From IMG/VR virus record IMGVR_UViG_3300031977_002889: a DNA stretch of 64,000 nucleotides; one strand, given 5' to 3'. How positions within the stretch are numbered: position 1 is the first letter of the stretch; each line of letters starts with the position of its first letter. This document shows positions 1 through 64,000 of this stretch, piece after piece. Under the pieces are notes generated by a model. That model did no database searches and was not told where the DNA came from. It saw nothing but the letters and a program-made list of their open reading frames with translations. A program made the position numbers and the translations under genes. This DNA comes from a virus.

Positions 1-171
1 TCGACCTTGTTTATGTAGAATATGACAAGATTGATATAATTTATTATCTTTACGTGAGGCTACACCGATGCGAGTTAGTGTTTCTCTTACTTTAAGAAAA
101 TCATCTGGCTCGTTGAGTGTGACTTCTAACATAGAAGCAGGTGTCCACTCGACTATATTATTTTCTTCCAC
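1..171 (-). CDS. regA: RegA translational repressor (5' part; runs off window)
   Basis: Hand translation from GTG at 171: (M)EENNIVEWTPASMLEVTLNEPDDFLKVRETLTRIGVASRKDNKLYQSCHILHKQGR, the RegA N-terminal signature; follows gp62 as in T4. Confidence 0.93.
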   Translation of the reverse strand, partial: MEENNIVEWTPASMLEVTLNEPDDFLKVRETLTRIGVASRKDNKLYQSCHILHKQGR

Positions 172-547
172 CTTTATAAACCTTCTTTTTCAATATATTT
201 AGTTGTTCTTTTGTAAGAAGGGACAAGGCTTGTTTAGCTTTTTCATCATTATATCCATAATATTCCTTGACTACTTCCACATCACTTACGATCTCGGGTT
301 TATTCCATTTTGAGAATCGTTTCTTTTTTCTAACTATATTTATAAGAAAATCGTTTTGTAACTTATTGTCAAGGTGGTGGTTTCGATTCATCTCATTTGC
401 TATTAATACAGTATCAGCAAAATAAGAGAGTCCACGATTAACCATAAAAGAATTATATTGATTTTCACTTATGTCATCAACTATGATATTATTTTTACCA
501 TAGTTAATTTCTTGTAAAAAATCGAAAGGACTACGAGAATTCGACAT
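158..547 (-). CDS. gp62: Clamp loader small subunit (T4 gp62-like)
   Basis: YNSFMVNRGLSYF..D, RKKKRFSKW and VKEYYGYN..KA motifs; sits between gp44 and regA. Confidence 0.9.
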   Translation of the reverse strand: MSNSRSPFDFLQEINYGKNNIIVDDISENQYNSFMVNRGLSYFADTVLIANEMNRNHHLDNKLQNDFLINIVRKKKRFSKWNKPEIVSDVEVVKEYYGYNDEKAKQALSLLTKEQLNILKKKVYKGGRK

Positions 548-1454
548 TAGCCATAATCTCTGTTAAACATGCAACAATATTCAATTCATGATCAGCAACG
601 AAAGCATTCTTATATTGATAATCTGCCAATATGAGAACGAGTTGAGGAATTGATTGTGGATTTAGTTGATCATACATACGATCATAAATGCCTCTAAATA
701 TAGCAGACGAATCTGTGTCTACATTATTGGCTACCCACTGTCTCATCTTTTTGAAATCTTTAGTCTTAAGATATTTAAATAAATCATCAAAAGAATGACT
801 AGAAGCAGTTGTCGTAATAGATCCTACGACACTATATTTTTGTAGTTCGTTTAAGATACGTCTCCAATCTGGAGCAAACTTCATGATAAGATCTACGACT
901 GCTTGTTGTTCATAACTTACACCTTCACGTTCTAAAATAACTTTAGCCCGTTTCATAAACTCAGCACATAAAGGCTGTAAGTCTTTTTTACTTGTATTAA
1001 ATTCAAATACAGCGCATCTTGAATGCAATGGTTCAATAATACGATTTTTAAAATTACAAGTAAGAATAAATCTACAATTACTACTAAACTCTTCAATAAA
1101 TCCACGAAGAGCTGGTTGAGTAGATTGCGCATTAAGATAATCAGCTTCATCAAGAATAATAACTTTGTATCCACCTTGTAAAGAAACAGTACTCGCAAAT
1201 TGTTGTAGAGTAGTTCTCAGTGTATCAATATTACCAGATTTTGAAGCGTTGATTAGAATATAATCTAATTCAAGTTGATTACACATGGCCATTGCTGCTG
1301 TGGTTTTACCAAGACCAGCAGTGCCTGTAAATAACATATTTGGCAATTCGCCATTATCAACTATTGCTTGTAGTTGATTTTTAAGAGTCTGTGGCAAAAT
1401 TGTTTCTGCCACAGACTGAGGACGGTATTTTTCAACCCACAAAAATTCATTCAT
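531..1454 (-). CDS. gp44: Clamp loader AAA+ subunit (T4 gp44 / RFC-like)
   Basis: LWVEKYRP, Walker A GTAGLGKTT, Walker B ILDEAD, SRC motif. Confidence 0.96.
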   Translation of the reverse strand: MNEFLWVEKYRPQSVAETILPQTLKNQLQAIVDNGELPNMLFTGTAGLGKTTAAMAMCNQLELDYILINASKSGNIDTLRTTLQQFASTVSLQGGYKVIILDEADYLNAQSTQPALRGFIEEFSSNCRFILTCNFKNRIIEPLHSRCAVFEFNTSKKDLQPLCAEFMKRAKVILEREGVSYEQQAVVDLIMKFAPDWRRILNELQKYSVVGSITTTASSHSFDDLFKYLKTKDFKKMRQWVANNVDTDSSAIFRGIYDRMYDQLNPQSIPQLVLILADYQYKNAFVADHELNIVACLTEIMANVEFS

Positions 1455-1474
1455 TTACATTCTCCATTACAAAA

Positions 1475-1503
1475 ATTATATCACAGTTAGTCAAGAATGT
1501 AAA
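1475..1503 (-). promoter_or_regulatory. Sigma70-type early promoter for gp44
   Basis: Minus strand TTTACA-N17-TATAAT with TG at the extended -10 position. Confidence 0.7.
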
Positions 1504-1758
1504 TTATTTTTCTTCATCTCCAGTTTCCATTGCTTCTTCTTGCTCAATTTGCTCAGAAGTCTGAATAATGAAAATACATTGATCACGAAGTTGACCAATA
1601 GTGGAGAGTTCTTCTCCTTTAAAAGCGCCACGTTGTGTCATAGCGTCGATGACTGCCACCGTACTACGGCTCGCTTTGTTTGCATTGTCGCGCAGCTGTG
1701 CGTAAAGTTCTTTAGAACCCATATTATACTCCATATGTTGAGGATTTTTCGAGTGCAA
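1504..1758 (-). CDS. Small hypothetical protein (true start probably a downstream ATG)
   Basis: ORF between gp45 and gp44 with an acidic C-terminus. Confidence 0.6.
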   Translation of the reverse strand: MHSKNPQHMEYNMGSKELYAQLRDNANKASRSTVAVIDAMTQRGAFKGEELSTIGQLRDQCIFIIQTSEQIEQEEAMETGDEEK

Positions 1759-2401
1759 TCCAATATTGAACGTTCATTTCTTTATGTTTAAACTCAGAAA
1801 TAAGTTTAGATGAGATACCTACCGTATAATCACCAGGTAGGATTTTTAGATTATTAATGCTTACAATAAAATTAAATGTAGCATCAGGTGGAAACTCGCC
1901 ATCTACATCGATCGAAAAAGCATTTGATGTTGAGTTTTTGCTATCAACTACTGATAAGCTTAGTACACCATTATTATTTGTAATGGATACTTCACCATGT
2001 CCAAGAGTTGAAGCTGCGCGCTTTAGTTTATTAAGTGTTTCATTAGTTAACTCAAACGTCACATCAGTGGCAGGCATTGTTACATCCTTGCCTGGGGCAG
2101 TCAATGTTTCTTCAGCTGAATAGAAATATTTGACTTTAGATCTACCAGTGGAATCTGCCACGATTACATAATCATCCTCAAATTTAAGTTGAGGAGTATC
2201 TACGAGACCGAGAACACCAATAAATTCATTGAGATCATAGACACCAAAATCTTTTGGAAAGTCTTCATTTACAGAAGCACGAGCAAATACATTACGTGCC
2301 TCACTAATTGTTTTGATTGTTCTGCCTTGTCGAATAATGATATTAGGATTAATACCAGAAAAATTCTTTAGTACACTTAGAGTATTTTCATTCAATTCCA
2401 T
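1724..2401 (-). CDS. gp45: Sliding clamp (T4 gp45-like)
   Basis: MELNENTLSVLKNFSGIN, FGVYDLNEF and YWIALE motifs; synteny. Confidence 0.95.
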   Translation of the reverse strand: MELNENTLSVLKNFSGINPNIIIRQGRTIKTISEARNVFARASVNEDFPKDFGVYDLNEFIGVLGLVDTPQLKFEDDYVIVADSTGRSKVKYFYSAEETLTAPGKDVTMPATDVTFELTNETLNKLKRAASTLGHGEVSITNNNGVLSLSVVDSKNSTSNAFSIDVDGEFPPDATFNFIVSINNLKILPGDYTVGISSKLISEFKHKEMNVQYWIALEKSSTYGV

Positions 2402-2427
2402 TATATAACTCCATTAGAATATAGATT

Positions 2428-2456
2428 ATTATACCACATTTTTACCATTTTGTAAA
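2428..2456 (-). promoter_or_regulatory. Sigma70-type early promoter for gp45
   Basis: TTTACA-N17-TATAAT (GGTTTACA...TGTGGTATAAT). Confidence 0.75.
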
Positions 2457-2459
2457 CCA

Positions 2460-4178
2460 TCATGCTGCCATCTTACTAAAATTCTTTTCCTTTTTAAACT
2501 CAATTTTAGATTCAAATTTGCCATCAAGTATATCACCTTTATGAGATATAACAAATACGTTAGTATCGTCAGAAAGCGTATGTAATATTTTCAACAAGTT
2601 TTCTACTCCATCATGATCAAGACTAGAATCAAACGTTTCATCTAGTATCAATAAATTAGTAGCCACAGAATTTTTCATCTTTGCTATATGTCTCCATGTA
2701 AATAGCAATGAAAGATCGATTCTTTGTTTTTCACCTTCACTAAACGAATCATATGTAAATTCATCTCTATGACGAGATCGAATAGTTTCTTTAAATTCTT
2801 CGTCTAAATCAAAGTGAACAAAGAAATCGAGAACCTGTAGGTACTGATTAACGAGTTTATTTATAACTGGTAAATACTGTTTAATAATTTTAGTTTTAAT
2901 TCCAGTATCTTTGAGCATTTCACTCATGACCATATTATAATTTAATCTATCTTTATAAGATAATTTTTTATCAAGTAAATTATCTTTAAGATCTTTTAAA
3001 TTTTCGAGATCTGTTTTTGATTTAGCTACATCACCATCATTGCTGCGTATTTGTGATATGGAAGAGGTGAGACCTTTAATCTGTCCTTGCAACCGTACGA
3101 TTTCTCTATTGTTGCCAGATATAAGTGAGGTTTTTTCTCTGATCGCATTAGCTGCGGAGTTAAGCCGTTCAATAGTTGATTCCACAATAGACGACTCGCT
3201 AGAGACATCGTCCAACGCTTTTTGTATCTCTGATGCTTTAGTTTTGGCGGTGGAGAGTTTCTCAGATCGCAAATCCTCGTCAATATCTTGGGAACATGTT
3301 GGGCATGTATCATTTTGTTCATAAAATTTCGAGTCTTTGACGAGCGCTGAAATTTTTTGATTGAATTCAGCTTTATACTGTAAGAGAGCTTGTTTTTTAT
3401 CGTGATTTTTCTTGAGGCCTTCCTCCAGCCCAATCGATAATTTTTCGATTTCTTCGGACGTATTGACATTTTCCAACTGTAGGTTTTCGATGGAATCTTC
3501 TGCGAGAAAGATTTGTGTTTCTTTTTCTTCAATCTGATCATTGCTTAAAGCTTCTACTTCTTTAATATATTTACGTTGAAGATCAATCTTTTCTTTTGTA
3601 ATTTCTAAATCATAATCTGTAGATTTAAGATCTTCTTTTAACTTACTAGTTTTTTCTTTTAGAAGTGTATTCATTTTTGAAAACACATTTATGTCCAAAA
3701 GATCCTCGATAACATCTCTTCGGTGCCAACCTGCAAGCTGCATGAAAGGAATGAAAGATGAGGAGCCAAGTACTACCACCTGATGAAAACTCTTATGATT
3801 GAGTTTCAAGATGTTTTGTTCGAGGATCTTTTGGTACTCTTTGGCGTGTGATGATTGATTAATCATTTTATCATTACGCCAAATTTCAAATACGTTTGGT
3901 TTAATACCACGTACAATTTTATAATAAGTAGAACCAATACTAAATTCTACTTCAACAATGCACGATTTTTGATTAATAGAATTTACAAGTTGAGGTTTAT
4001 TAATATTACGATGTGGTTTTCCAAACAAGCCAAAAGAGATGGCATCTAATATTGTAGATTTTCCAGCTCCATTTTGACCAACAACTAATGTTGATTTGGT
4101 ATTATTCAAATCGATTTCTGTAAAAGAATTTCCAGTAGATAAGAAATTTTTCCAACGTACTTTCTTAAATAAAATCAT
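2460..4178 (-). CDS. gp46: Recombination endonuclease ATPase subunit (Rad50/SbcC-like)
   Basis: Walker A GQNGAGKST, zinc hook CPTC, FSEGEKQRIDL signature, LILDE, ISH. Confidence 0.96.
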   Translation of the reverse strand: MILFKKVRWKNFLSTGNSFTEIDLNNTKSTLVVGQNGAGKSTILDAISFGLFGKPHRNINKPQLVNSINQKSCIVEVEFSIGSTYYKIVRGIKPNVFEIWRNDKMINQSSHAKEYQKILEQNILKLNHKSFHQVVVLGSSSFIPFMQLAGWHRRDVIEDLLDINVFSKMNTLLKEKTSKLKEDLKSTDYDLEITKEKIDLQRKYIKEVEALSNDQIEEKETQIFLAEDSIENLQLENVNTSEEIEKLSIGLEEGLKKNHDKKQALLQYKAEFNQKISALVKDSKFYEQNDTCPTCSQDIDEDLRSEKLSTAKTKASEIQKALDDVSSESSIVESTIERLNSAANAIREKTSLISGNNREIVRLQGQIKGLTSSISQIRSNDGDVAKSKTDLENLKDLKDNLLDKKLSYKDRLNYNMVMSEMLKDTGIKTKIIKQYLPVINKLVNQYLQVLDFFVHFDLDEEFKETIRSRHRDEFTYDSFSEGEKQRIDLSLLFTWRHIAKMKNSVATNLLILDETFDSSLDHDGVENLLKILHTLSDDTNVFVISHKGDILDGKFESKIEFKKEKNFSKMAA

Positions 4179-5236
4179 GCTATTTCTAGTGCCTGTGCTT
4201 CTGTCATTAGTTCGCGCATTTGGACTTTGATTTTGTCTTTATCCAATTCAGTATCAACACCATCAATATAGTCATCTACTAATTCTGCAGTATCATCAAC
4301 ACGCAAACCTTCATCATCTACATTATCACCAACAAACTCACTGAAATTTTCAGAGATTTTTAATTCGTGAATATTCCTATTCTGTATTCTATCAACAAAT
4401 CGATCAAAAGTAAACCCATCATTTTTATTAATCACAGTGATTTTTACAAACTTTTCATCAAGATAAGATACATCAAAATCTTCATAGTTTTGTTTTTCAT
4501 CATCATAATAGATACGTTCAAATAAAGTATAAGGATTATGTATACGTGTTATCTCACGAGTTTCAGTATCAATAATATGGAAATATTTTTTATCACCAGC
4601 ATCTGACCAGAAAAATTCCATTTGTGATCCTAAATACCAAATATTATCTCGCTTAGAACCTACATGAAAGTGACCAGTTAAAACTTGTTCAAATTTACTA
4701 AATAGACTTGCATCCATACCATGTGTATTTTTTACACCCCTCATCATTTCAAATCCATTAAGTTCTAAATGACCTCCAAGCCAATCAGCTTCACAATTAG
4801 CCACAAACTTCATAGATTTTTCATAATTATCTTGACAAATCCAAGGAAGTAAAGCAAGTTTAAGAGATCCATATTCCATCACAGTAGGTTCCATAATAAT
4901 ATGGATTTCATTCATATAATGGCCAAGGCATTCTTTTAATGCATTTAACTCGTTTGTATTTTTATAAAACGTATCATGATTGCCAGGAATAATATCCATT
5001 GACATGCCACGTTTTCTCAATTCATCTAAGAAGTGTTTACGATTGTGATTGAGAGCTTTGAAATTAACAAACTTGCGATGATCATAGTAATCACCCAAGT
5101 GAACGATTTGCTTAATATTATGTTTATCACATTCTGGAAAGAAAATATTTTCATAAAAGTCTTGAGCATTTTTTAAAAATATTTCTGATGAATTACGAAT
5201 TCCAGCATGAGTATCATTTAATACTGCTATCTTCAT
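4175..5236 (-). CDS. gp47: Recombination nuclease subunit (Mre11/SbcD-like)
   Basis: DTH, GDYYD, GNHD and GHFH metallophosphoesterase motifs. Confidence 0.95.
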   Translation of the reverse strand: MKIAVLNDTHAGIRNSSEIFLKNAQDFYENIFFPECDKHNIKQIVHLGDYYDHRKFVNFKALNHNRKHFLDELRKRGMSMDIIPGNHDTFYKNTNELNALKECLGHYMNEIHIIMEPTVMEYGSLKLALLPWICQDNYEKSMKFVANCEADWLGGHLELNGFEMMRGVKNTHGMDASLFSKFEQVLTGHFHVGSKRDNIWYLGSQMEFFWSDAGDKKYFHIIDTETREITRIHNPYTLFERIYYDDEKQNYEDFDVSYLDEKFVKITVINKNDGFTFDRFVDRIQNRNIHELKISENFSEFVGDNVDDEGLRVDDTAELVDDYIDGVDTELDKDKIKVQMRELMTEAQALEIA

Positions 5237-5807
5237 CTACAATATTCCAATAACTTAACCAACCAGTGGTTATATATTTATGTTCATTCGGAGCAGTAAT
5301 ACCTCTATGAGTATGTGTCCAATCTGCTGGCCAAATAACTGTTAATCCTCTTTCAGGTTTGATTTTTAGATTTTGATATAGCCATGATGTTTCTCCACCA
5401 TTTTCTACATCATTAAGATATGTCATAAAAGCTAAGAGTCTTGTATTTGCTATTCCTACTCCAGCTCTTTCAGAATGCCACGCGTGATATCCTTGTTTAG
5501 GAGCATAGTGTTGAATATTAATATATTCTTGTATACCAAATTGATTTTGTTCTTTTAAAACTTCAAATTCATTTACATATTCAGTTACTAATGGATTTAG
5601 TATTTCGTAATAATATTCTTCACCTAACTCTTGTGGCATTTCAACATCTGTACTATCTTTCCATTCTTTATTAACAGAACCTCCAGCTCTACCTTCAAAA
5701 GTATTATCACTAGTATTAATAAAATCAATACATTTATCTAATATTTCATGATCTAAATAATAACCTCGTATAAACGGATTTTGAGTATTTATTAAATGTT
5801 TTTTCAT
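5214..5807 (-). CDS. 2OG-Fe(II) oxygenase (prolyl-4-hydroxylase-like)
   Basis: WHSE...YLNDV..GGET...WTHTHRG...KYITTGW. Confidence 0.88.
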   Translation of the reverse strand: MKKHLINTQNPFIRGYYLDHEILDKCIDFINTSDNTFEGRAGGSVNKEWKDSTDVEMPQELGEEYYYEILNPLVTEYVNEFEVLKEQNQFGIQEYINIQHYAPKQGYHAWHSERAGVGIANTRLLAFMTYLNDVENGGETSWLYQNLKIKPERGLTVIWPADWTHTHRGITAPNEHKYITTGWLSYWNIVDEDSSIK

Positions 5808-6394
5808 TACATAAAATCACTTAAATCCGAGTCTGCCGATTTTGTTTGACGTTTAATCTTTTTCTTCTCTTCTTTGACAAAGTCTTTAACTTCTGCATCA
5901 GCCGCTCGAACTTTATCGATACGGTCACGCAACGTATCCACAAATGCTCCAGCCACATGCGCTGCTATATCCTCACCACCAACATCAATAAAATTCTCAA
6001 CCCCTGAACGAGTAAGATATTTAATTTTGATGTCTTGTTGTTTCTTTTCTTTTGCGATTCTTCGTAAAAAGGCATACCATGAGATTTGCGTAAAATAAGC
6101 AAAAGCATTTGGTTTACCTGTACGTGTGGCAGCTTCAATATCATAGTTATTGATAGCTTTCAAACAATTTTCTACAGCATCCATTACCATTTCTTCACGA
6201 TAAGTATAACGAATAAAATTTGATTTGTGAGACAAACCTTCAGCGATTCTTAGAAAACACTGAGCAATATAATCTGGTACAAGTGGAATTTTGTCTTGTT
6301 TCTTTTTAGCTTCATTAACTACTGTTACATAGTCTACCACAGCCTGAGAAAAATCAGCATTATTTACATAGTGTATGCTTTTTCTTTTTGCCAT
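5807..6394 (-). CDS. gp55: Late-transcription sigma factor
   Basis: HYVNN..F, NF..YTYREEMVMDAVENCL, NAFAYFTQI..YAFLRRI.KEKKQ. Confidence 0.95.
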   Translation of the reverse strand: MAKRKSIHYVNNADFSQAVVDYVTVVNEAKKKQDKIPLVPDYIAQCFLRIAEGLSHKSNFIRYTYREEMVMDAVENCLKAINNYDIEAATRTGKPNAFAYFTQISWYAFLRRIAKEKKQQDIKIKYLTRSGVENFIDVGGEDIAAHVAGAFVDTLRDRIDKVRAADAEVKDFVKEEKKKIKRQTKSADSDLSDFM

Positions 6395-6417
6395 AATATA
6401 ACTCCATTAATAATAAT

Positions 6418-6446
6418 ATTCTATCAAAAAAATAAAGAAATGTACA
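6418..6446 (-). promoter_or_regulatory. Early promoter for gp55
   Basis: TGTACA-N17-TAGAAT; the same architecture recurs at 47452, 48866 and 55596. Confidence 0.7.
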
Positions 6447-6482
6447 TATAATTTTTTTAGTTTAAGAGGAAAAAATAGGGGG

Positions 6483-6549
6483 TTTACAAGTGATAAAAAC
6501 TATGGTAGAATTAACTGTAGTTAGGAGGGAGGAGAGGATACCCTTCTAA
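6483..6549 (+). ncRNA. Antisense-oriented promoter plus purine-loop hairpin, copy 1 (putative small RNA)
   Basis: TTTACA-N17-TAGAAT, then TAACTGTAG and hairpin TTAGGAGGG/CCCTTCTAA with loop AGGAGAGGATA; second copy at 55660-55723. Confidence 0.55.
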
Positions 6550-7007
6550 TGGAGCGTCGTTTTACCAGTTGGAAATTTAATCACATTATTATCAGAATCT
6601 GGACTATTCATACTGTCTAAAAAATTATCGAAATCTTCATCTGTAATATCATCCATATCCATACCCATTTTTTCAGCGAGTTGATCGAATGAAAAATCTT
6701 GTCTATTTTTTTCGTGTTTCATACCTAATACACTTCGTGCATAGTGCGATAGCATACTGGCACTTGGATTTGATTCAGCAATTACTTGATTTGAATTTAA
6801 AATATGTAATTCACTTGGATCATCAACAAAAGAAAACCATGGACGAAAAGCATAAAATCTTACACCTCGTTGAAAATCTTCGACCACCATAATTTTCATA
6901 CAAGATCTTACAACAAGACCAGCATCTCCTGATTCTGCAGAAACTACTTCACAAATTACTTCGTCATCATTGGTCATTTTAAATTGTTTGATTGTTGGTT
7001 CGTTCAT
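6546..7007 (-). CDS. Hypothetical protein downstream of uvsW
   Basis: 153 aa ORF coupled to uvsW; N-terminal FKMTNDDEVICEV, C-terminal NVIKFP...TLH. Confidence 0.75.
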   Translation of the reverse strand: MNEPTIKQFKMTNDDEVICEVVSAESGDAGLVVRSCMKIMVVEDFQRGVRFYAFRPWFSFVDDPSELHILNSNQVIAESNPSASMLSHYARSVLGMKHEKNRQDFSFDQLAEKMGMDMDDITDEDFDNFLDSMNSPDSDNNVIKFPTGKTTLH

Positions 7008-8482
7008 AAATCCACCGTATGAGTTTTATATTTAAATTTTTCTTTTTGGTAAATCTTAAGACGTTCTTCACCATGTGAATAAGCAAAATTCTTACCTGTA
7101 ATATTATCTATAATATCATACAATTTAGTTATTGATCCGTCTTCGCTTTGTCTGAGTCCTCTACCGATAGATTGTAAAACACGTATCTGGGATTTTGACG
7201 GACTAGCAAATACGATATTATGCAAATTCCGAATATTAATACCAGTACTAAAGGTACCAAGACTTGCAACAATAATAGCGCCATGTTGTTTCTCCACTAT
7301 TTTACGAATTGCTTCTCTATCTTCGGTGTGTGTCTGTCCAGATACAAAAAATATTTTTCTGTCTTCAGCTGCTTTATCTTTAATTAAATTGAAGAGTGGT
7401 TTTCCATGATTTTCCACAAGGTTGTATAAGACGAGAGTATTGCCCACAGAAGCCAAAGCCAAGTTACGAATAAAACGATTACGTAAATCATGCTTGACAA
7501 TCCAATCGATTTCTTCTTGATAAGTCCTTTTACCAAAATCAGAAGTGTCTTTATATTTGATTTCCAACCTGTCAATGTTGAGGTCTGCGAGGGTTTTTTC
7601 GTCTTGGAGGTTTCTTGTGGTAGTGACGCGGTGTATCTTACCAAAAAGTCCCTGAAGGACGAGCTCGTGGGTTTGTGTTCCATCTAATGTTCCTGTTGTA
7701 CCATATCTGAATCCAGCTTCTGTGGCTTTATTCATAATATTCATCAATGATTTAGATTTAAAACCATGACATTCATCACCAATTACCATTCCAAATTGAT
7801 CGAACCATGCTTTTGGCAATTTATAAATTGATTGCCATGTAGATATACAAATCGCAGCATCAAATTTTTTGTCCTTACCACTATATATACGATGTACACC
7901 TTTAGGTCCCTGACCATACTCAATAAGATCATTATGCATTTGCTCAACTAAAGAAGTAGTAGGTACAATAATTAAAACTCTTCCAGCTTTTGGATATGCC
8001 ACTCCATCAGATAACATCTGCAACCAAAACTTAGCGAGTAAATATATAATTAATGATTTACCAGAACCAGTTGGTGATACAAGTATATTTCTTTTATGAT
8101 GTAAGGCATGACATAAAGCATCGAATTGATAATCTCGTATTTTAAATGGTAGACCTAAACCTTCAATCCATTCCATAATAAGCTTAGGATTAATATGTAC
8201 TGTATCGATAGGACCACCGTATCGGGTGGTTTCGGTACCAAGCATATATGCTCGCTGTTTACAAAATTCTTGTAAGTGAAAAAATAAACCAGCAGGCAAT
8301 TCTCCGCTATTAGAATCAAATAGACGAATCTTACCATCCCACATTCTATTTTTAAATGCTGGCATAAATTTATAACCAGGCACATAGAATGAGAAATATT
8401 CTCTCAATTCAGCTGCTATACCACTATTACATTCTACATGTAAATTAGCGTGAGTTAATTTCCTGACTCGAATTGTTTCCAT
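7004..8482 (-). CDS. uvsW: UvsW SF2 DNA/RNA helicase
   Basis: SPTGSGKS, DECH, TGT, STGINI and QSIGRGLR motifs; N-terminal WDGKIRLF. Confidence 0.95.
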   Translation of the reverse strand: METIRVRKLTHANLHVECNSGIAAELREYFSFYVPGYKFMPAFKNRMWDGKIRLFDSNSGELPAGLFFHLQEFCKQRAYMLGTETTRYGGPIDTVHINPKLIMEWIEGLGLPFKIRDYQFDALCHALHHKRNILVSPTGSGKSLIIYLLAKFWLQMLSDGVAYPKAGRVLIIVPTTSLVEQMHNDLIEYGQGPKGVHRIYSGKDKKFDAAICISTWQSIYKLPKAWFDQFGMVIGDECHGFKSKSLMNIMNKATEAGFRYGTTGTLDGTQTHELVLQGLFGKIHRVTTTRNLQDEKTLADLNIDRLEIKYKDTSDFGKRTYQEEIDWIVKHDLRNRFIRNLALASVGNTLVLYNLVENHGKPLFNLIKDKAAEDRKIFFVSGQTHTEDREAIRKIVEKQHGAIIVASLGTFSTGINIRNLHNIVFASPSKSQIRVLQSIGRGLRQSEDGSITKLYDIIDNITGKNFAYSHGEERLKIYQKEKFKYKTHTVDL

Positions 8483-8898
8483 TTAATCATATTACTTATA
8501 GTCTGATGACGCCAATTGAGATTATTTATGATCTCCTGCAATGTCTCAACCATTGTCTTATAGTATTGAATTTTCTCTTCTGATTTTTGTATTTCAGGAT
8601 CTGCATCATAATAGTATTCCATTTCACCCTTTAAGATTTTCATACCATCAAAAGGATCTAATGCCCATCCAGTTTCTTTTATTTCTTCTTCTGTCATCTT
8701 ACCATTATAATATAACCACTTTTGTTTTAGCAAAGTTTTTTGTTTAAACTCTGCACGCTTTAACATTAGTTTTGCTGTGGAAAGATATTCGAGATATTTA
8801 CCATGAAGTATTGGTGTATCTCTTGAGGTTTCATCTAAATGATATTCATCAATAGCATTTTCACTTCGCCATTCAGCGAGAATTTTTTCTAAATCCAT
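8455..8898 (-). CDS. uvsY: UvsY recombination mediator
   Basis: P.LHGKYL, KWLYYNGK and I.N.IKW.QF motifs; sits between gp3 and uvsW. Confidence 0.88.
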   Translation of the reverse strand: MDLEKILAEWRSENAIDEYHLDETSRDTPILHGKYLEYLSTAKLMLKRAEFKQKTLLKQKWLYYNGKMTEEEIKETGWALDPFDGMKILKGEMEYYYDADPEIQKSEEKIQYYKTMVETLQEIINNLNWRHQTISNMIKWKQFESGN

Positions 8899-8906
8899 AA
8901 TATACC

Positions 8907-9407
8907 TTATAATAATTCAAAATAACTAAATCTAAATGATGCTCCAAAAGTAACGAATTCAGTACCACTTGCAGTAGATTGGAATTGCACATCTGTTAAT
9001 GCAACTGGCATACAATCTATATATCTGATTTGTTTTGTCACGTTATTATGACTTGATAATATTGATAATACAATATCTGATACTGTTGGTGGTCTTATTC
9101 CCGCATCTTCTAATCTTGAATTTTCATTATTATCAAGATTAGTTCTCATCCAATTATACATTTCATTGTACGCATCCATATTTTCATCTACAATAATATT
9201 TGCAAGTAATTCATTAAACGTAAGTTTATCACCTACAAATGGAATTGATTGTAGTTTTCGAAACGGTACTTCAACTGCATTCATTATCATACCAGGATGA
9301 GTAAAATCCTGACAGAAAAACTCCAAATTTGGGAAGTTTTTTCTATCAATCGTTATCTTAAACGACGTGGGCTGTAAGTAGTTAATATTTGATGTTAGTT
9401 CTGCCAT
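8907..9407 (-). CDS. gp3: Tail completion / tube terminator protein
   Basis: NYLQPTSFK, EFFCQ...PG, GDKL.F..L...IIVDENM..Y.E...W; follows gp23. Confidence 0.85.
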   Translation of the reverse strand: MAELTSNINYLQPTSFKITIDRKNFPNLEFFCQDFTHPGMIMNAVEVPFRKLQSIPFVGDKLTFNELLANIIVDENMDAYNEMYNWMRTNLDNNENSRLEDAGIRPPTVSDIVLSILSSHNNVTKQIRYIDCMPVALTDVQFQSTASGTEFVTFGASFRFSYFELL

Positions 9408-9412
9408 GATTC

Positions 9413-9420
9413 TATTTATA
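9413..9420 (-). promoter_or_regulatory. T4-type late promoter TATAAATA (gp3)
   Basis: Exact TATAAATA on the minus strand just upstream of gp3. Confidence 0.75.
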
Positions 9421-9431
9421 ACAGTTTACAT

Positions 9432-9457
9432 AAAAAAAGAGGCGCCGAAGCGCCTCT
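9432..9457 (-). terminator. Intrinsic terminator after gp23
   Basis: AGAGGCGC-UUCG-GCGCCUCU followed by a U run; C(UUCG)G tetraloop. Confidence 0.9.
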
Positions 9458-9479
9458 GAGTTGAGATAGAACTTTTTTA

Positions 9480-10814
9480 TCAAGAACCTAGAATGTCGTC
9501 CACTCTGAAGATTCTGTAGTATTGGTTGGTTTTTGCTGTTGCAAGACCATCGCGGTTAGACATATTTCCAACATCTACGAATGGGTTTGATACCATGCCG
9601 TAGCGTGTTTTGAAGCCAATTTTTGGCTGGAATGTGTCTTCTCCAACTGCACGTACCATAGTTAGTGGTACATATGGGCAGTAGAATACACCAGCGTCAT
9701 ATGGGTTAGTGCCTTTGTAACCAACAGTTACATAGTCATTAGTTGCATATGGGTCGATGTATACGCGAGTACGACCGTTTAGTACACCAGCAAATGTGTT
9801 GCCTGTGTCGTCAACGTTCAAGTTAGTGCTTAGAGCTGGTGTGTAGTCCAACATACCTGCTGCGCTCAAAGAAGAAGCAACGTCGCTTGAGCAGATGATA
9901 AAGTTACCTTTACCTCTACGTGTTTCTTTTGCGATTACGTTTGATTCACGCTCGATCTGCATGATCAAGCCTTTGAACTTCTCTACTGACCAACGACCAT
10001 CAGCATCTGTTTGTACGTTGAAGATACCATTGATAGCTGTGTTGGATGTTAGAGCACCAAGCTTCGCTTGTGAGTTGATTGTACGAATTACTTCGCGGTT
10101 GATTTCAGCCATGATCTCAGTTGACAAGATATTCGCCAACTCAGTTTCAGCATCAAGACCATGAATTGCTTTCAAGTCTTGTGCTAGTTCTAAGCTGTAT
10201 TCCGCTTTCAACGCACGTGACTTCGCAGTCACAGTTGCTTTTTCAATGGTGAAACCCATTTCGTTGAACGCAGAACCACCTGTAGAACCAAGTGCTTCAG
10301 CATCTGCCAATGGCATTGCTGAACCTGCAAGAGCAGTAGTAACAGAGTCAGCAATTGTGCTGTCGCCGTCACCATCAGTTGAAGTACCAAGACCTGAACC
10401 GTCTGCTGGCTGTGTGAAGTTTGAGTCACCTGAGTAACCTGTGTTTGCTTCGTTGAACAATGCTTCATCATCTACAGACTGACCATTAGCAGCAGTTTTG
10501 TAACGTGAACGCATTGCAAAGATAAGACCTGTTGGTCCTGTCATTGGCTGAACACCACATACGTCATATGCCATTAAGTTTGGCATTGCGCGACGTACAA
10601 GTGCGATTAGGATTGGGTTCCAATTAGCAGCTGCACCAGTGTTGTTTGTTGGAGCTGCTTCATTGATCATGCCCTCTTCCATAAGAGCTTTTTCTTGGTT
10701 CTCAAGAATTGCTGCTGTTACAGCTCTTCTGTGAGCGTCTTTAATTGAGCCTGCAGATTCTTCATTAAGAACTGGGCTCCACTTTTCGACGAGTTTGTCG
10801 TATGCTACTTGCAT
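9480..10814 (-). CDS. gp23: Major capsid protein
   Basis: KWSPVL, LVRRAMPNL.AYDVCGVQPM.GPTGLIFA, SRALKAEYSLELAQDLKAIHGLDAE, FQPKIGFKTRYG. Confidence 0.98.
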   Translation of the reverse strand: MQVAYDKLVEKWSPVLNEESAGSIKDAHRRAVTAAILENQEKALMEEGMINEAAPTNNTGAAANWNPILIALVRRAMPNLMAYDVCGVQPMTGPTGLIFAMRSRYKTAANGQSVDDEALFNEANTGYSGDSNFTQPADGSGLGTSTDGDGDSTIADSVTTALAGSAMPLADAEALGSTGGSAFNEMGFTIEKATVTAKSRALKAEYSLELAQDLKAIHGLDAETELANILSTEIMAEINREVIRTINSQAKLGALTSNTAINGIFNVQTDADGRWSVEKFKGLIMQIERESNVIAKETRRGKGNFIICSSDVASSLSAAGMLDYTPALSTNLNVDDTGNTFAGVLNGRTRVYIDPYATNDYVTVGYKGTNPYDAGVFYCPYVPLTMVRAVGEDTFQPKIGFKTRYGMVSNPFVDVGNMSNRDGLATAKTNQYYRIFRVDDILGS

Positions 10815-10821
10815 AATTGGA

Positions 10822-11910
10822 TTACTCCCTATTTGTTTGTCTTAGTGCAGTTAGATATTTTGCCATTGAATCTGTTGCAGTGATTTCTGCTCCGTCATCA
10901 ACATCAGTTGGATCTAGATCTGCGGACTCGGTTACTGATTTTTTAAAATATGATTCTTTAACGGTAGCAACTTTTTTCGTAAAAGTTTCTTCGTCTTCAA
11001 AATCAATATCTTCTACTAGACCTTTTAGTTTTTCAACTTGAGTTTCGGCTAGATCTTTAGAAGCTTCACGAATAACTTTTTCGCGCTTTAGTGTTTCTAA
11101 TTCTTCAGCCATTTCGATTTGCTTACCAGTAGAGCTGTTAAGTTTCTCTTCAAGTTCTTCAACTGTTTCGGCTAGTTCGTCAACTAGGTCGACTTTAGAC
11201 TCTGGTACTTCGATGTAAGATTCAGTGAATAGATCTTTCAAGCTATTCATGAATTTTTCTGCGATCTCTGTACGTAGGCCTGATTGGATTGCAACTTTGT
11301 TGTCTTCCATCCAGCCTTCTACAACATAGTTCAAATAGTTATCTACTTGATCTACAAGACCTGCTTTAGTAGATTCAATCTCTTCAGCAAGCTCTTCGTT
11401 GTACTTTTCTTCAAGGCGATCGATTTCTTCTGCTAGCTTCGATTTGATAGCTGCTTCGAAAATAACACCTGCTTTATCCTTGAACTCTTCGCTTAGAGTT
11501 GCTTCATCAGCAATCAATGCATTGAGATCATCAGAAAAATCTGCTTGGTAGTCGATGTCAGCTACTGGCATTTCTACCACTTCGCCTTCTTCTACACCTT
11601 CAGCAAACATTTTTCCATATAGTTCTGACATTTCAGCTTTAGTCATTTTTGACATATGCTGGAAAGCAGCATTAATCATGCCAGCTTTCGTGCCAGGAAC
11701 TGGAGTTGCAGGAGCTTTTTGCATGGCGTCTTTGCCACCTTTATCACCTTTACGTGCCTTAGCATTAGGTCCTTTGTCACCTGCAGCGTCTACAGATGCA
11801 ACGGACTGAGCCTCAGCATTTTTCGGATCATGAGTTGTTCCTTCCACGACTTCGTTCTCTTCGTCATGGAGTTCTACATCCTGATCTTCTATTTGATTTT
11901 CATCAGTCAT
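10822..11910 (-). CDS. gp22: Prohead core scaffold protein
   Basis: Acidic coiled coil; LSEEFK.KA..IFEAA, YLNYVVE.WM, KESYF; synteny. Confidence 0.92.
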   Translation of the reverse strand: MTDENQIEDQDVELHDEENEVVEGTTHDPKNAEAQSVASVDAAGDKGPNAKARKGDKGGKDAMQKAPATPVPGTKAGMINAAFQHMSKMTKAEMSELYGKMFAEGVEEGEVVEMPVADIDYQADFSDDLNALIADEATLSEEFKDKAGVIFEAAIKSKLAEEIDRLEEKYNEELAEEIESTKAGLVDQVDNYLNYVVEGWMEDNKVAIQSGLRTEIAEKFMNSLKDLFTESYIEVPESKVDLVDELAETVEELEEKLNSSTGKQIEMAEELETLKREKVIREASKDLAETQVEKLKGLVEDIDFEDEETFTKKVATVKESYFKKSVTESADLDPTDVDDGAEITATDSMAKYLTALRQTNRE

Positions 11911-11922
11911 AGATGACTCCTT

Positions 11923-12582
11923 TTAAAATTTAGATTTGAGTAACGAGAGGAAATTCTTAAACTCACGAACCTGTGTCTCATAGAGATCAGTACGTGGAGC
12001 CTTTTTAATTTCAGTCTCCATTTCTTCAATTGCTCTTCGCTCAATAATGCCGTTGTTCCATACCCACTCAACACCTTCCATTACCCCATTTACGAAAGCG
12101 CTAGGTGCGGAGGGATCCTGAACAATATCTACTGCATTGAGTAGAAAGTCGTCTTTAACGACCATTGCGTCATTAGTTCGCTGTAAGCTTCCCATACCAC
12201 GAGTCGAAACGCCCAGTTGAACACCACCTTCGAGTAGACCTTGTACAATCTTACCCATAGGAGTTTCCAATACTGTGGCTTTTCCCACAACATTGTTACC
12301 TGACCAATCCAGGCTTTCAATCTTGTGTGAAACCTTATCCAGATTAACAGTTGGTCCTTCAGGATGATTTAATTCTCCAACCGCACGTCCTTTTTGTACT
12401 TGCTCAACATTGTATTTGTTAACAGCATTTTCCATTACAGTACGTGGGTAAATCCGACCATTTCTGTTCTTCTGTTCAGCGGACATAAACACACCTTCAA
12501 TAGAATACTTTTTAGACCCGTCTTTACGAGCCTCAGTAAGTACTTCTAGATGGTCTTCTGTATATTCCGCTATTAATCTCAT
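11923..12582 (-). CDS. gp21: Prohead protease
   Basis: NRNGRIY, GELNHP, GVSTRGMGSL, DIVQDPSAP. Confidence 0.96.
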   Translation of the reverse strand: MRLIAEYTEDHLEVLTEARKDGSKKYSIEGVFMSAEQKNRNGRIYPRTVMENAVNKYNVEQVQKGRAVGELNHPEGPTVNLDKVSHKIESLDWSGNNVVGKATVLETPMGKIVQGLLEGGVQLGVSTRGMGSLQRTNDAMVVKDDFLLNAVDIVQDPSAPSAFVNGVMEGVEWVWNNGIIERRAIEEMETEIKKAPRTDLYETQVREFKNFLSLLKSKF

Positions 12583-12779
12583 TTCATATCCCTATATTGT
12601 TTAATAAATGTTTCTCCGGCCTTAAATGCTTCTCGCTCTGTACGATATGCATCAAGTGGATCTCCATCTACATAAGCAACATATTTTCCTTTTTCGTTTG
12701 TTACTACTACTTTAATCCCATTAAAGGACCTTGTTTTACCTTTAACTTTTTGTTTCCGTAGAGAGTTAAACCGTTTCAT
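12579..12779 (-). CDS. Small head-region protein (gp68-like position)
   Basis: 66 aa basic ORF between the gp67-like gene and gp21, preceded by a late promoter. Confidence 0.65.
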   Translation of the reverse strand: MKRFNSLRKQKVKGKTRSFNGIKVVVTNEKGKYVAYVDGDPLDAYRTEREAFKAGETFIKQYRDMK

Positions 12780-12795
12780 TGTTTCTTCTTACTAT

Positions 12796-12803
12796 TATTT
12801 ATA
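12796..12803 (-). promoter_or_regulatory. Late promoter TATAAATA
   Basis: Exact consensus upstream of the 66 aa ORF and gp21. Confidence 0.7.
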
Positions 12804-12867
12804 ATAATTTAAATTTTCACTGTCTAAACTTATGAGAACACGATACGTAGTTTCACGTACATCTCCG

Positions 12868-13188
12868 CTATGTGTCGTCGTCCTCGTCGTCCTCGTCTCC
12901 CATTTCGAGTTCAGCATCATTATCGGGCTCTTGTAAGTCTTCGGTCTCACTTTCTTCATCGGATTGTGCGATATTATCTTCTTCTCCGACATCATCATCC
13001 TCGAGATCGAGTTCAAGCTGTTCTTCTTCAGCTCCGTTATAGATTTGATCAGCGAGTTTAATTTTTTCTTGATCTAATGCATCATTTACTCGCTGTGTCA
13101 TAATTTCACCAAAAATTTCATTGGCTTTATTATAATCTTTATTCAATGCATGTTGGATCATATCAGTTGTCATTGTCATTGTCTTCAC
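12868..13188 (-). CDS. Prohead core protein (gp67-like; start may be a later ATG)
   Basis: Very acidic protein directly downstream of the portal gene. Confidence 0.65.
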   Translation of the reverse strand: MKTMTMTTDMIQHALNKDYNKANEIFGEIMTQRVNDALDQEKIKLADQIYNGAEEEQLELDLEDDDVGEEDNIAQSDEESETEDLQEPDNDAELEMGDEDDEDDDT

Positions 13189-14683
13189 TTTCTTTTGGTT
13201 CTATTTCACCAGATTGAGTTTCACTTTTTATTTCATTTTTCATTCTCTTAATTTCTTCGTCATCTAATAAGAGGACATGTTTAAATACAAATTCCTTTGA
13301 AAAGAATTCTCCAACATATTGTTGCATTTGATCAAGAGTTTGAATTTTTTCTCTAAGTAGTTCTGCGTCTTTTAATTCTGTGAAATGGTTATCACGTACG
13401 TAATCAACTACTATGTCATTTTTAATTTTATCCCAATCTTCTTCAGTAATAACACCTTTTAGAATCAATTGAGTTTTAAGAATACCATAAAATAAATGAG
13501 CAAATCTACGGCGTAATCTATCAATAAACTTTTGGAATTTCAATTCATCTCTTGAAATCTCAGTAGATCGCCCTAAACTAAATTGTGCTTCTTGTTCCAA
13601 ACGATTAATTGGAACATTAAGAGATCTGTACATTCTTTTTTGGAAATATATAATGTCATCAATTTGTCCAAGATTTTCACCGCCAGGAAGTGTAGAAATT
13701 TCAGTACCTCTTCCACCTTCTCTACGTGGCAACCAAAAATCTTCGAGCAATGATTGATGTTTACGATCATCTCGTATTTCGCCAGTTTTAGCATCGTATA
13801 CTAGCTTATTACGATACTTAGCCATAATGTCTTTCATATATTGTTCGGATTTACCACGTGGTAAGTTACCAACATCAATATAGAAAATACGTCTTTCAGG
13901 TGCTCGAGCTAGTCTATAGATGACTAGTGAGTCTTCCATCATACGCAATTGATTAATAGGCTTAATTGCTTTATGAAGATAAGATACAACCTTTTTACGT
14001 GATTCATCAAGTAAACCTGATGTCACATAACTCACTGCATCTAAACTTAATTTCACACCAGCTGTTTGTTGTCCTGGTTTTTCTTGGTAGATATAATATT
14101 CATCAACCTTCTCAACTAAGTTTGCTCCAGTTTTAGGATCTTTTTTCTTCTTAATTTGTTTTACTTTACGAATCTTAGCTGAATCAATTGGTCTAATTTC
14201 TTGAATACCAGCTTTTAGTTGAGATTCATTAACGACTAAGTGATGATAGATTCTGCCATCGACATACCATCTTTTGAAAATATCGTGACCGTTTTCTTGA
14301 AAGTTTAACATAGCAACAATATTATCAAACTCTTCTTTAATAGTTTTCTTAATATTATCTGGTTGCTCTAAGTTATCCAGATTAATATCAATAGGTTGTT
14401 CCATTGCACCCCCAGCAATAGATTCTCCTACGATATCTTCAATCGCGGCATCAACTTCTGGATGCATAGAACATCCACGATATTTCATAATAAGTTGATG
14501 GTTATCTTTTGAGTCATCACCATCAATATTAAGATATTGACCGTAATGTGTACCTGATGCTGTAACATATCCAGCACCATCATCATCTACTGGTGGCACA
14601 ATAGACGGAAGCTTCTTCGGATCAGCCGACTTTCTTTTTATTTCAAAACCAAATAGTGTAACACTTCTATCGTTTTCTGCCAT
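13163..14683 (-). CDS. gp20: Portal vertex protein
   Basis: LFGF.I, WYVDGR, QLRMMEDSLVIYRLARAPERRIFYIDVGNLP, EDFWLPRREGGRGTEI. Confidence 0.98.
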   Translation of the reverse strand: MAENDRSVTLFGFEIKRKSADPKKLPSIVPPVDDDGAGYVTASGTHYGQYLNIDGDDSKDNHQLIMKYRGCSMHPEVDAAIEDIVGESIAGGAMEQPIDINLDNLEQPDNIKKTIKEEFDNIVAMLNFQENGHDIFKRWYVDGRIYHHLVVNESQLKAGIQEIRPIDSAKIRKVKQIKKKKDPKTGANLVEKVDEYYIYQEKPGQQTAGVKLSLDAVSYVTSGLLDESRKKVVSYLHKAIKPINQLRMMEDSLVIYRLARAPERRIFYIDVGNLPRGKSEQYMKDIMAKYRNKLVYDAKTGEIRDDRKHQSLLEDFWLPRREGGRGTEISTLPGGENLGQIDDIIYFQKRMYRSLNVPINRLEQEAQFSLGRSTEISRDELKFQKFIDRLRRRFAHLFYGILKTQLILKGVITEEDWDKIKNDIVVDYVRDNHFTELKDAELLREKIQTLDQMQQYVGEFFSKEFVFKHVLLLDDEEIKRMKNEIKSETQSGEIEPKESEDNDNDN

Positions 14684-14702
14684 TTAAAAATTCCCTAGTA
14701 TA

Positions 14703-14730
14703 AATCAGGGCTGGTGTACCAGCCCTGATT
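14703..14730 (-). terminator. Perfect inverted repeat after gp19 (probable terminator or processing hairpin)
   Basis: AATCAGGGCTGGT-gt-ACCAGCCCTGATT. Confidence 0.7.
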
Positions 14731-14741
14731 ACTGTATTTAT

Positions 14742-15269
14742 TTAAGTAGTTGTTGCGGCTTCAAAGTACTGATACGCGAAAGTTGTTGTAAATCTTTCGA
14801 TATCATCGTTTGTTCCGTAGTTTAGATCGATTGGAGACAAATCAGTAGGGAATGCACCTCTAAAGATGTATTCTTTAATTGATAATCCTTCACGATCTAG
14901 TTGTTCTACTTTCAGATCTGCTTCGTAAAGAATAGGAGTTGAAAGACCAGTATTTGCTGAGTGAGCATTCATACCATTCATCCATCTTTCCATTGAATCA
15001 CGAATTGCGAAATCTGTATCGTTAATAATTGTCACAGTCCATTCTGCGAATGTGCGATCACCAGCCATTTTAAGTTGGCGTCCACGAAATGGAACCACAA
15101 TAGTACCAAGTGTTGAACCCGGTAATTGCGCTGCTTCGATTAAAAACGAAGTAAGTTCAGCATCCCCACCAGCATAGGCAGGAAAGTTGATTGTTGCTTT
15201 AAAGAGATTAGGACGTGCGCCTCCACCTCTTAATTTTGATTTGAAATCATCTACACCTAAAACTGCCAT
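14742..15269 (-). CDS. gp19: Tail tube protein
   Basis: GGGARPNLF, GRQLKMAGDRTF.EWTVTIIND.DF.IR...E.W. Confidence 0.96.
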   Translation of the reverse strand: MAVLGVDDFKSKLRGGGARPNLFKATINFPAYAGGDAELTSFLIEAAQLPGSTLGTIVVPFRGRQLKMAGDRTFAEWTVTIINDTDFAIRDSMERWMNGMNAHSANTGLSTPILYEADLKVEQLDREGLSIKEYIFRGAFPTDLSPIDLNYGTNDDIERFTTTFAYQYFEAATTT

Positions 15270-15280
15270 TTTCTATCTCC

Positions 15281-17230
15281 TTACACTGTGCCTACGACTT
15301 CTTCGAAGTCAACACCAGTTCTCACAGCTACGAAGTTTAGAGTGACATAGTTGATAGAACGTGCTGGCTTGATGAAGATGTTTGCAATGAATTCATTACG
15401 ATCGATTACTGCAGCTGTGTTGTTGGTTTCGTCAGCAACTACACGGAAATCAGTAATACCTCTTCGGCCTTTTACTTCTCTCAACACTGGTTCGATGATG
15501 TTCACAAATTCTGCTCTTGTAAATTCGTCGTTGAATTCAAACAGAACTTGCTCAGCCGCTCTTGCAATTGCTCTTTCAAGAACAAGGAAGAGTCTGCGAA
15601 CGTTGATTCTATCGAACGCTGATGCTCTTGTGAGCATTGTCTTATCACCAAATAGCAGTGTTCCTTGGCCAGGAATATTTGCGATTGGGTTAACACTTGC
15701 TTTATAAAGAGTATCACGTTGACCTTTTGTTGGCGAATAAGAAATTGAAGTAATTCCTAGGTATCCACCTCTGCGTGAACCAGCAGGTGAGAACCATGGA
15801 GCTCTTTCAATATCTGTTTTTGCCATAAGACCAGCAGTTGAAGATGCCGCTGGAATATGAATATATTGATCATTAAACTTATCATAGACTTTAAGATAGT
15901 TATTATCCATTACGTGATAAGAAGATCTTTTGCTTAGCGCGTTTGCTGCAGCAACTGTATCTGTTACGATATTTGCTGTGTTTGTGATATTCACAACTTT
16001 ATCTCTTGGAGGAGAAGAAGTTACTACACAATCTTTACGAGCTTCAGCAGTAGCTACAAGGTCATTTACTGTGGTAGTCCAAGCATCGCCTGACAAACCA
16101 GGTGCAATTAAGAAATCAACTTCGACTTGATCTTTATCTTCAAAGAAATCATGTCCAGTTGAATATTCTGCGGCACCTAAAGCTGCTGAATTTGTCCCAT
16201 TGCTGAAAGTATGGGAAATAATGCCTGTTACAGCACTTGCAAAATCAGTGTTATCAGTATCTTGAATTACTTCACCAGCACCAGATGTTTTTTGATCTGA
16301 ATCCCATTGAGCCATATGAACATAAGATGATCTTTGATTAATCACATCTAAAGCGTAATTATTCGTACCATCTGCATTTGTAGCTCCTTTTACCTTTGAA
16401 AGGAAAGGATATGTTTCTAATACTGCTCCTTTTGTACCAGTAATTGTTCCTTTATCATCAACAACTACAACATGAATTTCATCATTCGCTGCTGTTCCAG
16501 GATTTCCTTCAACATATGATGATGTTGCTGGAGCGCCATCAAAATTGTCTTCATAATCCCAACCATCAAAATCTGCTCCTCTTGCACAAATAGAAACTGC
16601 TAAGCTATTTCCAAGTGCTCCTGGATATCTTGCGGCAAATGTAATGTTACCACCGATTCCAGCATCAGAATCAAGAAGTAAGTTGCCTGCACCATCACTG
16701 TCTGTACCTAATGCTTGAGTTTGAGTGATGTCACCAAGATTTGCGGCTTGTTCTTCCCAGTTATCAAAGTTTTTGATTAGAACTGTTTGATTTTGGTGAT
16801 TTGTTGATGCTTCTGCAATTCTCAAAGTATTTTGAGAATCTGAAGAATATTTTGTATTCGTTAATGTTAATGTGGTTCCACCTGTATTCAGGTCACCATC
16901 AATTACTTCTCCACCAGTTGTGAGGCTAGCCTTTGTGGTAGAGAATGCGTTAGTTGCGGCTGATGTTACAGCCCTTACCACTTGCATATTACTTGAATAT
17001 CTCAAGAAATAAGCTGCAGAGTGATAGTCGATGGTATTTGTCTCGTCAGGAGTTGCAAAGGTAGCTGCTAATTCTGTTTCATTAGCAATCTTTGTTCTCT
17101 TCTCGACAGGTCCCCATCTAAAATTTCCTACAATCGCGCCAGTAGTTGACTGTACGTTTGGAACGCCACCAGTCAGATCTATTTCTTTGACGACAACCGC
17201 TGGAGATTCGGAAGGTGCGCCTAATGCCAT
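15281..17230 (-). CDS. gp18: Tail sheath protein
   Basis: SP.V.VKEIDLT, G.F.WGPV, PWFSPAG..RG, FDRINVRRLF, FEFNDEFTR, IKPARSIN. Confidence 0.97.
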   Translation of the reverse strand: MALGAPSESPAVVVKEIDLTGGVPNVQSTTGAIVGNFRWGPVEKRTKIANETELAATFATPDETNTIDYHSAAYFLRYSSNMQVVRAVTSAATNAFSTTKASLTTGGEVIDGDLNTGGTTLTLTNTKYSSDSQNTLRIAEASTNHQNQTVLIKNFDNWEEQAANLGDITQTQALGTDSDGAGNLLLDSDAGIGGNITFAARYPGALGNSLAVSICARGADFDGWDYEDNFDGAPATSSYVEGNPGTAANDEIHVVVVDDKGTITGTKGAVLETYPFLSKVKGATNADGTNNYALDVINQRSSYVHMAQWDSDQKTSGAGEVIQDTDNTDFASAVTGIISHTFSNGTNSAALGAAEYSTGHDFFEDKDQVEVDFLIAPGLSGDAWTTTVNDLVATAEARKDCVVTSSPPRDKVVNITNTANIVTDTVAAANALSKRSSYHVMDNNYLKVYDKFNDQYIHIPAASSTAGLMAKTDIERAPWFSPAGSRRGGYLGITSISYSPTKGQRDTLYKASVNPIANIPGQGTLLFGDKTMLTRASAFDRINVRRLFLVLERAIARAAEQVLFEFNDEFTRAEFVNIIEPVLREVKGRRGITDFRVVADETNNTAAVIDRNEFIANIFIKPARSINYVTLNFVAVRTGVDFEEVVGTV

Positions 17231-17291
17231 ATCTGTTCCTCTTCGGTTACTAATTATATGTTCTCATAATACGGTTATCTTCAATTACTAT

Positions 17292-17299
17292 TATTTATA
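17292..17299 (-). promoter_or_regulatory. Late promoter TATAAATA (gp18)
   Basis: Exact consensus upstream of gp18. Confidence 0.75.
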
Positions 17300-17302
17300 T
17301 GT

Positions 17303-18901
17303 TTATAGATTTGGGTCATATTCAACGGCCCATTCGTTATCATTTTGATCTAGTGAGTTAGCGTATTGAGATCCATCATCATGGAATCCAAAAGGAACAA
17401 CATCGTCTTCTATTTCTTTCATTCTATTTTCAAATAATAATTGCTTTAAATTAATATCTGTCATATCAGCAAAATAAGTACCTGTTACAAAATATCCAAA
17501 TAAAACTAAGTTCATCATTAAGTCGTCGTGATTACCTTCGGATGCTTCGTACGATTGACCTTTAGCTTCAAATGTAGATATTTCAAGTATTGTATTTTCA
17601 TCTACGATTTGAACTTTTTGATTTTCTAATAAATCTTTTATTGCTGAACAACCAAGTCTTTTTGTTTTACGATTTATCTCTATTCCAAGAGCATTAGCTT
17701 TTACAGAAGATTCTACGTGCATATTTTCATATTCTAAATCATGATAAAGACCATTACAAACGACACCACCTTGGTCATTTGCTTCAATTACAACATATGC
17801 TTTGTTGTAGGAATTCGCATACTTATATATAATATTAGGGAAGAGTATTGGCGAGATAGTGTTATTGCGATACACAGCCACCTGTTTAAAAGGTCGAGCG
17901 CTAATATCGAGTAAATTAAAAGTAGAGTAGTCCTGTCCTCTTCCCTTCGAAACATCTACTGTCATTACATATTCGTGTTTCTTTATTGGTTCTTCATATA
18001 TAAGTAGATTCCCACCTTCCATAACTTTCTTTGGATTTTTAGCTCTAAGACTCATTAGTGTTTCGGCGTTAATAAGCGTATCACCCGTTCCAAAAAACGT
18101 ATTACCAAATTCCTGATCGAATTGGAGTTGAGATGTATTCGCAATCGTTTCTTGTTTCCATTTTTCGTCTCTTCCTGGGACGTCCCACCAATCCACTCTG
18201 AACGGAGAGAATTGATTAACGCCTTGTGTCGCTCCTTCCCATATTTTATAGAATGTATTGCCAATGCCATTCGCAGTTGACGTAACGATGATTTTTGTGT
18301 CTTTTCCTGAACTGACAACCGGGTAGGTGGACGTGTAGAATTCATTGGCTTTCTCCACAAATGCAAATTCATCTAAGTAGAGAAGGTTCACAGATAAACC
18401 CCGAATAGAAGATCCAGAAGTTGCTGCAGCTAAAATTCTTGAGTTGTTACTAAATTCAACACTTCCTTTATTCAATGCTTTAGTTCCAGGTTGTAAAAAG
18501 AATGGAATATTTTCAAGCATTAATGTAACTCTTGCTAACATTTCTCGAGCAGTTGCTCCTTTGTTAGCAAGAATCGCAACAGTTTTTTCTGAATTAAAAA
18601 GTGCAAACCATAAAAGATAAGCACAAGCTGATATAGATTTTCCTGACTGTCTACATGCTAAAACAATGTTGAATCTATTTTTACTAAAAGAATCAAACAT
18701 TTTCTTTTGATATGGGTATAAATCAAAAGGAACTAATCCTTTATCAAGAGAAATAACTTTACAATATCGCTGGGCAAAATACACAGGGTCTTTCATACAC
18801 CTTGAATACTCTTTTACCTCTTCTGCGGTCCATGATTGAACAACGCCATCGCGTTTTACGTTGTTATTACCTAGGTAACTCTGTATTTGGTTCAGCATCA
18901 A
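17303..18901 (-). CDS. gp17: Terminase large subunit
   Basis: RQSGKS Walker A, YLDEFAF Walker B, STANG, DVSKGRGQDYS, HDDLMM. Confidence 0.97.
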   Translation of the reverse strand: MMLNQIQSYLGNNNVKRDGVVQSWTAEEVKEYSRCMKDPVYFAQRYCKVISLDKGLVPFDLYPYQKKMFDSFSKNRFNIVLACRQSGKSISACAYLLWFALFNSEKTVAILANKGATAREMLARVTLMLENIPFFLQPGTKALNKGSVEFSNNSRILAAATSGSSIRGLSVNLLYLDEFAFVEKANEFYTSTYPVVSSGKDTKIIVTSTANGIGNTFYKIWEGATQGVNQFSPFRVDWWDVPGRDEKWKQETIANTSQLQFDQEFGNTFFGTGDTLINAETLMSLRAKNPKKVMEGGNLLIYEEPIKKHEYVMTVDVSKGRGQDYSTFNLLDISARPFKQVAVYRNNTISPILFPNIIYKYANSYNKAYVVIEANDQGGVVCNGLYHDLEYENMHVESSVKANALGIEINRKTKRLGCSAIKDLLENQKVQIVDENTILEISTFEAKGQSYEASEGNHDDLMMNLVLFGYFVTGTYFADMTDINLKQLLFENRMKEIEDDVVPFGFHDDGSQYANSLDQNDNEWAVEYDPNL

Positions 18902-19214
18902 TTATTTTCTCTTCATCTTGTAATAACCTCTGTAAATCAGCAGTAGATCCAAGGAAAACATTATTATTTGTTATCTGTTTTACTTCCTCTTTATCTTCTT
19001 TACTAATATCTTTATTTTTTATATTTAAATCCATTAACTTATCGTTAACGTCTGCAAGGTTTTTTACCATATTAGATAAAACTTCAAATGCTCGAGGATG
19101 CTCTGATTCGCGAGCAACTTCAATCATGAGATCAAGAGATTGTTTTCCTTTTTCTAAAAGTTCATAATAAGTGTCTCTTGAATAATCATAATCATTTCTA
19201 ACTTTTTCATTCAT
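18867..19214 (-). CDS. gp16: Terminase small subunit
   Basis: DYDYSR..YY.L.EKG, EHPRAFEV, NNVFLGSTADLQRLL. Confidence 0.93.
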   Translation of the reverse strand: MNEKVRNDYDYSRDTYYELLEKGKQSLDLMIEVARESEHPRAFEVLSNMVKNLADVNDKLMDLNIKNKDISKEDKEEVKQITNNNVFLGSTADLQRLLQDEEKIIDAEPNTELPR

Positions 19215-19623
19215 CTAATTTTACCAACTCTCTATTTTTGAGATGTTCGGCCTCCACCATATGTTTTGCTTGACCATAATAATACACAGCATGATGTTTC
19301 TCAATGAGGTAATCGTTTAAAGATTGATCTGCAAAACTACTTGTTCTCCAAATTTCTCCAAGTATTCGACCGAATTTACCTTTAGCATCATACTCTTTTG
19401 TTTTAAGGATTAACCATTCGTCATCAGTAAATCTTTCAACATAATGTTTTGCAGCTAATCCATACTTTTTTTCTACTTTATCACTTGTTCTTGATTCAGG
19501 AGTATCAATTCCAGACAATCTTACTCTTTCATCTTTTAGCCATACACCAAAACCTAAATCAATATCAACGTCGATTGTATCACCATCGACTACTTTTCTT
19601 AGCTTACATCTATATTCATACAT
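19207..19623 (-). CDS. Thermonuclease (SNase)-family nuclease
   Basis: VVDGDTID, RVRL.GIDTPE, GKFGRILG. Confidence 0.88.
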   Translation of the reverse strand: MYEYRCKLRKVVDGDTIDVDIDLGFGVWLKDERVRLSGIDTPESRTSDKVEKKYGLAAKHYVERFTDDEWLILKTKEYDAKGKFGRILGEIWRTSSFADQSLNDYLIEKHHAVYYYGQAKHMVEAEHLKNRELVKLDE

Positions 19624-20411
19624 TATGGAGCACTATCCAAATAAGTTGTTGTAAATCCAAAATCACTATCTGCTAATCCAATTGCTGAGAGAGGATCTGG
19701 GTTAATTCTTAAAGTTTCTATATATTGATCACTATCTTGTAAACCTGTTTCCATATTAAAGAGTTGAGCATCTGCTTGACGTATAACACTTTTAGTTGCA
19801 ATAGGTCCATAGAAATTTACTTTCATTTCAAAATCTAAAGTATATATGATTGTACGACGAGCTTCTTGTGGTCCTTCAAAATCATCAGTAAATGATACAC
19901 CTTGAATGATAATTGGAACATCTTCTTTAAATGTGGGATATTCTGTTTTAAAAGGAAATATCGAAAGAGTATATTGTGGATTAAATGTAGGAAGAATTTG
20001 TTCTACAATTTGTAAAGCGTCATCTTGTGTCTTAGAATAGATATTTAGTTGAAAATTAATACTATATGGGACTGGATTATTAAATTTTTGTCTATTTAAA
20101 CTAGAAGATCCTGTTGTATTAAAATTACCAACTTTTGCAAGTTGTCTTGTATTATCATATGCAAATGAAATAATTTCGAAAGACATGCGAGGTAATTTAA
20201 TTGCTATTGTATTAGCTTTTTGTAAATCAGGTACTTCACGAATTCTTTCTAAATATTTATTTTTAGGTGCATAAGATAATGGTACTTTTATTTGGCTTGT
20301 GGATCCACCATCAGTTTGATTTCTACGTACAACATAAAGGTTATTAAACAATGTTCCAAACACTGCAACCGATTTACGTATTCTTTCATGATAGAAATGA
20401 GAACCAAACAT
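19623..20411 (-). CDS. gp15: Tail sheath stabiliser / completion protein
   Basis: HFYH..IRK....FGTLFN, KVPLSYAPK, LPRMSFE, QIVEQILP.F.P. Confidence 0.93.
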   Translation of the reverse strand: MFGSHFYHERIRKSVAVFGTLFNNLYVVRRNQTDGGSTSQIKVPLSYAPKNKYLERIREVPDLQKANTIAIKLPRMSFEIISFAYDNTRQLAKVGNFNTTGSSSLNRQKFNNPVPYSINFQLNIYSKTQDDALQIVEQILPTFNPQYTLSIFPFKTEYPTFKEDVPIIIQGVSFTDDFEGPQEARRTIIYTLDFEMKVNFYGPIATKSVIRQADAQLFNMETGLQDSDQYIETLRINPDPLSAIGLADSDFGFTTTYLDSAP

Positions 20412-20704
20412 TATTTCATTAACCTTTTCATTGCTGCTAGTGCCTTTTTACCGTCAGGGTGGTTTGGATTAATACTTACTGGTTCGCCATTCACAAGTTC
20501 AGATACATTAACCGATTTACGTAAAGCTGCAATTGCTTTGTGTAAAGGATCTCTTGAATCATATCTTGTTTCAAATCCCGGCTTACCACGAACCTCGACC
20601 CATTTAGAATCACCTTTGTTCCACATTTTAAGCACATCTTGTGACTTACCACGGATAAGCTTTAACTTAATACCTTCCGAAATATATGTTTTAAAACCAA
20701 TCAC
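20411..20704 (-). CDS. Hypothetical protein, possible internal head protein
   Basis: Basic 97 aa ORF; N-terminus MIGFKTYISE resembles the T4 capsid-targeting sequence. Confidence 0.6.
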   Translation of the reverse strand: MIGFKTYISEGIKLKLIRGKSQDVLKMWNKGDSKWVEVRGKPGFETRYDSRDPLHKAIAALRKSVNVSELVNGEPVSINPNHPDGKKALAAMKRLMK

Positions 20705-20706
20705 AG

Positions 20707-20997
20707 TTAACCTTTATAAATTTTCTGTAGATGCGTTTCGAATTGTTCCACTTTCGTTAATCTATCAGGCCAAAGAATATACTCTTTCTCTGGATTCTTT
20801 TTTAGATTGTTCAAAAGAGGAACAATAGCATTATATAATCTATCTAATTTATCTTGATAGCCAGCAGAAGCAAGTTTAGCATCTTCAGCTACTTGTTGTG
20901 TTTTTTGTACAGCTTGTAATTCTTCTTCATCAACAGCTGTAAATCCAAAATCAAAAATATCATCCGTCATTAGGATCTCCAAATGGGTTGTCTTCAC
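20707..20997 (-). CDS. Hypothetical protein (probable start MTDDIFDFGFT)
   Basis: DFGFTAVDEEEL...LL.NLKKNPEKEYI.WP.R; ORF between gp14 and gp15. Confidence 0.7.
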   Translation of the reverse strand: MKTTHLEILMTDDIFDFGFTAVDEEELQAVQKTQQVAEDAKLASAGYQDKLDRLYNAIVPLLNNLKKNPEKEYILWPDRLTKVEQFETHLQKIYKG

Positions 20998-21844
20998 TAA
21001 AATCTAAGAAATCACCAGCAAAGTCTTCGAAGTTATTATTTTGTTCATTAGCAGATTGTTTTATATCTTCAGTTACACTATTTACAGTATGAGTTGTATT
21101 TGGTTCAACGAGACGTGTTATAGTTCCAGGTACCCATTCATGGAAATTGCCATCATCGGCACCCGTATGAACAATATGAAGTTGTAATGTACTTGATTGC
21201 CATAGAGATACTTCACCTCGTATTGTAGTCGTAGCAAGTTGTTGTTCTATATTATCGCCTACAACAAATGTAGCTGATGCTTCTGACGCTGCTAAAGTTA
21301 AAATATATGTAAACGCAACAATTTTTTCACCTTCATCAATTTCTGTAAGACCCGTATCATAATCTTCATCACTATATTCTGCAAGCTGAACTCTTAATTT
21401 AAATACTGGTAAATTACTTAATTGATAAAAAGGTTGTTCATGTTCAACATGTGTAATTTGAAATAACTTATGACTTAAAGGTAAATAAATCATATCACCT
21501 TCAAGCGGTCTTACTGAAGATACAGTTTCATCTAAACGTTGCACCTGTTGTATCCATCTTCGCCGTGATACAATTAACGTAGCTTCGTCTCTTATTTCAA
21601 CGCCAAATCGTGTAAAAAGATCACCTTCTCCATCAAATCCTTCAGTGTTCTCAATATACATTTCAATTTTATGTGCAGAACCAAAACGAGCTGGTACTTC
21701 ATCACCAAGTATTTTATCTTCTCCAATTAAAGTCCGAGGCAAATAGTAGACATCTTGACCATACATTTTTAATGACTCTATGATAATATCTTCATAGAGA
21801 TTTTGTTCTGATCTTACTGTATCGGAGAAATAAAAATTGCGCAT
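20960..21844 (-). CDS. gp14: Neck protein
   Basis: EQNL.ED.IIE....YG.DVYYLPR, GF.G.GD....FG..IRD, EHEQPFYQL, DFSEDNPFG. Confidence 0.93.
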   Translation of the reverse strand: MRNFYFSDTVRSEQNLYEDIIIESLKMYGQDVYYLPRTLIGEDKILGDEVPARFGSAHKIEMYIENTEGFDGEGDLFTRFGVEIRDEATLIVSRRRWIQQVQRLDETVSSVRPLEGDMIYLPLSHKLFQITHVEHEQPFYQLSNLPVFKLRVQLAEYSDEDYDTGLTEIDEGEKIVAFTYILTLAASEASATFVVGDNIEQQLATTTIRGEVSLWQSSTLQLHIVHTGADDGNFHEWVPGTITRLVEPNTTHTVNSVTEDIKQSANEQNNNFEDFAGDFLDFSEDNPFGDPNDG

Positions 21845-21845
21845 A

Positions 21846-22601
21846 TTAACCTACAAAGAAATCAGCTGGCATTTCATGCTCTAACCTAATTCTTTCCCTT
21901 AATGATTCTATTTCTTGTCTAGCATCATCAAATAATTGTCTACCATTAATAGTCACTCCACCTGGTAATTGCATACCTTCAAATTTAATAAGATTCATAC
22001 CCCATTGTTCTTTAATTAAAGCAGTAGTATAATCTTTAAGCCACATATCATTATATACGGAAGTATATGTATTTGGATCTACAATTTGATATGATTCTGC
22101 AATAAGATAATCATCCTCTTTAATATCATTATCTTGAAAATCTCCATGAATATAAAGTCGCCCTTGTCTACGCGAAAAAGTTGTCTGAGGTGTACCATTC
22201 AATGTCATATCTAAAACAGAAAGATATTGCTGTAATTGTTCATAATAAGCAAGATCACCCGCAAAGTTTTGCATATCAGCAATATCATTTAACATCATCT
22301 GATATTTAATATCAAAGAAATTATGCGAATAGCTAAATGAACTTGCTAATGGAAATAATCGTGATACAAATATAATGTCTGATGAAATTGGAATATACTC
22401 ATTCACAATGTCAGCAGCAGTTACTTGATGTTTAAAATATGTTTTTACAGTTGCGTCAGAATGAAACTCTTGATAATATTGTAAAGCTTCGTCTACGCGA
22501 TCTTCTACCTGATCATCATCGACGTTGATCTCAAGCACAGGATCACCTAACCGTCTTTTACAATATTCTATGAGTTCTTCTCTTGTAGATGGTGTAGCCA
22601 T
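21846..22601 (-). CDS. gp13: Neck protein
   Basis: R.ELIEYC.R.LG.PV.EINV...Q.EDR, WLKDY.TALIK.QWG.NL.KF.G.QLPGG. Confidence 0.94.
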   Translation of the reverse strand: MATPSTREELIEYCKRRLGDPVLEINVDDDQVEDRVDEALQYYQEFHSDATVKTYFKHQVTAADIVNEYIPISSDIIFVSRLFPLASSFSYSHNFFDIKYQMMLNDIADMQNFAGDLAYYEQLQQYLSVLDMTLNGTPQTTFSRRQGRLYIHGDFQDNDIKEDDYLIAESYQIVDPNTYTSVYNDMWLKDYTTALIKEQWGMNLIKFEGMQLPGGVTINGRQLFDDARQEIESLRERIRLEHEMPADFFVG

Positions 22602-22628
22602 AGAGATCTCCGTTTAAATTATCTATGA

Positions 22629-25600
22629 CTATTTATATAAATTTTTTCTTATAAAATGATAATCCGCATCTGGTCCATAATCAACTATTTGTTCTACAAA
22701 TCTAAATCCAATTTCATCGAGATAATTAAAAGTTTCTTCTTTGAGAGGAGCTCCTTCATTGTATTCTTTCGATTGAGCTTCAATAATAAGATGTGTTACG
22801 CTTTTTAAAGTTTTATGTGCACCCTTTAAAATTTCTTTTTCTGCTCCTTGTACATCGATTTTAATCATATCCGGAAAAGGAAAATCATTTAATTCTACTA
22901 ATTCATCTAAACTAATAGTTCCCATCTCTCTATGATCATTATATAGTTCTTTATTATTTTTTTCAATATACATACTTCCTCCAGCAGGATGACTAACATT
23001 TGTATAAAAAGTTTTTATATTTTTGTCATCACTTAGCAAAGCAATTGCATATTCAGTTCCATGATATTCATATACATCTTTATATTCTTCAAGAGCATCA
23101 AAGGCAATAAATCGACAACCAGGCCAAATTGGTCGCGCAACACTAGTCCAATGTAAACAACTTGCTCCGATATCATAAATTATTCGAGGTTCAAAATTCC
23201 ATCTATTTTTTAAATCATTTAAATAAATTTTATGATATGGAGGCAATAAGTCTTGTTTTGACATTTCAATCAAATCATAATTAATTTCTCTTGCGTCAGG
23301 ACTTTCTTCATCAGCTTTATAATTGATTTGAGGTTTAAACTCATAATTTCCTTTATGTCCACAAATTAATGTAGTATCAACCCATACTTCAAATCCATGT
23401 TCTTTTGCTCTATCACAAAAATAAACATCTTCAGAGTAAGTAAACTTATGATCTAATGCAGATTTATATTTAAAATGTGGATAAGGTATTTCATTAAATA
23501 CCTTACCTTTAATCAGAACACAACCGAATCCACAACCCTTTACTTGCATTAATCCATGTTTTAATTGATCACTCGGTATATTTCCATTTTCGTCATACAA
23601 TTCTAAGATTTGTTCATCGTGTTTTCTTTGCATATAAACAGCAGAAATAATATCTTTGTCAGCTTCATATAATTTAATAAGAGCATCTTGCGGTAAAATC
23701 ATATCACTATCTACGCAAAAGACGTAATCATAATTTTTTCCCCACTCTGCAATTAGATTACGTATTTGATCAATTTGATAGCCATAGAAAAATTCAAAAT
23801 GAGTCATAATCCTACTTGGTAGATCTAAATTATAAATCGATTTAAATGTTTCTGGTTCAATACCTTTATTAGTAGGAACTGCAATTAAAATCTTTTTCAT
23901 TTCTTTTTCTTCTCTATTTTGATATGATGTATAAGCATTTTCATTTTGATCCACTGGATTTACTTTAAAGTCATTAAGCGGATTTACATCATTATAAAAA
24001 CACATTATTTCTTTTACAGCTTTTATTTTTTCAGGAGATACTTTTTCTATTAATTCATAAAATAATGGATTATCTGCTCCGCTTTTCATATATCCATGAC
24101 CAGACTCTCCAGGTTTTTGAAAGACTATATTCTTTAATTCTTTATAATGTTTTCCTAAAACCGTTCTCAGATGTGTATAAGGAATTTTCCAATTAAATAA
24201 ATGCCTTCGATATGATTTTTCTTCTTTTACTTTTTGTGGATAATCTTGAGCAATTAATGGAATATTATCAACCATACTCCACATTGATCCATATGTAAAT
24301 TCGATTCCTTCATGATATAATTGATTATAATATTTAAAAATAGTAGGATTATGTACTAAAAAATCATCTCCATCTAAAAGCATGACAATATCATCATCTT
24401 TAATTTGATCTTTTACTGAAAGCTGATTAAATACACATCCTTCTCTTTCATTATTTCGAGTAATTTTTCTTTTTATATTTTCAGGAGTACCAACTATATT
24501 TGTAGAATTATCATCAATGAGAAGATGCACATAATTATCATAATCTTGTTGATCAATAGATAAACAATGATCGTAGATATAATCATCAGCATTTCTAAAT
24601 GGTGAGACTACTACAATTCTTTTTTCAGAATAAGTTGTTCTATATTCTGTTCTTTCAACACCATTTTCAAATCTTCTTCCATAGATTCTTTTCACTTTAT
24701 CATTTATAACTGAAACTTTTCTATAATCATCTACTGGTAAATATTTTTTTAATTTTCTATAGAGATGTTGTTTCCATTGTAAAGCGACTGTATCCCATCC
24801 ATATATGTCATCAATTACATCACAATAATTTTGTTTTTGTTGTAACAAATAATCATTGTGATATGCTTGTATTGTCATATCAATAAATGATTTAGCTTGT
24901 TCTTGTCTATTAATTTTTGGAAACAAGCCATTTGGGCAATTAGCATAATTTTGTTTATAGCATGCCAGATCGAGTGCTGTTTCTTCGAGAGCACCAAATC
25001 GAGAAGTAATAAGAGGAGTTTTATATAATAAAGATTCTAATGCTGAAATGCCAAATGTTTCTGGAAATTCAGTTGGATACAACATAAATCCAGCATTAGC
25101 TAATATTTTTGCTATTTCTTTTTGAGGTATAACTCCAGTAAAAGTTACATCTAATTCTTTTGGGTATGTTTCTACATATCTACGATGATCTTTTTCTTGT
25201 GCATCAGGCTCAGCGCCTTCTCTAAATCTATAGAATCCACCAATAACAGTAAGATGTGCATTAGGTATTTGACGTTTTACTTCTGGCCAAATATCTTGTA
25301 ATAAAGGATTTAATCCTTTTGTTACTGAAGCATTATAAACAAAATGGTTTTTATCTTTTTTACTTAAATCAATTTCATCAATATATTTTACTGCACCATT
25401 TCGTGTTTGAAACACTTTATGTTTCATAACTTCAAAATTTCTTTTTCCACCATGATCACAATTTAAAACATATGTACTATGAAAATCTGATAAAGTAAAT
25501 AACTCATCAATTATACCTTGATTGAGCATATTTTCAATATGTTCATCACCTTCACAAAAAGTATCATGCATCCAAATAATTTTGTATTTAGATTTTTTTA

Positions 25601-25964
25601 TTAAAGGTTGATATTGATTATTAGGAAAAAAAGGATGTACAGATCGAGAAGAAATTACAATATCAAAACAATTACACTCTTCGCCACAATCTTCATCTTC
25701 ATACTGAGAATGATCAATATATTCAGGAATCGAAGAGGTATCAATTCCATGTGTTTCATATTTAAGACCATTTAAATAAAATCCAGGTTCAGCTTCAGAA
25801 TCTATACAATTATTGAATACTGTAACATCAAATCCTACACCAGATAGTTGTTCAGCCATTAATATCACAGCAGATTCAGATCCGCCTAAACCGCGTTTTT
25901 TTAATGTAGATCCATCATAAGTTAAACCTAAAAGGTCTATAATAGCAATTTTCAATTTTGTCAT
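22629..25964 (-). CDS. Four-domain glycosyltransferase: GT4-like + GT2-like + GT2-like + FkbM-like methyltransferase
   Basis: GLGGSE and ETFGISALE (GT-B); SPFRN..Q.Y.N...IDD.S and LDGDD (GT-A); VDSD and G.GFGCVLI...SEDVYFC (GT-A); YDIGA...LD...IKIDVQGAE (FkbM). Confidence 0.88.
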   Translation of the reverse strand: MTKLKIAIIDLLGLTYDGSTLKKRGLGGSESAVILMAEQLSGVGFDVTVFNNCIDSEAEPGFYLNGLKYETHGIDTSSIPEYIDHSQYEDEDCGEECNCFDIVISSRSVHPFFPNNQYQPLIKKSKYKIIWMHDTFCEGDEHIENMLNQGIIDELFTLSDFHSTYVLNCDHGGKRNFEVMKHKVFQTRNGAVKYIDEIDLSKKDKNHFVYNASVTKGLNPLLQDIWPEVKRQIPNAHLTVIGGFYRFREGAEPDAQEKDHRRYVETYPKELDVTFTGVIPQKEIAKILANAGFMLYPTEFPETFGISALESLLYKTPLITSRFGALEETALDLACYKQNYANCPNGLFPKINRQEQAKSFIDMTIQAYHNDYLLQQKQNYCDVIDDIYGWDTVALQWKQHLYRKLKKYLPVDDYRKVSVINDKVKRIYGRRFENGVERTEYRTTYSEKRIVVVSPFRNADDYIYDHCLSIDQQDYDNYVHLLIDDNSTNIVGTPENIKRKITRNNEREGCVFNQLSVKDQIKDDDIVMLLDGDDFLVHNPTIFKYYNQLYHEGIEFTYGSMWSMVDNIPLIAQDYPQKVKEEKSYRRHLFNWKIPYTHLRTVLGKHYKELKNIVFQKPGESGHGYMKSGADNPLFYELIEKVSPEKIKAVKEIMCFYNDVNPLNDFKVNPVDQNENAYTSYQNREEKEMKKILIAVPTNKGIEPETFKSIYNLDLPSRIMTHFEFFYGYQIDQIRNLIAEWGKNYDYVFCVDSDMILPQDALIKLYEADKDIISAVYMQRKHDEQILELYDENGNIPSDQLKHGLMQVKGCGFGCVLIKGKVFNEIPYPHFKYKSALDHKFTYSEDVYFCDRAKEHGFEVWVDTTLICGHKGNYEFKPQINYKADEESPDAREINYDLIEMSKQDLLPPYHKIYLNDLKNRWNFEPRIIYDIGASCLHWTSVARPIWPGCRFIAFDALEEYKDVYEYHGTEYAIALLSDDKNIKTFYTNVSHPAGGSMYIEKNNKELYNDHREMGTISLDELVELNDFPFPDMIKIDVQGAEKEILKGAHKTLKSVTHLIIEAQSKEYNEGAPLKEETFNYLDEIGFRFVEQIVDYGPDADYHFIRKNLYK
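22630..22637 (-). promoter_or_regulatory. Late promoter TATAAATA (gp13)
   Basis: Exact consensus at the end of the glycosyltransferase gene, upstream of gp13. Confidence 0.7.
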
Positions 25965-25982
25965 AACAAATCTATATATAAA

Positions 25983-26138
25983 TTATTTGGGGGCTTCAGG
26001 TCTTATATTGCATTCGTTTTCGACGCATTCATCACACATACATTCATGATTACTTCTACATACTGGGCATATATCAGTATCACCATGACATGGATGATTG
26101 CATTCTCTACAAATATGTGTATCTTCTTCGTGTGCCAC
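25983..26138 (-). CDS. Unannotated 51 aa Cys/His-rich, metallothionein-like peptide
   Basis: GTG start with AGGAG RBS; MAHEEDTHICRECNHPCHGDTDICPVCRSNHECMCDECVENECNIRPEAPK (9 Cys, 5 His); fills the intergenic gap. Confidence 0.75.
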   Translation of the reverse strand: MAHEEDTHICRECNHPCHGDTDICPVCRSNHECMCDECVENECNIRPEAPK

Positions 26139-26147
26139 TATTTTCTC

Positions 26148-27104
26148 CTATACATCTTGGGTATTTGTTGAAGGAAAGGCTCTACCACCTCCCCATATAA
26201 TTCTTACTGCACCGCCTTGACCAATAGAAGTACCACCATTTCCAAATCTTCCATAACTACCTCCACCATATGTACCACCAGTTACAGTATATGAACCAGA
26301 TCCACCATTTGTTCCACCAGAGCCTCCGCCTCCGCCTCCGCCCCAATCTCCATTTGTACTCGCACCAGCAGCACCACTTGCACCTTCGCCGTAAATACCA
26401 ACTCCACCACCTCCACCTGCTGTAAGGTTGCCATAGCCACCGCCACCGCCACCTCCACCAGATCCTGCTGTAGCTGGAGGAGTAGTATAAGAAGCTCCTT
26501 GACCACCATCGCCTGAATAGCCTCCAGCTCCACCTCCTCCTGATTCTAAACCACTAGCTCCAGTACCTCCTGCACCACCGTTACCTCCACCATCACCAAC
26601 GTAATTACCACCAGTATTTGATACACTAGTTCCACCACCACCTTTAACAGTAGCTGCGCTTATAAAATAACTATCACCTGCAGTTGTTCCAGCACTACCC
26701 CAACCAGATTGAGTTGTTCCAGCTCCAACGACTACAGTATATGACGATCCTGGTGACACAGGAATATTATTTTTCCAACCAAGGCCACCTCCGCCTCCTC
26801 CACGAAATCCTGATCCTGCACCAGCTGCACCTCCGCCTACGCATACAACACAAACTGAAGTTACACCAGCTGGAGCTGTCCAACTATATGTTCCAGGAGT
26901 TGTATATTCAGCTTGGCCTGCAATAGTGGTTCCATATTTTCCATCATCAGCACCTTCATACTCAGCAATATGATCTATATAATGAATACCTTGTGCGTTA
27001 CGCCTGGACATCTGGTCATATCGAGTAAAAGAAGTCCCAAGTCCTCCATGATCTAGTGATTTACCAGTTCCTAAATATCTTCCCCATTTTGAGTTTTTAC
27101 TCAT
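26148..27104 (-). CDS. Glycine-rich virion/fibre-associated protein
   Basis: YTTPGTYSWTAPAGVTSVCVVCVGGG...GGGGG, C-terminal GAVRIIW. Confidence 0.75.
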   Translation of the reverse strand: MSKNSKWGRYLGTGKSLDHGGLGTSFTRYDQMSRRNAQGIHYIDHIAEYEGADDGKYGTTIAGQAEYTTPGTYSWTAPAGVTSVCVVCVGGGAAGAGSGFRGGGGGGLGWKNNIPVSPGSSYTVVVGAGTTQSGWGSAGTTAGDSYFISAATVKGGGGTSVSNTGGNYVGDGGGNGGAGGTGASGLESGGGGAGGYSGDGGQGASYTTPPATAGSGGGGGGGGYGNLTAGGGGGVGIYGEGASGAAGASTNGDWGGGGGGGSGGTNGGSGSYTVTGGTYGGGSYGRFGNGGTSIGQGGAVRIIWGGGRAFPSTNTQDV

Positions 27105-27124
27105 ATATTATTTTCTCCTAATAA

Positions 27125-28315
27125 TTAAGCTGCTGGAAAAGCCACTAAGCCTTGCCCACCAATTCCAACAGATCCTGGTTTATTAGCAGTAAGTCTATTT
27201 GTGTTATAACTATAAGTAGTATTTTTGGTAGCTGAAGGATTTATATAGGATCCACCTCCTCCGCCATTTCCTCCGCATCCGTTTGCATAACCGGCTGACA
27301 TTCCTCCAGTGTAGCCTCCGCCACCACCGCCATAACCACAATTATAACCACCTCCGCCGCCGCCTCCCCAGCCGCCGCGTGTTCCAGTATTATTTTGGTT
27401 TAATCCACCTGTTCCACCTTGTTGCCATCCTCCACCAGCAGTACCTCCAGTACGAACAGAACTACCTCCTCCATTACTAAAGAAACCTCCACCATGCCAT
27501 CCAGCAAAACGGTGAAGAACACTACCTCCAGCTTGTGTATAATTAGATCCAGTATTCAAAGCTACACCTTGTCCAACATTTGTTGCTAAATTCTCTGCAT
27601 AACTTGCTGCGCCACCTGCACCAGTAACAGCTCCTCCTCCAATATGACCTCTTTCTCCATCATTAGCTTTTGCATAGTCTGGAACATCACCGTTGACGCT
27701 GTTATAGCCTCGATTATCTCCTCCTCCACCACCACCTACACAAATAGGTATTGCACTTGCTGGGCTATCTGTGGTATTTGTAGTATAAGCAATGACTGAC
27801 ATACCACCTCCACCAGCACCTTCGTTGTCTCCTGTTGGTTCACCAACTTGTCCAGCAGTTAACCAAATTCTCCATCCCGCGTTTAATGTCATTGATCCAG
27901 CCATTTGATAGCCTTCACCCCATGAGTTATTACTAGCATAAGTACCGGCAGTTAAATCACAACCATCAGCACCTCTAGCCCAAAAGTCATAAATAGCAGT
28001 ATTTACAAGATCGATGTAATAATAACCATTATATGTTGCATTAATACTACCATAATTCAAAATAGTTGTTCCAGAAACATTAGTAATTGTAGTATCATTA
28101 CTCCAAGTCCCACCTGCACTGCCGGCAATAATTGATACATTTAATGCACTAACATCAATCCATCCAGCTCCAGCATTAAAACCTTCTCTATTCGTGGGGG
28201 AACCACTAAAACCATCACAAACCCCTTGAAGATCCCAAACCCCAACATGGTTTGTAGGATCATAATAAGCCCAAGTTTTTCCTAGTACCCCACCGTTTTG
28301 AGACTTTCTTCCCAT
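27125..28315 (-). CDS. Glycine-rich virion/fibre-associated protein
   Basis: Polyglycine runs GGGGG, GGGYTGG and GGGGGSY. Confidence 0.7.
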   Translation of the reverse strand: MGRKSQNGGVLGKTWAYYDPTNHVGVWDLQGVCDGFSGSPTNREGFNAGAGWIDVSALNVSIIAGSAGGTWSNDTTITNVSGTTILNYGSINATYNGYYYIDLVNTAIYDFWARGADGCDLTAGTYASNNSWGEGYQMAGSMTLNAGWRIWLTAGQVGEPTGDNEGAGGGGMSVIAYTTNTTDSPASAIPICVGGGGGGDNRGYNSVNGDVPDYAKANDGERGHIGGGAVTGAGGAASYAENLATNVGQGVALNTGSNYTQAGGSVLHRFAGWHGGGFFSNGGGSSVRTGGTAGGGWQQGGTGGLNQNNTGTRGGWGGGGGGGYNCGYGGGGGGYTGGMSAGYANGCGGNGGGGGSYINPSATKNTTYSYNTNRLTANKPGSVGIGGQGLVAFPAA

Positions 28316-28323
28316 TTTAACAC

Positions 28324-28686
28324 CTAGTCGATAATTGCTTCATATGAAATTACAATTTCTGCATCACTTGCTGTAGTAGCTGAAGCCCTAATTGAATCAC
28401 CTTCTTCTAAATATACCGCTTGATCTTTTGATAATACAATTAAGGTTGTTTTAGCAATTAAATCTATATCATATGCTAAATATCTATTAGTTCCACCATC
28501 ATTAAATGCTACACGCACAGTTGTATCATTCGTTCCATCAACATTAGAAATCATAATTGTATTTACTTTATAAACATAATTAGAACTTGCTGCATTAGTT
28601 AAAAACGAATTAAGACTGGTTGTAACGGCACCAGTAACAGTTCTACCATATATTTGTGCAACATTCACTATATTCGGTGCTGCCAT
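28324..28686 (-). CDS. Small virion-associated beta protein (paralog of 28712..29086)
   Basis: ISNVDG...YL..D...T.LI......YLEEGDSIR....E.VISY pattern shared with the neighbour. Confidence 0.7.
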   Translation of the reverse strand: MAAPNIVNVAQIYGRTVTGAVTTSLNSFLTNAASSNYVYKVNTIMISNVDGTNDTTVRVAFNDGGTNRYLAYDIDLIAKTTLIVLSKDQAVYLEEGDSIRASATTASDAEIVISYEAIID

Positions 28687-28711
28687 TTTTTCCTCCTAAA
28701 ATATTATCTAT

Positions 28712-29086
28712 CTATTGTCTCAAAGTTTGATAGCTAAAAACTACTTCTGCATTACTGCCTTGTTCCATAATAACTCTAATTTCATCGCCATATTGAAAAT
28801 AAAGACCAATATTTTCATGAATAACAATTAAAGCTGTTGTCCATGGAACCCAGACTTTATACATTATATAGCGTGCAGTTCCCCCATTTGGTCTAAATTG
28901 TACACTCATTTCATTATCAGTGCTATTAGCACTTTGATTTGAAATAGTTAAATTTTTCAATATCCAAGTTTCATTTCCAGATAAAACATTATGTGTAATT
29001 CCAGCGGTACCACCTGTTGATGAAATGGTATTAGTAACCATTTGTAATCGAACAGTTGAAAGTGATTCTAAGTTTGCTTCTGCCAT
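28712..29086 (-). CDS. Small virion-associated beta protein (paralog of 28324..28686)
   Basis: ISNQ...YI......TTALI......YFQYGDEIR....EVVFSY. Confidence 0.7.
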   Translation of the reverse strand: MAEANLESLSTVRLQMVTNTISSTGGTAGITHNVLSGNETWILKNLTISNQSANSTDNEMSVQFRPNGGTARYIMYKVWVPWTTALIVIHENIGLYFQYGDEIRVIMEQGSNAEVVFSYQTLRQ

Positions 29087-29089
29087 AAT

Positions 29090-30643
29090 TTATCCAAATA
29101 TCATTGCCATTGCAATTGCAACACCAGTGCCCCCACCTGCTAAACCTTGAGATCCAGTATAACCGAGATCACCTTTAGCTCCTTGAGAACCAGTATAACC
29201 TTGTGATCCAGTGTAACCAATCGCACCTCGAGATCCTGTAAATCCTGTAGCTCCTCGAGAACCAGTATAACCAATGACACCTTGAGATCCAGTATAACCG
29301 AGATCACCTTTAGCTCCTTGAGAACCAGTATAACCTTGAGAACCAGTATAACCTTGAGCTCCTCGAGAACCAGTATAACCTTGAGCTCCTTGAGAACCAG
29401 TATAACCTTGAGCTCCTCGTGATCCCGTATAACCAATGACACCTTGAGATCCAGTATAACCTTGAGATCCAGTGTAACCTTGATCTCCACGAGATCCTAC
29501 AAATCCAGTTGAACCTCGAGATCCAGTATAACCTATACCTTGTGAACCTGTATAGCCAACGAATTGACCAACGTTAGTCCAAGCAGAACCATCCCAAATA
29601 TACAAATTAGAATCGGCTTGTACAACATAACCATCACCAGCGGTATTACCACTTGCTGGCAAGTTTCCAACTGTTGCAACAGTACCTTGGATATTCAATG
29701 AAGTACCATCAGCTCCTCGAGATCCAGTGTAACCAATTACACCTCGAGATCCTGTAAATCCTGTAGCTCCTCGAGATCCAGTGTAACCAATCACACCTCG
29801 AGAACCAGTATAGCCAATTACACCTCGAGATCCAGTATAACCGAGATCACCTTTAGCTCCTTGAGAACCAGTATAACCTTGTGATCCCGTATAACCGATA
29901 ACACCCTGTGAACCGGTGTAACCAATCACACCTTGAGATCCAGTATAACCTTGAGCTCCACGAGATCCCGTATAACCAATGGCCCCTCGAGAACCAGTAT
30001 AACCGATAGCACCTTGAGCAGCTGGCACAAAAGTAATTAAAATTTGATCATTATCACTTAATGTTATAGAACCACCAGCAGAAGATATAGTTGCTGTAAC
30101 AACACCACTTGCTAAAGAAAATACTGATTCAACCCTAAATACTTGGGTTGTTCCATCAGAAACATCGGCTGGTCTTATTTGCAAATAACCAATAAAATTA
30201 TTTACAGCATCACCAAAGTTATCTAGTGTAGTAAAATAATCTGTGAGATTATTTGCATTTGCATCAGTAACATTAATACCAATTTGAGTAGCAGAACCAA
30301 TAGCAGCGTTATTAAATCTTATTTCACCTGTAAGTGCTCCACCCACAGTAGTGCCAGTATCATAAGCATATAAAATACCTTGAGATTGTGAAGAACCACC
30401 GTAACCAACAGATCCAGTAAAACCAACTGATCCAGTAAAACCTTGAGATCCAACAAAACCAAGGGATCCTCTTGATCCTGTAAATCCAGCACCTTTAGAT
30501 CCAGTAAAACCTTGCGAACCAGTATATCCTAAATTTGGTTCAACAGTCCAAGAAGTAGAATTACTATCATATAGATAGTCAATACCATTTGCTGAATAAG
30601 TATCGTTGTGCGATGGATTTATTGGAAAGTTAAGTATAGCCAT
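29090..30643 (-). CDS. Collagen-like fibre protein with G(Y/F)TGS(Q/R) repeats
   Basis: Long Gly-X-Y tracts; N-terminal NFP.NP motif; C-terminal IAMAMIFG. Confidence 0.8.
   Translation of the reverse strand: MAILNFPINPSHNDTYSANGIDYLYDSNSTSWTVEPNLGYTGSQGFTGSKGAGFTGSRGSLGFVGSQGFTGSVGFTGSVGYGGSSQSQGILYAYDTGTTVGGALTGEIRFNNAAIGSATQIGINVTDANANNLTDYFTTLDNFGDAVNNFIGYLQIRPADVSDGTTQVFRVESVFSLASGVVTATISSAGGSITLSDNDQILITFVPAAQGAIGYTGSRGAIGYTGSRGAQGYTGSQGVIGYTGSQGVIGYTGSQGYTGSQGAKGDLGYTGSRGVIGYTGSRGVIGYTGSRGATGFTGSRGVIGYTGSRGADGTSLNIQGTVATVGNLPASGNTAGDGYVVQADSNLYIWDGSAWTNVGQFVGYTGSQGIGYTGSRGSTGFVGSRGDQGYTGSQGYTGSQGVIGYTGSRGAQGYTGSQGAQGYTGSRGAQGYTGSQGYTGSQGAKGDLGYTGSQGVIGYTGSRGATGFTGSRGAIGYTGSQGYTGSQGAKGDLGYTGSQGLAGGGTGVAIAMAMIFG
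29140..30010 (-). repeat. Repeats encoding GYTGSQ/GYTGSR Gly-X-Y tracts
   Basis: Recurrent ccttgagatccagtataa-like units on the plus strand, interrupted by one globular insert. Confidence 0.85.
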
Positions 30644-30646
30644 ATC

Positions 30647-33600
30647 TTATGCACTCTTCGCTAAAATGTTTCTTTCGGGGTCAAATTCAACAAATACTCC
30701 TGACACAGCTTTATCCCACGTAGCTTCAGAAAATCCTGTAATTAGGAATGAAGTTCCGTTATTATCTATGCTGTATGAGAAATCAGCAGATCCTGAACCA
30801 ATTTGATATTTACTCCATCCTGCATAATTACCAAAACCATCGCTATCAAAATCAAATATAGCGAGACCCATATCTTTCAATCCATATGTAATTGAATTAT
30901 CAGCAAATGTTCCAGCAGTATTACAAACAACAGCGATCCTTCCATCTGATAAAAGTGTACTTGGTTTTCCGTTTTGATCAATTTCTTCTGAAGTTTCTGA
31001 ACCGACTTGGAATCCTTGACTCCAACTATCAGTATCGTAATTAAATGTAATTACGCCAATATCTTCAGATCCAAACGTTGGTGAACCATTTACAGAACCA
31101 AATGATGTATAAACTAATGCCAATGTGTTAGGAATTTTTGGATGTAAATCATGAACATTCATTGCTTTATCATTAAAACCAGATCCTTGGTTATAATATT
31201 CAGCAACCCAAGCATTTGGATCAAAAATACCAAGGAATAAATCATAACCACCAAATAATGGAGTATCTGAGTCAGGTGAACCAATATCAGTACCTAATTG
31301 TCCAGTTGTTCTACCGCAGAATGCGATATGACCATTTTTAGAACCACCAGTACCAGCTGCAGTCTGAATATAGAATGGATGACCTGGAGCTTGAATGTTA
31401 AATCTTACAGTATCACCAGTGTCGATTGTAATTGTAGGATTATCTGCTGTTGAATTAATTGTACCATTTCTATCTGATCCACTAAATCTAAATGCAAGAG
31501 ATGCATTATTCGTTACAGTGATATTGAATGTTTGTGGTGAAGCATGTACATCAGTTACAATAAGTTGACCTTGCATCGCAGTATGAAGTCCACACTGGTA
31601 GTAATAAGTACCAGCAGTTGATGGTGTCCATTCTACTGTTCCATCTTGACGACCTTGGCCAGCAGCTTCAGGATTAGTGACAAGAAGAGCTGTACCAGTT
31701 AATTCGGTAATCGCATAGATCTCTTCATCTTGTGCTGTACCATTTTGCCAGAACCTAAATTGTTCAGAGGCAATATCCCATTGGAATAATGTATAGTCAT
31801 AAACACCAGATTGACCATCATTAGTTCTTGCAATATTACCAGACACTTGACCACCAAGATAATAGTATTCTTGATCTCTTGATTTAATTACGTCATAAGC
31901 AAATACGTTTCCATCATCGGCAGTAGCATCACCCACTGTAGATACTTGGTGTATTTCAAAGAAATCATCTGGAACCCTATGTACAATTTTCCCCGCTTGT
32001 GCTTCTGCAATATATTGATCAGTGTTTTTAAATGATTGTAAATCTCCTTGATCTACAATTCCTAAAAATCCTGTAAATAATCCATTAGCACCATATGATC
32101 CGTTATATTCAACGTGAACAGTACCATTAGTATTGTCGAGTAAACTAGATCCTAATGAAGCAGTATTTTGTAAAGTAGAAAGCGAAGTATTTGGGAATGT
32201 ATTACTATCATAAGTAGGTCCACTATATACTGTAGGAGATAAATAAATTGAATCATAATAATAAGCATTAGATGTAGAAGCTTCGGTGTGATATACACCA
32301 GTTCCAAATCCATCTTTCCACAATCTAAATAAAATACCATCTTCACCGACAGAGTGAGATGTAGATGAACCAACTGCTACAAAATTTCTACCATGAGCAT
32401 CCCATACCATGGATTTATTAATATCATCATTACCCATATGTCCAAGAGAATTTGCCCATTCAACGCTACCATCTGAATCATTAATAGCAGCAAAGAAAGT
32501 ATCTCTTCTCATTAAAATATCAGATGTATAATCTGGATGAGCAGCATTACTATCTAAATCCCATCCTTCTCCACCTACAATAAATCTTACTTGGCCATTA
32601 TGGAAGAATTGATCTTCATTTTTCCACCAATCTCTTTTATCTGAATCTTCAACGACAACTGAAAGGAAACGATTTACATTACCGTATTGAGATTGATATG
32701 TTTTTGACCAATATTTTGTAGTATTATGTACAGCAGCACCGCTTCCTGTAGTTTCGGTATATATTTGCCATTTTTCTGCTAAAGCAAATCCATATCCATT
32801 TGTTCCATTAGAATCGCCTGGAGTAAGATTCAAATCTTCTATTTGACCAACAACAATAATATCATATTTTTGACTATCGCTATAATATTTTAAAACATCA
32901 ATATCATTAAATACATTTTCTTCATTATTATAGTTTGTAAGTGTATTATCTGAAATAGCAGCTGCAGTTGCATCTTCATTAACTAAATTTGTATTCCAAT
33001 GAATAAGATCTGAAGTAAATACATTTCCATAACCCCACATCGGAGCTCTGTAATTACCACGCGTTTCAGATCCAACGAAGAAGAAATCACCAGTATCTTC
33101 TTTTCCTGGTTTTATTCGTTTAATATGTAAAGATGTATCATATGTTCCGCTATTTGCAATAGCTTCTGTTGATTTTGAAACAGTAACATTTCCATTTGGA
33201 TCCATTAAGAAAATTAATCCAGAAGTTAAAGTATCTGAATCTCCAGTAAATGAATTATTTTCGATAAATCCTACTACATATTCTTGACCTTGTCGAGTTA
33301 CAATACAATGATCGGTTATTTTATGAACATTTGTTCCTTGAAATAATCCTTTTGTAAATTCTACAGTATGAGTTGCTAGATTTATTTTGTTAATAAATCC
33401 ACTTCTTTTACCTGTTTGATTTTTTGTCCAACCAGATGTATAAGCATAGCCATTTCTAATATCAATTGAATTTATATTGGTAGAATCTGGTCCTACTGAA
33501 TAATAATAATTTTCTTTATAATTATAATTTTTATCCCAAGCCTGTAAAATAGCTCTACCATTAATAGTATCATTACCTACAGTATAAAAATTACCAGAAA

Positions 33601-35935
33601 TACTATCTCTTTGAACATCATATAAGTACATATCAGCAGAGTCATTTGATTGATGAATATTTCTACCCCAACCATGTACCCATTGATCGCCTTTAGGAGC
33701 AAGTTCTCCTTTTGAATAACCAGATAATACAAGTTTATTATTAATTTTATCTTCAATAATACCAGTAAGGAAGTTATCACCAGTTCCACCCCAAGTATAG
33801 CTTACTGAATTATTTTCGTTATCAACAATAGTAAGTAATAAATCACCAGTATTTTCTGCACCAGTAGTTTGAGGATGTCCTTCAAGTCTACCAACAAGAG
33901 CTTTACGACCATCTTCAAGATAGATTCCTTGGAAATAATATTCTTCTGAATTGCCAGTATTAATTTCTTTTAGATTATAGAAGGTAGGAGAAGCTGTTTT
34001 CCATTGGAATATTGATGTTCCATTTGCAATTCCTTCTGGTTCTGTACCAGTATTATATTCAATAACTCCATCTGAATGAGTATAGCGTAAATAACCACCC
34101 TGAAGAGGTGATCTTGTTGTAAATGTTCCGGTAGTTGTATCATATGACATGTGATCGTAACCATCAAATGCACCACCAGCCAAGTCAAAACTATAAAGAC
34201 CTTTACCCGAATAATTACCTGCTGCTCCATCTACACCAGAAAGAAGAGTAAAGAATTTAGTAGTTGCAGCGTTATATTTAAATCCATGTAATCTTAAAAA
34301 TTGATCTGAATCATTTGTTACAATATTACCTTCAAGAGTTAAATCACCAACTGAATCGATTTGATTTGGCGCACTAAACATTTGCACACCACCTTGTAAT
34401 CCACTTGATGCTGCAACGTAAATATTACTGCCAACACTTGTAATATAACAATCCGGTTTATGATCTAAACCATGAAATTGAAATGGCATATCAATTTGAT
34501 TTAATGTACCTGGAGAAATTGTATTAGCATCTGTCAATTGCCAGATTTTTTGATCAAATGTGCCATCTCTTTCAGTAATAACTATTTGACCATACATATT
34601 ATTATGAAGTGAACAAATATAATATACTGTCTCTGCAGTTTGAGGAGTAAATGTAAGAGTAGAACTACCCGTTCCTCCGCCTGAAGCACCTGCCACATTA
34701 TGACTAGTTGGTGTTGGATTAATGCTAGTAGTATCACGTATATACATTGGGTGAGCAAGATATTGAGAGTTCTCAATTGTTAATGTATCACCGACTTTGA
34801 TGTATATTGTTGGTTGGTTTCTTTCAGCATGAGCACCTTGTCTATCATTTCCAGTTATCGCATAAACAACACCACCGCCGACGATATCTGTAACTTCATA
34901 ATTGTAAGGACGAGCTTCAGCCTTCATTATAACAGGCATATATATTTTAGAACCAAATGCATGACCTGCACTTATTCTTAATGCATAAGAACTTTGAGTG
35001 CCTTCAGCGTTTTCATTGCCTCCTGGATATGGATTGAAATCAGGATCAGCTATGTCAAATGTACCATAATTTACTTCATTTGTAAAAGATCCAGAAGTGG
35101 AAGTGTATGTTCTCGAAAATACATTCCAACCATTGGCTCCAGCATCGCTTAAATAAAATGCATGGAATCTATTAGAACCACCCTTTAAAATACCACCAGG
35201 CATATAGTTAATACCAGCGGTATTAGGTAAAGTCACGTCATTGTGAGAGTTGTGAGCACCACCAACAGAAGGAGTGTGAATACGAGCAAGAGGAACTGAA
35301 TATGCACTTTGACCTTGTTTTGCAAGGATATTAATTAAGTAACCAAATTGTTTATCGGCTGGTCTAATATAACCGTCTGAAGCAAATACGATTCGTCCAT
35401 CATCATATTTTGAATAGTTTGAAGGAAGGTGTTTGTGGTATTGATAAAATTCCCAATTACCACCAGCATTTGCTTGATAAAGTCTATCCCAGTAAAACGC
35501 ATCATCTTCTAATGAACCACCAGACGGAGTAGTTGCTCCAGTATTATCATCACCAAAGGTACCAATATGCGCAAACATAAAGGCATCATTTTCAGTTTGG
35601 TTTGTAATATCGTTTAAACCAGGACCAATGTCTTGTATACATCCACCATGGTATCTTAAAACACCAGGCGCATGTGAATCATCAATAAATGTAATTGTAC
35701 CGTCTAATTCAACACGATTTGCATTAGTACTTAATTGACTCGCAGAACCAATTGATAATACTGTATCCCATTCATATACTTGAATAGAGTTTCCAGTAAG
35801 TACATTATTAGAATCCAAATCAGATGGATGATATGTATACCAATATCCTGCATCAGAAATATGGTGCATAACTGGTAAACCCAGAAAATCTGAATCTACT
35901 AATGCGACTTCTCTTGTTAAATTAGCAATTGCCAT
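30647..35935 (-). CDS. Large virion structural protein (beta-propeller-like repeats with two inserted cupredoxin-like domains)
   Basis: 1762 aa; HPMYI...YYICSLHNNMYG and YYQCGLHTAMQG...HPFYI; propeller-type G.T.G.L...G.YD.F repeats near the C-terminus. Confidence 0.7.
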   Translation of the reverse strand: MAIANLTREVALVDSDFLGLPVMHHISDAGYWYTYHPSDLDSNNVLTGNSIQVYEWDTVLSIGSASQLSTNANRVELDGTITFIDDSHAPGVLRYHGGCIQDIGPGLNDITNQTENDAFMFAHIGTFGDDNTGATTPSGGSLEDDAFYWDRLYQANAGGNWEFYQYHKHLPSNYSKYDDGRIVFASDGYIRPADKQFGYLINILAKQGQSAYSVPLARIHTPSVGGAHNSHNDVTLPNTAGINYMPGGILKGGSNRFHAFYLSDAGANGWNVFSRTYTSTSGSFTNEVNYGTFDIADPDFNPYPGGNENAEGTQSSYALRISAGHAFGSKIYMPVIMKAEARPYNYEVTDIVGGGVVYAITGNDRQGAHAERNQPTIYIKVGDTLTIENSQYLAHPMYIRDTTSINPTPTSHNVAGASGGGTGSSTLTFTPQTAETVYYICSLHNNMYGQIVITERDGTFDQKIWQLTDANTISPGTLNQIDMPFQFHGLDHKPDCYITSVGSNIYVAASSGLQGGVQMFSAPNQIDSVGDLTLEGNIVTNDSDQFLRLHGFKYNAATTKFFTLLSGVDGAAGNYSGKGLYSFDLAGGAFDGYDHMSYDTTTGTFTTRSPLQGGYLRYTHSDGVIEYNTGTEPEGIANGTSIFQWKTASPTFYNLKEINTGNSEEYYFQGIYLEDGRKALVGRLEGHPQTTGAENTGDLLLTIVDNENNSVSYTWGGTGDNFLTGIIEDKINNKLVLSGYSKGELAPKGDQWVHGWGRNIHQSNDSADMYLYDVQRDSISGNFYTVGNDTINGRAILQAWDKNYNYKENYYYSVGPDSTNINSIDIRNGYAYTSGWTKNQTGKRSGFINKINLATHTVEFTKGLFQGTNVHKITDHCIVTRQGQEYVVGFIENNSFTGDSDTLTSGLIFLMDPNGNVTVSKSTEAIANSGTYDTSLHIKRIKPGKEDTGDFFFVGSETRGNYRAPMWGYGNVFTSDLIHWNTNLVNEDATAAAISDNTLTNYNNEENVFNDIDVLKYYSDSQKYDIIVVGQIEDLNLTPGDSNGTNGYGFALAEKWQIYTETTGSGAAVHNTTKYWSKTYQSQYGNVNRFLSVVVEDSDKRDWWKNEDQFFHNGQVRFIVGGEGWDLDSNAAHPDYTSDILMRRDTFFAAINDSDGSVEWANSLGHMGNDDINKSMVWDAHGRNFVAVGSSTSHSVGEDGILFRLWKDGFGTGVYHTEASTSNAYYYDSIYLSPTVYSGPTYDSNTFPNTSLSTLQNTASLGSSLLDNTNGTVHVEYNGSYGANGLFTGFLGIVDQGDLQSFKNTDQYIAEAQAGKIVHRVPDDFFEIHQVSTVGDATADDGNVFAYDVIKSRDQEYYYLGGQVSGNIARTNDGQSGVYDYTLFQWDIASEQFRFWQNGTAQDEEIYAITELTGTALLVTNPEAAGQGRQDGTVEWTPSTAGTYYYQCGLHTAMQGQLIVTDVHASPQTFNITVTNNASLAFRFSGSDRNGTINSTADNPTITIDTGDTVRFNIQAPGHPFYIQTAAGTGGSKNGHIAFCGRTTGQLGTDIGSPDSDTPLFGGYDLFLGIFDPNAWVAEYYNQGSGFNDKAMNVHDLHPKIPNTLALVYTSFGSVNGSPTFGSEDIGVITFNYDTDSWSQGFQVGSETSEEIDQNGKPSTLLSDGRIAVVCNTAGTFADNSITYGLKDMGLAIFDFDSDGFGNYAGWSKYQIGSGSADFSYSIDNNGTSFLITGFSEATWDKAVSGVFVEFDPERNILAKSA

Positions 35936-35938
35936 AAA

Positions 35939-36307
35939 TTATGTTCCTGAAATTGGTATTCCTGGTCTAAATACGATATCTGTAGTATTTAAAGCAAATC
36001 CAATGAGCAATGCTCGAGTTGCGGTTGTAGGTGTTGGAGGTGTAGAAATTAGATCACCAGTTGTTCCTAAATAATATGGAGAACCAGGTGTTAAACCTGA
36101 AAATCCTGAAACAACTCCACTTGCATAATATTCACCACCAATTTTAATTAAGATAGCTAAAAGTTGTGATGAAGTATCGGTATTTGCCGCGTTAATTGCT
36201 GTATTTGAACCAGATATTCTAACTACTTTACCATTGTCACCGCCAGTAATATTAGGAACGGTAACGGCATTAGAAGATAGTGTACTGGTCGATTTAATAA
36301 ATGCCAT
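35939..36307 (-). CDS. Small virion protein (decoration/fibre-associated)
   Basis: SGLTPGSPYYL...G.L....P.......IG.AL motif; position among fibre genes. Confidence 0.6.
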   Translation of the reverse strand: MAFIKSTSTLSSNAVTVPNITGGDNGKVVRISGSNTAINAANTDTSSQLLAILIKIGGEYYASGVVSGFSGLTPGSPYYLGTTGDLISTPPTPTTATRALLIGFALNTTDIVFRPGIPISGT

Positions 36308-36310
36308 TTA

Positions 36311-37279
36311 TTATACTCCCTCTCTGACGAGTTCTAAATATGATGTATTTAATATAGCACCAGTGTTATCGCTATTTGAAATCATTAATTCGACAAAATC
36401 ATCTTCTAAAAAATAAAATATTTCATCTAGTTCAATAAAATCATTAGCACTCATATTAATAGTTGTTAAATTTGTAGTTGTAACTCCACGAGTTCTTCTT
36501 AAGGATATTGTATAAGAATCTTCTGATCCAGCAGAAGAAGTACTAACAAAAGATCTAACTTTATAATATCCTGATGCTCTAATTGTAAGTCTTTCTGGTT
36601 CTGTATTATACCAATACAAATCGCCTAAAACATTCGCATTCGTATTAAAATCAACATTATTCCAAGTTGTTGCAAGAGGACTACTTGTAGTATTAGATGA
36701 AGCATTTAAAATTGCTCTTACTCCACTAAAAGCAACATGGTTACTTACACCTGTACCTGGTGTAAAACCAAGACGATATAATTGGAATTCAGAATTTGCA
36801 TTAATTGTTCCTGTTCCTGTACTTTCTTTACCATAAACTTCTAAATAATCCCCGGAATTTAATTCTATAGTTTGATCATAACTAGTATTTTGATTAGGAC
36901 CTAAAGTAGTTGTATCAATAGCTATTCCATTTTTTCTTAATTCAAATGTATAAGAAGCTCCAGCACCAGTTGATCCAGTAAAATATGATACGGTTATTCT
37001 ATAAAATCCAGTAGTAGGAGCAGTTAATCTACCTTGATTAGCATTTATATAATAATTATCGATATCAAATTCTAAATCTTGAAATTGAATTAAAGAAAAA
37101 TCTTGAGTTAAAGTATATACGTTTTGATTATATAATTTAGCTCCGCTAAAATTCTTACGTGTAGTAGATGTAATTACATTCCAGTATGGACCATCGCTAT
37201 CATATTGCCATATTGCCTGATTAGGATCGGTGTAAAGATCTAAATGATTTGGTAAATTTGGAAAAATTAGTGTTGCCAT
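36311..37279 (-). CDS. Fibre-associated protein with two C1q/TNF-like beta domains
   Basis: Two internal repeats FSG......F....RLT....G.Y.....L..GD..E. Confidence 0.6.
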   Translation of the reverse strand: MATLIFPNLPNHLDLYTDPNQAIWQYDSDGPYWNVITSTTRKNFSGAKLYNQNVYTLTQDFSLIQFQDLEFDIDNYYINANQGRLTAPTTGFYRITVSYFTGSTGAGASYTFELRKNGIAIDTTTLGPNQNTSYDQTIELNSGDYLEVYGKESTGTGTINANSEFQLYRLGFTPGTGVSNHVAFSGVRAILNASSNTTSSPLATTWNNVDFNTNANVLGDLYWYNTEPERLTIRASGYYKVRSFVSTSSAGSEDSYTISLRRTRGVTTTNLTTINMSANDFIELDEIFYFLEDDFVELMISNSDNTGAILNTSYLELVREGV

Positions 37280-37282
37280 GTC

Positions 37283-38530
37283 TTAATACTCATCAAATAG
37301 AAGATTAACTTGAAGTTCATTTATAATTCCCACTGGACTTGAAATTTCAACCCAAACATAATTGTTAGCTGGAATAGTTGAAGAAGAAACTGTTAAAGTA
37401 TCACCTGAGGTACTACTCGTAATAGTTCCAGTAGATGCTACTGTTCCAGTTCCAGATCTACTTGGAGCATAAACGACAGATATATTAACTGATGTACCAC
37501 CTCGAATAACTCCTCGAACTTCAGTTAATTCAAAAGATCTATCGGCATAAAATAATGTCTGTTCATCACCTGAACCTGGGCTTAAAAACACTAATGATCT
37601 TGGAGAAATAGTTCCACGAGATCCTGTATAACCAGCAGATCCAGAATATCCTTGACCACCATCACTAATAGTGGGATCTGCAAATAATACCCAATGACCA
37701 TAACCAGAAACGATAAAATACATATATGATTTGCCAGTTTTAGTGTCATACCAAATTTGACCACCAGCTGGATTTGCAGGAGCATTTTCAGAATATCCAA
37801 TTGCTCCAGCTGATCCCGTATATCCACGTCCTTGTGGAGATGCATCAACCCATTGTCTACTTGCGGATCCATCTTGTGGAAGTACATTAATAGTACCAAC
37901 CATAGGAGCATGAACACCACAAATATAATAGTAGGTTCCAGCTGAATTGAATTGATACGAAGTCGTACTTGTACCACCACCATAAGTAGATGGAGGATTT
38001 TCTACGTTGTATGATGAGTTATAATCATTCGTAATGGGATCAAGTTGAGTTACAAAGAAAAGTGGGTGATTATTAAATTCGCCATTAGTTATAGTAACTG
38101 TATCACCAGCAACAATATTAATAGTTGGATTTAAAGATGCTGGATCACCATTAGTATAATTTTTCATTCCATTACGATCAGACCAACCGGTATTGAATGA
38201 AAATACACTATTAGTTGTATATGTGCTATTTACAGTCATTGAAACTGTAATATTACCAGCTGCGGCTGGATCTCCATCATCATAATAAACTTTTAAGCGA
38301 CCATTTACTGCATCCCACCAAAGATTACCATCTCTTAAGGAATTACCAGATGGAGCAACTGAATCTGTCTCTGCACCACCACCTGAAATATTAGCAATAG
38401 TATTACTTGTATTTTTATAATACAAAACACCATCAGCGTAGTTTAACGCCAATTCGCCGTAATCTAGATCAGCTGGTAATGGTTCCTTCCCCGTGACCGA
38501 GGAACGTTTAAGTTTAATCTCTGTTGCCAT
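37283..38530 (-). CDS. Fibre protein with a cupredoxin-like domain
   Basis: IKLKRS....P...L.YGELALNYADG.LYYK N-terminus; G.LWWD/G.IWYD fibre motifs; HPLFF...YYICGVHAPMVG. Confidence 0.75.
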   Translation of the reverse strand: MATEIKLKRSSVTGKEPLPADLDYGELALNYADGVLYYKNTSNTIANISGGGAETDSVAPSGNSLRDGNLWWDAVNGRLKVYYDDGDPAAAGNITVSMTVNSTYTTNSVFSFNTGWSDRNGMKNYTNGDPASLNPTINIVAGDTVTITNGEFNNHPLFFVTQLDPITNDYNSSYNVENPPSTYGGGTSTTSYQFNSAGTYYYICGVHAPMVGTINVLPQDGSASRQWVDASPQGRGYTGSAGAIGYSENAPANPAGGQIWYDTKTGKSYMYFIVSGYGHWVLFADPTISDGGQGYSGSAGYTGSRGTISPRSLVFLSPGSGDEQTLFYADRSFELTEVRGVIRGGTSVNISVVYAPSRSGTGTVASTGTITSSTSGDTLTVSSSTIPANNYVWVEISSPVGIINELQVNLLFDEY

Positions 38531-38586
38531 CTCGTAATCCTAATAAGGTAAGCTTTAATGAGTAAAAACTCAGCTCCACTTTCTTC

Positions 38587-38594
38587 TATTTATA
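38587..38594 (-). promoter_or_regulatory. Late promoter TATAAATA
   Basis: Exact consensus upstream of the 38530 start. Confidence 0.7.
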
Positions 38595-38598
38595 CAAG

Positions 38599-41500
38599 TT
38601 AATATGTTCCGCCATCAATTATAGCCTCAATATTTCCATCAACTTTAATACCACTTGATGTTCCAAGTATTCTTGCACCAGCACCGCTATTTGTAATTGC
38701 AAGATTACCCATATATGGGTGGTTCAAACATTGATATCCAAATGAACGAGGTCCATCATCTTTTACTTTAATTTGTGCATATGAATTTCCAACATCAATA
38801 TTACCAGCAGTGCCAACATATTTAATATCTGCTGCACTATCAGAAAGTAATCCAGATTTTTGATTATCCCAATAGAATCGAATATCGTGTGTTGACATTG
38901 AAGAATCATTATGATGGAATCTATATGTTACACCTGGAAGTAAATCAAGGAGCGGAGCTTGAATTTCTTTATCAGTATAAAGATGATCTGAATCATATGC
39001 GATGTAATAACCTTTTGCAGATCCTTGTTTCCAATATCTATGTTGACCAGTTTTAAATCCAGTTCTTACATAAATGTTAATTAATCCTTGATTATTTGAG
39101 TCTTGAGTAATACCAGCAGTGAGGTTTTGAGAATCTCTATTTTCATATGTTCTTTGAACTATATTATTCTCAATTCTATAATCACCGTTAGAATCATCAG
39201 TGACACTAATTAGATTTGTCTGTAATGAATCTGAAGTAAGACCACTTTCTACAACAACCGAGCCACTTAATCTTGAAATAGTAGCAGAATCAGCTAAGAT
39301 TTCTCCAAGAGAACCTTGGAATCCATTTCCACCTCTTATTTCAACCCCAGTACTAGTTGTTAATAATCTCTTTTTATCATTATGCCATAGATTTACAATA
39401 GAAACCTCAGAAGTACCACCGGCAGTTATTACTCGCTCTAAGGCATCAGTAGTTTGAGCATATACGGCAAAATCCTGTCCATTGTCATTAAGAGTAATTC
39501 TAAATCCACCTTGATCATTTTCAAGATTAAAATTATTTCCATCATGATAGAAATATGCGTTGCTATCGGCACCAAAATAAACTTTTTGGTTATCGCCCCA
39601 ACCATTAATAATAGCTGGATATGATCCACCGTCTGCGGTACTAATGGTAGCAGTTGAAGTAGCAGAATCCCATGCAAATGCTGTTACACCAGCAACCGAA
39701 GTTGTTCCAATACTATCTACAAAACCAGATGAATCTAGTGTAATTATTGGAACTTCTGAAGCTGAACCCCATATTCCATTATAACTTGTAGCACCTGATC
39801 TTGTAATTGTAGTAAAGTTTGCTGTACTACCAGATATATTTGTGATAACAGCCGAATCAGCAGTAAGCGTATCAATATCAACTAATGTTAAGTTAATATT
39901 ATCTGCGTATAGACTATCGATATGTGCTTGACTTACATTTAATTGGCCGATATAAGCAGAATCAATATTTGCATTTGCTGATGTAAAGGTATCAATATCA
40001 CCAGTTGTGACATTTAATTGCCCAACATAAGCAGAATCAAGTGAAGCATTAGCCGATGTAAGGGTATCAATATCACCAGTTGCAACATTAAGTTGACCAA
40101 TATATGCGCTATCTAATACAGCATCAGCTGAAGTCAATGTGTCTATATCAGCAGTTGTTACGTTCAATTGATCTACATAAAGTGAATCAGCATCAGCTTG
40201 ACTTACGTTTAATTGTCCGATATAAGCAGAATCGAGTATAGCATTTGCCGATGTTAATGTGTCAATATCTCCTGTTGGTACATTTAATTGAGTAATAAAT
40301 GCAGAGTCAGAAGTAAATTGACTAATATCACCAGTAGCAACATTTAAATTATTTGTAGCAATCGAATCGAGAATATCACTATCAACACGCGATTTTAAAT
40401 AGTATTGATTAGTTGAACCTTCAAGTAATTGATCTGTAGTATGATTTGAAATATCAGTTACTGTACCAGTGACATTACCTGTAAGATCAGCATTTACTGT
40501 ATCTGCGTATAATGTTCCAACTTGAAGCGGAGCATATTCTAATGAAGGATCAGCGAAATTAATATTTGCTTGTGGATCTGGTAAATATTGTTGGAAAAGT
40601 TTCCATCTGAAATCCGATGGATCTCTTATGAATCCAGAATAAGCATGCGAATCTGCTGGTGGATTATAGTTACCAACAATACCAATTTGAACATCGATTG
40701 GTGAAGCTTCACCTGACCAACTATCTCCAAGATCGTGACCAGTTTCTGCTGTAAATGCAATTTTAATTCCATTTGCAAGATTTGCAACCAAATCTCCTGA
40801 TGAAAGTACAAAGCTTGTTGAACCTAATGCTGAATCAAATGGTTCTAATGATCCATATTGACTATCATAAGACCATTCAATCTTATCACCTTCTCCACCA
40901 GATCCTACGCTATCAATGCGAACGTGGAATTCGACAACACCGTCACCAGTATAGTGTCCTGTAAGTGATGCATCATTAGTTCCAGTTCCACCAAAATTGG
41001 TAGCGGCAAGGCCAATAGTATCACCTGCACCCATTTCAATAACGGTGTCAGATACCGCTAAACTTTGAACCGAAGTTTGAACTTGAGAACCAATAACTGT
41101 AAGGTTACCACCGATTGTAAAGTTAGCATCAACTCTACCAGAACCTGTTACACGAATTTGTTCGAAGAATTCTCTAAATGGTTTAATTTGAATACAACCA
41201 CCAACTGCTGGTCCACCTTGAGAATCTTGTACAAGAACTGTACCAATTTCATATGCAAAGTTAGGATATTCAGGAGCAGTAGAAGTAAATTTACCAGCGC
41301 TATCAGCCGATACAAATAATTTTGTACCAGGAGCATAAGCTGAAGTATCTAATCTTCCAAGTAAACCACGCTGTAATACAAGACCAAAAGTGTTATTATT
41401 AATACTATCTTTTAGAACACCAATTGTTTCATCAATAGTATTGATATCATTTGCTTGTGCTTTTTCAATTGTTGGGAAATCATTTGTTGCACCAGTTACA

Positions 41501-44127
41501 TAAACTGGTGTTCCTTTTGGAATCATAGCACCAGAGTTATTATAAACTCTTACGACATCATCTTGACCAATTTTAATTGGAGAAGCAGTAGCTGGTTTAT
41601 ATACGAGGGCATCAGGTCCAGAGTTATAGTATACTGTACCTTCATCACTTGCAGGTTTAGTATTATCATCCCAAAGAATTGGATCAAATCTTATAAAGTC
41701 TGCTGATACTGAATCAGCATTTAAAATATCTACACTTAAGTTTTCAATTCTTGCAGAATCAACAGTAGCAGCATCAATGTGAGCGTTTGAAACATCTAAT
41801 TGTGTAGCATGTGCCGAATCAATAGTAACTTGACCTAATGTAACATTATCAATATCTGCTGTGACAACATTTAATTGATCAACATATAAGCTATCGGCAT
41901 CAGCTTGACTTACATTCAATTGACCAATATAAGCGCTATCTAATATAGCATCAGCTGATGTAAGAGTATCAATATCTGCTGTAGCTACATTCAATTGAGT
42001 AGCATAAGCACTATCAATATCTAATTGAGAAATATGTGCTGAGTCAATATCACCTTGACTAACATTTAATTGATCAACATATAAGCTATCCATATCAGCA
42101 TTAGATAGATTCAATTGACCAACATTAATGCTATCTACAGTTAATTGACTAATAAACGCAGAGTCAGCAGTTAAATGTTTAAGAGTTAAATCTCCAGGTA
42201 AACCACTTGCAGTTTTAATAGAAAGCGAACCTGCACTATCTTGTAGTTTTACTTGGCCAAGATGAATAGTATTGCCAGAAAGATGTAGATCTTTCCATTT
42301 ATTAGTAGAAGTACCAAGATCATATGTCGAATCTGCCCAAGGTATAAGATCACCTTCAACATATGTTTCACTTCCAAGATGAATATACATTGTACTTGAA
42401 GCTTTTAATACACTATTTGTAGCTTCAATATAATTTGTACCATCACCTGTGTTGTGATAGATTTTTAAATCTTCACCTGCACCAAAATTTAATTTAATGT
42501 CGTCTTGAATTAATACATTGCTGTTGAAGCTATCAATAACAGTATTAAATACTTGACCATCACCTGTACTAATTCTATAAGTATTTGTACTTGAGATCCA
42601 ACGTGTGCTATCTACTGAAGCAACTAAAACTTCTCCAATACTATCGATACGTCCATAGCTATCAACTGAAAATACTGGCATTTGTGTTGGTGAACCATAT
42701 GTGCCAGCTGTTGAATCATTAATTGCTGTAAGATCAAAGAAGTTACTATCTGGATACCAATGTAAGTTATAATTGCTATTCATAGCAGCATCTAAGTCAG
42801 AGTCAAAGTTATCCTTTGAATAAACTTGGTCAACGTCAATTGAGAATTGACCTGATGCAGAATCATATAACAAGTCTCCATCAGTGCTAAAATAACCTCT
42901 AATAGTAGCAATAGATATATCATCCCCAAGTGCACTATCGAATCTTGTTCTTCTATAATATAAATTTGGTTCTGGTACACCTGGTCGTTGTGTAACAGTA
43001 AGAACACCATACATGTCTGTATGATTAGCACATTGATAATAATATGTACCAGGAACTGTTGGTGTCCAAGTTACTGTAGCAGTACCTTGTCCTGTAACTC
43101 CAGACGCTTGATCTCCAGTACCATCTCCTTGCACAGTTTTAATGTACATTGGATGATCACCAGATACAGTATTATTAAATGTAATTGTATCATCTGTTCT
43201 TATTGTAAGAGCAGGATCTCCGCTATTAATTGAACCTGTTCTATCTGAACCTGAAACTTGATAGAAGAAATTGTTTATTGCTGAAAGAGTAAGTGTATAA
43301 CTTTCAGTCGCAGGTTGAGGATCACCAGGACCTTCAACAAGATCATCAGTCGTAAATGGATTTAAATTGATATCTGTTTGAAATAATCCACCATCACTTG
43401 TATTAATGCTAAATGTACCAGAACCAAGTGAAGAATCATAACTAATTGAATCGAGTGAAGCAACAGCTACGTCTGAAATTGCTGTAATTTGACCACGCGA
43501 ATTTGTTGTAAGAACTGGAATACGAATAGAAGAACCAAATGTTCCAGAATCTGCACCTGTAGAATCAAGATCAGTTGTGATTGTAAGAACTTGACCAATT
43601 TTTACACCGCGTGTGGACAGGCCTCGTCCACCAGCCAATGTAATAGTTTCACCATCATATATTTGAACAGAGTCAGTAAATCCATCATCCATTGTAAAGG
43701 TAACTTCTTTTACCTTATCAACTTCTTGGTCTACATAGAATTTTGTTGTAAGAGAACTATCATCAAAAACAGTAAGCTGTCTTTGGTTAAATCTATCAGC
43801 TTCAACTCGGCCATCAAAGAAAGTACCGTTAATAGCATTAATATACAATTCATTTAATTTAGCTGGATCATTAAAATCTACAGTAATTGCATTACTATCG
43901 AAAGTAAGATAATCTACATTTAATTTACGAAGTACATTTAAATTGCGATATTCTGATGCAGCTGAGTCATATACTAAAAGATCATTGTGTTGACCTTCAC
44001 CGATGTTTTGACCTGTGCCAGCATCACCTGATATATTAACACCACTTAGATTGTTAAGACTAAATGAACCAGATGTGACTCTTCGTATTGGTGTACCAAC
44101 AACGACTCTTCTTACAAAAGTTGCCAT
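38599..44127 (-). CDS. Very large tail-fibre/virion protein with Asp-Ser-rich repeats and two cupredoxin-like domains
   Basis: 1842 aa; TTD.L.EG..N.Y and YDLG....KWKDLHLS fibre motifs; YYQCANHTDMYG; YQCLNHPYMG; C-terminal IDGGTY. Confidence 0.78.
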   Translation of the reverse strand: MATFVRRVVVGTPIRRVTSGSFSLNNLSGVNISGDAGTGQNIGEGQHNDLLVYDSAASEYRNLNVLRKLNVDYLTFDSNAITVDFNDPAKLNELYINAINGTFFDGRVEADRFNQRQLTVFDDSSLTTKFYVDQEVDKVKEVTFTMDDGFTDSVQIYDGETITLAGGRGLSTRGVKIGQVLTITTDLDSTGADSGTFGSSIRIPVLTTNSRGQITAISDVAVASLDSISYDSSLGSGTFSINTSDGGLFQTDINLNPFTTDDLVEGPGDPQPATESYTLTLSAINNFFYQVSGSDRTGSINSGDPALTIRTDDTITFNNTVSGDHPMYIKTVQGDGTGDQASGVTGQGTATVTWTPTVPGTYYYQCANHTDMYGVLTVTQRPGVPEPNLYYRRTRFDSALGDDISIATIRGYFSTDGDLLYDSASGQFSIDVDQVYSKDNFDSDLDAAMNSNYNLHWYPDSNFFDLTAINDSTAGTYGSPTQMPVFSVDSYGRIDSIGEVLVASVDSTRWISSTNTYRISTGDGQVFNTVIDSFNSNVLIQDDIKLNFGAGEDLKIYHNTGDGTNYIEATNSVLKASSTMYIHLGSETYVEGDLIPWADSTYDLGTSTNKWKDLHLSGNTIHLGQVKLQDSAGSLSIKTASGLPGDLTLKHLTADSAFISQLTVDSINVGQLNLSNADMDSLYVDQLNVSQGDIDSAHISQLDIDSAYATQLNVATADIDTLTSADAILDSAYIGQLNVSQADADSLYVDQLNVVTADIDNVTLGQVTIDSAHATQLDVSNAHIDAATVDSARIENLSVDILNADSVSADFIRFDPILWDDNTKPASDEGTVYYNSGPDALVYKPATASPIKIGQDDVVRVYNNSGAMIPKGTPVYVTGATNDFPTIEKAQANDINTIDETIGVLKDSINNNTFGLVLQRGLLGRLDTSAYAPGTKLFVSADSAGKFTSTAPEYPNFAYEIGTVLVQDSQGGPAVGGCIQIKPFREFFEQIRVTGSGRVDANFTIGGNLTVIGSQVQTSVQSLAVSDTVIEMGAGDTIGLAATNFGGTGTNDASLTGHYTGDGVVEFHVRIDSVGSGGEGDKIEWSYDSQYGSLEPFDSALGSTSFVLSSGDLVANLANGIKIAFTAETGHDLGDSWSGEASPIDVQIGIVGNYNPPADSHAYSGFIRDPSDFRWKLFQQYLPDPQANINFADPSLEYAPLQVGTLYADTVNADLTGNVTGTVTDISNHTTDQLLEGSTNQYYLKSRVDSDILDSIATNNLNVATGDISQFTSDSAFITQLNVPTGDIDTLTSANAILDSAYIGQLNVSQADADSLYVDQLNVTTADIDTLTSADAVLDSAYIGQLNVATGDIDTLTSANASLDSAYVGQLNVTTGDIDTFTSANANIDSAYIGQLNVSQAHIDSLYADNINLTLVDIDTLTADSAVITNISGSTANFTTITRSGATSYNGIWGSASEVPIITLDSSGFVDSIGTTSVAGVTAFAWDSATSTATISTADGGSYPAIINGWGDNQKVYFGADSNAYFYHDGNNFNLENDQGGFRITLNDNGQDFAVYAQTTDALERVITAGGTSEVSIVNLWHNDKKRLLTTSTGVEIRGGNGFQGSLGEILADSATISRLSGSVVVESGLTSDSLQTNLISVTDDSNGDYRIENNIVQRTYENRDSQNLTAGITQDSNNQGLINIYVRTGFKTGQHRYWKQGSAKGYYIAYDSDHLYTDKEIQAPLLDLLPGVTYRFHHNDSSMSTHDIRFYWDNQKSGLLSDSAADIKYVGTAGNIDVGNSYAQIKVKDDGPRSFGYQCLNHPYMGNLAITNSGAGARILGTSSGIKVDGNIEAIIDGGTY
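39860..40360 (-). repeat. Decapeptide repeat block 2 (LDSAYIGQLN / ADIDTLTSA)
   Basis: Near-copies of the block at 41700-42180. Confidence 0.8.
41700..42180 (-). repeat. Decapeptide repeat block 1 (DSAYIGQLNV / DSLYVDQLNV)
   Basis: Degenerate 5/10-residue periodic repeats. Confidence 0.8.
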
Positions 44128-44492
44128 TATACGCCTCCTCCACCAGTACCAGTAACTTGTGGAGTTACTTGAATTCTACCTTCAAGAAGTCTTTCAATAA
44201 TTGTATCGCCATTACTATCTTGGAAACTCAATTTCACATCATATACATATCTTCCTTTTTCTAGATTTGATGTTTGAGCATTAGTTAAAGATATTACAGC
44301 AACACCATCTGTTGATGGATTTGCAACAACGGAGTTAAATGATATTAAATTTGTGGTTGAATAATTTCTCTTTAATTCTGCTGAAACTTGATAGTTTGAA
44401 AGGTCTTTTGTATTACCATTCTCATCTACACAGTATATTTCAATGGCCACGTCTGTGCCTTGATCGATTGTAAATTCTTCGTATTGGGCCAT
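44127..44492 (-). CDS. Small Ig-like virion protein
   Basis: IDQG.D, DLS.Y....LK..Y, ISLTN.QT..L..GRYVYDV, RLLEG.I.V.P.VT. Confidence 0.7.
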   Translation of the reverse strand: MAQYEEFTIDQGTDVAIEIYCVDENGNTKDLSNYQVSAELKRNYSTTNLISFNSVVANPSTDGVAVISLTNAQTSNLEKGRYVYDVKLSFQDSNGDTIIERLLEGRIQVTPQVTGTGGGGV

Positions 44493-44541
44493 GAAATCCT
44501 CGTTTCTTTGTCGGTATTGCTACCCTGCCGCTATTTAGTAT

Positions 44542-44549
44542 TATTTATA
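44542..44549 (-). promoter_or_regulatory. Late promoter TATAAATA heading the fibre operon
   Basis: Exact consensus upstream of the 44492 start. Confidence 0.7.
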
Positions 44550-44574
44550 AAAAAAATGATTTATATATAACATT

Positions 44575-45498
44575 ATGAAACGAGTTATTTATAGTATTTT
44601 TATTCAAATCCCAAATGATGATTTAGATTGGCAACCACCATATCCAGGTGAAACTGAATCTAAAAATGATAAAGCTAATCGAGTGTTTTTACAAAACCAT
44701 GATTGGCTTACAGCAATGCAAAAGACATACGCTGAAAGTATCGACGCAGAGTATATACAATACACTAGAGATGACAAATATTTAGAATTTGAAAAATGGT
44801 ATAAAGAAAATCATACTGACGTTACAGTTTGGAATATTGTAAATTTTTATAAAATTCATTTAATGTATGAATTGTCTCGAGAATTCGACGAGGTTCTTTA
44901 TCTAGATATTGATGTTGTTCCTATTACAAAGAAAAACTTTTTTGCTGAACACGATTTAAATGAAGGCATTGCTATTTTTCAAAATGATCCAAAGGTAAAT
45001 GCATCTCTTAAAAATATAAGAGATCAAGCAAAATGGAGAGAACAAGTAGATGAATCAGCACATAGTATTAGATCTCCTGCTGCTAAATACTGGAATGCAA
45101 TTGCTTTATTATTAAATGAAGGAGAAGATCCTAAAAACTTTGTCTACAATACCGGGATTGTTGGATGCAATAAAAAATGGCTAGATAAGTTAGCATATTT
45201 TGAAGATCATGATTATTGGCTTGAAACAATGTCAGAATTAAAACATGAAGAAGATTCTATGTATCCTATGTGGATTCAAGAAATATTCGGGTGGGATAAT
45301 GAAACTTTATGGAGTGTAAAAAATAAAATAAATAAAGTGCCAAATATATGGTTACGGCCTGATTGGCACCACTTTATGGATAATCATTGTTATGTGCCAA
45401 ATGGTACTAATTTTATTCATGTTATTAATAAAGAATTTGATTGGGTAAAGGAATGGTGTGAGCAAAATAATATTCACCCAGTATCTTCCACTGAATAA
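44575..45498 (+). CDS. GT-A fold glycosyltransferase-like protein
   Basis: YA..I.A.Y, K..L......DEVLYLDIDV (DxD), NTGIV, DNET, FIHVINK. Confidence 0.72.
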   Translation: MKRVIYSIFIQIPNDDLDWQPPYPGETESKNDKANRVFLQNHDWLTAMQKTYAESIDAEYIQYTRDDKYLEFEKWYKENHTDVTVWNIVNFYKIHLMYELSREFDEVLYLDIDVVPITKKNFFAEHDLNEGIAIFQNDPKVNASLKNIRDQAKWREQVDESAHSIRSPAAKYWNAIALLLNEGEDPKNFVYNTGIVGCNKKWLDKLAYFEDHDYWLETMSELKHEEDSMYPMWIQEIFGWDNETLWSVKNKINKVPNIWLRPDWHHFMDNHCYVPNGTNFIHVINKEFDWVKEWCEQNNIHPVSSTE

Positions 45499-46138
45499 CC
45501 AGTTTGAAGAATACGCAGACTATATAGAAAATAAGCAAAGAAATTATGCACTAAAGTATGGAGCAACATATGCTCTTCATACGCCTGATGATATAGACAA
45601 TTATGATGACTTACAATTAAATAAAATATTGTTAGCAGAAAAATATGCTCAACAGTTTGATCAAGTATTATATATTGATTATGACGTCATTCCAACTGAT
45701 TATGCGCCTGACATTTTTAGAAAAGTAAATGGTCTAAGCTTATATCCAACATTTCCAAAAGTTGGTATGAAAGAATATGATAAGCTTTTAAATAAACAAA
45801 TGATGTTAGCGTCTGAAGGTCGTAAATATAATAATATCATTTACAACACAGGTGTTTTCCATTGTGATAAAGCATCAATGGAAGAATTAAAGTTTAGTGA
45901 AAGATTCGATGAATGTAAAGAGCTATGTTCAGACTTTAATAACGAAGTTTACATCAGTTATATCATAGAACGATATGGTTGTAAACACAATTTTTTACCA
46001 ATGTGTTGGAATTATATCTTAGATGGATTTCAAGAAATGCCAAACGCTGCAGGATATTTTCATCACTATCATCATAAAAAATTTTGGTGCCTCCTCCCGG
46101 ACTCGAACCGGGACGCTATTACTAGCGAGAGATTTTAA
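45458..46138 (+). CDS. GT-A fold glycosyltransferase-like protein (paralog of upstream gene); 3' end overlaps tRNA-Leu antisense
   Basis: DQVLYIDYDV, NTGVF, NNEV, WNY. Confidence 0.7.
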   Translation: MSKIIFTQYLPLNNQFEEYADYIENKQRNYALKYGATYALHTPDDIDNYDDLQLNKILLAEKYAQQFDQVLYIDYDVIPTDYAPDIFRKVNGLSLYPTFPKVGMKEYDKLLNKQMMLASEGRKYNNIIYNTGVFHCDKASMEELKFSERFDECKELCSDFNNEVYISYIIERYGCKHNFLPMCWNYILDGFQEMPNAAGYFHHYHHKKFWCLLPDSNRDAITSERF

Positions 46139-46170
46139 GTCTCTTGTGTCTACCATTCCACCAAGGAGGC
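46085..46170 (-). tRNA. trnL: tRNA-Leu(UAA)
   Basis: GCCTCCT/AGGAGGC acceptor, anticodon arm AGAGA-CTTAAAA-TCTCT, long variable arm, GGTTCGAGTCC, encoded CCA. Confidence 0.95.
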
Positions 46171-46172
46171 AT

Positions 46173-46248
46173 TGGAGCGGGCAATCAGGTTCGAACTGAC
46201 GACATTCAGATTGGAAATCTGACGCTCTACCAACTGAGCTATACCCGC
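46173..46248 (-). tRNA. trnG: tRNA-Gly(UCC)
   Basis: GCGGGTA/TGCCCGC acceptor, TCAGA-TTTCCAA-TCTGA, TTCGAAC T-loop, TCCA end. Confidence 0.95.
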
Positions 46249-46254
46249 ATAATT

Positions 46255-46440
46255 TGGCCCGCCCTAGAATCACCGCTATGCAGATCATCTTTGATTTCAT
46301 CCTGCACCGACGGGCAATGCAGGCATAGACTGTTACTCCACACATAGATTACCAACAGTCTAATCTCATCTATGTGACCTCAACATTTAGAGGATTTTCT
46401 GGGCGGGAGTGGAGGGTTCGAACCTTCTTAAACGCTCCCG
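46255..46440 (-). ncRNA. Unannotated structured RNA ending in CCA within the tRNA array
   Basis: Closing helix CCCGCCC/GGGCGGG-CCA, 9+9 bp pseudoknot, 9 bp hairpin with G-U pairs, upstream T-loop minihelix. Confidence 0.7.
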
Positions 46441-46446
46441 TTATAT

Positions 46447-46523
46447 TGGTCTCGGTAGCTGGATTCGAACCAACGACCTCTAGTACCCAAAACTAGCGCA
46501 CTACCAGGCTGTGCTATACCGAG
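46447..46523 (-). tRNA. trnP: tRNA-Pro(UGG)
   Basis: CTCGGTA/TACCGAG acceptor, CTAGT-TTTGGGT-ACTAG, GGTTCGAATCC, ACCA end. Confidence 0.95.
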
Positions 46524-46631
46524 TTAACCTTGTCCTCTATATTTTTTAAAACTACGTTTTGTGGATTTATTCATTGACGAAAACTTTACATTTCGTTTTC
46601 CGATAGAAGTTTTCTTATTACCTTTAGCCAT
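46524..46631 (-). CDS. Unannotated 35 aa highly basic peptide
   Basis: GAGG RBS; MAKGNKKTSIGKRNVKFSSMNKSTKRSFKKYRGQG; stop codon abuts tRNA-Pro +1. Confidence 0.7.
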   Translation of the reverse strand: MAKGNKKTSIGKRNVKFSSMNKSTKRSFKKYRGQG

Positions 46632-46649
46632 AATTTTCCTCACTTTAAT

Positions 46650-46726
46650 TGGCGATTGCGGAAGGACTCGAACCCTCAACCTACAGATTAGAAGTCTGTT
46701 GCTCTATCCAGTTGAGCTACGCAACC
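46650..46726 (-). tRNA. trnR: tRNA-Arg(UCU)
   Basis: GGTTGCG/CGCAATC acceptor, ACAGA-CTTCTAA-TCTGT, GGTTCGAGTCC, GCCA end. Confidence 0.95.
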
Positions 46727-46887
46727 ATATGTATAACATAATAACCGATAAGTCCGAGGAGGATCCAGCCAGCGTATTTGTATACGAGGCGGATCACTCC
46801 AAGGAGAAGTGCCAGAGCCACACAGAGAAAGAGGAGAAGGAGAACGGGCTCTGGCACCTCATTCAAAATTTCAGGTAGATTTTCCAT
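46717..46887 (-). CDS. Unannotated 56 aa membrane peptide; 3' end overlaps tRNA-Arg 5' end
   Basis: MENLPEILNEVPEPVLLLLFLCVALALLLGVIRLVYKYAGWILLGLIGYYVIHMVA; two hydrophobic stretches. Confidence 0.6.
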   Translation of the reverse strand: MENLPEILNEVPEPVLLLLFLCVALALLLGVIRLVYKYAGWILLGLIGYYVIHMVA

Positions 46888-47134
46888 CCTTTATTCTTTC
46901 CAACAATTTTTTAACTGTTGGAAATTCTCTCATTGCTAAAATTTCAGGTTCAACAGTTTCCATATGTACAAGATGTATCAATACATCCATCGTTTGTTGT
47001 TCGTGTTCTGTTAAACATTCACGTAATTCCATTAACTCTCGAGGAGTTTCACATTCCCACATCATATCGAGTAATACTACTTGATGATCAGTAAGTCCGT
47101 CTATTCTCATGCAGCCACATCCTTTGGAGAACAA
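46871..47134 (-). CDS. Hypothetical protein (probable start MRIDGLT)
   Basis: ORF in the early operon leading into the tRNAs. Confidence 0.6.
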   Translation of the reverse strand: MFSKGCGCMRIDGLTDHQVVLLDMMWECETPRELMELRECLTEHEQQTMDVLIHLVHMETVEPEILAMREFPTVKKLLERIKDGKST

Positions 47135-47424
47135 GCTTTAGCCTGTTCTACTAGGAACTCACGATAGTCTTCGTCAAGTTCGTTGAGTTCATCTTGCCAC
47201 TCTGCATGAGAGATTACAGCTACCGGAAACTCTTTGTAGAAGATATTGTTCTCGATGAATTTGGCTGCAACGAATGCCATAGCATCTTGTGGACGTGAAA
47301 GATCACTAACGATATAGTCGTGACCACCTTTCATTTTCCAGTATGCATTACCAGAAGCGAAACGACCATCTTCGCTGTGTGCGCCATAGTTTTCAAGAAT
47401 TTGTGTTTTTACTACGAATTGCAT
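47107..47424 (-). CDS. Hypothetical early protein
   Basis: GAGGAG RBS; TQ.LENYGAH...YWK.KGG.DYIV; directly under an early promoter. Confidence 0.75.
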   Translation of the reverse strand: MQFVVKTQILENYGAHSEDGRFASGNAYWKMKGGHDYIVSDLSRPQDAMAFVAAKFIENNIFYKEFPVAVISHAEWQDELNELDEDYREFLVEQAKACSPKDVAA

Positions 47425-47451
47425 ATCAAGTTCTCCTCTTTTGATATATCT

Positions 47452-47480
47452 ATCCTACTACAAGTAAAAAGTAATGTACA
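47452..47480 (-). promoter_or_regulatory. Early promoter, probably driving the tRNA array
   Basis: TGTACA-N17-TAGGAT with upstream A-tracts. Confidence 0.7.
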
Positions 47481-47507
47481 TGCTTTTTTTCATTTTTTTT
47501 CGTTTTT

Positions 47508-47795
47508 TTATAACGAATGACATTCTGCTGGATTTTCTGGCCATTCAACTAGAGTTCTAAAATCTTGATATCCACCAATATGTTTGCCTCGTTCATCATA
47601 AATTTGTGGTACAGTCTTAAATCCATGTTGTTTTAAAAATCTTAAAGCTGTTTCATTTCCATCTATTTTTATTTCTTCGTATTTAATTTCGTGCTTTTCC
47701 ATTAAATCCATTGCTGCATCACAAAAGATACAACCTTTTTTGGAATAAACTCTATACGGCAAAACTTTCTCCACATCCACAAGAGGCAGTCGCAT
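47508..47795 (-). CDS. Glutaredoxin
   Basis: VYSK.GCIFC, KTVPQI, HIGGY. Confidence 0.88.
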   Translation of the reverse strand: MRLPLVDVEKVLPYRVYSKKGCIFCDAAMDLMEKHEIKYEEIKIDGNETALRFLKQHGFKTVPQIYDERGKHIGGYQDFRTLVEWPENPAECHSL

Positions 47796-48036
47796 TAGGA
47801 TTTATTACTTTTAAATACGAACCACCAAGTTCCTCTACATAATCCACAGTACATCCAAATACAAACATTTCTGCTAATGGATCTAGCCATAGATTGGCGA
47901 CAGTGGGTTCTTTATCAGTTGTTCCCCACTCATATTGAAAACCTGAACATCCTCCTCCTTTTACAGAAAGAGATACATTTGGTTTACCTACTTTTTTTAA
48001 ATATTCTTTTGCTGAATCAGTTACTGTTAGCTGCAT
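47752..48036 (-). CDS. A-type Fe-S cluster carrier (IscA/HesB family)
   Basis: GGGCSGFQY and NPNATASCGCGESF. Confidence 0.92.
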   Translation of the reverse strand: MQLTVTDSAKEYLKKVGKPNVSLSVKGGGCSGFQYEWGTTDKEPTVANLWLDPLAEMFVFGCTVDYVEELGGSYLKVINPNATASCGCGESFAV

Positions 48037-48238
48037 CTGTAAGCTCTTTTATTCTTTTTAACAGCTCATATTTATGTTTTTCAAGTTCAGCTACATTTTC
48101 TTTTAACATAGTATTTTCTGATGTTACTGTTAACAAAGCTCTACGCATTTGTTCGAGCTCAGAATTTTCGTGATTATTCCAACCTTCTTTTTGTTCAACC
48201 CTTGGTTTTTCAAGTGGTATTCCGAATGAATATTCCAT
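48017..48238 (-). CDS. Small coiled-coil hypothetical protein
   Basis: 73 aa ORF within the operon. Confidence 0.5.
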   Translation of the reverse strand: MEYSFGIPLEKPRVEQKEGWNNHENSELEQMRRALLTVTSENTMLKENVAELEKHKYELLKRIKELTDAANSN

Positions 48239-48612
48239 TTTTCTAGTAAAACCTCCTGTTTTTCATAAGCTTCGATTTCCCAAGGCAAATTTAAATACTC
48301 TTCACGAGTCTTCCAGAACACAAATTCGGAATACAATTCTTTACGAATGTATTGCTTAACATGTACCATTTCGTGAAATATGCATGTGACAAAGTCTTCA
48401 TAATCTTGAGTCTTATCGATTTGTAACTCGTATTCTCTATCATCGATTTGTTCACATGTACCCTGATAACCATCCATTTTTTTCAAATGGATTTCTATAT
48501 AACAATTATTTATACGAGGAAACAACTCTTTCCAAGCAAATAAAGCGGCCTCTTCTGCAAGCCGCTTTAGTTTTTTATTTCCACCTTCTATTAAGATCAT
48601 GATGCTACACAA
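48130..48612 (-). CDS. HExxH zinc metallopeptidase-like protein
   Basis: FHEMVHVKQY...Y.NLPWEIEAY. Confidence 0.75.
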   Translation of the reverse strand: MCSIMILIEGGNKKLKRLAEEAALFAWKELFPRINNCYIEIHLKKMDGYQGTCEQIDDREYELQIDKTQDYEDFVTCIFHEMVHVKQYIRKELYSEFVFWKTREEYLNLPWEIEAYEKQEVLLEKWNIHSEYHLKNQGLNKKKVGIITKILSSNKCVELC

Positions 48613-48854
48613 GTAGGAATTTGACCTTCACGAGATTGGCCAAGAATGCCAGTGATGTAATCAGCACGCATAGTGTCCATATTGGTGGTACGAATTGAAC
48701 CCCACTTCCAAAGACCACGATCATCGACTTCGTTATAAAGTTGTTTATGACAAATATCAGCTAATTCTCCATCTTTGAATTTTTTCTCAAAGAAATCACC
48801 TTTTGCATTAGTAGCTGTAACCATCCATTTGAATTCCATAACATTCTCCTTCAT
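48597..48854 (-). CDS. Hypothetical early protein (probable start MEFKWM)
   Basis: AGGAG upstream of the internal ATG; under an early promoter. Confidence 0.6.
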   Translation of the reverse strand: MKENVMEFKWMVTATNAKGDFFEKKFKDGELADICHKQLYNEVDDRGLWKWGSIRTTNMDTMRADYITGILGQSREGQIPTCVAS

Positions 48855-48865
48855 TTGATATAACT

Positions 48866-48894
48866 ATCTTACACTATTCAGTAGAGAATGTACA
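48866..48894 (-). promoter_or_regulatory. Early promoter
   Basis: TGTACA-N17-TAAGAT with upstream A-tract. Confidence 0.65.
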
Positions 48895-48935
48895 TGTTTT
48901 TTTTAAAATTCTTTTTGTTTGAAATCAACCACTTA

Positions 48936-49493
48936 TCATTTATTTAGGTTTAAAGTTGCCTCTATTTTTTCTCTGATCACATAGTGCGCGTACATATCAT
49001 TTAACCATGTATGAGCATAAGGTTCAATACCAAATCCAGTCCAATCGAAAGCAATAGAATCTAAATCTATTAAACAATAATTTCCTGGGTGTCTCATAAG
49101 AATGTTATCAATTGAAATGTCAATATGCTTAATTAATTTACCTTTATAAGCAGAATAATTTATAAATGCTGAATTAATATTAGAAACTATTTTTATGCAT
49201 TGTAAAATAGATTTGCCCCAATATGTAATATCACCAGTTTTAAGACATAAATTATGTTGATCGTCAATCCAGTCCCTCATACTTTTTCCAGAATATTTTT
49301 CCATTATTATTTCTTCACCCGGCGTATATGAAATAATAGTTGGTAAAAAATCCATATATTGCGCTAGCTCGAAATAGTTATTAAACCATTCTTGATTATA
49401 ATTTTTTCCATATTTTTTACTAAATTTTTTAATGACTGTATTATCATCACAATATACTGACGATTCTCCTTTCGTTTCTTGTAGTAACTTCAT
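48936..49493 (-). CDS. Protein-kinase-like (APH/RIO/Kdo-kinase-like) phosphotransferase
   Basis: VIKK, IIMEKY.G, H.DIS..NI catalytic loop, LIDLD. Confidence 0.65.
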   Translation of the reverse strand: MKLLQETKGESSVYCDDNTVIKKFSKKYGKNYNQEWFNNYFELAQYMDFLPTIISYTPGEEIIMEKYSGKSMRDWIDDQHNLCLKTGDITYWGKSILQCIKIVSNINSAFINYSAYKGKLIKHIDISIDNILMRHPGNYCLIDLDSIAFDWTGFGIEPYAHTWLNDMYAHYVIREKIEATLNLNK

Positions 49494-50131
49494 TTTTTTA
49501 TTTTTTTCTCATGGACTATAGCTTCAACATTATCACTTACTGGCATTTTAAATCCATTATGAATATGATGAATATTAAATTTTGTCTTATTAAACTCTTT
49601 AAACATACCTGTCCAAATAGGTCTCCAATTTGTAGAGAGTTTATTATTCTGACGAGGATCTCTTACAGAACTCAGATAAAAATCTGAACAACTATTTAAA
49701 TTAAAATCAAACATAGAATCAAATCCCCACATATTGATTTCATCTGCCTTTAATTTATTTGCCGCATAATGTACCGCCATATGGCCACAACTAAAATTTG
49801 TGTACATATTTCCTTGCGTATCGTCTTTATTTACTTTTGCATATGGAGGTAAATTTAAATAAAATTCTTTTACTTGAGAAGCATGTTTCATATAGAAACC
49901 TGGATATTTTTCCATATGAATTTTTGGACGATAGCCTAAAATCCATTGACCTGGTGCTTGTAAAGATCCATCAGTCAATGCTTTCATAAATTTAAAATCA
50001 ACTATGCATGTTGCATAAGCATCTCGCACAGGAAAGGGAGGAAGATTACATGTAAGCTTTAATCCTTTACGAGGTTCTCTTTGATAAAGGCTTGCCCAAT
50101 CTCCGTTACCAATTACATGAACTACTTTCAT
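49490..50131 (-). CDS. Putative glycosyltransferase-like protein
   Basis: VIGNG....CN...D...G..A....I...GFD pattern of sialyltransferase/MAF-like GT-A variants. Confidence 0.5.
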   Translation of the reverse strand: MKVVHVIGNGDWASLYQREPRKGLKLTCNLPPFPVRDAYATCIVDFKFMKALTDGSLQAPGQWILGYRPKIHMEKYPGFYMKHASQVKEFYLNLPPYAKVNKDDTQGNMYTNFSCGHMAVHYAANKLKADEINMWGFDSMFDFNLNSCSDFYLSSVRDPRQNNKLSTNWRPIWTGMFKEFNKTKFNIHHIHNGFKMPVSDNVEAIVHEKKIKK

Positions 50132-50403
50132 TATTTTCTTCTATTCCTTGATTGCCTTAATTCGTGCCGCCAATCGGATTCTTTTTGAGATTGTTTTTCC
50201 CACCAATCATCATCATAACCTTCTGCATAATATCTTAATCTTCTATCCATCTTTTTTGCCATACCATAAGCCTCTTCTAAACGCTTAATAATATCTTTAC
50301 GATCTGGCATTTCTTCAGCAATAATATCATATATTTCTCTGTGTACTTCACATATAGTTCGCAGTCCTCTTACAGCACTATGAGAGGTGTCTTTTATACT
50401 CAT
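50131..50403 (-). CDS. Hypothetical protein
   Basis: 90 aa coupled ORF. Confidence 0.6.
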   Translation of the reverse strand: MSIKDTSHSAVRGLRTICEVHREIYDIIAEEMPDRKDIIKRLEEAYGMAKKMDRRLRYYAEGYDDDWWEKQSQKESDWRHELRQSRNRRK

Positions 50404-50405
50404 TT

Positions 50406-51017
50406 TTACAAACTCCCTGCTATTAGTTTTTTTATATGAATATTACCTTTATAACCAGTCCAATGATGAATCAAAGGATTAGGCGGTACAGTATTATCTA
50501 AATGGTCTATTCGCAAAACATTAAATCGTCTTGGAATATCAGAAATATATATCATCCTCTTCAAATCATCTTTTAACATATAATGTAATGTTTCTTGATC
50601 GCCTTGTATGGGGCTTTGTTCTACTGCGATACTCCAATCTTTTAAAACTTGAATTGGTCCTTGAATCCCAACCACACCAGAATTATGCCACATTTCTCCT
50701 GATCTTGTGGACCATGGAAGATCTTGACACATTGCCAATTTATTTGGCTCAATGTATTTCCATATTGTATCTAAATTACCAAGTACTTCACAATCTGTAT
50801 CTAACCATACAACTTGATCTGCAAGTGATGTTGCATCTAACATTGCTGATGGTTTCTTAAACCAACCCTTGGCAAGTGGATTAAATTCATCAAAATCGTA
50901 GATCTTAATTGGTATATCATTCCATTTTTTAAAATTTTCAAGGAACCATGGCAACTGCCAACGAGTTCGATGATCACAACCAGTAATAAAAAGTTTAGAT
51001 AATTTCGTATTGCTCAT
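50406..51017 (-). CDS. GT8-like glycosyltransferase
   Basis: WFKKP, WLDTD, NSGVV, GDQE.L, HWTG. Confidence 0.78.
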   Translation of the reverse strand: MSNTKLSKLFITGCDHRTRWQLPWFLENFKKWNDIPIKIYDFDEFNPLAKGWFKKPSAMLDATSLADQVVWLDTDCEVLGNLDTIWKYIEPNKLAMCQDLPWSTRSGEMWHNSGVVGIQGPIQVLKDWSIAVEQSPIQGDQETLHYMLKDDLKRMIYISDIPRRFNVLRIDHLDNTVPPNPLIHHWTGYKGNIHIKKLIAGSL

Positions 51018-51642
51018 TATAATTATGTTTCGCTAAGCATCCCGTTTCATTTTGAATTGTGGTAAAACTATCTTGACATTCTACTGGCCAAGGATATTTT
51101 TCTTGTAAACCTGGAAATGTATGAATATTCAAAAATACATCTGTAGGTCTTGCATTACGTTTAGCTTCATAAACTAATTGTTCTGCGCCTTTTGGTGAAA
51201 CGCAATACGCATGAGCACCTGGAAAATATGCTTTCGAAGTCAATGGACCTTCACCAATTCTTGGCATATTATATTTACCATACGACGGAGAACCAAGATT
51301 CATAGCAACAACGGGCTGTAATTGACTGTTAATATTATTAACAATAACTGCATCGTGTTCAAAGATAAAAAATGTTTTATAGGATTCGGCACATTGTTTC
51401 CATAATGTATAATGAGATAAGAATGCTGCAATACAATTAGGAGTACGAGAATATCGTTCTATAAATCCACGTTTATCGATACCTTCTTTTGTAAGAATGC
51501 CAGCCAAATCATCTTTAGGTGTAATAGCTGGAAACATTTCGATGTTTATACCGCCATATCTTTGGCCAGATTCAATACATCGTTCAGCTGCTGCGACCGA
51601 CTTTGGATTATCCATAATTGTGATTACAAAATTATTATTCAT
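50995..51642 (-). CDS. GT25-like glycosyltransferase
   Basis: F.AITP, FLSHY.LW..C, IFEHDA, GAHAY.VSP.GA..L. Confidence 0.78.
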   Translation of the reverse strand: MNNNFVITIMDNPKSVAAAERCIESGQRYGGINIEMFPAITPKDDLAGILTKEGIDKRGFIERYSRTPNCIAAFLSHYTLWKQCAESYKTFFIFEHDAVIVNNINSQLQPVVAMNLGSPSYGKYNMPRIGEGPLTSKAYFPGAHAYCVSPKGAEQLVYEAKRNARPTDVFLNIHTFPGLQEKYPWPVECQDSFTTIQNETGCLAKHNYNEQYEII

Positions 51643-51860
51643 TATCCACCTACGTATATGTCATTTTTAGGTCTGTACCAATGTTTTTGATGATGTATTC
51701 TTCCAAGTAAATTTTGAATTTCGTGCATTTCTTCTTTCAGTTTTTCTGATGTATCACCACTTGCAATTGCGATACCTCTTCGACCAGCTTTAGCTCGTAA
51801 TGCGTGTTCGATTATTTCTATATCTCGTACTGATAAAGTAAAGCTTGTGTTTGGTTTCAT
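51642..51860 (-). CDS. Hypothetical protein
   Basis: 72 aa coupled ORF. Confidence 0.6.
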   Translation of the reverse strand: MKPNTSFTLSVRDIEIIEHALRAKAGRRGIAIASGDTSEKLKEEMHEIQNLLGRIHHQKHWYRPKNDIYVGG

Positions 51861-52552
51861 GTGGTTGTTGATGGAAGTCCTTGAACTCTCGTATAAAATT
51901 TACGAGTAACTCCCATTCCTTTCACTAATTGTTTACACATTAAAGCATCATTTGGCCATAACCCATATTTCTTTACTAACTTCAACAGTTGTTTTGCTCC
52001 ATCTGGTTTAATTATGTATGCTGAATTACCAGCTAAACCTTGTGGAACATTTACAGAATCAACTGTAGGAACTGGAACAATATTGTCTTTTCCTTTACTT
52101 GCAATTTCCATAAATTCACGTGCTTTTCTTGTGGCGTATAAAGGATTATTAATACCAATAATTTGATGATTAGACCACAAAATCTGCTCATCTAATTTAT
52201 TAATAAAAACTGCATCGTGTTCTAAAATAAGAAATGGTTTTGCAGCTCCTGCACATTGTCTCCAAAGTTTATAATGACTTAAAGCACACGCCATTCTTGC
52301 AGCAGGATTTGATGTACGATATGCTGTTTTTTTCAAACCAGTGGTAATGTCAAATACTTCACCTTGCCATGGATAATTCCATTGTATCATATAATCGATA
52401 AGATTGACACCAACTTCATCAGGAGTTACTGCATCAAATTTATCAATTCTAATATCATTTTCTAATGTTTTTGATGAATGAATACATATTTCAGCACCTT
52501 TTTCTGAAATTTCATTATCTTTTATTCGTATAACTCTTGCTTCAATATCCAT
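51857..52552 (-). CDS. GT25-like glycosyltransferase
   Basis: FDAVTP, CALSHY.LW, ILEHDA, GNSAYIIKP.GA..L. Confidence 0.8.
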   Translation of the reverse strand: MDIEARVIRIKDNEISEKGAEICIHSSKTLENDIRIDKFDAVTPDEVGVNLIDYMIQWNYPWQGEVFDITTGLKKTAYRTSNPAARMACALSHYKLWRQCAGAAKPFLILEHDAVFINKLDEQILWSNHQIIGINNPLYATRKAREFMEIASKGKDNIVPVPTVDSVNVPQGLAGNSAYIIKPDGAKQLLKLVKKYGLWPNDALMCKQLVKGMGVTRKFYTRVQGLPSTTT

Positions 52553-53210
52553 GTGACATATTCAAATTTGGTGACTTAAAGGTAAAATATTCTGGAACTA
52601 TGTATTCTAATTGTACATTATAACTATTAATAAAGAAATCACTTTGTTCCCATCCATATGTTCTAAGAGTATCAAGTAATCTTTGAGCACCTTGAGGTGT
52701 AATAGCATAAGCACCAGTTCCTGGCATCATAGCTGCACCTTTCCATTGATTATTATGTCTGTATATAAGAGGAGTATCTCCATATTGTAAACAACCAAAT
52801 CCGAGCCATGGTTTATTTTGTACATGGTCGAATACCGGTTGTTTGAAGGCAGATTCAGCATTTAAAATAAGAATTTCTTTGAATGCTGTTTGATTCCATT
52901 TACGAATATTTCCTACGTCTTGTTCTAAAAATGCTACAGGCTCATTTAGTTCTATACATTTTTCCCAAACACGAACATGATTTGTAAAGCATGCTTTTTT
53001 AGCATTATACGTTTTAGTATTTTGTCTTTTAAAATCTTGAATACGAGCACCTTCAGCATCAGGATATTCTTCATATTCAGATAAAGTCTCAGGTGTAACA
53101 CCTTCTAAAAGTTCAGCATCAAATCCAGACTGATAACAACTTGCTCTACATTTTTCTGCTTGCTTTTCTGATTCTTTATGACCTTTTACATATATTACAA
53201 ATGATTTCAT
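52542..53210 (-). CDS. GT25-like glycosyltransferase
   Basis: GVTP, CF.NH..VW.KC, FLEQD, GT.AYAITP.GA..L. Confidence 0.75.
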   Translation of the reverse strand: MKSFVIYVKGHKESEKQAEKCRASCYQSGFDAELLEGVTPETLSEYEEYPDAEGARIQDFKRQNTKTYNAKKACFTNHVRVWEKCIELNEPVAFLEQDVGNIRKWNQTAFKEILILNAESAFKQPVFDHVQNKPWLGFGCLQYGDTPLIYRHNNQWKGAAMMPGTGAYAITPQGAQRLLDTLRTYGWEQSDFFINSYNVQLEYIVPEYFTFKSPNLNMSHGY

Positions 53211-53776
53211 ACTTTAATCTCATATTGATTATTATAAAAATTATTTAAATCAACTTTATATTCTTCTACAAATCGATCAACCCCTTTAACAACGCCTTTT
53301 TTATTTCCGTAATCATCACCAAAAATAATACCACCGCCATGAGAAGTAAGATGTTTATATGTGTTTACAAGGTCTTCATAAACCCCGTCTTCATCATGTG
53401 CAGCATCAACATAAAACCAATCAACCTTTTCATCAAACATACGAAAAAAACGTTTTGTATCCATTCTCCAAATTTGAACGTTTAATTTTTGTTGAAATCT
53501 TTGACAAACACTTTCATATATTTGATCGTAATAATTCATAAATTCTTTTGGTGTATTTCCACCAGTAATACCAGAATAACGTTTTAAATAATCTTCATAT
53601 GATTCTAAATGTTTATAAGGTTCAACACTCCACGAATCAACTAAATGAAGCTTTCGAGTTTTTTGAGACATTAGCTCAGAGCTATCACCTTTCCATACAC
53701 CAAGTTCTACTCCTACAGAATAATTTGGCATCCGTTTAATTGTTTCATGAATATTTCTATTCGTACCTATCATCAT
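53207..53776 (-). CDS. Class I SAM-dependent methyltransferase
   Basis: VELGVWKG.S, VDSW, D..YVDAAH, GG.I.GDDY. Confidence 0.82.
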   Translation of the reverse strand: MMIGTNRNIHETIKRMPNYSVGVELGVWKGDSSELMSQKTRKLHLVDSWSVEPYKHLESYEDYLKRYSGITGGNTPKEFMNYYDQIYESVCQRFQQKLNVQIWRMDTKRFFRMFDEKVDWFYVDAAHDEDGVYEDLVNTYKHLTSHGGGIIFGDDYGNKKGVVKGVDRFVEEYKVDLNNFYNNQYEIKV

Positions 53777-54564
53777 TGGACAAGTTCCATCAATCTTTCC
53801 ACATCTTCACCTCTTTTTGGTAATTTATCTTTCAAAAAGAAATGGACGAAATGTGCTTGTTTAATACTATTCATATCTATACCAGTGAAAAGACCATTCC
53901 ATTTCCAATCAAGATCTTTGATTCTCATTCTTTCTTCTTTAATCCATACATTTAATAATGTCTGATCTGTAGACCATTTCCATGCACCCATGCCATCAAC
54001 GAATGGTTTAAATTGTGGACGTCTTAAAAATTGATGAGGTGTTTCTCCATTTAAATATTTAGAGAATCGTTTATTCAAAACCATCATTCCCATATTATAA
54101 AAATCTGCACCAGCTTTATGTTTAAAATCAAAAAGCTTATTGATTGGACTCATACCATATTGCATACGACTATAGTTCGCAATCTTACGATCGTATTGTG
54201 GAGTAATAGGCATTTGTCTTTCCATAACAAATCCAGCATCATACTCATCAGTTAAGTCTTCAAAAATATTTGGTGCATCTGGACGAATCCAAATATCTGC
54301 ATCAATAATTGCGATCTGATCATATTTTGGGAAATAAGTAAAAGCATTTTCTTTTTCAAAGATTGGTAGATAACCACCATGCTTTTCATATGATTCTTTA
54401 CTGCGATTTGTAGAGAATACATCTGGTTTAATTCTTAAAATAGGATGACGTTGGACCTCATGATCGATACCGTATTTTTTACAATATTCTGTCACTGATT
54501 GTGTACAATGATCGTAAAGACGTGAACGAGATCCAACGTATACTTGATAAATCAACCGTTTCAT
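53773..54564 (-). CDS. GT-A (GT8-like) glycosyltransferase
   Basis: IIDADI, N.GMMV, DQTLLN, WN, FVHF. Confidence 0.78.
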   Translation of the reverse strand: MKRLIYQVYVGSRSRLYDHCTQSVTEYCKKYGIDHEVQRHPILRIKPDVFSTNRSKESYEKHGGYLPIFEKENAFTYFPKYDQIAIIDADIWIRPDAPNIFEDLTDEYDAGFVMERQMPITPQYDRKIANYSRMQYGMSPINKLFDFKHKAGADFYNMGMMVLNKRFSKYLNGETPHQFLRRPQFKPFVDGMGAWKWSTDQTLLNVWIKEERMRIKDLDWKWNGLFTGIDMNSIKQAHFVHFFLKDKLPKRGEDVERLMELVQ

Positions 54565-54581
54565 AACAAAACCTTTTTAAA

Positions 54582-54884
54582 TTAGCGGCCTCCGCCACCT
54601 TTGTTCATCCATGCTGACATGCCCATGAATGCACCAACAACACCCGCTTGGGCAATATAAAAGAGTCCAAGTAAATCAGCAAGTGCTGCTACTCGAGATT
54701 CTTTTACTAATGGTGTAAATAACAATAGTGTAAACACCACCATTGAAGCAATAGCTGACCATGCCATATATCTTTGTTGTAGCTGTTTTCTATCAGCCCT
54801 CTCTATTTCAGAGAGATCTTTCAATCTTGCCATTTCTTCATCACTTAACTCATGACTTCTTTCTATGTCCTCTTTGTCCACCAT
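54582..54884 (-). CDS. Small two-helix membrane protein (holin-like candidate)
   Basis: Start MVDKEDIE with AGGAG RBS; two hydrophobic segments. Confidence 0.6.
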   Translation of the reverse strand: MVDKEDIERSHELSDEEMARLKDLSEIERADRKQLQQRYMAWSAIASMVVFTLLLFTPLVKESRVAALADLLGLFYIAQAGVVGAFMGMSAWMNKGGGGR

Positions 54885-55074
54885 AATAGTACTCCTTAAT
54901 GATGGTAGCAATTTCTTTAGCTTCACCATAACCATTACGAAGACGATTTGATTTGTGGCCATTTTTTAAGAACCACATAATACTATCTATATCAGATTCC
55001 CGCGATGGTAGCGAGAACCGATCTACTAGCATTTCGTATTTATACCTTAAAGCGAGAACTTCGAATAAAGTCAA
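54850..55074 (-). CDS. Hypothetical protein (TTG start)
   Basis: GGAGG RBS before TTG at 55074; C-terminal part of listed ORF 54850..55191. Confidence 0.55.
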   Translation of the reverse strand: MTLFEVLALRYKYEMLVDRFSLPSRESDIDSIMWFLKNGHKSNRLRNGYGEAKEIATIIKEYYYGGQRGHRKKS

Positions 55075-55570
55075 GTGCTTCCTCCATTTTAGGGAATAGA
55101 TAATCTTCAAGATCGTCTTCATTAGCTTGATATCGAATACCGATACCACCAGCTTGATTCCAACGAGCGATGTTTGTAGGTTTATCGTCAATCAAAATAT
55201 TAGGACTACCATCATAAGTATTTGTGGCATAACGTTCTTTTTGACCTGTAAAAATACAATTACGAACTTCGGGCATCCAAAGATGAGATTCTAACCAACG
55301 ACGTTTCCAATAAGAAGAGTTTGCAAAATCTCCACGTAAAGGAGAAGAACAGATTCCGTATCCTAAACTGCCAACTTCATCATGAACTTTTTCGATAAGT
55401 TTACCAGCAGTAACAAAAGGCAAAAGATCATAGAAAAAGCTTGTATTACGAAGATTCGTAATTGATTCTTCTATATCTAATTCTTTCCAATGCTGAACAT
55501 TGTAATAATCTTCAAGACCGCCAAAGAAATCGGCGATCACTCCATCCATATCTAAGTAGATAATGCTCAT
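55040..55570 (-). CDS. HAD-family 5'(3')-deoxyribonucleotidase (NT5C-like)
   Basis: YLDMDGVIADF, SSP, K..W, LIDD...NI..W...GG.GI. Confidence 0.85.
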   Translation of the reverse strand: MSIIYLDMDGVIADFFGGLEDYYNVQHWKELDIEESITNLRNTSFFYDLLPFVTAGKLIEKVHDEVGSLGYGICSSPLRGDFANSSYWKRRWLESHLWMPEVRNCIFTGQKERYATNTYDGSPNILIDDKPTNIARWNQAGGIGIRYQANEDDLEDYLFPKMEEALDFIRSSRFKV

Positions 55571-55595
55571 GTATTCTCCTTTTTAATTATAGTAT

Positions 55596-55624
55596 ATTCT
55601 ACCATATATTGGAGGCAATGTACA
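55596..55624 (-). promoter_or_regulatory. Early promoter heading the nucleotidase/glycosyltransferase operon
   Basis: TGTACA-N17-TAGAAT with TG extension. Confidence 0.72.
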
Positions 55625-55659
55625 TGTTTTTTTCTGATTTTAGATGAAAAAATACAGGG

Positions 55660-55723
55660 TTTACAAAATACCCAAATGTGGTATAATTAACTGTAGTTAG
55701 GGGAGAGGAGAGGTAACCTCTAA
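55660..55723 (+). ncRNA. Antisense-oriented promoter plus purine-loop hairpin, copy 2
   Basis: TTTACA-N16-TATAAT, identical AATTAACTGTAGTTAGG core, hairpin TTAGGGG/CCTCTAA with loop AGAGGAGAGGTAA. Confidence 0.55.
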
Positions 55724-56164
55724 AATAATTTGTATAATTTCCCGACCCGTTTTTGATTTTTTAATTTTTTGTCTAACTTTTTTATCTTTAGTATAGTCTC
55801 TTACGAATAGAAGAGCGTCCAATTTTATTTTAAATAAGTCTGGTTGCTCAATGTCATCATTAAACATTTTTGCAAAAAAATTCAAAAATGGATTTTCTGT
55901 TTTTTTCTCGTATCCTTCTGCTTCAGCAAATCTTTTTGCAATCGATTTATTTCGAATAGTCGCGGTTTCTAATCTTTCGGTTGTATTTAAATGTATATCT
56001 GTTAATGAAACATATTCTAAAAGTTTATTAAATTTTCTAGTCCCTACTAATATATTTTCAACACGAGTACCGTCTTCGCTATTAATATAAACTGATACTT
56101 GTGTTTTTGTATCATTCGTAAAATACGCATTTATAATTATTTCGTGTTCATCAATCATTACCAT
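55697..56164 (-). CDS. Hypothetical protein, short paralog of 62860..63921
   Basis: C-terminal LFKIKLD.L......KK...KIKKSK...II..IL matches LFKSKLE.L......K....KVRKAK....LI..VL. Confidence 0.65.
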   Translation of the reverse strand: MVMIDEHEIIINAYFTNDTKTQVSVYINSEDGTRVENILVGTRKFNKLLEYVSLTDIHLNTTERLETATIRNKSIAKRFAEAEGYEKKTENPFLNFFAKMFNDDIEQPDLFKIKLDALLFVRDYTKDKKVRQKIKKSKTGREIIQIILEVTSPLP

Positions 56165-58116
56165 TTTCCAGACAATTTAAATTCATATTGAAACGATTTA
56201 TCAATTTTATTAAGAAATGCATCTTCATTTGTCTTAAGATCATATGTATTATGAATAGTATAATTACCATCTCGATCAATATCAAAATTAATTAAAGATT
56301 TATAATTATAAAATTTACCTTTATCAAACATATATTCAAATTCAGTTATATCTAAATCTGTAGTATCATATTTTAACTTAATTTTATATCCACCTCTAGC
56401 TCTCCATATCATTCTCAATAATACAAAGACTTCATTCATGGCTGAATTTGCAAAATTTCCTAAATCAGATTTAATAATGTTATAATCAAAATCGTATTCG
56501 TATTCTAATTCATTATTAAATTTAGATTCGTCTTGAAACTCAATGCTAAAGTGTTTTAAAACATTTCCATTTTCATGTGAATTTAAAATTCTTTTATTTT
56601 TATTATCACCGTGTATAACAAATGGCTTTTCAAATTCGTTACAAATTTTAATCCAAATATGCATATGTTTGACTCTTAAATACCGATGAAATCTAGTATT
56701 TTTAAGATCTTTAGTGTACCAAGCTCCAAACCATGGGTTATCTCTTTCATTTAGATTAAATTTTTCTCTATCGTCGTACGCAGTACCTGGAATATCCCAC
56801 AATCCAGTGCCAGGTGCAATTGAATGAATTCTTCTTCTATGATTCCACAATAAATTAAGGCTATGAGCAAATGCTTCATGATCTTCTTCTGGTGCTCCAA
56901 TAATCCATAACGCTACAGTATTAACATTATGTTTTTCTCCAGAAATAATATTTGCATTAATATCTTCGATAGTATTTTTCTTATTAATAGCATCTAATAC
57001 TTTTTGACTACCCGATTCGAATCCATAATTAAAACTTCTTCCACCAGCTTTATAAATCAATTTATAAAATTCATCATCCATTCTTTTATCAGCACGAAGA
57101 TATCCAACCCAACTAATAATACCATCTGGATCTTTTTCTATTTTATATTCTAAGAATCTTTTGAATTCTCTAATATTTCCATTCATTAAGCTATCGGCAA
57201 AAAATACAAATGTTGTACCATGTTGTTCATATTGATACATCATTTCATCTACAACTTTTACACCGTCACGATCTCTAAATTTCCAATACCATACTTCTTG
57301 GCAATATGTACAACGCGCTACACAACCTCTGGTTAATTCTGTACAAACAGAATTTGAAAGTTTGTACATTTCTAATGGAAAATCACTATAATCTGGAAAA
57401 GGAAAACTGTCTAAGTCAGCTCTTTTTTTTCCATATAAACCACCAATAACTTTGCTTTTTGGTTTAATACCCATTTCCCAATCGTCTAAAAAGTCAAATA
57501 GATTTTGTTCTGATTCTCCAATAAATGAATAATCAACCCAAGGGCGTACTGCACTTCCATCCTCGCGTGATTGCCATTTCTCATCCATACATTCTGGGCC
57601 ACCATATAATATGGTAACATCAGGCCGATTTTCTTTTATTTTTTGCGCAACATAATCTGTAGAATGGATATTTGTGTGATAAACAGTAAATCCAATTATA
57701 TCAGTTTCAATAGATAATAATTCTTCAACATATTCATCTAAAAAATCTTGATATGATGGTAATATTTTTTCTTCAAATCTATCAACAGAATCCCACCACC
57801 AATAACTACTTGGTTCCCATGCATCTTTCATTGCGGGATCTTCAAATCTTAAATACTGATATGAATCAATATTAAAATCAAATCCGTATGTTTTATATCC
57901 AGCCGTTCTAGTAATTGCAATAAGTCTTGCTAAATTATATGGAGGCATTAATGGAGCCCACATACCCATGATAACAAAGGCAATACTTGTTTTACGAGTA
58001 CCATGTTGAATTTTTATTGATTCAACACCTTGCCGTTTTTTTCTTATATCTTTAGATATTTCTACTGGAGCTGTAGATAGCAATAAGCTATCGTTATTTG
58101 TTTTATCTAAACTCAT
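56158..58116 (-). CDS. Cobalamin-dependent (class B) radical SAM enzyme
   Basis: B12-binding domain (PPY.LA.L, IIGFT, YGGP, GESE); TRGCVARCTYC; DSL.NG; G.ESGSQKVL..I.K. Confidence 0.88.
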   Translation of the reverse strand: MSLDKTNNDSLLLSTAPVEISKDIRKKRQGVESIKIQHGTRKTSIAFVIMGMWAPLMPPYNLARLIAITRTAGYKTYGFDFNIDSYQYLRFEDPAMKDAWEPSSYWWWDSVDRFEEKILPSYQDFLDEYVEELLSIETDIIGFTVYHTNIHSTDYVAQKIKENRPDVTILYGGPECMDEKWQSREDGSAVRPWVDYSFIGESEQNLFDFLDDWEMGIKPKSKVIGGLYGKKRADLDSFPFPDYSDFPLEMYKLSNSVCTELTRGCVARCTYCQEVWYWKFRDRDGVKVVDEMMYQYEQHGTTFVFFADSLMNGNIREFKRFLEYKIEKDPDGIISWVGYLRADKRMDDEFYKLIYKAGGRSFNYGFESGSQKVLDAINKKNTIEDINANIISGEKHNVNTVALWIIGAPEEDHEAFAHSLNLLWNHRRRIHSIAPGTGLWDIPGTAYDDREKFNLNERDNPWFGAWYTKDLKNTRFHRYLRVKHMHIWIKICNEFEKPFVIHGDNKNKRILNSHENGNVLKHFSIEFQDESKFNNELEYEYDFDYNIIKSDLGNFANSAMNEVFVLLRMIWRARGGYKIKLKYDTTDLDITEFEYMFDKGKFYNYKSLINFDIDRDGNYTIHNTYDLKTNEDAFLNKIDKSFQYEFKLSGKW

Positions 58117-58118
58117 GA

Positions 58119-59300
58119 CTAAATCAAATTGTGTAAATTCTTATCGTTTTCTAATAAAGCTATACACTTATCTATAGCTTTTTGGGCGTCTTGTAAATAC
58201 TCTGGCCATTCACCAAAAACTTCATGCGGCTTTGGTACATCATTAGTCCAATAATGTCTTATTTTATTAATAATACTTTGTATTTTTTCTTTACCTAATA
58301 ATTCATGACTTAAGTCTTCTGTGTGTTCACGTGATCTTCTATGGTATTGATTAATAAAACACTTAAATTCGTTATCAATTGCGAACTTAAAAAATTGATC
58401 TATATTTTCAGCATTAATATTTAATAATACTGCATTAATTGTAATATTATCAGATCCAATTTGTTCTTTAAATTTTTTTACATTACTAAAAGTTTGTTTA
58501 TGAGTTCCACCTACTCTAATAATTGGATACTCTTCTGGCATTACTGTGTCTAAAGAAATACTTAACTTAAGATTATTTTCTTTACAAATTTTTTCTACTT
58601 TTTTATTATATACACTTCCATTAGTACAAACTTGAACTTCGATATTTGGGTTAAGATTTGATATAATTTCACAAATACTATAAAAGGCTTTATGAGCAAA
58701 AGGTTCACCACCAACAAATCTAAATTCTTTTAAATGTGGAACAAATTCTTCAAGTTCTTTTAGTATTTGATTCATATTGTCATCGTCGTCAAATACATTT
58801 TCTGGCCAAGGTCCTAAATGTTTATCTCTACCAAGCATATGTTTAGAAGACAAATAACCGAAACACATTGGACACGCCATATTGCAAAGATTTGAAATCT
58901 CCCATTCAACAATTTTTGGCCAAGAATCTGGATCCATTGCATGCTCTAGTCTTTCATCACCAACATTCCAATCATACTCATTAACAGGCGGTTGAATATC
59001 GTTTGCAATTCTGTTACCACATGTTGGATTACAACCACGATGCATAGTTTGCTTTTCGAACATAGATTCTTGTACACTAGCATTTAGCGATTCTTCACCG
59101 AACCAATAATCTTTTAAACTAAACTTTCCACTGACCCATTTTTCATTATGACCAAAAAAACAACATGGTTGAAGACCACCATCTCTACGAATTCGTAAAT
59201 GATTAAATGGTGCATAGCAACTTATAATTTTATCTTTAAAAGGAATTGCTCTTGAGTCTTGAAATTTAACCCAACTTTGTAAATCTATTTTATTCGACAT
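58119..59300 (-). CDS. Radical SAM protein with N-terminal SPASM/twitch-like Cys cluster
   Basis: CYAPF...G...PCC...C..C; SNLCNMACPMC; GGEPF; TNG. Confidence 0.87.
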   Translation of the reverse strand: MSNKIDLQSWVKFQDSRAIPFKDKIISCYAPFNHLRIRRDGGLQPCCFFGHNEKWVSGKFSLKDYWFGEESLNASVQESMFEKQTMHRGCNPTCGNRIANDIQPPVNEYDWNVGDERLEHAMDPDSWPKIVEWEISNLCNMACPMCFGYLSSKHMLGRDKHLGPWPENVFDDDDNMNQILKELEEFVPHLKEFRFVGGEPFAHKAFYSICEIISNLNPNIEVQVCTNGSVYNKKVEKICKENNLKLSISLDTVMPEEYPIIRVGGTHKQTFSNVKKFKEQIGSDNITINAVLLNINAENIDQFFKFAIDNEFKCFINQYHRRSREHTEDLSHELLGKEKIQSIINKIRHYWTNDVPKPHEVFGEWPEYLQDAQKAIDKCIALLENDKNLHNLI

Positions 59301-60426
59301 ATAATTTAGGTTCTAATAATGTTATTGTTTTGTTGACTGCTTCAATAAATGAATCACTTAATTGTAAATGATGCTTTTTTCGAATCCATTTATTTTGTAA
59401 TATATCTATAACTTCTCTTCGTTGATATATGTCAACATTAGAAACATTCCAATCAATTGTATGTTCTCTACCGTGTCTATCGTAACCGTTAATAAATGGT
59501 TCAAAGTTATTATCAAACGCATATTGAAAAAACGTATCAATATTTAAACAATTAATAGACATTAAAGTTGAGTTGATTTTAATATTATCTGATCCTAATA
59601 CATTTTTAAATTTTTGAATATTGCCTAAAGTTTCAGAATGAACACCACCAATTCGTATTTTATCGTATTCATCTTTTATTACAGTATCTAAAGACATAGA
59701 TAATTTCATATTCAAAAGTTTAGCAAACTTATCTACCTTTGTGTTATAAATGCTTCCATTTGTTGTAATATCAATGATCATGTCGGGGTTTAATTTTGTC
59801 ACAAGCTCAGCTATTCTATAAAAACCTTTATGCGCAAAAGGTTCTCCACCAGTAAATCGAATAGTATGTAAATAAGGAATAAACTCTTCTAATTCAATTA
59901 ATAATTGTTCTAAATTTTCATCATCATCAAAAGTATTTTGATCGTATTTTTTTAAATCTTTATCCCGACCTAGCATATGTTTTGAACTTAATTCGCCCAT
60001 ACACATTACACATGCCATATTACATAGATTTGAAATTTCAAATTCAAATACTTTTGGCCAAGAATCTGGATCCATTGCATGCTCTAGTCTTTCATCACCA
60101 ACATTCCAATCATAATCGTATATCGGTGGAGGCAATAATTTATTAATCCTACTACCACAAGATTTTACACAACCTTTACTTAAGCCACCTTCAAGAAAAT
60201 CATCTTGATATTCTTCATTCACTCCACCAAACCAATAATCTTTTAAACTGGTTTTTCCTTTTTCCCATTTTTGATGAGAAGTTGAAAAACAGCACGGCAT
60301 CATCATACCATTTCTTTTAATGCGCATATGATTAAAAGCGGCATAACAAGTTATGGTCTTATGATGCCGTGGAATATTTCGTTTTTGCTGAAAAAAATCT
60401 TTTGCGAATTTTTCAATTTCAATCAA
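59290..60426 (-). CDS. Radical SAM protein, close paralog of 58119..59300
   Basis: CYAAF...PCC...C..SC; SNLCNMACVMC; GGEPF; TTNG. Confidence 0.87.
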   Translation of the reverse strand: MIEIEKFAKDFFQQKRNIPRHHKTITCYAAFNHMRIKRNGMMMPCCFSTSHQKWEKGKTSLKDYWFGGVNEEYQDDFLEGGLSKGCVKSCGSRINKLLPPPIYDYDWNVGDERLEHAMDPDSWPKVFEFEISNLCNMACVMCMGELSSKHMLGRDKDLKKYDQNTFDDDENLEQLLIELEEFIPYLHTIRFTGGEPFAHKGFYRIAELVTKLNPDMIIDITTNGSIYNTKVDKFAKLLNMKLSMSLDTVIKDEYDKIRIGGVHSETLGNIQKFKNVLGSDNIKINSTLMSINCLNIDTFFQYAFDNNFEPFINGYDRHGREHTIDWNVSNVDIYQRREVIDILQNKWIRKKHHLQLSDSFIEAVNKTITLLEPKLYVE

Positions 60427-61639
60427 ATTTATAATCCTTTAGATAAGGAGCCAATTCATATATATCTTCATTATTTTCTCTTGCAACTAAGCAAAAGTCA
60501 ATCCATTGAACCATTCTTCTTTGAATGGTGCCTCGTCCAGATAGATCTGGTTTTACACTTAAAATATTATTTACACCACTTACAACCAGTCTATCGCTTA
60601 AATATAAAGTATCATTTGCTTTTTTATAGCTTTTTAAATAGTTAAAAAAGTTATCAAGACCTTCTTTAATATGATGTTCATGTAAATATAATGGAGAACA
60701 ATATTTTGGAAATGTAACTAAATTAGCCATACTAATTCTATCAACGCCATCAACATCTTTCCAAAAATCAATCAATTCAGGTAAATGCATCCAATTATAA
60801 ATTGATATTGTAGATACGATTACAACCTTTCTTCCTTCAACAGCATGATAGCGATTAATATTATTTAAAGTTCTTTTAAAATTGCCACCACGAATCCAAT
60901 TATATAACTCGTGCACACCGTCGATGCTTGCTTGAATATGTACTTCTTTTAATCTGTGTAGTAATTGAATAACAGTATTTGTTACCAGTTGAAAATTTGT
61001 ACAAATTTCTACTCTACATGTGGGGTTTGTATTTGCGAGTTTTTCTAGTATTTTAATATTATTTGGATCAGCAAATGGTTCACCACCTTTAATTGTAAGA
61101 TGCTGTAAACCTGGAACGATTTTTAGTATCTTATCTACATCAACATCAGTCATTTTATACATTTCTGTATGAAATTTATGATTCTCATCTCTCCAATGTA
61201 ATCCAGATTCAACTGCCATTTTTTCATATGGAGCCCATTTATGTGAATATTTACCTGAACAAGTTACACACATTTGATTACAAATATTGCTCGTGGTAAT
61301 TTCTAAAAATCGAATGGGTCGTGAATCTTTTTCAATGTCTTCTTCATATGTTGGAAACTCAAATCTATTATAAGAATCAAATCTTGCAATTCTTCCAGCT
61401 TTATGGTGTATTACACATACATCGCACTGTGGTGGATAGTTATTATTTTTAAAATTATGACGAATCTCATCGTATACATTAGAATTGAAAAATTCTTCAA
61501 CGTCATCGATATCTTTAATATGTGATACTGCTACATTGTCTCCAGCACAACATAATACAATTTCTCCTAATGGATTAATTGTTAAACCAGTTTCTGGAAC
61601 TAAACATTTCATCGAGCAATTACCATATGACGATTCCAT
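60419..61639 (-). CDS. Radical SAM protein with N-terminal SPASM/twitch-like Cys cluster (probable start MKCLVP)
   Basis: C..P...G...LCC...C..C; SNICNQMCVTC; GGEPF; TN; SIDG. Confidence 0.87.
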   Translation of the reverse strand: MESSYGNCSMKCLVPETGLTINPLGEIVLCCAGDNVAVSHIKDIDDVEEFFNSNVYDEIRHNFKNNNYPPQCDVCVIHHKAGRIARFDSYNRFEFPTYEEDIEKDSRPIRFLEITTSNICNQMCVTCSGKYSHKWAPYEKMAVESGLHWRDENHKFHTEMYKMTDVDVDKILKIVPGLQHLTIKGGEPFADPNNIKILEKLANTNPTCRVEICTNFQLVTNTVIQLLHRLKEVHIQASIDGVHELYNWIRGGNFKRTLNNINRYHAVEGRKVVIVSTISIYNWMHLPELIDFWKDVDGVDRISMANLVTFPKYCSPLYLHEHHIKEGLDNFFNYLKSYKKANDTLYLSDRLVVSGVNNILSVKPDLSGRGTIQRRMVQWIDFCLVARENNEDIYELAPYLKDYKFD

Positions 61640-62262
61640 TCTCCATTACTTTGTGAATTAGCAAAATCAGGAGACCAAAACATATTATCATCATTTGGCC
61701 AACGAAAAGATTTTTCAAGATCTTTATACGTTGAATGTGGATTAATATGTGTTTTATGAGGCATATTTGTTGATTGAAGAACAACCCAACAATCTTTATC
61801 TTTTTTATTAATCATATCTTGAATAATATTATGAGGAATATGTTCTACACTAGTACAAAAAATAGCTGAAATACCTTCGTAGTCATTTTCATTTGCATTT
61901 TGTAAAGCTAATGTTTTAAATTCAATATTGTTATCTGAAAACAATTTATATCCGAGTTTAGCACATTTAGGATCCATATCAGATGATATGATATGGTAAC
62001 CTTCATCAAATCTTTTTCTAAGTTGATATGCCAATAACCCATACCAACCTCCAATTATTAATATTTTACCAGTAGTTTGTTGTGTTACTTGTTCGTATAA
62101 ATTGTAAAAAATATCCGCAGCCCATTGCTTATTTCGCCAATGATTTACATCTAATGAATGAATAACATCTTTAATACGAAATATATCTTTATCACCATAT
62201 TCAGATTCAACGTAAATTTCTTCAATTAATTTTAATGCTTTATTTAAAATCGATACATCCAA
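61609..62262 (-). CDS. Class I SAM-dependent methyltransferase-like protein
   Basis: IIGGWYG Gly-rich loop, S.D.DP.C, TS.EH. Confidence 0.7.
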   Translation of the reverse strand: MDVSILNKALKLIEEIYVESEYGDKDIFRIKDVIHSLDVNHWRNKQWAADIFYNLYEQVTQQTTGKILIIGGWYGLLAYQLRKRFDEGYHIISSDMDPKCAKLGYKLFSDNNIEFKTLALQNANENDYEGISAIFCTSVEHIPHNIIQDMINKKDKDCWVVLQSTNMPHKTHINPHSTYKDLEKSFRWPNDDNMFWSPDFANSQSNGEWNRHMVIAR

Positions 62263-62863
62263 AATCTAATTCCTCAAATGTAACCACAGGTGCTTCTTTT
62301 TCATCTTCATACTTATATGACCATGTATAATCAAATGGAAAAAATCTTAAAGAATCCTTAAAGTCTTCATGAATAATATATCTATCTATACCAGCATACT
62401 TGCGTAAAAAATAGTCACGATATCCTGAATTTTCAAAATGAATCCAAAGTTTGTGCAATTCTACATTATTAGCATCCCATGCCATTACAGAAGAATTTAT
62501 TTTAACATCGTAATTTGTAAGACGAATTAGCTCATCGTCTTTAAAATGAGAATATAATAAATTTAAATATTCCCAATCAACATCTACTTCAAATGGATTT
62601 CCTCGAATTACTATATCTATATCAAAATACCACGTTTTACCAGATATTGGAAACTCTTTAGAAAACATGTAAAGTTTATTCCAAACATCTGGTAAATATA
62701 AATTTTCGGGAATAGGAATTATATTTAATCCATCAACATCTATAGATTGATCTGTAAAACAATAATAATTATATTCTGGACCATATTGTTTTACATCATT
62801 ATATAATTTTTCAACTTGAGTAGAATTATATTTATTACCCCATAATACAAATAGTACATTCAT
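62240..62863 (-). CDS. GT-A glycosyltransferase-like protein
   Basis: WG.KY, CFTD, WNKL.MF, YFDID (DxD), NSSVM.W, GID.YI, SYK. Confidence 0.75.
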   Translation of the reverse strand: MNVLFVLWGNKYNSTQVEKLYNDVKQYGPEYNYYCFTDQSIDVDGLNIIPIPENLYLPDVWNKLYMFSKEFPISGKTWYFDIDIVIRGNPFEVDVDWEYLNLLYSHFKDDELIRLTNYDVKINSSVMAWDANNVELHKLWIHFENSGYRDYFLRKYAGIDRYIIHEDFKDSLRFFPFDYTWSYKYEDEKEAPVVTFEELDFGCIDFK

Positions 62864-63921
62864 TTTTTAAGAGTCTCTAGCTCATTCAATACTAATTTAA
62901 TTAAAGAATTAACATCTTTTGCTTTACGAACTTTAGATTTAAAGGATTTATCAGAGTTTTTAAGTTGTGGTTTTGCTAATATTTCTAATTTAGATTTAAA
63001 TAGTGTTTCTTTATCTGCGTCTTCATTAAAAATAGTATCAAAAATATTCATACCATATAACTGTTGATATTTATCGTAGTTTTGTTGCATGCGCTCTTTC
63101 ATTTCGTCCATTCGTGCAACAAAATCTTTTTTCAAACCAGTATTTAAATCAATACGTTCAGTTTCTACATCTTTCTTTAATTCAGTACGTTCAATTTCTA
63201 ATTCTTGAGTTGCTTTAGAATGTTCATCATAGAGATCGGCTAAACTTTCTGATGCTTGCTGTTGTTCCTTATATAATTCACCTAAAGTGCCTGATGCTTG
63301 CTGCTGTTCTTGATATAATTCACCTAAAGTGCCTGATGCTTGCTGCTGTTCTTGATATAATTCACCAAGAGTACCAGCAGCATTTTGTTGTTCTTGATAT
63401 AATTCACCAAGAGTACTAGACGCATGTTGCTGTTCTTGATATAATTCGCCAAGAGTACTAGATGCATGTTGCTGTTCTTGATATAATTCGCCAAGAGTAC
63501 TAGATGCATGTTGCTGTTCTTGATATAAATCATTCAAAGTACGAGCAGCTTGTTGTTGTTCTTGATATAAATCTTGTAGATTTGACATCACGTCTTTTTG
63601 CTCTTGATACAAATCTTTTAATTGACTTTTTAAATCGTCAAATTGTGCTTGTTTATCTTTTAATTGAGAAACAGCCCAAGAATATCCACCTGCAATTTTT
63701 TCAACTAATCTTACTGAAGGATCTTCAATGCTTTGAAGTTCCTTTGTTCTTTCTTTAATTTTTTGAAGAGACCATCCACTTTCAATTAAAGATTTATAAG
63801 ATTCTTTACGTGGATTTTTTTGAATATTAGTTACTAAAACATCATTACCTTCTTTATGGGTAACTTTAATAGTTTTTTCAGTAATAAATTCAGCACTCAA
63901 TACGTTTTCTGATGTAAACAT
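62860..63921 (-). CDS. Repeat-containing coiled-coil protein, long paralog of 55697..56164
   Basis: 353 aa with ten 14-aa L(G/x)(E/D)LYQEQQxxSxT repeats between shared N- and C-terminal domains. Confidence 0.75.
   Translation of the reverse strand: MFTSENVLSAEFITEKTIKVTHKEGNDVLVTNIQKNPRKESYKSLIESGWSLQKIKERTKELQSIEDPSVRLVEKIAGGYSWAVSQLKDKQAQFDDLKSQLKDLYQEQKDVMSNLQDLYQEQQQAARTLNDLYQEQQHASSTLGELYQEQQHASSTLGELYQEQQHASSTLGELYQEQQNAAGTLGELYQEQQQASGTLGELYQEQQQASGTLGELYKEQQQASESLADLYDEHSKATQELEIERTELKKDVETERIDLNTGLKKDFVARMDEMKERMQQNYDKYQQLYGMNIFDTIFNEDADKETLFKSKLEILAKPQLKNSDKSFKSKVRKAKDVNSLIKLVLNELETLKK
63203..63621 (-). repeat. Ten tandem 42-nt repeats (14 aa)
   Basis: ttgctgttcttgatataattc(a/g)cc..agt recurring at 42 nt period. 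Confidence 0.92.
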
Positions 63922-63941
63922 AATAAACCTTTATAATTTAA

Positions 63942-64000
63942 TTAAACCGTAGTATTAGGATCTAATACTAATGCAAATTGTCTTTGTACACTTACGGTTC
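63942..64000 (-). CDS. 3' end of a gene running in from beyond the window
   Basis: Open frame ...TVSVQRQFALVLDPNTTV-stop. Confidence 0.4.
   Translation of the reverse strand, partial: TVSVQRQFALVLDPNTTV

Follow-up and report, generated by a model that had tools for sequence, protein, structure and literature searches.

A conserved two-way early-promoter block beside the gp55 gene of marine T4-like phages: probably an antisense or boundary control element rather than a structured small RNA

The repeated element beside the gp55 gene, first described as an antisense promoter driving a hairpin, reads as a two-way early-promoter block of about 150 nt and not merely as a promoter followed by a hairpin. 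Its backward promoter appears to be a real and conserved regulatory feature, a variation on two known kinds, the early promoter cassette and the antisense promoter. In our view, it probably serves antisense or boundary control and does not encode a structured small RNA. Among the functions suggested by the initial annotation, the evidence leaves standing the one of a putative antisense insulator against read-through.

The window, i.e. the whole stretch of 64 kb that was analysed, originates from a marine T4-like phage with a GC content of 34%, and nearly all of its genes are on the minus strand. Its nearest GenBank relative is Phage C48C1 (Kyanoviridae), with 72% DNA identity in the gp55 gene. 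Each copy of the element lies between the stop codon of one minus-strand gene and the promoter, Shine-Dalgarno (SD) sequence and ATG of the next. The gene map is therefore in agreement with the earlier observations that both copies sit at an operon boundary, back to back with an early promoter, and that uvsW lies about 0.5 kb from copy 1. The genes surrounding the two copies are the following.

5807-6394, minus strand: gp55 late sigma factor gene (phrog_234, E 1.3e-49), downstream of copy 1
6546-7007, minus strand: 153-aa gene of the phrog_471 family, whose 3' end would be covered by the antisense RNA
7004-8482, minus strand: uvsW, next upstream of the 153-aa gene
8455-8898, minus strand: uvsY, upstream of uvsW
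55040-55570, minus strand: 5'-deoxyribonucleotidase-like gene, bordering copy 2
55697-56164, minus strand: 155-aa gene, the other border of copy 2

The 153-aa and 155-aa upstream proteins were considered as paralogues that could explain the repeat; their translations, compared by eye, show no obvious similarity. The two copies comprise the following parts.

6418-6446, minus strand: sense early promoter of gp55, copy 1 (TGTACA-N17-TAGAAT with an A-tract upstream), near-consensus in all relatives
6447-6482, no strand assigned: AT-rich spacer between the back-to-back -35 boxes of copy 1, with the UP-like A-tracts of both promoters
6483-6511, plus strand: antisense promoter of copy 1 (TTTACA at 6483-6488, N17 ending in TGg, TAGAAT at 6506-6511)
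6512-6523, plus strand: inverted repeat TAACT-gt-AGTTA of copy 1, straddling the likely start site, at the centre of the 17-nt core
6524-6542, plus strand: purine-only G-rich block GGAGGGAGGAGAGGA of copy 1, then TACC, corresponding to the family motif of G block and TATACC
6519-6548, plus strand: hairpin of the initial annotation (TTAGGAGGG / CCCTTCTAA), lineage-specific and not significant
55596-55624, minus strand: sense early promoter of the nucleotidase-like gene, copy 2 (TGTACA-N17-TAGAAT)
55660-55687, plus strand: antisense promoter of copy 2 (TTTACA at 55660-55665, N16 ending in TGg, TATAAT at 55682-55687)
55688-55717, plus strand: start region of copy 2, with the TAACTgtAGTTA repeat, the G block GGGGAGAGGAGAGG and TAACC

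The whole intergenic block of about 150 nt, from the SD to the upstream stop, can be aligned between copies 1 and 2, and the repeat is therefore best described as a two-way promoter cassette. At both sites, the sense arm is composed of an A-tract, TGTACA-N17-TAGAAT, an SD and an ATG, and the sense and backward promoters are 36 bp apart. The backward arms exhibit what is expected of strong early promoters, namely near-consensus -35 and -10 hexamers separated by 16-17 nt, together with a TGg before the -10 in both copies and an A/T-rich, UP-like GAAAAAATA upstream of the -35. The boxes and the spacer of copy 1 were found as initially reported, with no plus-strand gene behind the promoter in either copy. 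The shared 17-mer AATTAACTGTAGTTAGG was likewise recovered without a mismatch at 6509-6525 and 55685-55701. It is followed by a purine run of the GGAGGGAGGAGAGG type, GGAGGGAGGAGAGGA in copy 1 and GGGGAGAGGAGAGG in copy 2. The start region of copy 2 extends over the stop (55697-55699) and the final codons of the 155-aa gene. A profile made from relatives alone detects, in the 64 kb, exactly these two copies at full length (E 2.4e-8 and 3.6e-6); its remaining matches in the window are restricted to the promoter part and lie on the sense strand.

In order to sample relatives without bias, 80 loci were fetched through the gp55 protein, of which 77 had enough upstream sequence. A near-consensus backward promoter lies beside the gp55 promoter in 72 of these 77 loci: its score is at least 11 of 12 in 68 of them, and four more score 10.5 and exhibit the G block. 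The backward promoter is also found beside gp55 in five Kyanoviridae of GenBank (C48C1, S-RIM50, S-CAM8, HTVC008M and Mosig), in the form TTGAC(A/G)-N17-TA(T/G)AAT, with start regions that differ. The distance between the two promoters ranges from an overlap in S-CAM8 to 5 bp in C48C1 and 36 bp in the window. In the cyanophage and SAR11-phage versions, the promoter is kept and the G block is absent. S-CAM8 (L265, around 1940-1975) and S-RIM50 (L262) have the -35 of each divergent promoter inside the spacer of the other, so that simultaneous occupancy of both promoters is not possible in these phages. These two phages, although they belong to different genera, also have a near-identical antisense start region, AACCATGTC(A/G)(G)GGTTCA.

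The exact 15-mer core is not rare: it occurs in 49 viral contigs, mostly as chance matches inside genes. The promoter context accompanies it at ten loci only, of the gp55 type and the copy-2 type, which are the relatives. A loose pattern scan of viral contigs returned mostly noise, with no new members among the matches listed. The literature searched contains no description of the backward gp55 promoter; the Syn9 transcriptome (Doron 2016) lies outside this search, and an earlier description is possible.

The two copies differ in age. Copy 2 is seen in only two contigs, with a 95%-identical nucleotidase, and the more distant sites orthologous to it exhibit the sense promoter alone. Because it is restricted to 95%-identical relatives, copy 2 is a recent duplication of the cassette in front of the nucleotidase gene. 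The gp55 copy, in turn, is old. Most relatives have one copy per genome. The block stays beside gp55 in loci of the L172 type despite the insertion of a 210-aa gene upstream. This gene (L172, 715-1347), which ends in ...WSVGHTDEWQYKTLDES, separates the small gene on the uvsW side from the gp55 cassette, and its insertion junction falls at the cassette edge; L174, L177, L179, L184, L186, L195, L233 and L238 are similar loci with the 210-aa insertion.

Downstream of the backward promoter, the family has a constant layout. The -10 is directly followed by an A/T-rich stretch of 13-15 nt and then by a block of 10-12 nt, almost purine-only and mostly G, at +15 to +25 after the -10; in 60 of the 65 sequences, the last base of (G/A)TATAC(C/T) lies 29-33 nt beyond the -10. 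On the other side, the gp55 ATG follows the sense -10 at a variable distance (14 to 44 nt). The conserved parts are thus the promoter, the G-rich block at fixed spacing and TATAC(C), and the conserved element keeps its register with the backward promoter.

This layout of promoter, short leader, SD and spacer reads as that of an early gene start without a gene; the start of the nucleotidase gene of the window is GGAGAATACATG. A sequence-only covariance model built from the family was searched against four large contigs of relatives and C48C1. Its best match is the gp55 copy in each of the four contigs and in C48C1, and it also matches, over its full length, ordinary gene starts in relatives. 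In L274 and L267, the G block is the SD, and TATACT or TAGTAT is the spacer before the ATG of an ORF of 121 aa or 188 aa, respectively. A second, nearly full-scoring copy (47 bits) is present in L272 (1501-1583; IMGVR_UViG_3300025684_000015, 53739-53821) at a strand switch, with a small ORF, preceded by an SD of its own, about 45 nt further on. As read from this locus, the G block and TACC can also belong to a sense leader. In L273 (1501-1565; IMGVR_UViG_3300017911_001939, 61231-61295), a promoter with G block and GTATACC (36 bits) lies antisense inside an uninterrupted 281-aa ORF, which suggests either an embedded antisense promoter or two genes read as one.

The predicted duplex with the 16S 3' tail, for which a generic sequence from general knowledge was used as a yardstick for duplex energies only, reaches -16.2 kcal/mol for copy 1 and -13.8 kcal/mol for copy 2, with a family mean of -11.7 kcal/mol. 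The same predicted pairing for 55 gene leaders of the window has a mean of -5.3 kcal/mol, and the G blocks of the two copies pair more strongly in this prediction than any real ribosome site in the window. The earlier description of the purine block as Shine-Dalgarno-like is thereby supported. SD-like sequences located near the 5' end of an RNA and not used for initiation are known as STAB-SD, as in cryIIIA of Bacillus thuringiensis. The element resembles them in that a very strong SD-like block is located some 10-20 nt behind the predicted 5' end and no start codon is conserved. In contrast, STAB-SD has been described for Gram-positive mRNAs, and the likeness here is one of sequence. A small plus-strand protein starting at an ATG/GTG over the upstream stop was considered and rejected, as the corresponding ORF comprises 1-97 codons or is missing, and is not conserved. 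An ATG/GTG start is absent in about 16 of the 65 sequences and in copy 2; the ATG/GTG often found after the block is the antisense of the conserved C-terminal His codon of the upstream protein.

Inverted repeats are common between the -10 and the G block (L170-L249; 6512-6523 and 55688-55699 in the window). Their sequences are lineage-specific, for example AAACTATAGTTT, AAAGCATGCTTT, CATAGA-tgct-TCTATG and AAGGC-tgt-GCCTT, with TAACT-gt-AGTTA in the window. The best arm has a mean length of 3.92 nt, versus 3.03 +/- 0.10 nt in shuffles, and arms of at least 5 nt are present in 23 of the 65 sequences. As the left arm comes directly after the -10, upstream of the likely start, the repeat does not correspond to a 5' hairpin in the plus-strand transcript. 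A protein-binding site or operator, a single-strand structure, or a signal acting on the other strand are possible roles. The inverted repeat accounts for the identical 17-nt core.

Based on these observations, we tentatively propose, with somewhat less than an even chance of being right, that the backward arm acts as an antisense or boundary promoter without a coding role, directed into the final part of the upstream operon. A host sigma70-type polymerase would fire the backward arm early in infection and produce a short non-coding RNA, antisense to the 3' end of the upstream operon, which for copy 1 would be the operon of the 153-aa gene, uvsW and uvsY. This antisense RNA would be C-rich further downstream, and would therefore probably be ended by Rho. 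Convergent transcription or RNA pairing could then screen the downstream early gene from read-through, damp the upstream operon, or both. The ribosome-binding-like block may stabilise the antisense RNA or help the polymerase to win head-on collisions.

Several findings point to this antisense or boundary function. The near-consensus backward promoter is kept in nearly all gp55 loci and in the five GenBank phages, and the spacing is constrained relative to it, with a variable distance on the sense side. The block remains with gp55 despite the change of upstream gene, and it was transferred as a whole to the site of copy 2. Its parts are arranged as in a gene start, and the same model matches true gene starts in relatives, with no conserved plus-strand ORF, plus-strand terminator, structure or Rfam family found for the backward arm. 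The upstream unit begins with an intrinsic terminator and TATAAATA. Finally, as in interference elements, the promoter faces a converging unit of minus-strand genes and has no coding role.

Other points argue against a boundary function. A pure insulator would need neither a conserved G block, nor TATAC, nor an identical 17-nt core; promoter escape, ribosome binding or an operator would account for these only in a loose way. The phage owns a normal intrinsic terminator, which would allow a simpler boundary. The promoter spacing varies by lineage, and no single geometric mechanism fits all. In addition, sequence exchange among similar early-promoter blocks could maintain some of the features without selection.

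A broader version of the antisense or boundary reading, which we regard as unlikely, is that marine T4-like phages (Kyanoviridae and allies) have a dedicated early antisense unit governing expression around the late sigma gene, in which the G-rich leader would have a function of its own (30S loading or a template hybrid) and the whole would be a portable timing or boundary module. If this is true, such a module would do with a promoter what a terminator does, and could be copied to further operon borders. A promoter-based boundary would likewise offer a mobile alternative to terminators for separating operons. The T4-like phages that infect marine cyanobacteria and bacteria of the SAR11 type count among the most abundant marine viruses, and their gene timing is poorly understood; to our knowledge, they are without the MotA/AsiA middle-transcription system of T4. 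A backward host-type promoter located beside the late sigma gene in nearly every relative provides a concrete and testable control point.

Among described systems, the nearest are the PeSL (promoter-early stem-loop) cassettes of T4-type coliphages and vibriophages, which are repeated promoter and terminator blocks mediating gene shuffling in RB49/phi1, T4/PST and KVP40/nt-1 (PMC2839356, PMC4122927). Like PeSLs, the element is a short repeated block that spans the upstream stop to the next ATG, comprises a sigma70-type early promoter and an SD, and occurs in several genomic places at junctions where the gene content differs between relatives. These junctions are seen in the different upstream gene of the L172-type loci and in the distant orthologous sites where copy 2 is missing. 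However, PeSLs pair the promoter with a stem-loop terminator, whereas the element has no significant or conserved stem-loop and no T run; in place of the stem-loop it has a backward promoter together with a leader, and it is present in two copies only in the 64 kb. Both arms resemble the early "UP/-35/TGn/-10" promoters of T4 (PMC2988021) by their A-tract, -35, TG-extended -10 and 16-17-nt spacer. They differ from them by the -35, which is T(T/G)TACA, and by the backward arm heading no gene. As in coliphage 186 pR/pL, the T4 gene 32 antisense transcript and S-PM2 CfrI (PMC2984593), a strong promoter faces the end of a converging unit, and the predicted RNA is complementary to this unit. Unlike in these systems, the antisense promoter, here predicted from sequence, is back to back with the promoter of the next gene, is conserved family-wide and has a ribosome-site-like leader.

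We also considered an R-loop replication origin, in which the purine-rich RNA would stay on the C-rich template and prime the leading strand before being removed later by UvsW. The strong promoter without a gene, the G cluster, composed almost entirely of purines, in roughly the first 20 nt and the location beside uvsW/uvsY are consistent with such an origin. G-rich purine RNA near the start of a transcript favours RNA-DNA hybrids. There is also the precedent of T4 oriF (uvsY) and oriG (34), where a promoter and a downstream A+T-rich unwinding element form an R-loop (PMC3016281); the element shares with them a promoter near uvsW/uvsY whose predicted transcript has no coding role. In contrast to oriF and oriG, the element has no A+T-rich unwinding element, the GC content being 42% at +1 to +50 and 34% at +51 to +150 for a locus mean of 34%, and its promoter is an ordinary sigma70 promoter without MotA dependence. 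Signals of replication, skew included, were not found: the cumulative GC skew runs straight through both sites without a turn. Furthermore, the G block is absent in the cyanophage and SAR11-phage versions, the same G block and TATAC serve as SD and spacer of real genes, and a fork starting here would meet more than 50 kb of minus-strand genes head-on. The origin initially suggested is thus disfavoured, and we consider it quite unlikely.

The backward arm could also serve the sense promoter itself, the RNA being irrelevant. Divergent firing would generate negative supercoiling and activate the gp55 promoter on incoming DNA, or the two promoters would compete, as the overlapping boxes of cyanophages would. 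The backward arm always travels with the sense promoter and not with the upstream gene, and the sequence between the promoters is very AT-rich, with a family mean GC content of 21% across the 45 nt upstream of the plus-strand -35. The purine-rich start region resembles those of strong phage promoters such as T5 N25. Nevertheless, the distance between the promoters goes from an overlap to 36 bp, activation and competition cannot both be the shared role, and the window has other early promoters that function without a partner, which makes this coupling distinctly improbable.

Alternatively, the function could reside on the minus strand, where the C/U-rich block after the upstream stop would be a Rho loading site or an anti-SD mask in read-through mRNA. 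With such a mask, which resembles some T4 translational masks, only transcripts from the gene's own promoter would be translated. In most loci, the block does follow the upstream stop codon at 0-15 nt, and it reads CCUCUCCUCCCUCC on the minus strand, which is complementary to GGAG-type ribosome sites. However, its spacing is fixed to the plus-strand -10 and not to the downstream SD or ATG, and the most conserved feature, the near-consensus plus-strand promoter, is left unexplained. We therefore give this possibility a similarly low probability.

With regard to RNA structure, the hairpin with a G-rich loop that had been described in both copies is only partly retained: both copies fold, with little beyond what shuffled sequences do. 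The hairpin of copy 1, whose 3' arm shares bases with the TAG stop codon (6546-6548) at the end of the 153-aa gene, has 10 pairs including one G-U and an energy of -12.7 kcal/mol; compared with dinucleotide shuffles, its z is -0.97, and 36 of 200 shuffles fold at least equally well. Copy 2 folds into a 5-bp AGAGG/CCUCU stem within a weak outer stem (-7.8 kcal/mol, z -0.40, not beyond shuffled sequence), with part of "AGGAGAGG" in the stem rather than in the loop. Conservation of the stem pairing in relatives, proposed at the outset as a test, is not observed: in an alignment of 67 relatives, 54.0% of the stem positions pair versus 52.4% in shuffles, and the stem partner slid by one column pairs equally well. 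RNAalifold gives no consensus structure for 65 sequences, and an alternative family-wide stem, GTATA/TATAC around the G block, was rejected with 55.5% paired versus 53.6% in shuffles. The family-wide MFE z is weak on both strands (mean -0.44 on plus, -0.33 on minus), and no terminator-like site or T run is found on the plus strand downstream of either copy. At the gathering threshold, Rfam detects tRNAs only in the window, with no family for the backward-arm element; Methylobacterium-1 was rejected as an identity, being below threshold (18.8 bits versus 40, E 0.7). The element should consequently not be modelled as a structured RNA family. A trans-acting small RNA that presents GGA/AGGAG in a hairpin loop as a CsrA/RsmA sponge or ribosome decoy, to which the identical 5' region of both copies and the strong 16S pairing of the G block would lend themselves, is very improbable, since the hairpin is neither significant nor conserved, a single purine block replaces the array of GGA loops, no intrinsic terminator defines a small RNA, in contrast to CsrB/RsmZ, no Rfam family matches, and most relatives have one copy per genome.

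The Rfam matches in the window correspond to four clustered tRNA genes at 46088-46726 on the minus strand (RF00005, 57-70 bits). At 9460-9413, also on the minus strand, an intrinsic terminator GAGGCGC-ttcg-GCGCCTC with a T run is directly followed by TATAAATA and then by the ATG of an ORF at 8907-9407; this junction of terminator and late promoter appears to head the uvsY-uvsW unit. All 11 occurrences of TATAAATA in the whole window are on the minus strand, five of them no more than 80 nt upstream of an ORF start; the canonical T4 late promoter box thus appears to be in use in this phage. As it is led by TATAAATA, found on the minus strand only, the unit comprising the 153-aa gene, uvsW and uvsY is probably late; uvsW is late in T4 (PMC3016281).

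The phrog_471-family protein encoded at 6546-7007 on the minus strand is annotated as "methylamine utilization". In the window and in its homologues (e.g. L172, 251-718), this small protein exhibits a conserved tail, N-V-I-K/Q-F-x-P...H-stop, which may be a docking motif. The C-terminal His of the small protein located between uvsW and gp55 is also kept in HTVC008M and Mosig.

Follow-up and report, generated by a model that had tools for sequence, protein, structure and literature searches.

A family of covariation-supported RNAs with two pseudoknots in the tRNA arrays of uncultured aquatic phages

The minus strand of the window, a 64,000-nucleotide stretch of viral DNA (IMG/VR record IMGVR_UViG_3300031977_002889), encodes at 46255-46393, within a tRNA array, a genuine folded RNA, some 140 bases long and doubly pseudoknotted, that has been maintained in evolution. 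It belongs to a previously uncatalogued family (about 140 nt, or about 190 nt with the 5' hairpin P1) of eight distinct sequences, the window copy and seven further homologues from uncultured phage contigs; the carriers are uncultured aquatic phages related to this T4-like phage. The decisive support for the RNA is comparative rather than drawn from the single window, and its fold, strand, family, genomic setting and dispensability are all demonstrated here.

All stems that the initial annotation had listed on the minus strand are present at their coordinates: the CCUC/GAGG hairpin; S1, in which CACAUAGAU pairs with AUCUAUGUG; S2, in which UAGACUGUU(G) pairs with (U)AACAGUCUA; the CCUGCAUUG/CGGUGCAGG hairpin with its G-U pairs; the CUGC/GCGG hairpin; and a closing stem in which CCCGCCC (46407-46401) pairs with GGGCGGG (46264-46258), followed by CCA (46257-46255), AAUUAU and tRNA-Gly. 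By itself the window sequence is suggestive, not decisive. RNAfold assigns the 153-nt stretch -53.2 kcal/mol (z = -3.4), rank 5 of 1277 among minus-strand 153-nt windows, and two Watson-Crick stems of at least 9 bp are found in only 0.7% of windows; a single sequence is nevertheless not decisive, because 9-bp stems that allow G-U are common (651 in the 64 kb). The elements of the RNA are as follows.

46378-46393, minus: hairpin Pa, CCUC-UAAAUGUU-GAGG (46393-90 with 46381-78), from alignment A5.
46326-46376, minus: pseudoknot 1, H-type, formed by S1 and S2, from covariation.
46376-46368 with 46349-46341, minus: S1, crossing S2; 9 pairs, 2 compensatory, 98.6% paired.
46362-46353 with 46335-46326, minus: S2, crossing S1; 10 pairs, 3 compensatory, 96.3% paired.
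46301-46323, minus: hairpin H3, CCUGCAUUG-CCCGU-CGGUGCAGG (46323-15 with 46309-01); 9 pairs, 2 compensatory, 100% paired.
46290-46298, minus: linker GAAAUCAAA from H3 to P5, A5 columns 105-113.
46266-46290, minus: P5, a variable peripheral hairpin, with covariation at its base.
46290-88 with 46268-66, minus: base of P5, AGA/UCU; 2 of 3 pairs covary.
46283-80 with 46276-73, minus: inner stem of P5, CUGC/GCGG, of varying length.
46255-46262, minus: 3' tail, GCGGG (46262-46258) and CCA (46257-46255), from covariation of PK2.
46314-10 with 46262-58, minus: pseudoknot 2 (PK2), the H3 loop CCCGU with the tail GCGGG; 5 pairs, 3 compensatory, 100% paired.

The eight members are the window copy, L068, L070, L071, L073, L075, L076 and L078. 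Scanning IMG/VR for exact patterns, first from the H3 block and afterwards from the Pa block, gave L068 (= L069), L070 and L071, and one metagenome scan added L073, L075, L076 and L078 together with duplicates of L068. The members fall into two main clades; core identity among the eight is 62-89%, and the proteins shared by the contigs are about 30-75% identical to each other and to those of the window. Collecting homologues from phage tRNA arrays and testing them for covariation, as the initial annotation had proposed, gave a clear outcome: the consensus on alignment A5 comprises 40 pairs with 98.8% of cells paired, 12 of them with compensatory changes; none of 500 column shuffles was as high as observed, and sliding the partners by 1-3 columns lowers the share of paired cells to 33-44%. 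RNAalifold independently recovers Pa, S1 and H3. The H-type pseudoknot first drawn from one sequence is genuine, S1 and S2 being kept through compensatory changes in eight distinct homologues. About 15% of paired cells, counted over the consensus, are G-U, which are A-C mismatches on the other strand; the fold therefore exists only on the tRNA strand, and the minus-strand specificity proposed for it holds. The window copy carries all core helices and invariant blocks, all consensus pairs are standard in its row of A5, and it scores 164.9 bits with the family model R2, whose alignment included it. A chance structure, or DNA-level palindromes in a spacer, might be argued from the abundance of G-U-allowing stems and from the modest folding z-score, but it is refuted by the compensatory pairs across eight homologues and by the shuffles, and it does not account for pairing that works on the tRNA strand only; its probability is negligible.

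The stem and 8-nt loop of Pa are invariant in all eight members, and the loops of pseudoknot 1 are near-constant (5, 3 and 6-7 nt). The G-U pairs of H3 are valid on the minus strand only, and the H3 loop (46314-46310) contributes the 5' strand to pseudoknot 2. The linker is identical in seven members and reads GAAAAAUAA in L075; its last base, 46290, doubles as part of the invariant outermost pair at the base of P5. The covarying pairs of that base alternate among G-C, A-U and U-A in one position and among A-U, C-G, G-C and G-U in the other. P5 reaches about 85 nt in L075, and a hairpin at the P5 site folds in every member. A pairing of the Pa loop with the linker was considered and set aside: only 4 bases are complementary and all are invariant, so that no covariation signal is possible.

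Three pairs of PK2 switch jointly, half of the eight members having CCCGU/GCGGG and half GGUGU/GCACC; this switch may represent a single evolutionary event, since the family is small and its eight sequences lie in two main clades. Pairing all five H3 loop bases to the tail while H3 is fully closed imposes a strained geometry, and the top G-U pairs of H3 are probably open; if the invariant U-G pairs at the top of H3 came apart, a classical knot would result from a 7-bp PK2 (GCCCGUC/GGCGGGC). All members have CC directly after PK2; the base behind it is A in six of them and G in L075 and L078. An invariant AU stands one base past CC(A/G), so the conserved element extends beyond CCA (CCRN, then AU). 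At the other end, the optional hairpin P1 occurs in six of the eight as CC[A/G]GGUCC-loop-GGAUUC[U/C]G, with a loop of UUCG, GAAA, GUUA or GGAAA and one compensatory pair, and is absent from the window copy and L078. Another hairpin, P0 (GUCCCC-loop-GGGGUC), lies between tRNA-Pro and the RNA in L070, L071, L073, L075 and L076, just 3' of tRNA-Pro or 5' of P1, with U-rich sequence following in most members; this hairpin could act in processing or as a weak terminator.

In the window the RNA is set among the following features.

46650-46726, minus: tRNA-Arg(UCU), called by ARAGORN and Rfam.
46447-46523, minus: tRNA-Pro(UGG), the upstream neighbour of the RNA, called by ARAGORN and Rfam.
46400-46440, minus: a degenerate mini-tRNA remnant, read from the sequence.
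46173-46248, minus: tRNA-Gly(UCC), 6 nt 3' of the CCA of the RNA and part of the accessory block, called by ARAGORN and Rfam.
46085-46170, minus: tRNA-Leu(UAA), called by ARAGORN and Rfam.
46171-46445, minus: an accessory block of 275 nt (spacer, remnant, RNA and tRNA-Gly), from alignment with the sibling phage L001.

The remnant bears on the ends of the RNA, for which the initial annotation had proposed a CCA-ended, tRNA-like molecule with its 5' end at 46407. A structured RNA on the tRNA strand is upheld, whereas the closing stem (14-15 nt) and the 5' end at 46407 are not features of it: homology to the other members starts only at about 46397, and the tRNA-like reading rested on a non-conserved, window-specific acceptor-like helix. 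The present data point to none of the suggested roles in particular, whether aminoacylation, decoy or ribozyme. The remnant has an acceptor-like CGGGAG/CUCCCG and a T-arm-like GAAGG-UUCGAAC-CCUCC, followed by C and CCA, and the CCCGCCC of the closing stem is its 3' acceptor strand with discriminator and CC. Among the members, such a remnant adjoins the RNA in this window only. Because the 3' arm of the closing stem has conserved, covarying partners elsewhere (GCGGG with the H3 loop, UCU with the base of P5), the stem is a local juxtaposition peculiar to this phage and not a family feature; the earlier reading is corrected in that its acceptor-like stem is an accident of this locus. An extension of the stem, AGAAAAUC/GAUUCU, was rejected as well, the conserved partner of UUCU being the base of P5. 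The duplex energies are -14.9 kcal/mol for the closing stem, -12.3 for the 7-bp PK2 and -9.4 for the remnant's own acceptor. The CCCGCCC of the remnant can therefore trap the tail, and in this energy model the window copy might be partly held in the closing-stem fold, misfolded or crippled. An intact anticodon-less mini-tRNA, uncalled by ARAGORN and Rfam, is found in L068 (8150-8214, minus) between tRNA-Val and tRNA-Trp, apart from the RNA; it has a 7-bp acceptor (CGGGAGC/GCUCCCG), a D-like GUUU-GUUGG-AAAC, a perfect 5-bp T-arm, C and CCA. The remnant at 46400-46440 of the window is a decayed copy of this mini-tRNA.

Searches for known RNAs and genes at the locus agree with this picture. In the window array ARAGORN and Rfam call Arg, Pro, Gly and Leu only, with nothing overlapping 46249-46446 even at E<=10; an Rfam 15 search of the 198-nt interval between tRNA-Pro and tRNA-Gly returned no family even at E<=10; no member of the RNA overlaps any Rfam 15 family match, so that the Rfam search proposed at the outset gave no family for the RNA in the window or in the other members. 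ARAGORN and Rfam RF00005 find no cloverleaf with D, anticodon and T arms in the RNA, ARAGORN finds no tmRNA in the window, a G3:U70 pair is seen in neither candidate acceptor when read from the sequence, and no conserved ORF runs across the RNA. A permuted tmRNA was considered and rejected, as was mimicry of a D-arm or T-arm by Pa or P5.

Searches for further relatives yielded little. With blastn, the window RNA and members L070 and L075 gave no real match among 50,697 phage records; scans of 185,579 prokaryote genomes (species) with conserved blocks returned unrelated sequences only, and the S2-5'/S1-3' segment pattern returned nothing from the prokaryote genomes. Exact patterns for the junction of remnant and 5' arm and for the central segment TCTATGTGTGGAGTAACA had no match in IMG/VR. 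Searches with R1, a model of the single sequence, and with the family model R2 gave no further copy, either elsewhere in the window or in the 40-47 loci fetched. Following synteny of the neighbouring proteins led to identical (100%) copies in three JGI contigs or to relatives without the RNA, and thus to no gain in covariation; other phages reached through tRNA-Gly carry this gene in identical or near-identical form, and the spacers upstream of it are unrelated. Upstream of one near-identical tRNA-Gly(UCC), at L017:10964-11255 (+), lies a large structured region that bears a T-arm and ends in CCA, part of which ARAGORN calls as an odd tRNA with a 2-base anticodon. The motif could be among the 10,006 unnamed viral RNA candidates of a 2023 catalogue (PMC10690425).

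The genomic setting is consistent across the family. All eight members lie inside tRNA arrays on the tRNA strand; the RNA is preceded by tRNA-Pro(UGG) in seven and by tRNA-Met in L068, and the next standard tRNA downstream is tRNA-Gly(UCC) in five of the eight. Spacing is tight and thereby sets the borders of the RNA, with 5 nt from the end of tRNA-Pro to Pa in L078 and a 15-bp terminator-like hairpin beginning 5 nt 3' of the RNA in L068. In L070 and L076 a manA RNA (RF01745; L070:1405-1618 and L076:381-592, 62.1 and 59.3 bits) begins 8-9 nt 3' of the RNA, i.e., after the RNA ends, and the array of L068 also contains GOLLD (L068:9001-9447, 197 bits). A link to proline may be imagined: CCA and CCG are both proline codons read by the anticodon UGG, and the RNA usually stands behind tRNA-Pro(UGG). 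About 300 nt downstream of the RNA in L073, at 669-743 (+), there is a phage tRNA with a CUA anticodon (labeled tRNA-Pyl by ARAGORN), a candidate amber suppressor.

The nearby manA RNAs, and a Shine-Dalgarno-like AGGAA with an AUG about 25-35 nt downstream in L073 (seen by eye), would suit a riboswitch or cis-regulatory leader of a downstream gene, or an obligate partner domain of manA RNA. We consider such a role very unlikely: among the eight members the downstream neighbour varies and may be tRNA-Gly, a terminator, manA or an ORF, and there is no manA match anywhere in the window.

The sibling phage contig L001 (IMGVR_UViG_3300020056_001542) reveals that the RNA can be done without. Pairwise alignment shows the 275-nt block to be precisely absent between near-identical flanks, the L001 array reading Arg, small ORF, Pro, Leu; in the window the block is bounded at both edges by CCAA microhomology. 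As the glycosyltransferase-like protein beside the array is 98% identical in this sibling, which lacks the block, the block is accessory and the RNA dispensable. The RNA is absent also from other syntenic relatives, and the farther ones have different tRNA sets or none, while three JGI metagenome contigs carry the window array at 100% identity and Logan contigs end at the array edges. The tRNA-Pro of the window is 97% identical to that of the RNA-bearing L070 and L076 and only 79% identical to that of the sibling; these identities indicate that the Pro-RNA-Gly segment has moved as a cassette.

Several other observations were made in the window. Between tRNA-Arg and tRNA-Pro, on the minus strand at 46524-46631, is an ORF of 35 aa (MAKGNKK...KKYRGQG) that is very basic and has a Shine-Dalgarno-like GAGGA; it is near-identical in the sibling L001, matches phrog_17967 (unknown function, E = 1e-6) and looks like a genuine micro-protein gene within the tRNA operon. 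The most stable minus-strand 153-nt window (-60.1 kcal/mol, z = -5.5) falls in 46717-46900, just upstream of tRNA-Arg, and holds a 14-bp hairpin (GGUGCCAGAGCC.../...GGCUCUGGCACU); it shares sequence with a hydrophobic ORF of 56 aa that extends at its end into tRNA-Arg, and the structure could reflect a leader of the tRNA operon or a coding constraint. On the plus strand, a glycosyltransferase-8-like ORF (45458-46138) terminates within the antisense of tRNA-Leu (46085-46170, minus), and the Logan contigs with this gene all stop about 15 nt beyond its end, which probably reflects a population polymorphic for the array. In the virion-protein region, 29698-29910 on the minus strand holds the window's densest cluster of stems of at least 9 bp allowing G-U (up to 10 per 153 nt, -52 kcal/mol).

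By analogy with RNAC and RNAD of T4, we favor, with a probability of roughly 0.6, the reading that this is a stable trans-acting RNA, co-transcribed with the tRNAs and excised by tRNA-processing enzymes. The RNA would be transcribed together with the tRNAs of the array and released by the host tRNA-processing machinery, with RNase P cutting at the 5' end of the next tRNA and further cuts falling in the AU-rich spacers of 5-9 nt; 3' exonucleases would then shorten the RNA as far as CC(A), the invariant bases that flank the terminal pseudoknot. The product, we infer, would be a nuclease-resistant stable RNA acting in trans, as the T4 RNAs are. The covarying fold, the tRNA-array setting, the tight spacing to neighbours and the T4 precedent speak for this reading; the small size of the family, the sibling without the RNA, the possible trapping of the tail, CCG in two of the eight members and the strained arrangement of H3 and PK2 speak against it.

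Part of the same evidence could also be met by a cis-acting module that punctuates or protects the polycistronic tRNA transcript and has no function in trans, its knot blocking 3'-5' exonucleases or steering cuts by RNase E or RNase P so that the neighbouring tRNAs, notably tRNA-Pro, mature. Every member lies right against tRNAs or other RNA genes, seven of the eight directly behind tRNA-Pro(UGG); the spacers are AU-rich, and in L068 the RNA is the last element before the terminator. A divider would nonetheless need far less than a loop of 8 invariant nt, a 9-nt linker that hardly varies and two pseudoknots with covariation, the sibling phage matures the same array without the RNA, and in L068 it is tRNA-Met rather than tRNA-Pro that precedes it. 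We therefore regard a purely cis-acting role as unlikely, while ranking it first among the rivals.

The 3' end invites a different thought: H3, stacking on the knot of loop and tail and leaving CCA as a 3' overhang, would imitate an acceptor arm, as plant-virus tRNA-like structures do with their pseudoknotted acceptor arms. The CCA-adding enzyme, RNase P, an aminoacyl-tRNA synthetase, EF-Tu or a tRNA-targeting defence nuclease would then take the RNA as a substrate or be decoyed by it. The 3' strand of a classical H-type knot exits at the end of the stacked helices; here the pseudoknot lies immediately 5' of the invariant CC, which A follows in six of eight, and the RNA sits among CCA-encoding tRNAs. 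Such mimicry is quite improbable, however, given CCG in two members, the lack of a discriminator base if all five PK2 pairs form, the absence of T-loop, D-loop and anticodon mimics and of any Rfam tRNA or viral tRNA-like match even at E<=10, and an invariant AU after CCRN that carries conservation past CCA. It would be a long shot, too, to suppose that H3 and the loop-tail pseudoknot with the CC(A) overhang form a working acceptor-arm mimic or that the RNA self-assembles into RNA-only particles like manA. Were the mimic real, the host would handle the RNA like the end of a tRNA, adding CCA and cleaving it with RNase P, and the RNA might also be charged or be captured by a tRNA-directed defence nuclease; it would be the first plant-virus-type, pseudoknot-built tRNA-like structure in a DNA phage.

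The analogy with HDV-like theta ribozymes suggests an RNA that would process the tRNA transcript by cleaving itself or by some other catalysis. Theta/HDV-like tRNA-associated ribozymes occur in gut phages, and like the new RNA they are pseudoknotted and lie directly 3' of phage tRNAs; a double-pseudoknot architecture in that position and highly conserved unpaired nucleotides fit the analogy. HDV-like folds, however, need P3/L3 and P1.1 in a nested double knot (P1, P1.1, P2, P3, with or without P4), whereas the knots of the new RNA are serial and only 3 nt link S2-5' to S1-3', which leaves no P3/L3 or P1.1; the topology is thus not HDV-like. There is also no match to an Rfam ribozyme family, and the upstream tRNAs already encode CCA and a spacer. 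Catalysis would accordingly come as a considerable surprise, and we hold it to be very improbable.

The closest parallels in setting are the stable RNAs of T4. RNAC and RNAD come from the tRNA region of T4 and have unknown roles (PMC3014915, PMC9697503); species 1 is rnaC (139 nt) and species 2 is rnaD (119 nt), at 70908-71171 of AF158101. The resemblance in setting noted in the initial annotation holds for all eight members, which, like rnaC and rnaD, lie within a tRNA cluster, on the tRNA strand and a few AU-rich bases from their neighbours. An encoded CCA ends rnaD, and its CCAAAUUAU junction is also present in the window. Homology of sequence or structure is, however, absent (covariance models R1 and R2 found nothing in the T4 region, L031), and rnaC has a canonical T-arm beside an end-closing stem, whereas the new family has two pseudoknots and no conserved end-closing stem.

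Other phage and viral RNAs share single traits with the family. The manA RNA motif (Rfam RF01745; Weinberg et al. 2010, PMC2864571), which a preprint (10.64898/2026.07.01.735769) reports to assemble into cages of RNA alone, is likewise a marine or aquatic phage RNA of similar size with pseudoknots and shares arrays with the new RNA in L070 and L076, but it differs in helix order and conserved sequences. Membership in manA is defined by a covariance-model match at or near the gathering score of 55.2 bits, and the manA model has no match to the new RNA at E<=10 in the window, at E<=1 in L070 or at E<=0.1 in four further members. GOLLD (RF02032) and ROOL, large ornate RNAs seen by cryo-EM (PMC12286853), are also phage-borne RNAs of unknown function, and GOLLD shares the L068 array; they are 3-5 times larger (the Rfam GOLLD model has 416 positions), and no model matches the new RNA. 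Plant-virus tRNA-like structures such as that of TYMV resemble it in that a 3'-terminal hairpin loop pairs with the 3' tail, followed by CCA. The new RNA differs in having no mimics of T-, D- and anticodon arms, in the roughly 100 nt, including P5, that separate H3 from the tail, in the CCG of two of eight members, in being a gene of a DNA phage and not a genome end, and in having no match to an Rfam tRNA-like family.

The RNA thus belongs to none of the tRNA, tmRNA, manA, GOLLD and HDV-like classes, nor is it a homologue of T4 rnaC or rnaD. Orphan structured RNAs of phage tRNA clusters have been a known kind since T4, and manA, GOLLD and ROOL set a precedent for very unusual properties in such phage RNAs. 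What is new is a family of compact RNAs, about 140 nt long and well supported by covariation, that combine two pseudoknots with a tRNA-style 3' context and are of a size that suits probing, crystallography, cryo-EM and simple processing assays. Because it is tightly linked to tRNA-Pro(UGG), tRNA-Gly(UCC) and manA and is present or absent between near-identical phages, it offers a workable entry point to the role of non-tRNA genes in phage tRNA arrays.

Follow-up and report, generated by a model that had tools for sequence, protein, structure and literature searches.

Behind the tail-fibre genes of an uncultured marine T4-like phage lies an operon which we interpret as a small version of a widespread cassette that occupies the variable host-recognition cluster behind the fibre genes of marine and freshwater T4-like phages. 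Its 8.2 kb encode four radical SAM enzymes, one putative glycosyltransferase, one methyltransferase-like protein and two proposed accessory proteins, which makes it one of the smallest self-contained forms of this cassette. Our favoured, still tentative, explanation is that it tailors sugars, with the two paralogous proteins A and B as non-catalytic accessory factors. The window analyzed here is the whole stretch of 64,000 nucleotides of IMG/VR virus record IMGVR_UViG_3300031977_002889. The major head protein of this phage is 60-66% identical to those of Phage C48C1, Melnitz and HTVC008M.

The eight genes of the operon are encoded on the minus strand from position 63921 to 55697, and comprise the following features in order of transcription:

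62860..63921, minus strand: A, a non-enzymatic protein of 353 aa, with a beta domain at the N-terminus, then ten helical units of 14 residues, then a three-helix bundle at the C-terminus; paralogue of B
63251..63570, minus strand: 42-nt in-frame tandem array in gene A, 7.6 near-identical copies, 89% match
62240..62863, minus strand: GT207, a GT-A-like putative glycosyltransferase of 207 aa from a viral-only family, with an invariant DxD at D81/D83
61609..62262, minus strand: class I SAM-dependent methyltransferase-like protein of 217 aa, family present in 20 related loci
60419..61639, minus strand: 406-aa radical SAM enzyme with N-terminal twitch/SPASM region (N-twitch), full member of NF033640
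59290..60426, minus strand: 378-aa N-twitch radical SAM enzyme, tandem paralogue of the 393-aa gene (51% identity)
58119..59300, minus strand: 393-aa N-twitch radical SAM enzyme, orthologues (E ~1e-47) beside the B12-type gene in ~35 related loci
56158..58116, minus strand: 652-aa radical SAM enzyme with a predicted cobalamin-binding domain (class B type; Radical_SAM + B12-binding) from a largely viral family
55697..56164, minus strand: B, 155 aa, paralogue of A that lacks the repeats, modelled as four strands, a long helix and a three-helix bundle

A preliminary description, made from the letters alone, had proposed a single operon of overlapping genes with no protease or transporter, and both points stand. 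Neighbouring genes overlap by 4, 23, 31, 8, 11 and 7 nt and are separated only once, by a 2-nt gap. A is joined to the enzymes by the 4-nt overlap and B by the 7-nt overlap, an arrangement of translational coupling. No promoter-like or terminator-like signal above chance was found inside the operon, and profile searches of the eight genes and their neighbours returned no peptidase or transporter match. Fibre and structural proteins are encoded upstream of the operon in the window clade, and the operon is read with the structural genes. The upstream genes include a whisker-like 813-aa protein with 14-residue helical repeats. Downstream of the operon, the window encodes a deoxyribonucleotidase and a methyltransferase-like gene.

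The three radical SAM enzymes for which the preliminary description had claimed N-terminal SPASM/twitch-like cysteine clusters are recognized as such by Pfam, by NF033640 and by their cysteine positions. In the 406-, 378- and 393-aa proteins, the Pfam SPASM match (residues 12-75, 27-71 and 28-94, respectively) precedes Radical_SAM, the N-terminal cysteines are at 12/30/31/72/75, 27/45/46/86/90 and 28/46/47/90/94, and a single CxxxCxxC motif starts at 120, 135 and 139. Against NF033640 (N_Twi_rSAM), whose curated cut-off is 170 bits, the 406-aa protein scored 197.4 bits. The 378- and 393-aa proteins stayed under it with 146.3 and 138.7 bits; their alignments span positions 4-360 of the 398 in the model. 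NF033640 resembles the window enzymes in that twitch/SPASM cysteines precede the CxxxCxxC core, and all three enzymes align to it end to end; however, the family is defined by sequence, with no characterized member in the literature, and two of the three window enzymes fall below its cut-off. Likewise, no substrate has been reported in the literature for a member of NF033640 or of the B12 clade described next. Matches of the window enzymes to NCBIfam peptide maturases of the MftC/PqqE type were far under the cut-offs and covered the radical SAM core only.

The 652-aa protein is predicted to be a B12-dependent-type radical SAM enzyme, as had been claimed earlier. It matched Radical_SAM with 47.7 bits, its CxxxCxxC motif starts at 265, and its match to the B12-binding domain PF02310 (29.5 bits, E 7e-7) is just below the gathering score of 32.1; its homologues carry precomputed PF02310 annotations. 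Class B cobalamin radical SAM methyltransferases acting on sugars and small molecules include enzymes of the GenK/GenD1 type, PhpK and Fom3; BchE is a further class B enzyme. The 652-aa enzyme resembles these in the predicted order of an N-terminal B12-binding domain and a radical SAM core, and in its context of tailoring genes; its NCBIfam matches include TIGR04479 and TIGR02026. It misses each named equivalog by hundreds of bits, scoring at best 89 bits where 360 are required, and its clade is almost wholly viral. Its best scores against BchE, PhpK, the RiPP C-methyltransferase TIGR03975 and the MCR glutamine C-methyltransferase, to which the window enzymes have partial NCBIfam matches, were 82-89 bits against cut-offs of 282-600, and TIGR04014 scored 34 bits against a cut-off of 360. 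Most of its relatives have a fused C-terminal class I methyltransferase-like domain.

The glycosyltransferase and methyltransferase genes named in the preliminary description show GT-A-like and class I-like similarity, respectively, and both calls are weakly supported. GT207 matched phrog_1962 over residues 8-89 (E 3e-8), with an additional ESM lead, and had no match in Pfam or PDB. The 217-aa protein had no Pfam match, and its family profile matched class I methyltransferases in PDB with E 8e-4 at best.

The B12-type enzyme was detected in at least 120 viral loci and in 6 of 185,579 species genomes. The single bacterial locus examined, from Halobacteriovorax, has no glycosyltransferase within 10 kb, and the locus L005 sits in a bin of phage contigs. 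N-twitch genes occur in 52 of the 80 viral B12-type loci that we fetched; the ~70 of these outside the A/B-bearing clades often hold 4-9 N-twitch enzymes. At least 13 loci with such arrays also encode a conserved peptide of 32-40 aa that ends in ...RKRDPFIY(K) and looks like a precursor; this peptide is absent from the window. Carbamoyltransferase is found in 17 related loci. A related phage contig has an NAD epimerase/dehydratase within a block of ~20 radical SAM genes, one relative operon combines the B12-type enzyme with a CMP-sugar cytidylyltransferase, a HAD-nucleotidyltransferase and two sulfotransferases, and another relative has a TylC3-type C-methyltransferase near the enzymes. One orthologue adjoins a TET-associated glycosyltransferase, an epimerase and a UDP-glucose dehydrogenase.

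A sugar product fits the locus better than a RiPP does: in relatives, genes that make or attach sugars are repeatedly found next to these enzyme families. In the sugar-tailoring mechanism that we propose, the substrate would be a sugar or a sugar nucleotide, from whose unactivated C-H bonds the radical SAM enzymes would take hydrogen. The twitch-cluster enzymes may catalyze oxidation, epimerisation or dehydration of the sugar, the methylcobalamin enzyme would perform its C-methylation, and the class I methyltransferase would methylate it once more. The product would then be transferred by the GT-A enzyme to a macromolecular acceptor, probably a virion protein of the fibre module such as X373, encoded just ahead of A/B, or alternatively a glycan on the host surface. 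In this view A and B would be accessories rather than substrates, acting as adaptor, chaperone or minor virion component, and the 6-10 copies of the 14-residue helix in A would form a spacer of variable length. An unusual methylated sugar transferred by the glycosyltransferase had been the second reading of the preliminary description; the neighbourhoods of relatives favour it, but no gene for sugar-nucleotide synthesis or modification was found in the window operon itself. Weaknesses of sugar tailoring are this gap, the weak glycosyltransferase and methyltransferase calls, and a conservation of the A units beyond that of a spacer, as well as the precursor-like peptide of array-type relatives, the lack of a glycosyltransferase within 10 kb in Halobacteriovorax and the absence of a reported substrate for either radical SAM family.

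The cassette could also build or edit a group on a modified base of phage DNA. In L026-type phages, a 46-47% identical orthologue of the B12-type enzyme lies in the replication module beside a dCMP deaminase, a TET-associated glycosyltransferase (TAGT, PF20691), an epimerase, a UDP-glucose dehydrogenase and a C5 DNA methylase, and the genes following the window operon would suit such a role. We consider DNA hypermodification very improbable, given that the window operon is part of the fibre module and read with structural genes, that GT207 has no similarity to TAGT, and that base modification would hardly explain arrays in which radical SAM genes number up to 20.

A and B are, from alignments, true paralogues at both ends. 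Their C-termini matched in BLASTP (E 9e-8) and in profile-profile comparison (probability 97%, E 2.4e-11), their N-termini in profile-profile comparison over 73 columns (probability 88%, E 2.8e-6), and the HMM of the B family matched A-type proteins in two stretches (E ~1e-13). The paralogy of the first and last genes claimed earlier thus survives profile alignment, and the ten 14-mers claimed between the shared ends of the longer one are confirmed at the protein level, with LY at a constant position. Repeat number differs among near-identical phages. Relatives have 6-9 units against ten in the window, and length variants of 339, 297, 336 and 295 aa occur among them. Three A proteins with an overall identity of only 42-52% have 26 units between them; [L/V]-Y-x-E is invariant in every one, and the other positions drift. 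This invariance of Tyr and Glu exceeds what a spacer needs. The model of B (pLDDT 84) has its long helix at residues 54-82. An RRE-like fold, which the preliminary description suggested looking for together with the paralogy, was not found: the model had no PqqD/RRE-like match in PDB or BFVD, among listed matches that fall mostly on residues 94-155 and barely cover the N-terminal domain.

The link of A/B to the cassette is real in one direction. In all five independent A/B lineages, the gene order is X373 (a fibre-module protein of 318-406 aa), A/B, and then radical SAM, glycosyltransferase and methyltransferase genes, with radical SAM genes directly downstream of A/B and no other gene type between. 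VrlC-like phrog_358 proteins are encoded upstream in L016 and L090, and L105 has homologues of those L016 proteins. The A/B family consists mostly of repeat-less, B-type members, yet these adjoin radical SAM genes as well. Conversely, A/B was found within 10 kb of the B12-type enzyme only in the window clade and L016 among the 80 viral loci, and in none of the ~70 others, whose orthologues are 33-49% identical. The association of enzymes and paralogues expected from the preliminary description holds for A/B, which come with radical SAM genes in five of five lineages, and not for the enzymes, which mostly occur without A/B.

Alternatively, A/B might be functionally untied to the enzymes. They would then belong to the fibre module, for example as a chaperone or partner of X373, with the enzyme block inserted at a recombination hot spot and the bracketing produced by duplication of a flanking gene. 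X373 and A/B form a constant pair, while the enzyme set behind them varies by lineage (B12-type enzyme in two, PP-loop protein in two, carbamoyltransferase in one), X373 belongs to a very abundant family of at least 220 clusters, and the upstream whisker-like protein contains 14-residue helical repeats as well. Cassettes of this region are, moreover, reported to be gained and lost between otherwise similar phages (PMC7029224). However, radical SAM genes follow A/B immediately in every lineage, both paralogues are translationally coupled to the enzymes, and in L106/L107 a B-type gene just upstream of carbamoyltransferase takes the slot of the small peptide of array loci. On balance, we regard this scenario as rather unlikely.

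The paralogues could instead take part in a RiPP-like modification at the scale of a whole protein. The radical SAM enzymes would directly modify a gene-encoded substrate, either A at its ten [L/V]-Y-x-E sites or X373, through reactions such as Tyr/Glu cross-linking, epimerisation or C-methylation; the glycosyltransferase and methyltransferase would decorate the product, and B would serve in recognition or as a chaperone. The invariant motif in diverged A proteins agrees with this, but the 14-residue period with its hydrophobic positions also fits a helical stalk extending helix 54-82 of the B model. The radical SAM genes after A/B in five of five lineages, and the B12-type enzyme in both A-type but none of the three B-type lineages, point to a functional tie; nevertheless, repeat-less B-type members keep their enzymes and ~70 loci with orthologous B12-type enzymes lack A/B, and these two facts weaken A as a substrate. 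The enzymes partially match peptide maturases as well as the MCR glutamine C-methyltransferase, which favours a protein substrate, but the maturase matches are all far below cut-offs and confined to the core. The precursor-like peptide of array loci also speaks for such a substrate, yet it is missing from the window. The operon has no sugar-nucleotide genes, but it has no protease either, the B model gave no RRE-like match among listed matches that fall mostly on residues 94-155, and no leader peptidase or exporter was found in the locus. We judge protein modification unlikely but still a serious candidate, and the most plausible of the alternatives. Its fullest form appears distinctly unlikely: the N-twitch and cobalamin enzymes would modify the ten units of A (or X373), glycosylation and methylation would follow, and B would be the recognition subunit. 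If true, the outcome would be a virion or scaffold protein carrying cross-links or alkyl groups, at a number of sites that shifts by repeat gain and loss. The first reading of the preliminary description, the paralogues as scaffold or multicore substrate, retains its paralogy, while the scarcity of A/B beside the enzymes and the mostly repeat-less family speak against it.

If the product of the cassette decorates fibres or the host surface, it would be relevant to how phages of SAR11-type hosts recognize their hosts and to superinfection exclusion. Of the enzyme families found in abundant myophages of oceans and lakes, the N-twitch enzymes and this cobalamin clade are among the most expanded, and a single phage contig can hold up to ~20 such genes. 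As a small, self-contained operon, the one described here is a practical construct for finding their chemistry, and the constant order of X373, A/B and enzymes points to a candidate acceptor and adaptor.

The mycofactocin and PQQ pathways combine a SPASM radical SAM enzyme with an RRE protein and a small precursor, and mycofactocin also has a glycosyltransferase and a methyltransferase. The window operon resembles them in its radical SAM/SPASM-type enzymes, glycosyltransferase, methyltransferase and small non-catalytic partner, and in the Tyr-centred motifs of the candidate substrates. It differs in the inverted domain order (twitch domain N-terminal), in the absence of a detected RRE or a peptidase, and in A being a folded 353-aa protein rather than a short peptide. 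The Campylobacter phages CP220 and CPt10 are, like the window phage, T4-like and rich in radical SAM genes; they have 11-12 of them, which form an exchangeable module with no assigned role (PMC2853527). Searches by tblastn with an N-twitch enzyme matched KVP40-like vibriophages and one Ralstonia phage and no Campylobacter phage, indicating that the subfamilies differ. Also similar to our operon are parts of the host-recognition clusters of pelagimyophages, in which glycosyltransferases are reported together with "cassettes related to radical SAM proteins" (Zaragoza-Solas et al. 2020, PMC7029224). The cassettes are mentioned there without composition, flanking paralogues or function. They come from the same phage group and occupy the same place as the window operon, which is likewise a variable block with glycosyltransferases, located after VrlC-like and fibre genes. 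What the present analysis adds is the A/B family together with its synteny.

The window belongs to an uncultured T4-like myophage of marine origin and encodes a portal, a sheath protein, a terminase and a major head protein of the gp23 type. The head protein shares 66% identity with that of Phage C48C1 and 60-61% with those of Methylophilales phage Melnitz and Pelagibacter phage HTVC008M. Nearly all genes lie on the minus strand, and eight consecutive ORFs run from 63921 to 55697 overlapping by 4, 23, 31, 8, 11 and 7 nt, apart from one junction with a 2-nt gap, in line with the overlapping-gene operon proposed in the preliminary description. In order, they encode the repeat-bearing protein A, a glycosyltransferase-like protein (GT207), a methyltransferase-like protein (MT217), three radical SAM enzymes of 406, 378 and 393 aa, a 652-aa B12-type radical SAM enzyme, and the short protein B. 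Promoter-like and terminator-like sites within this block were no more frequent than in shuffled sequence; thus, the simplest reading is that the eight genes form one transcription unit running on from the structural genes upstream. Gene A is not directly preceded by a canonical TATAAATA late promoter.

Exact TATAAATA matches occur at 11 positions of the window (337, 2858, 9413, 12796, 17292, 22630, 38587, 44542, 44586, 48507 and 55037). All 11 are on the minus (coding) strand, a pattern consistent with T4-type late promoters, and their total count equals the chance expectation. The window also encodes, at 50995-53210, three paralogous proteins of 215-231 aa that weakly match a PHROG 2OG-Fe(II) oxygenase family (E ~2e-4).

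The 406-, 378- and 393-aa proteins each display a Pfam SPASM domain at the N-terminus followed by Radical_SAM, one CxxxCxxC motif, and five N-terminal cysteines in an identical pattern. All three align end to end with the NCBIfam family NF033640 (N_Twi_rSAM, hereafter N-twitch), the 406-aa protein exceeding the curated score cut-off and the other two falling short of it, confirming the N-terminal SPASM/twitch-like cysteine clusters that had been noticed. The 378- and 393-aa enzymes are tandem paralogues (51% identical). We found no paper on the N-terminal-twitch radical SAM family. Meanwhile, the 652-aa enzyme combines a radical SAM core with a B12-binding domain scoring just under the Pfam threshold; it misses all named class B equivalogs of NCBIfam widely and has a single, weak match among solved structures. 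GT207 displayed a partial match to a PHROG glycosyltransferase, and its language-model neighbours are viral families near GT8/Nucleotid_trans. The DxD motif is invariant across its family, for which a profile search of the PDB returned no match; a TAGT-type DNA glycosyltransferase was ruled out (BLASTP E 1.8). MT217 has no Pfam match; searched against the PDB, the profile of its family finds class I SAM methyltransferases (E 8e-4), and MT217 retains a GGWYG motif.

Homologues of the B12-type enzyme number in the hundreds, at ~47% identity. In viral contigs, at least 120 loci were confirmed, 80 of which were fetched for neighbourhood counts; prokaryotes, scanned with one genome for each species, yielded six. 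A bacterial context was withdrawn for one of these six (L005), from the 1.2-Mb MAG 'Gammaproteobacteria bacterium MED685' (G006), also the source of loci L101 and L102. This MAG contains three gp23 genes on different contigs (C3:94984-95958, C15:56826-57767 and C26:5422-6603), the first on the contig of L005. Evidently, it is made up of binned contigs of T4-like phages, and the contexts drawn from it are therefore viral. Most homologues are ~857 aa long (P0010, P0016, P0053, P0066 and ~80 others) and carry a C-terminal extension, absent from the window's enzyme, with the glycine-rich motif of class I methyltransferases. This motif and negative phmmer searches against the window proteins ruled out that the ~200-aa extra region corresponds to protein B.

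In 52 of the 80 viral loci, the 10-kb surroundings of the B12-type gene include N-twitch radical SAM genes, often four to nine per locus. Other neighbours are a further family of radical SAM proteins (41 loci), a DUF6071 protein (25), MT217-like proteins (20) and a NodU/CmcH-type carbamoyltransferase (17). The neighbour families taken together include a DegT-type aminotransferase and GDP-mannose-dehydratase-type enzymes, and a TylC3-type C-methyltransferase is a further companion. One operon joins the B12-type enzyme to a CMP-sugar cytidylyltransferase, a HAD-nucleotidyltransferase fusion, two sulfotransferases and a 2OG oxygenase. Across ~45 kb of a single phage contig, loci L101 and L102 (G006:C3:12000-52000) have ~20 radical SAM genes, all read in one direction, accompanied by a carbamoyltransferase, an MT217-like gene and an NAD epimerase/dehydratase. 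Because of these recurrent companion genes, the enzyme set is best read as a putative sugar-tailoring pathway. Judged by gene content, the common denominator of the enzyme contexts is predicted sugar-nucleotide handling. These contexts seem not to share one final acceptor; for the cassette itself, we infer substrates, products and acceptor alike.

In the L026 group (L026:4437-12261; also L051 and L056), a lone B12-type orthologue sits in the replication module just before gp45/gp44, next to a dCMP deaminase, a TET-associated glycosyltransferase, an epimerase/dehydratase, a UDP-glucose dehydrogenase and a C5 DNA methylase. Here the B12-type clade stands in a DNA-modification context, which makes modification of DNA a minor alternative for the cassette. 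A 152-aa gene after the L026 B12-type enzyme was rejected as an analogue of B, its motifs reading as a dCMP-deaminase-type protein. A Halobacteriovorax MAG (G007), a genuine bacterium, has nine N-twitch-type matches. Its chromosome also carries a radical SAM cluster (L003) that includes a 703-aa B12-type enzyme, next to a TPR protein, an outer-membrane beta-barrel and an Lnb-type protein, with no glycosyltransferase within 10 kb.

Radical SAM loci of the array type also display, in at least 13 cases, a conserved ORF of 32-40 aa with a basic helical N-terminal part and an invariant C-terminus, ...(K/R)(K/R)DPFIY(K). In most of these loci the ORF directly precedes the carbamoyltransferase gene, with which it often overlaps; it is absent from the window. 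It resembles a precursor peptide or a small subunit. Examples, among others, are:

L011:7982-8095, minus strand, small DPFIY ORF
L018:2340-2450, minus strand, small DPFIY ORF
L019:7398-7496, minus strand, small DPFIY ORF
L033:808-909, minus strand, small DPFIY ORF
L044:1679-1780, minus strand, small DPFIY ORF
L101:17551-17682, minus strand, small DPFIY ORF

Proteins A (353 aa) and B (155 aa), the first and last products of the operon, are homologous at both termini. Their C-termini match by BLASTP (E 9e-8), and profile-profile alignment gave 97% probability over the last 57 columns and 88% over 73 N-terminal columns. An HMM built from 14 repeat-less (B-type) proteins matches repeat-bearing (A-type) proteins in two stretches (~1e-13), so that the suspected paralogy holds on profile alignment. 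The AlphaFold model of B (mean pLDDT 84) displays four strands, a 29-residue helix and a three-helix bundle; fold searches with it (Foldseek against PDB and BFVD; VIA wide) returned generic three-helix bundles only (Z ≤6.6), the N-terminal domain being barely probed. The insert of A is located at the position of B's long helix and consists of ten 14-residue units, as first described; the underlying DNA is an array of a 42-nt unit in 7.6 near-identical copies. Close relatives have versions of 339 and 297 aa that differ by whole units, and in more distantly related A-type proteins (336 and 295 aa) the repeats are rebuilt. An [L/V]-Y-x-E core is kept in all 26 units of three A lineages, and the remainder of the unit varies. 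Only 14 representatives at 50% identity make up the B family, and single-protein scans with the homologues P0131, P0134 and P0141 found no loci.

Among the 80 B12-type loci, an A/B gene occurs in only the window clade (L009/L010) and L016. Every A/B context fetched displays a constant order: VrlC-like (phrog_358) proteins, two or three proteins, a member of X373 (an uncharacterised fibre-module family), A/B, and the enzymes. These contexts represent five lineages, with 32-56% identity or less between them.

Genes following A/B in the fetched contexts
Window clade (after A): GT, MT, three N-twitch enzymes, B12-type enzyme
L016: GT, MT, B12-type enzyme, further radical SAM genes
L090/L103/L104 and L105: radical SAM, PP-loop-like protein, N-twitch enzyme, GT207-like, MT217-like, GT207-like
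L106/L107: carbamoyltransferase, then radical SAM genes

The neighbourhood check thus cuts both ways: the enzymes mostly occur without A/B, whereas A/B is found with enzymes in every context fetched. Among the five lineages, only the two of A type have the B12-type enzyme as well; these are too few to weigh. The best reading of A and B is that of accessory proteins without catalytic activity, tied to both X373 and the start of the enzyme block. Since most family members are repeat-less and most enzyme cassettes are devoid of A/B, the repeat of A cannot, on this distribution, be a general substrate, which weakens the earlier proposal of the repeat protein as substrate. Modification of a protein by the cassette's enzymes nevertheless stays alive as an alternative to sugar tailoring, as suggested by the Tyr-x-Glu kept invariant in each repeat unit of A, by A and B being translationally coupled to the enzymes, and by the small conserved peptide of array-type relatives.

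The X373 family is abundant (at least 220 clusters at 90% identity) and has no annotation. Searches of Pfam and PHROG and a profile search of the PDB returned no match, and its AlphaFold model (pLDDT 43) is too poor for use. In L010, X373 is encoded at 3100-4221, just upstream of A and outside the window. Family members have 318-406 aa (alignment A8), apparently three copies of a strand-strand-helix module starting PL....EM(T/S)..E, and a conserved DDYR(S/A)QEFP.G motif at the C-terminal end. Two genes upstream of A, L010:639-3080 encodes an 813-aa whisker/spike-like structural protein with helical repeats (...QLNQDRDSAA...) of the same 14-residue period as those of A.

The cassette was found in no cultured phage by megablast of the locus or tblastn: protein B had no match, and the B12-type enzyme only four weak partial ones. 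KVP40-like vibriophages carry one N-twitch gene each. Zaragoza-Solas et al. (PMC7029224) mentioned, without analysis, radical SAM cassettes in the host recognition cluster of pelagimyophages. An older parallel, likewise unexplained, is that of Campylobacter phages with 11-12 radical SAM genes (PMC2853527).
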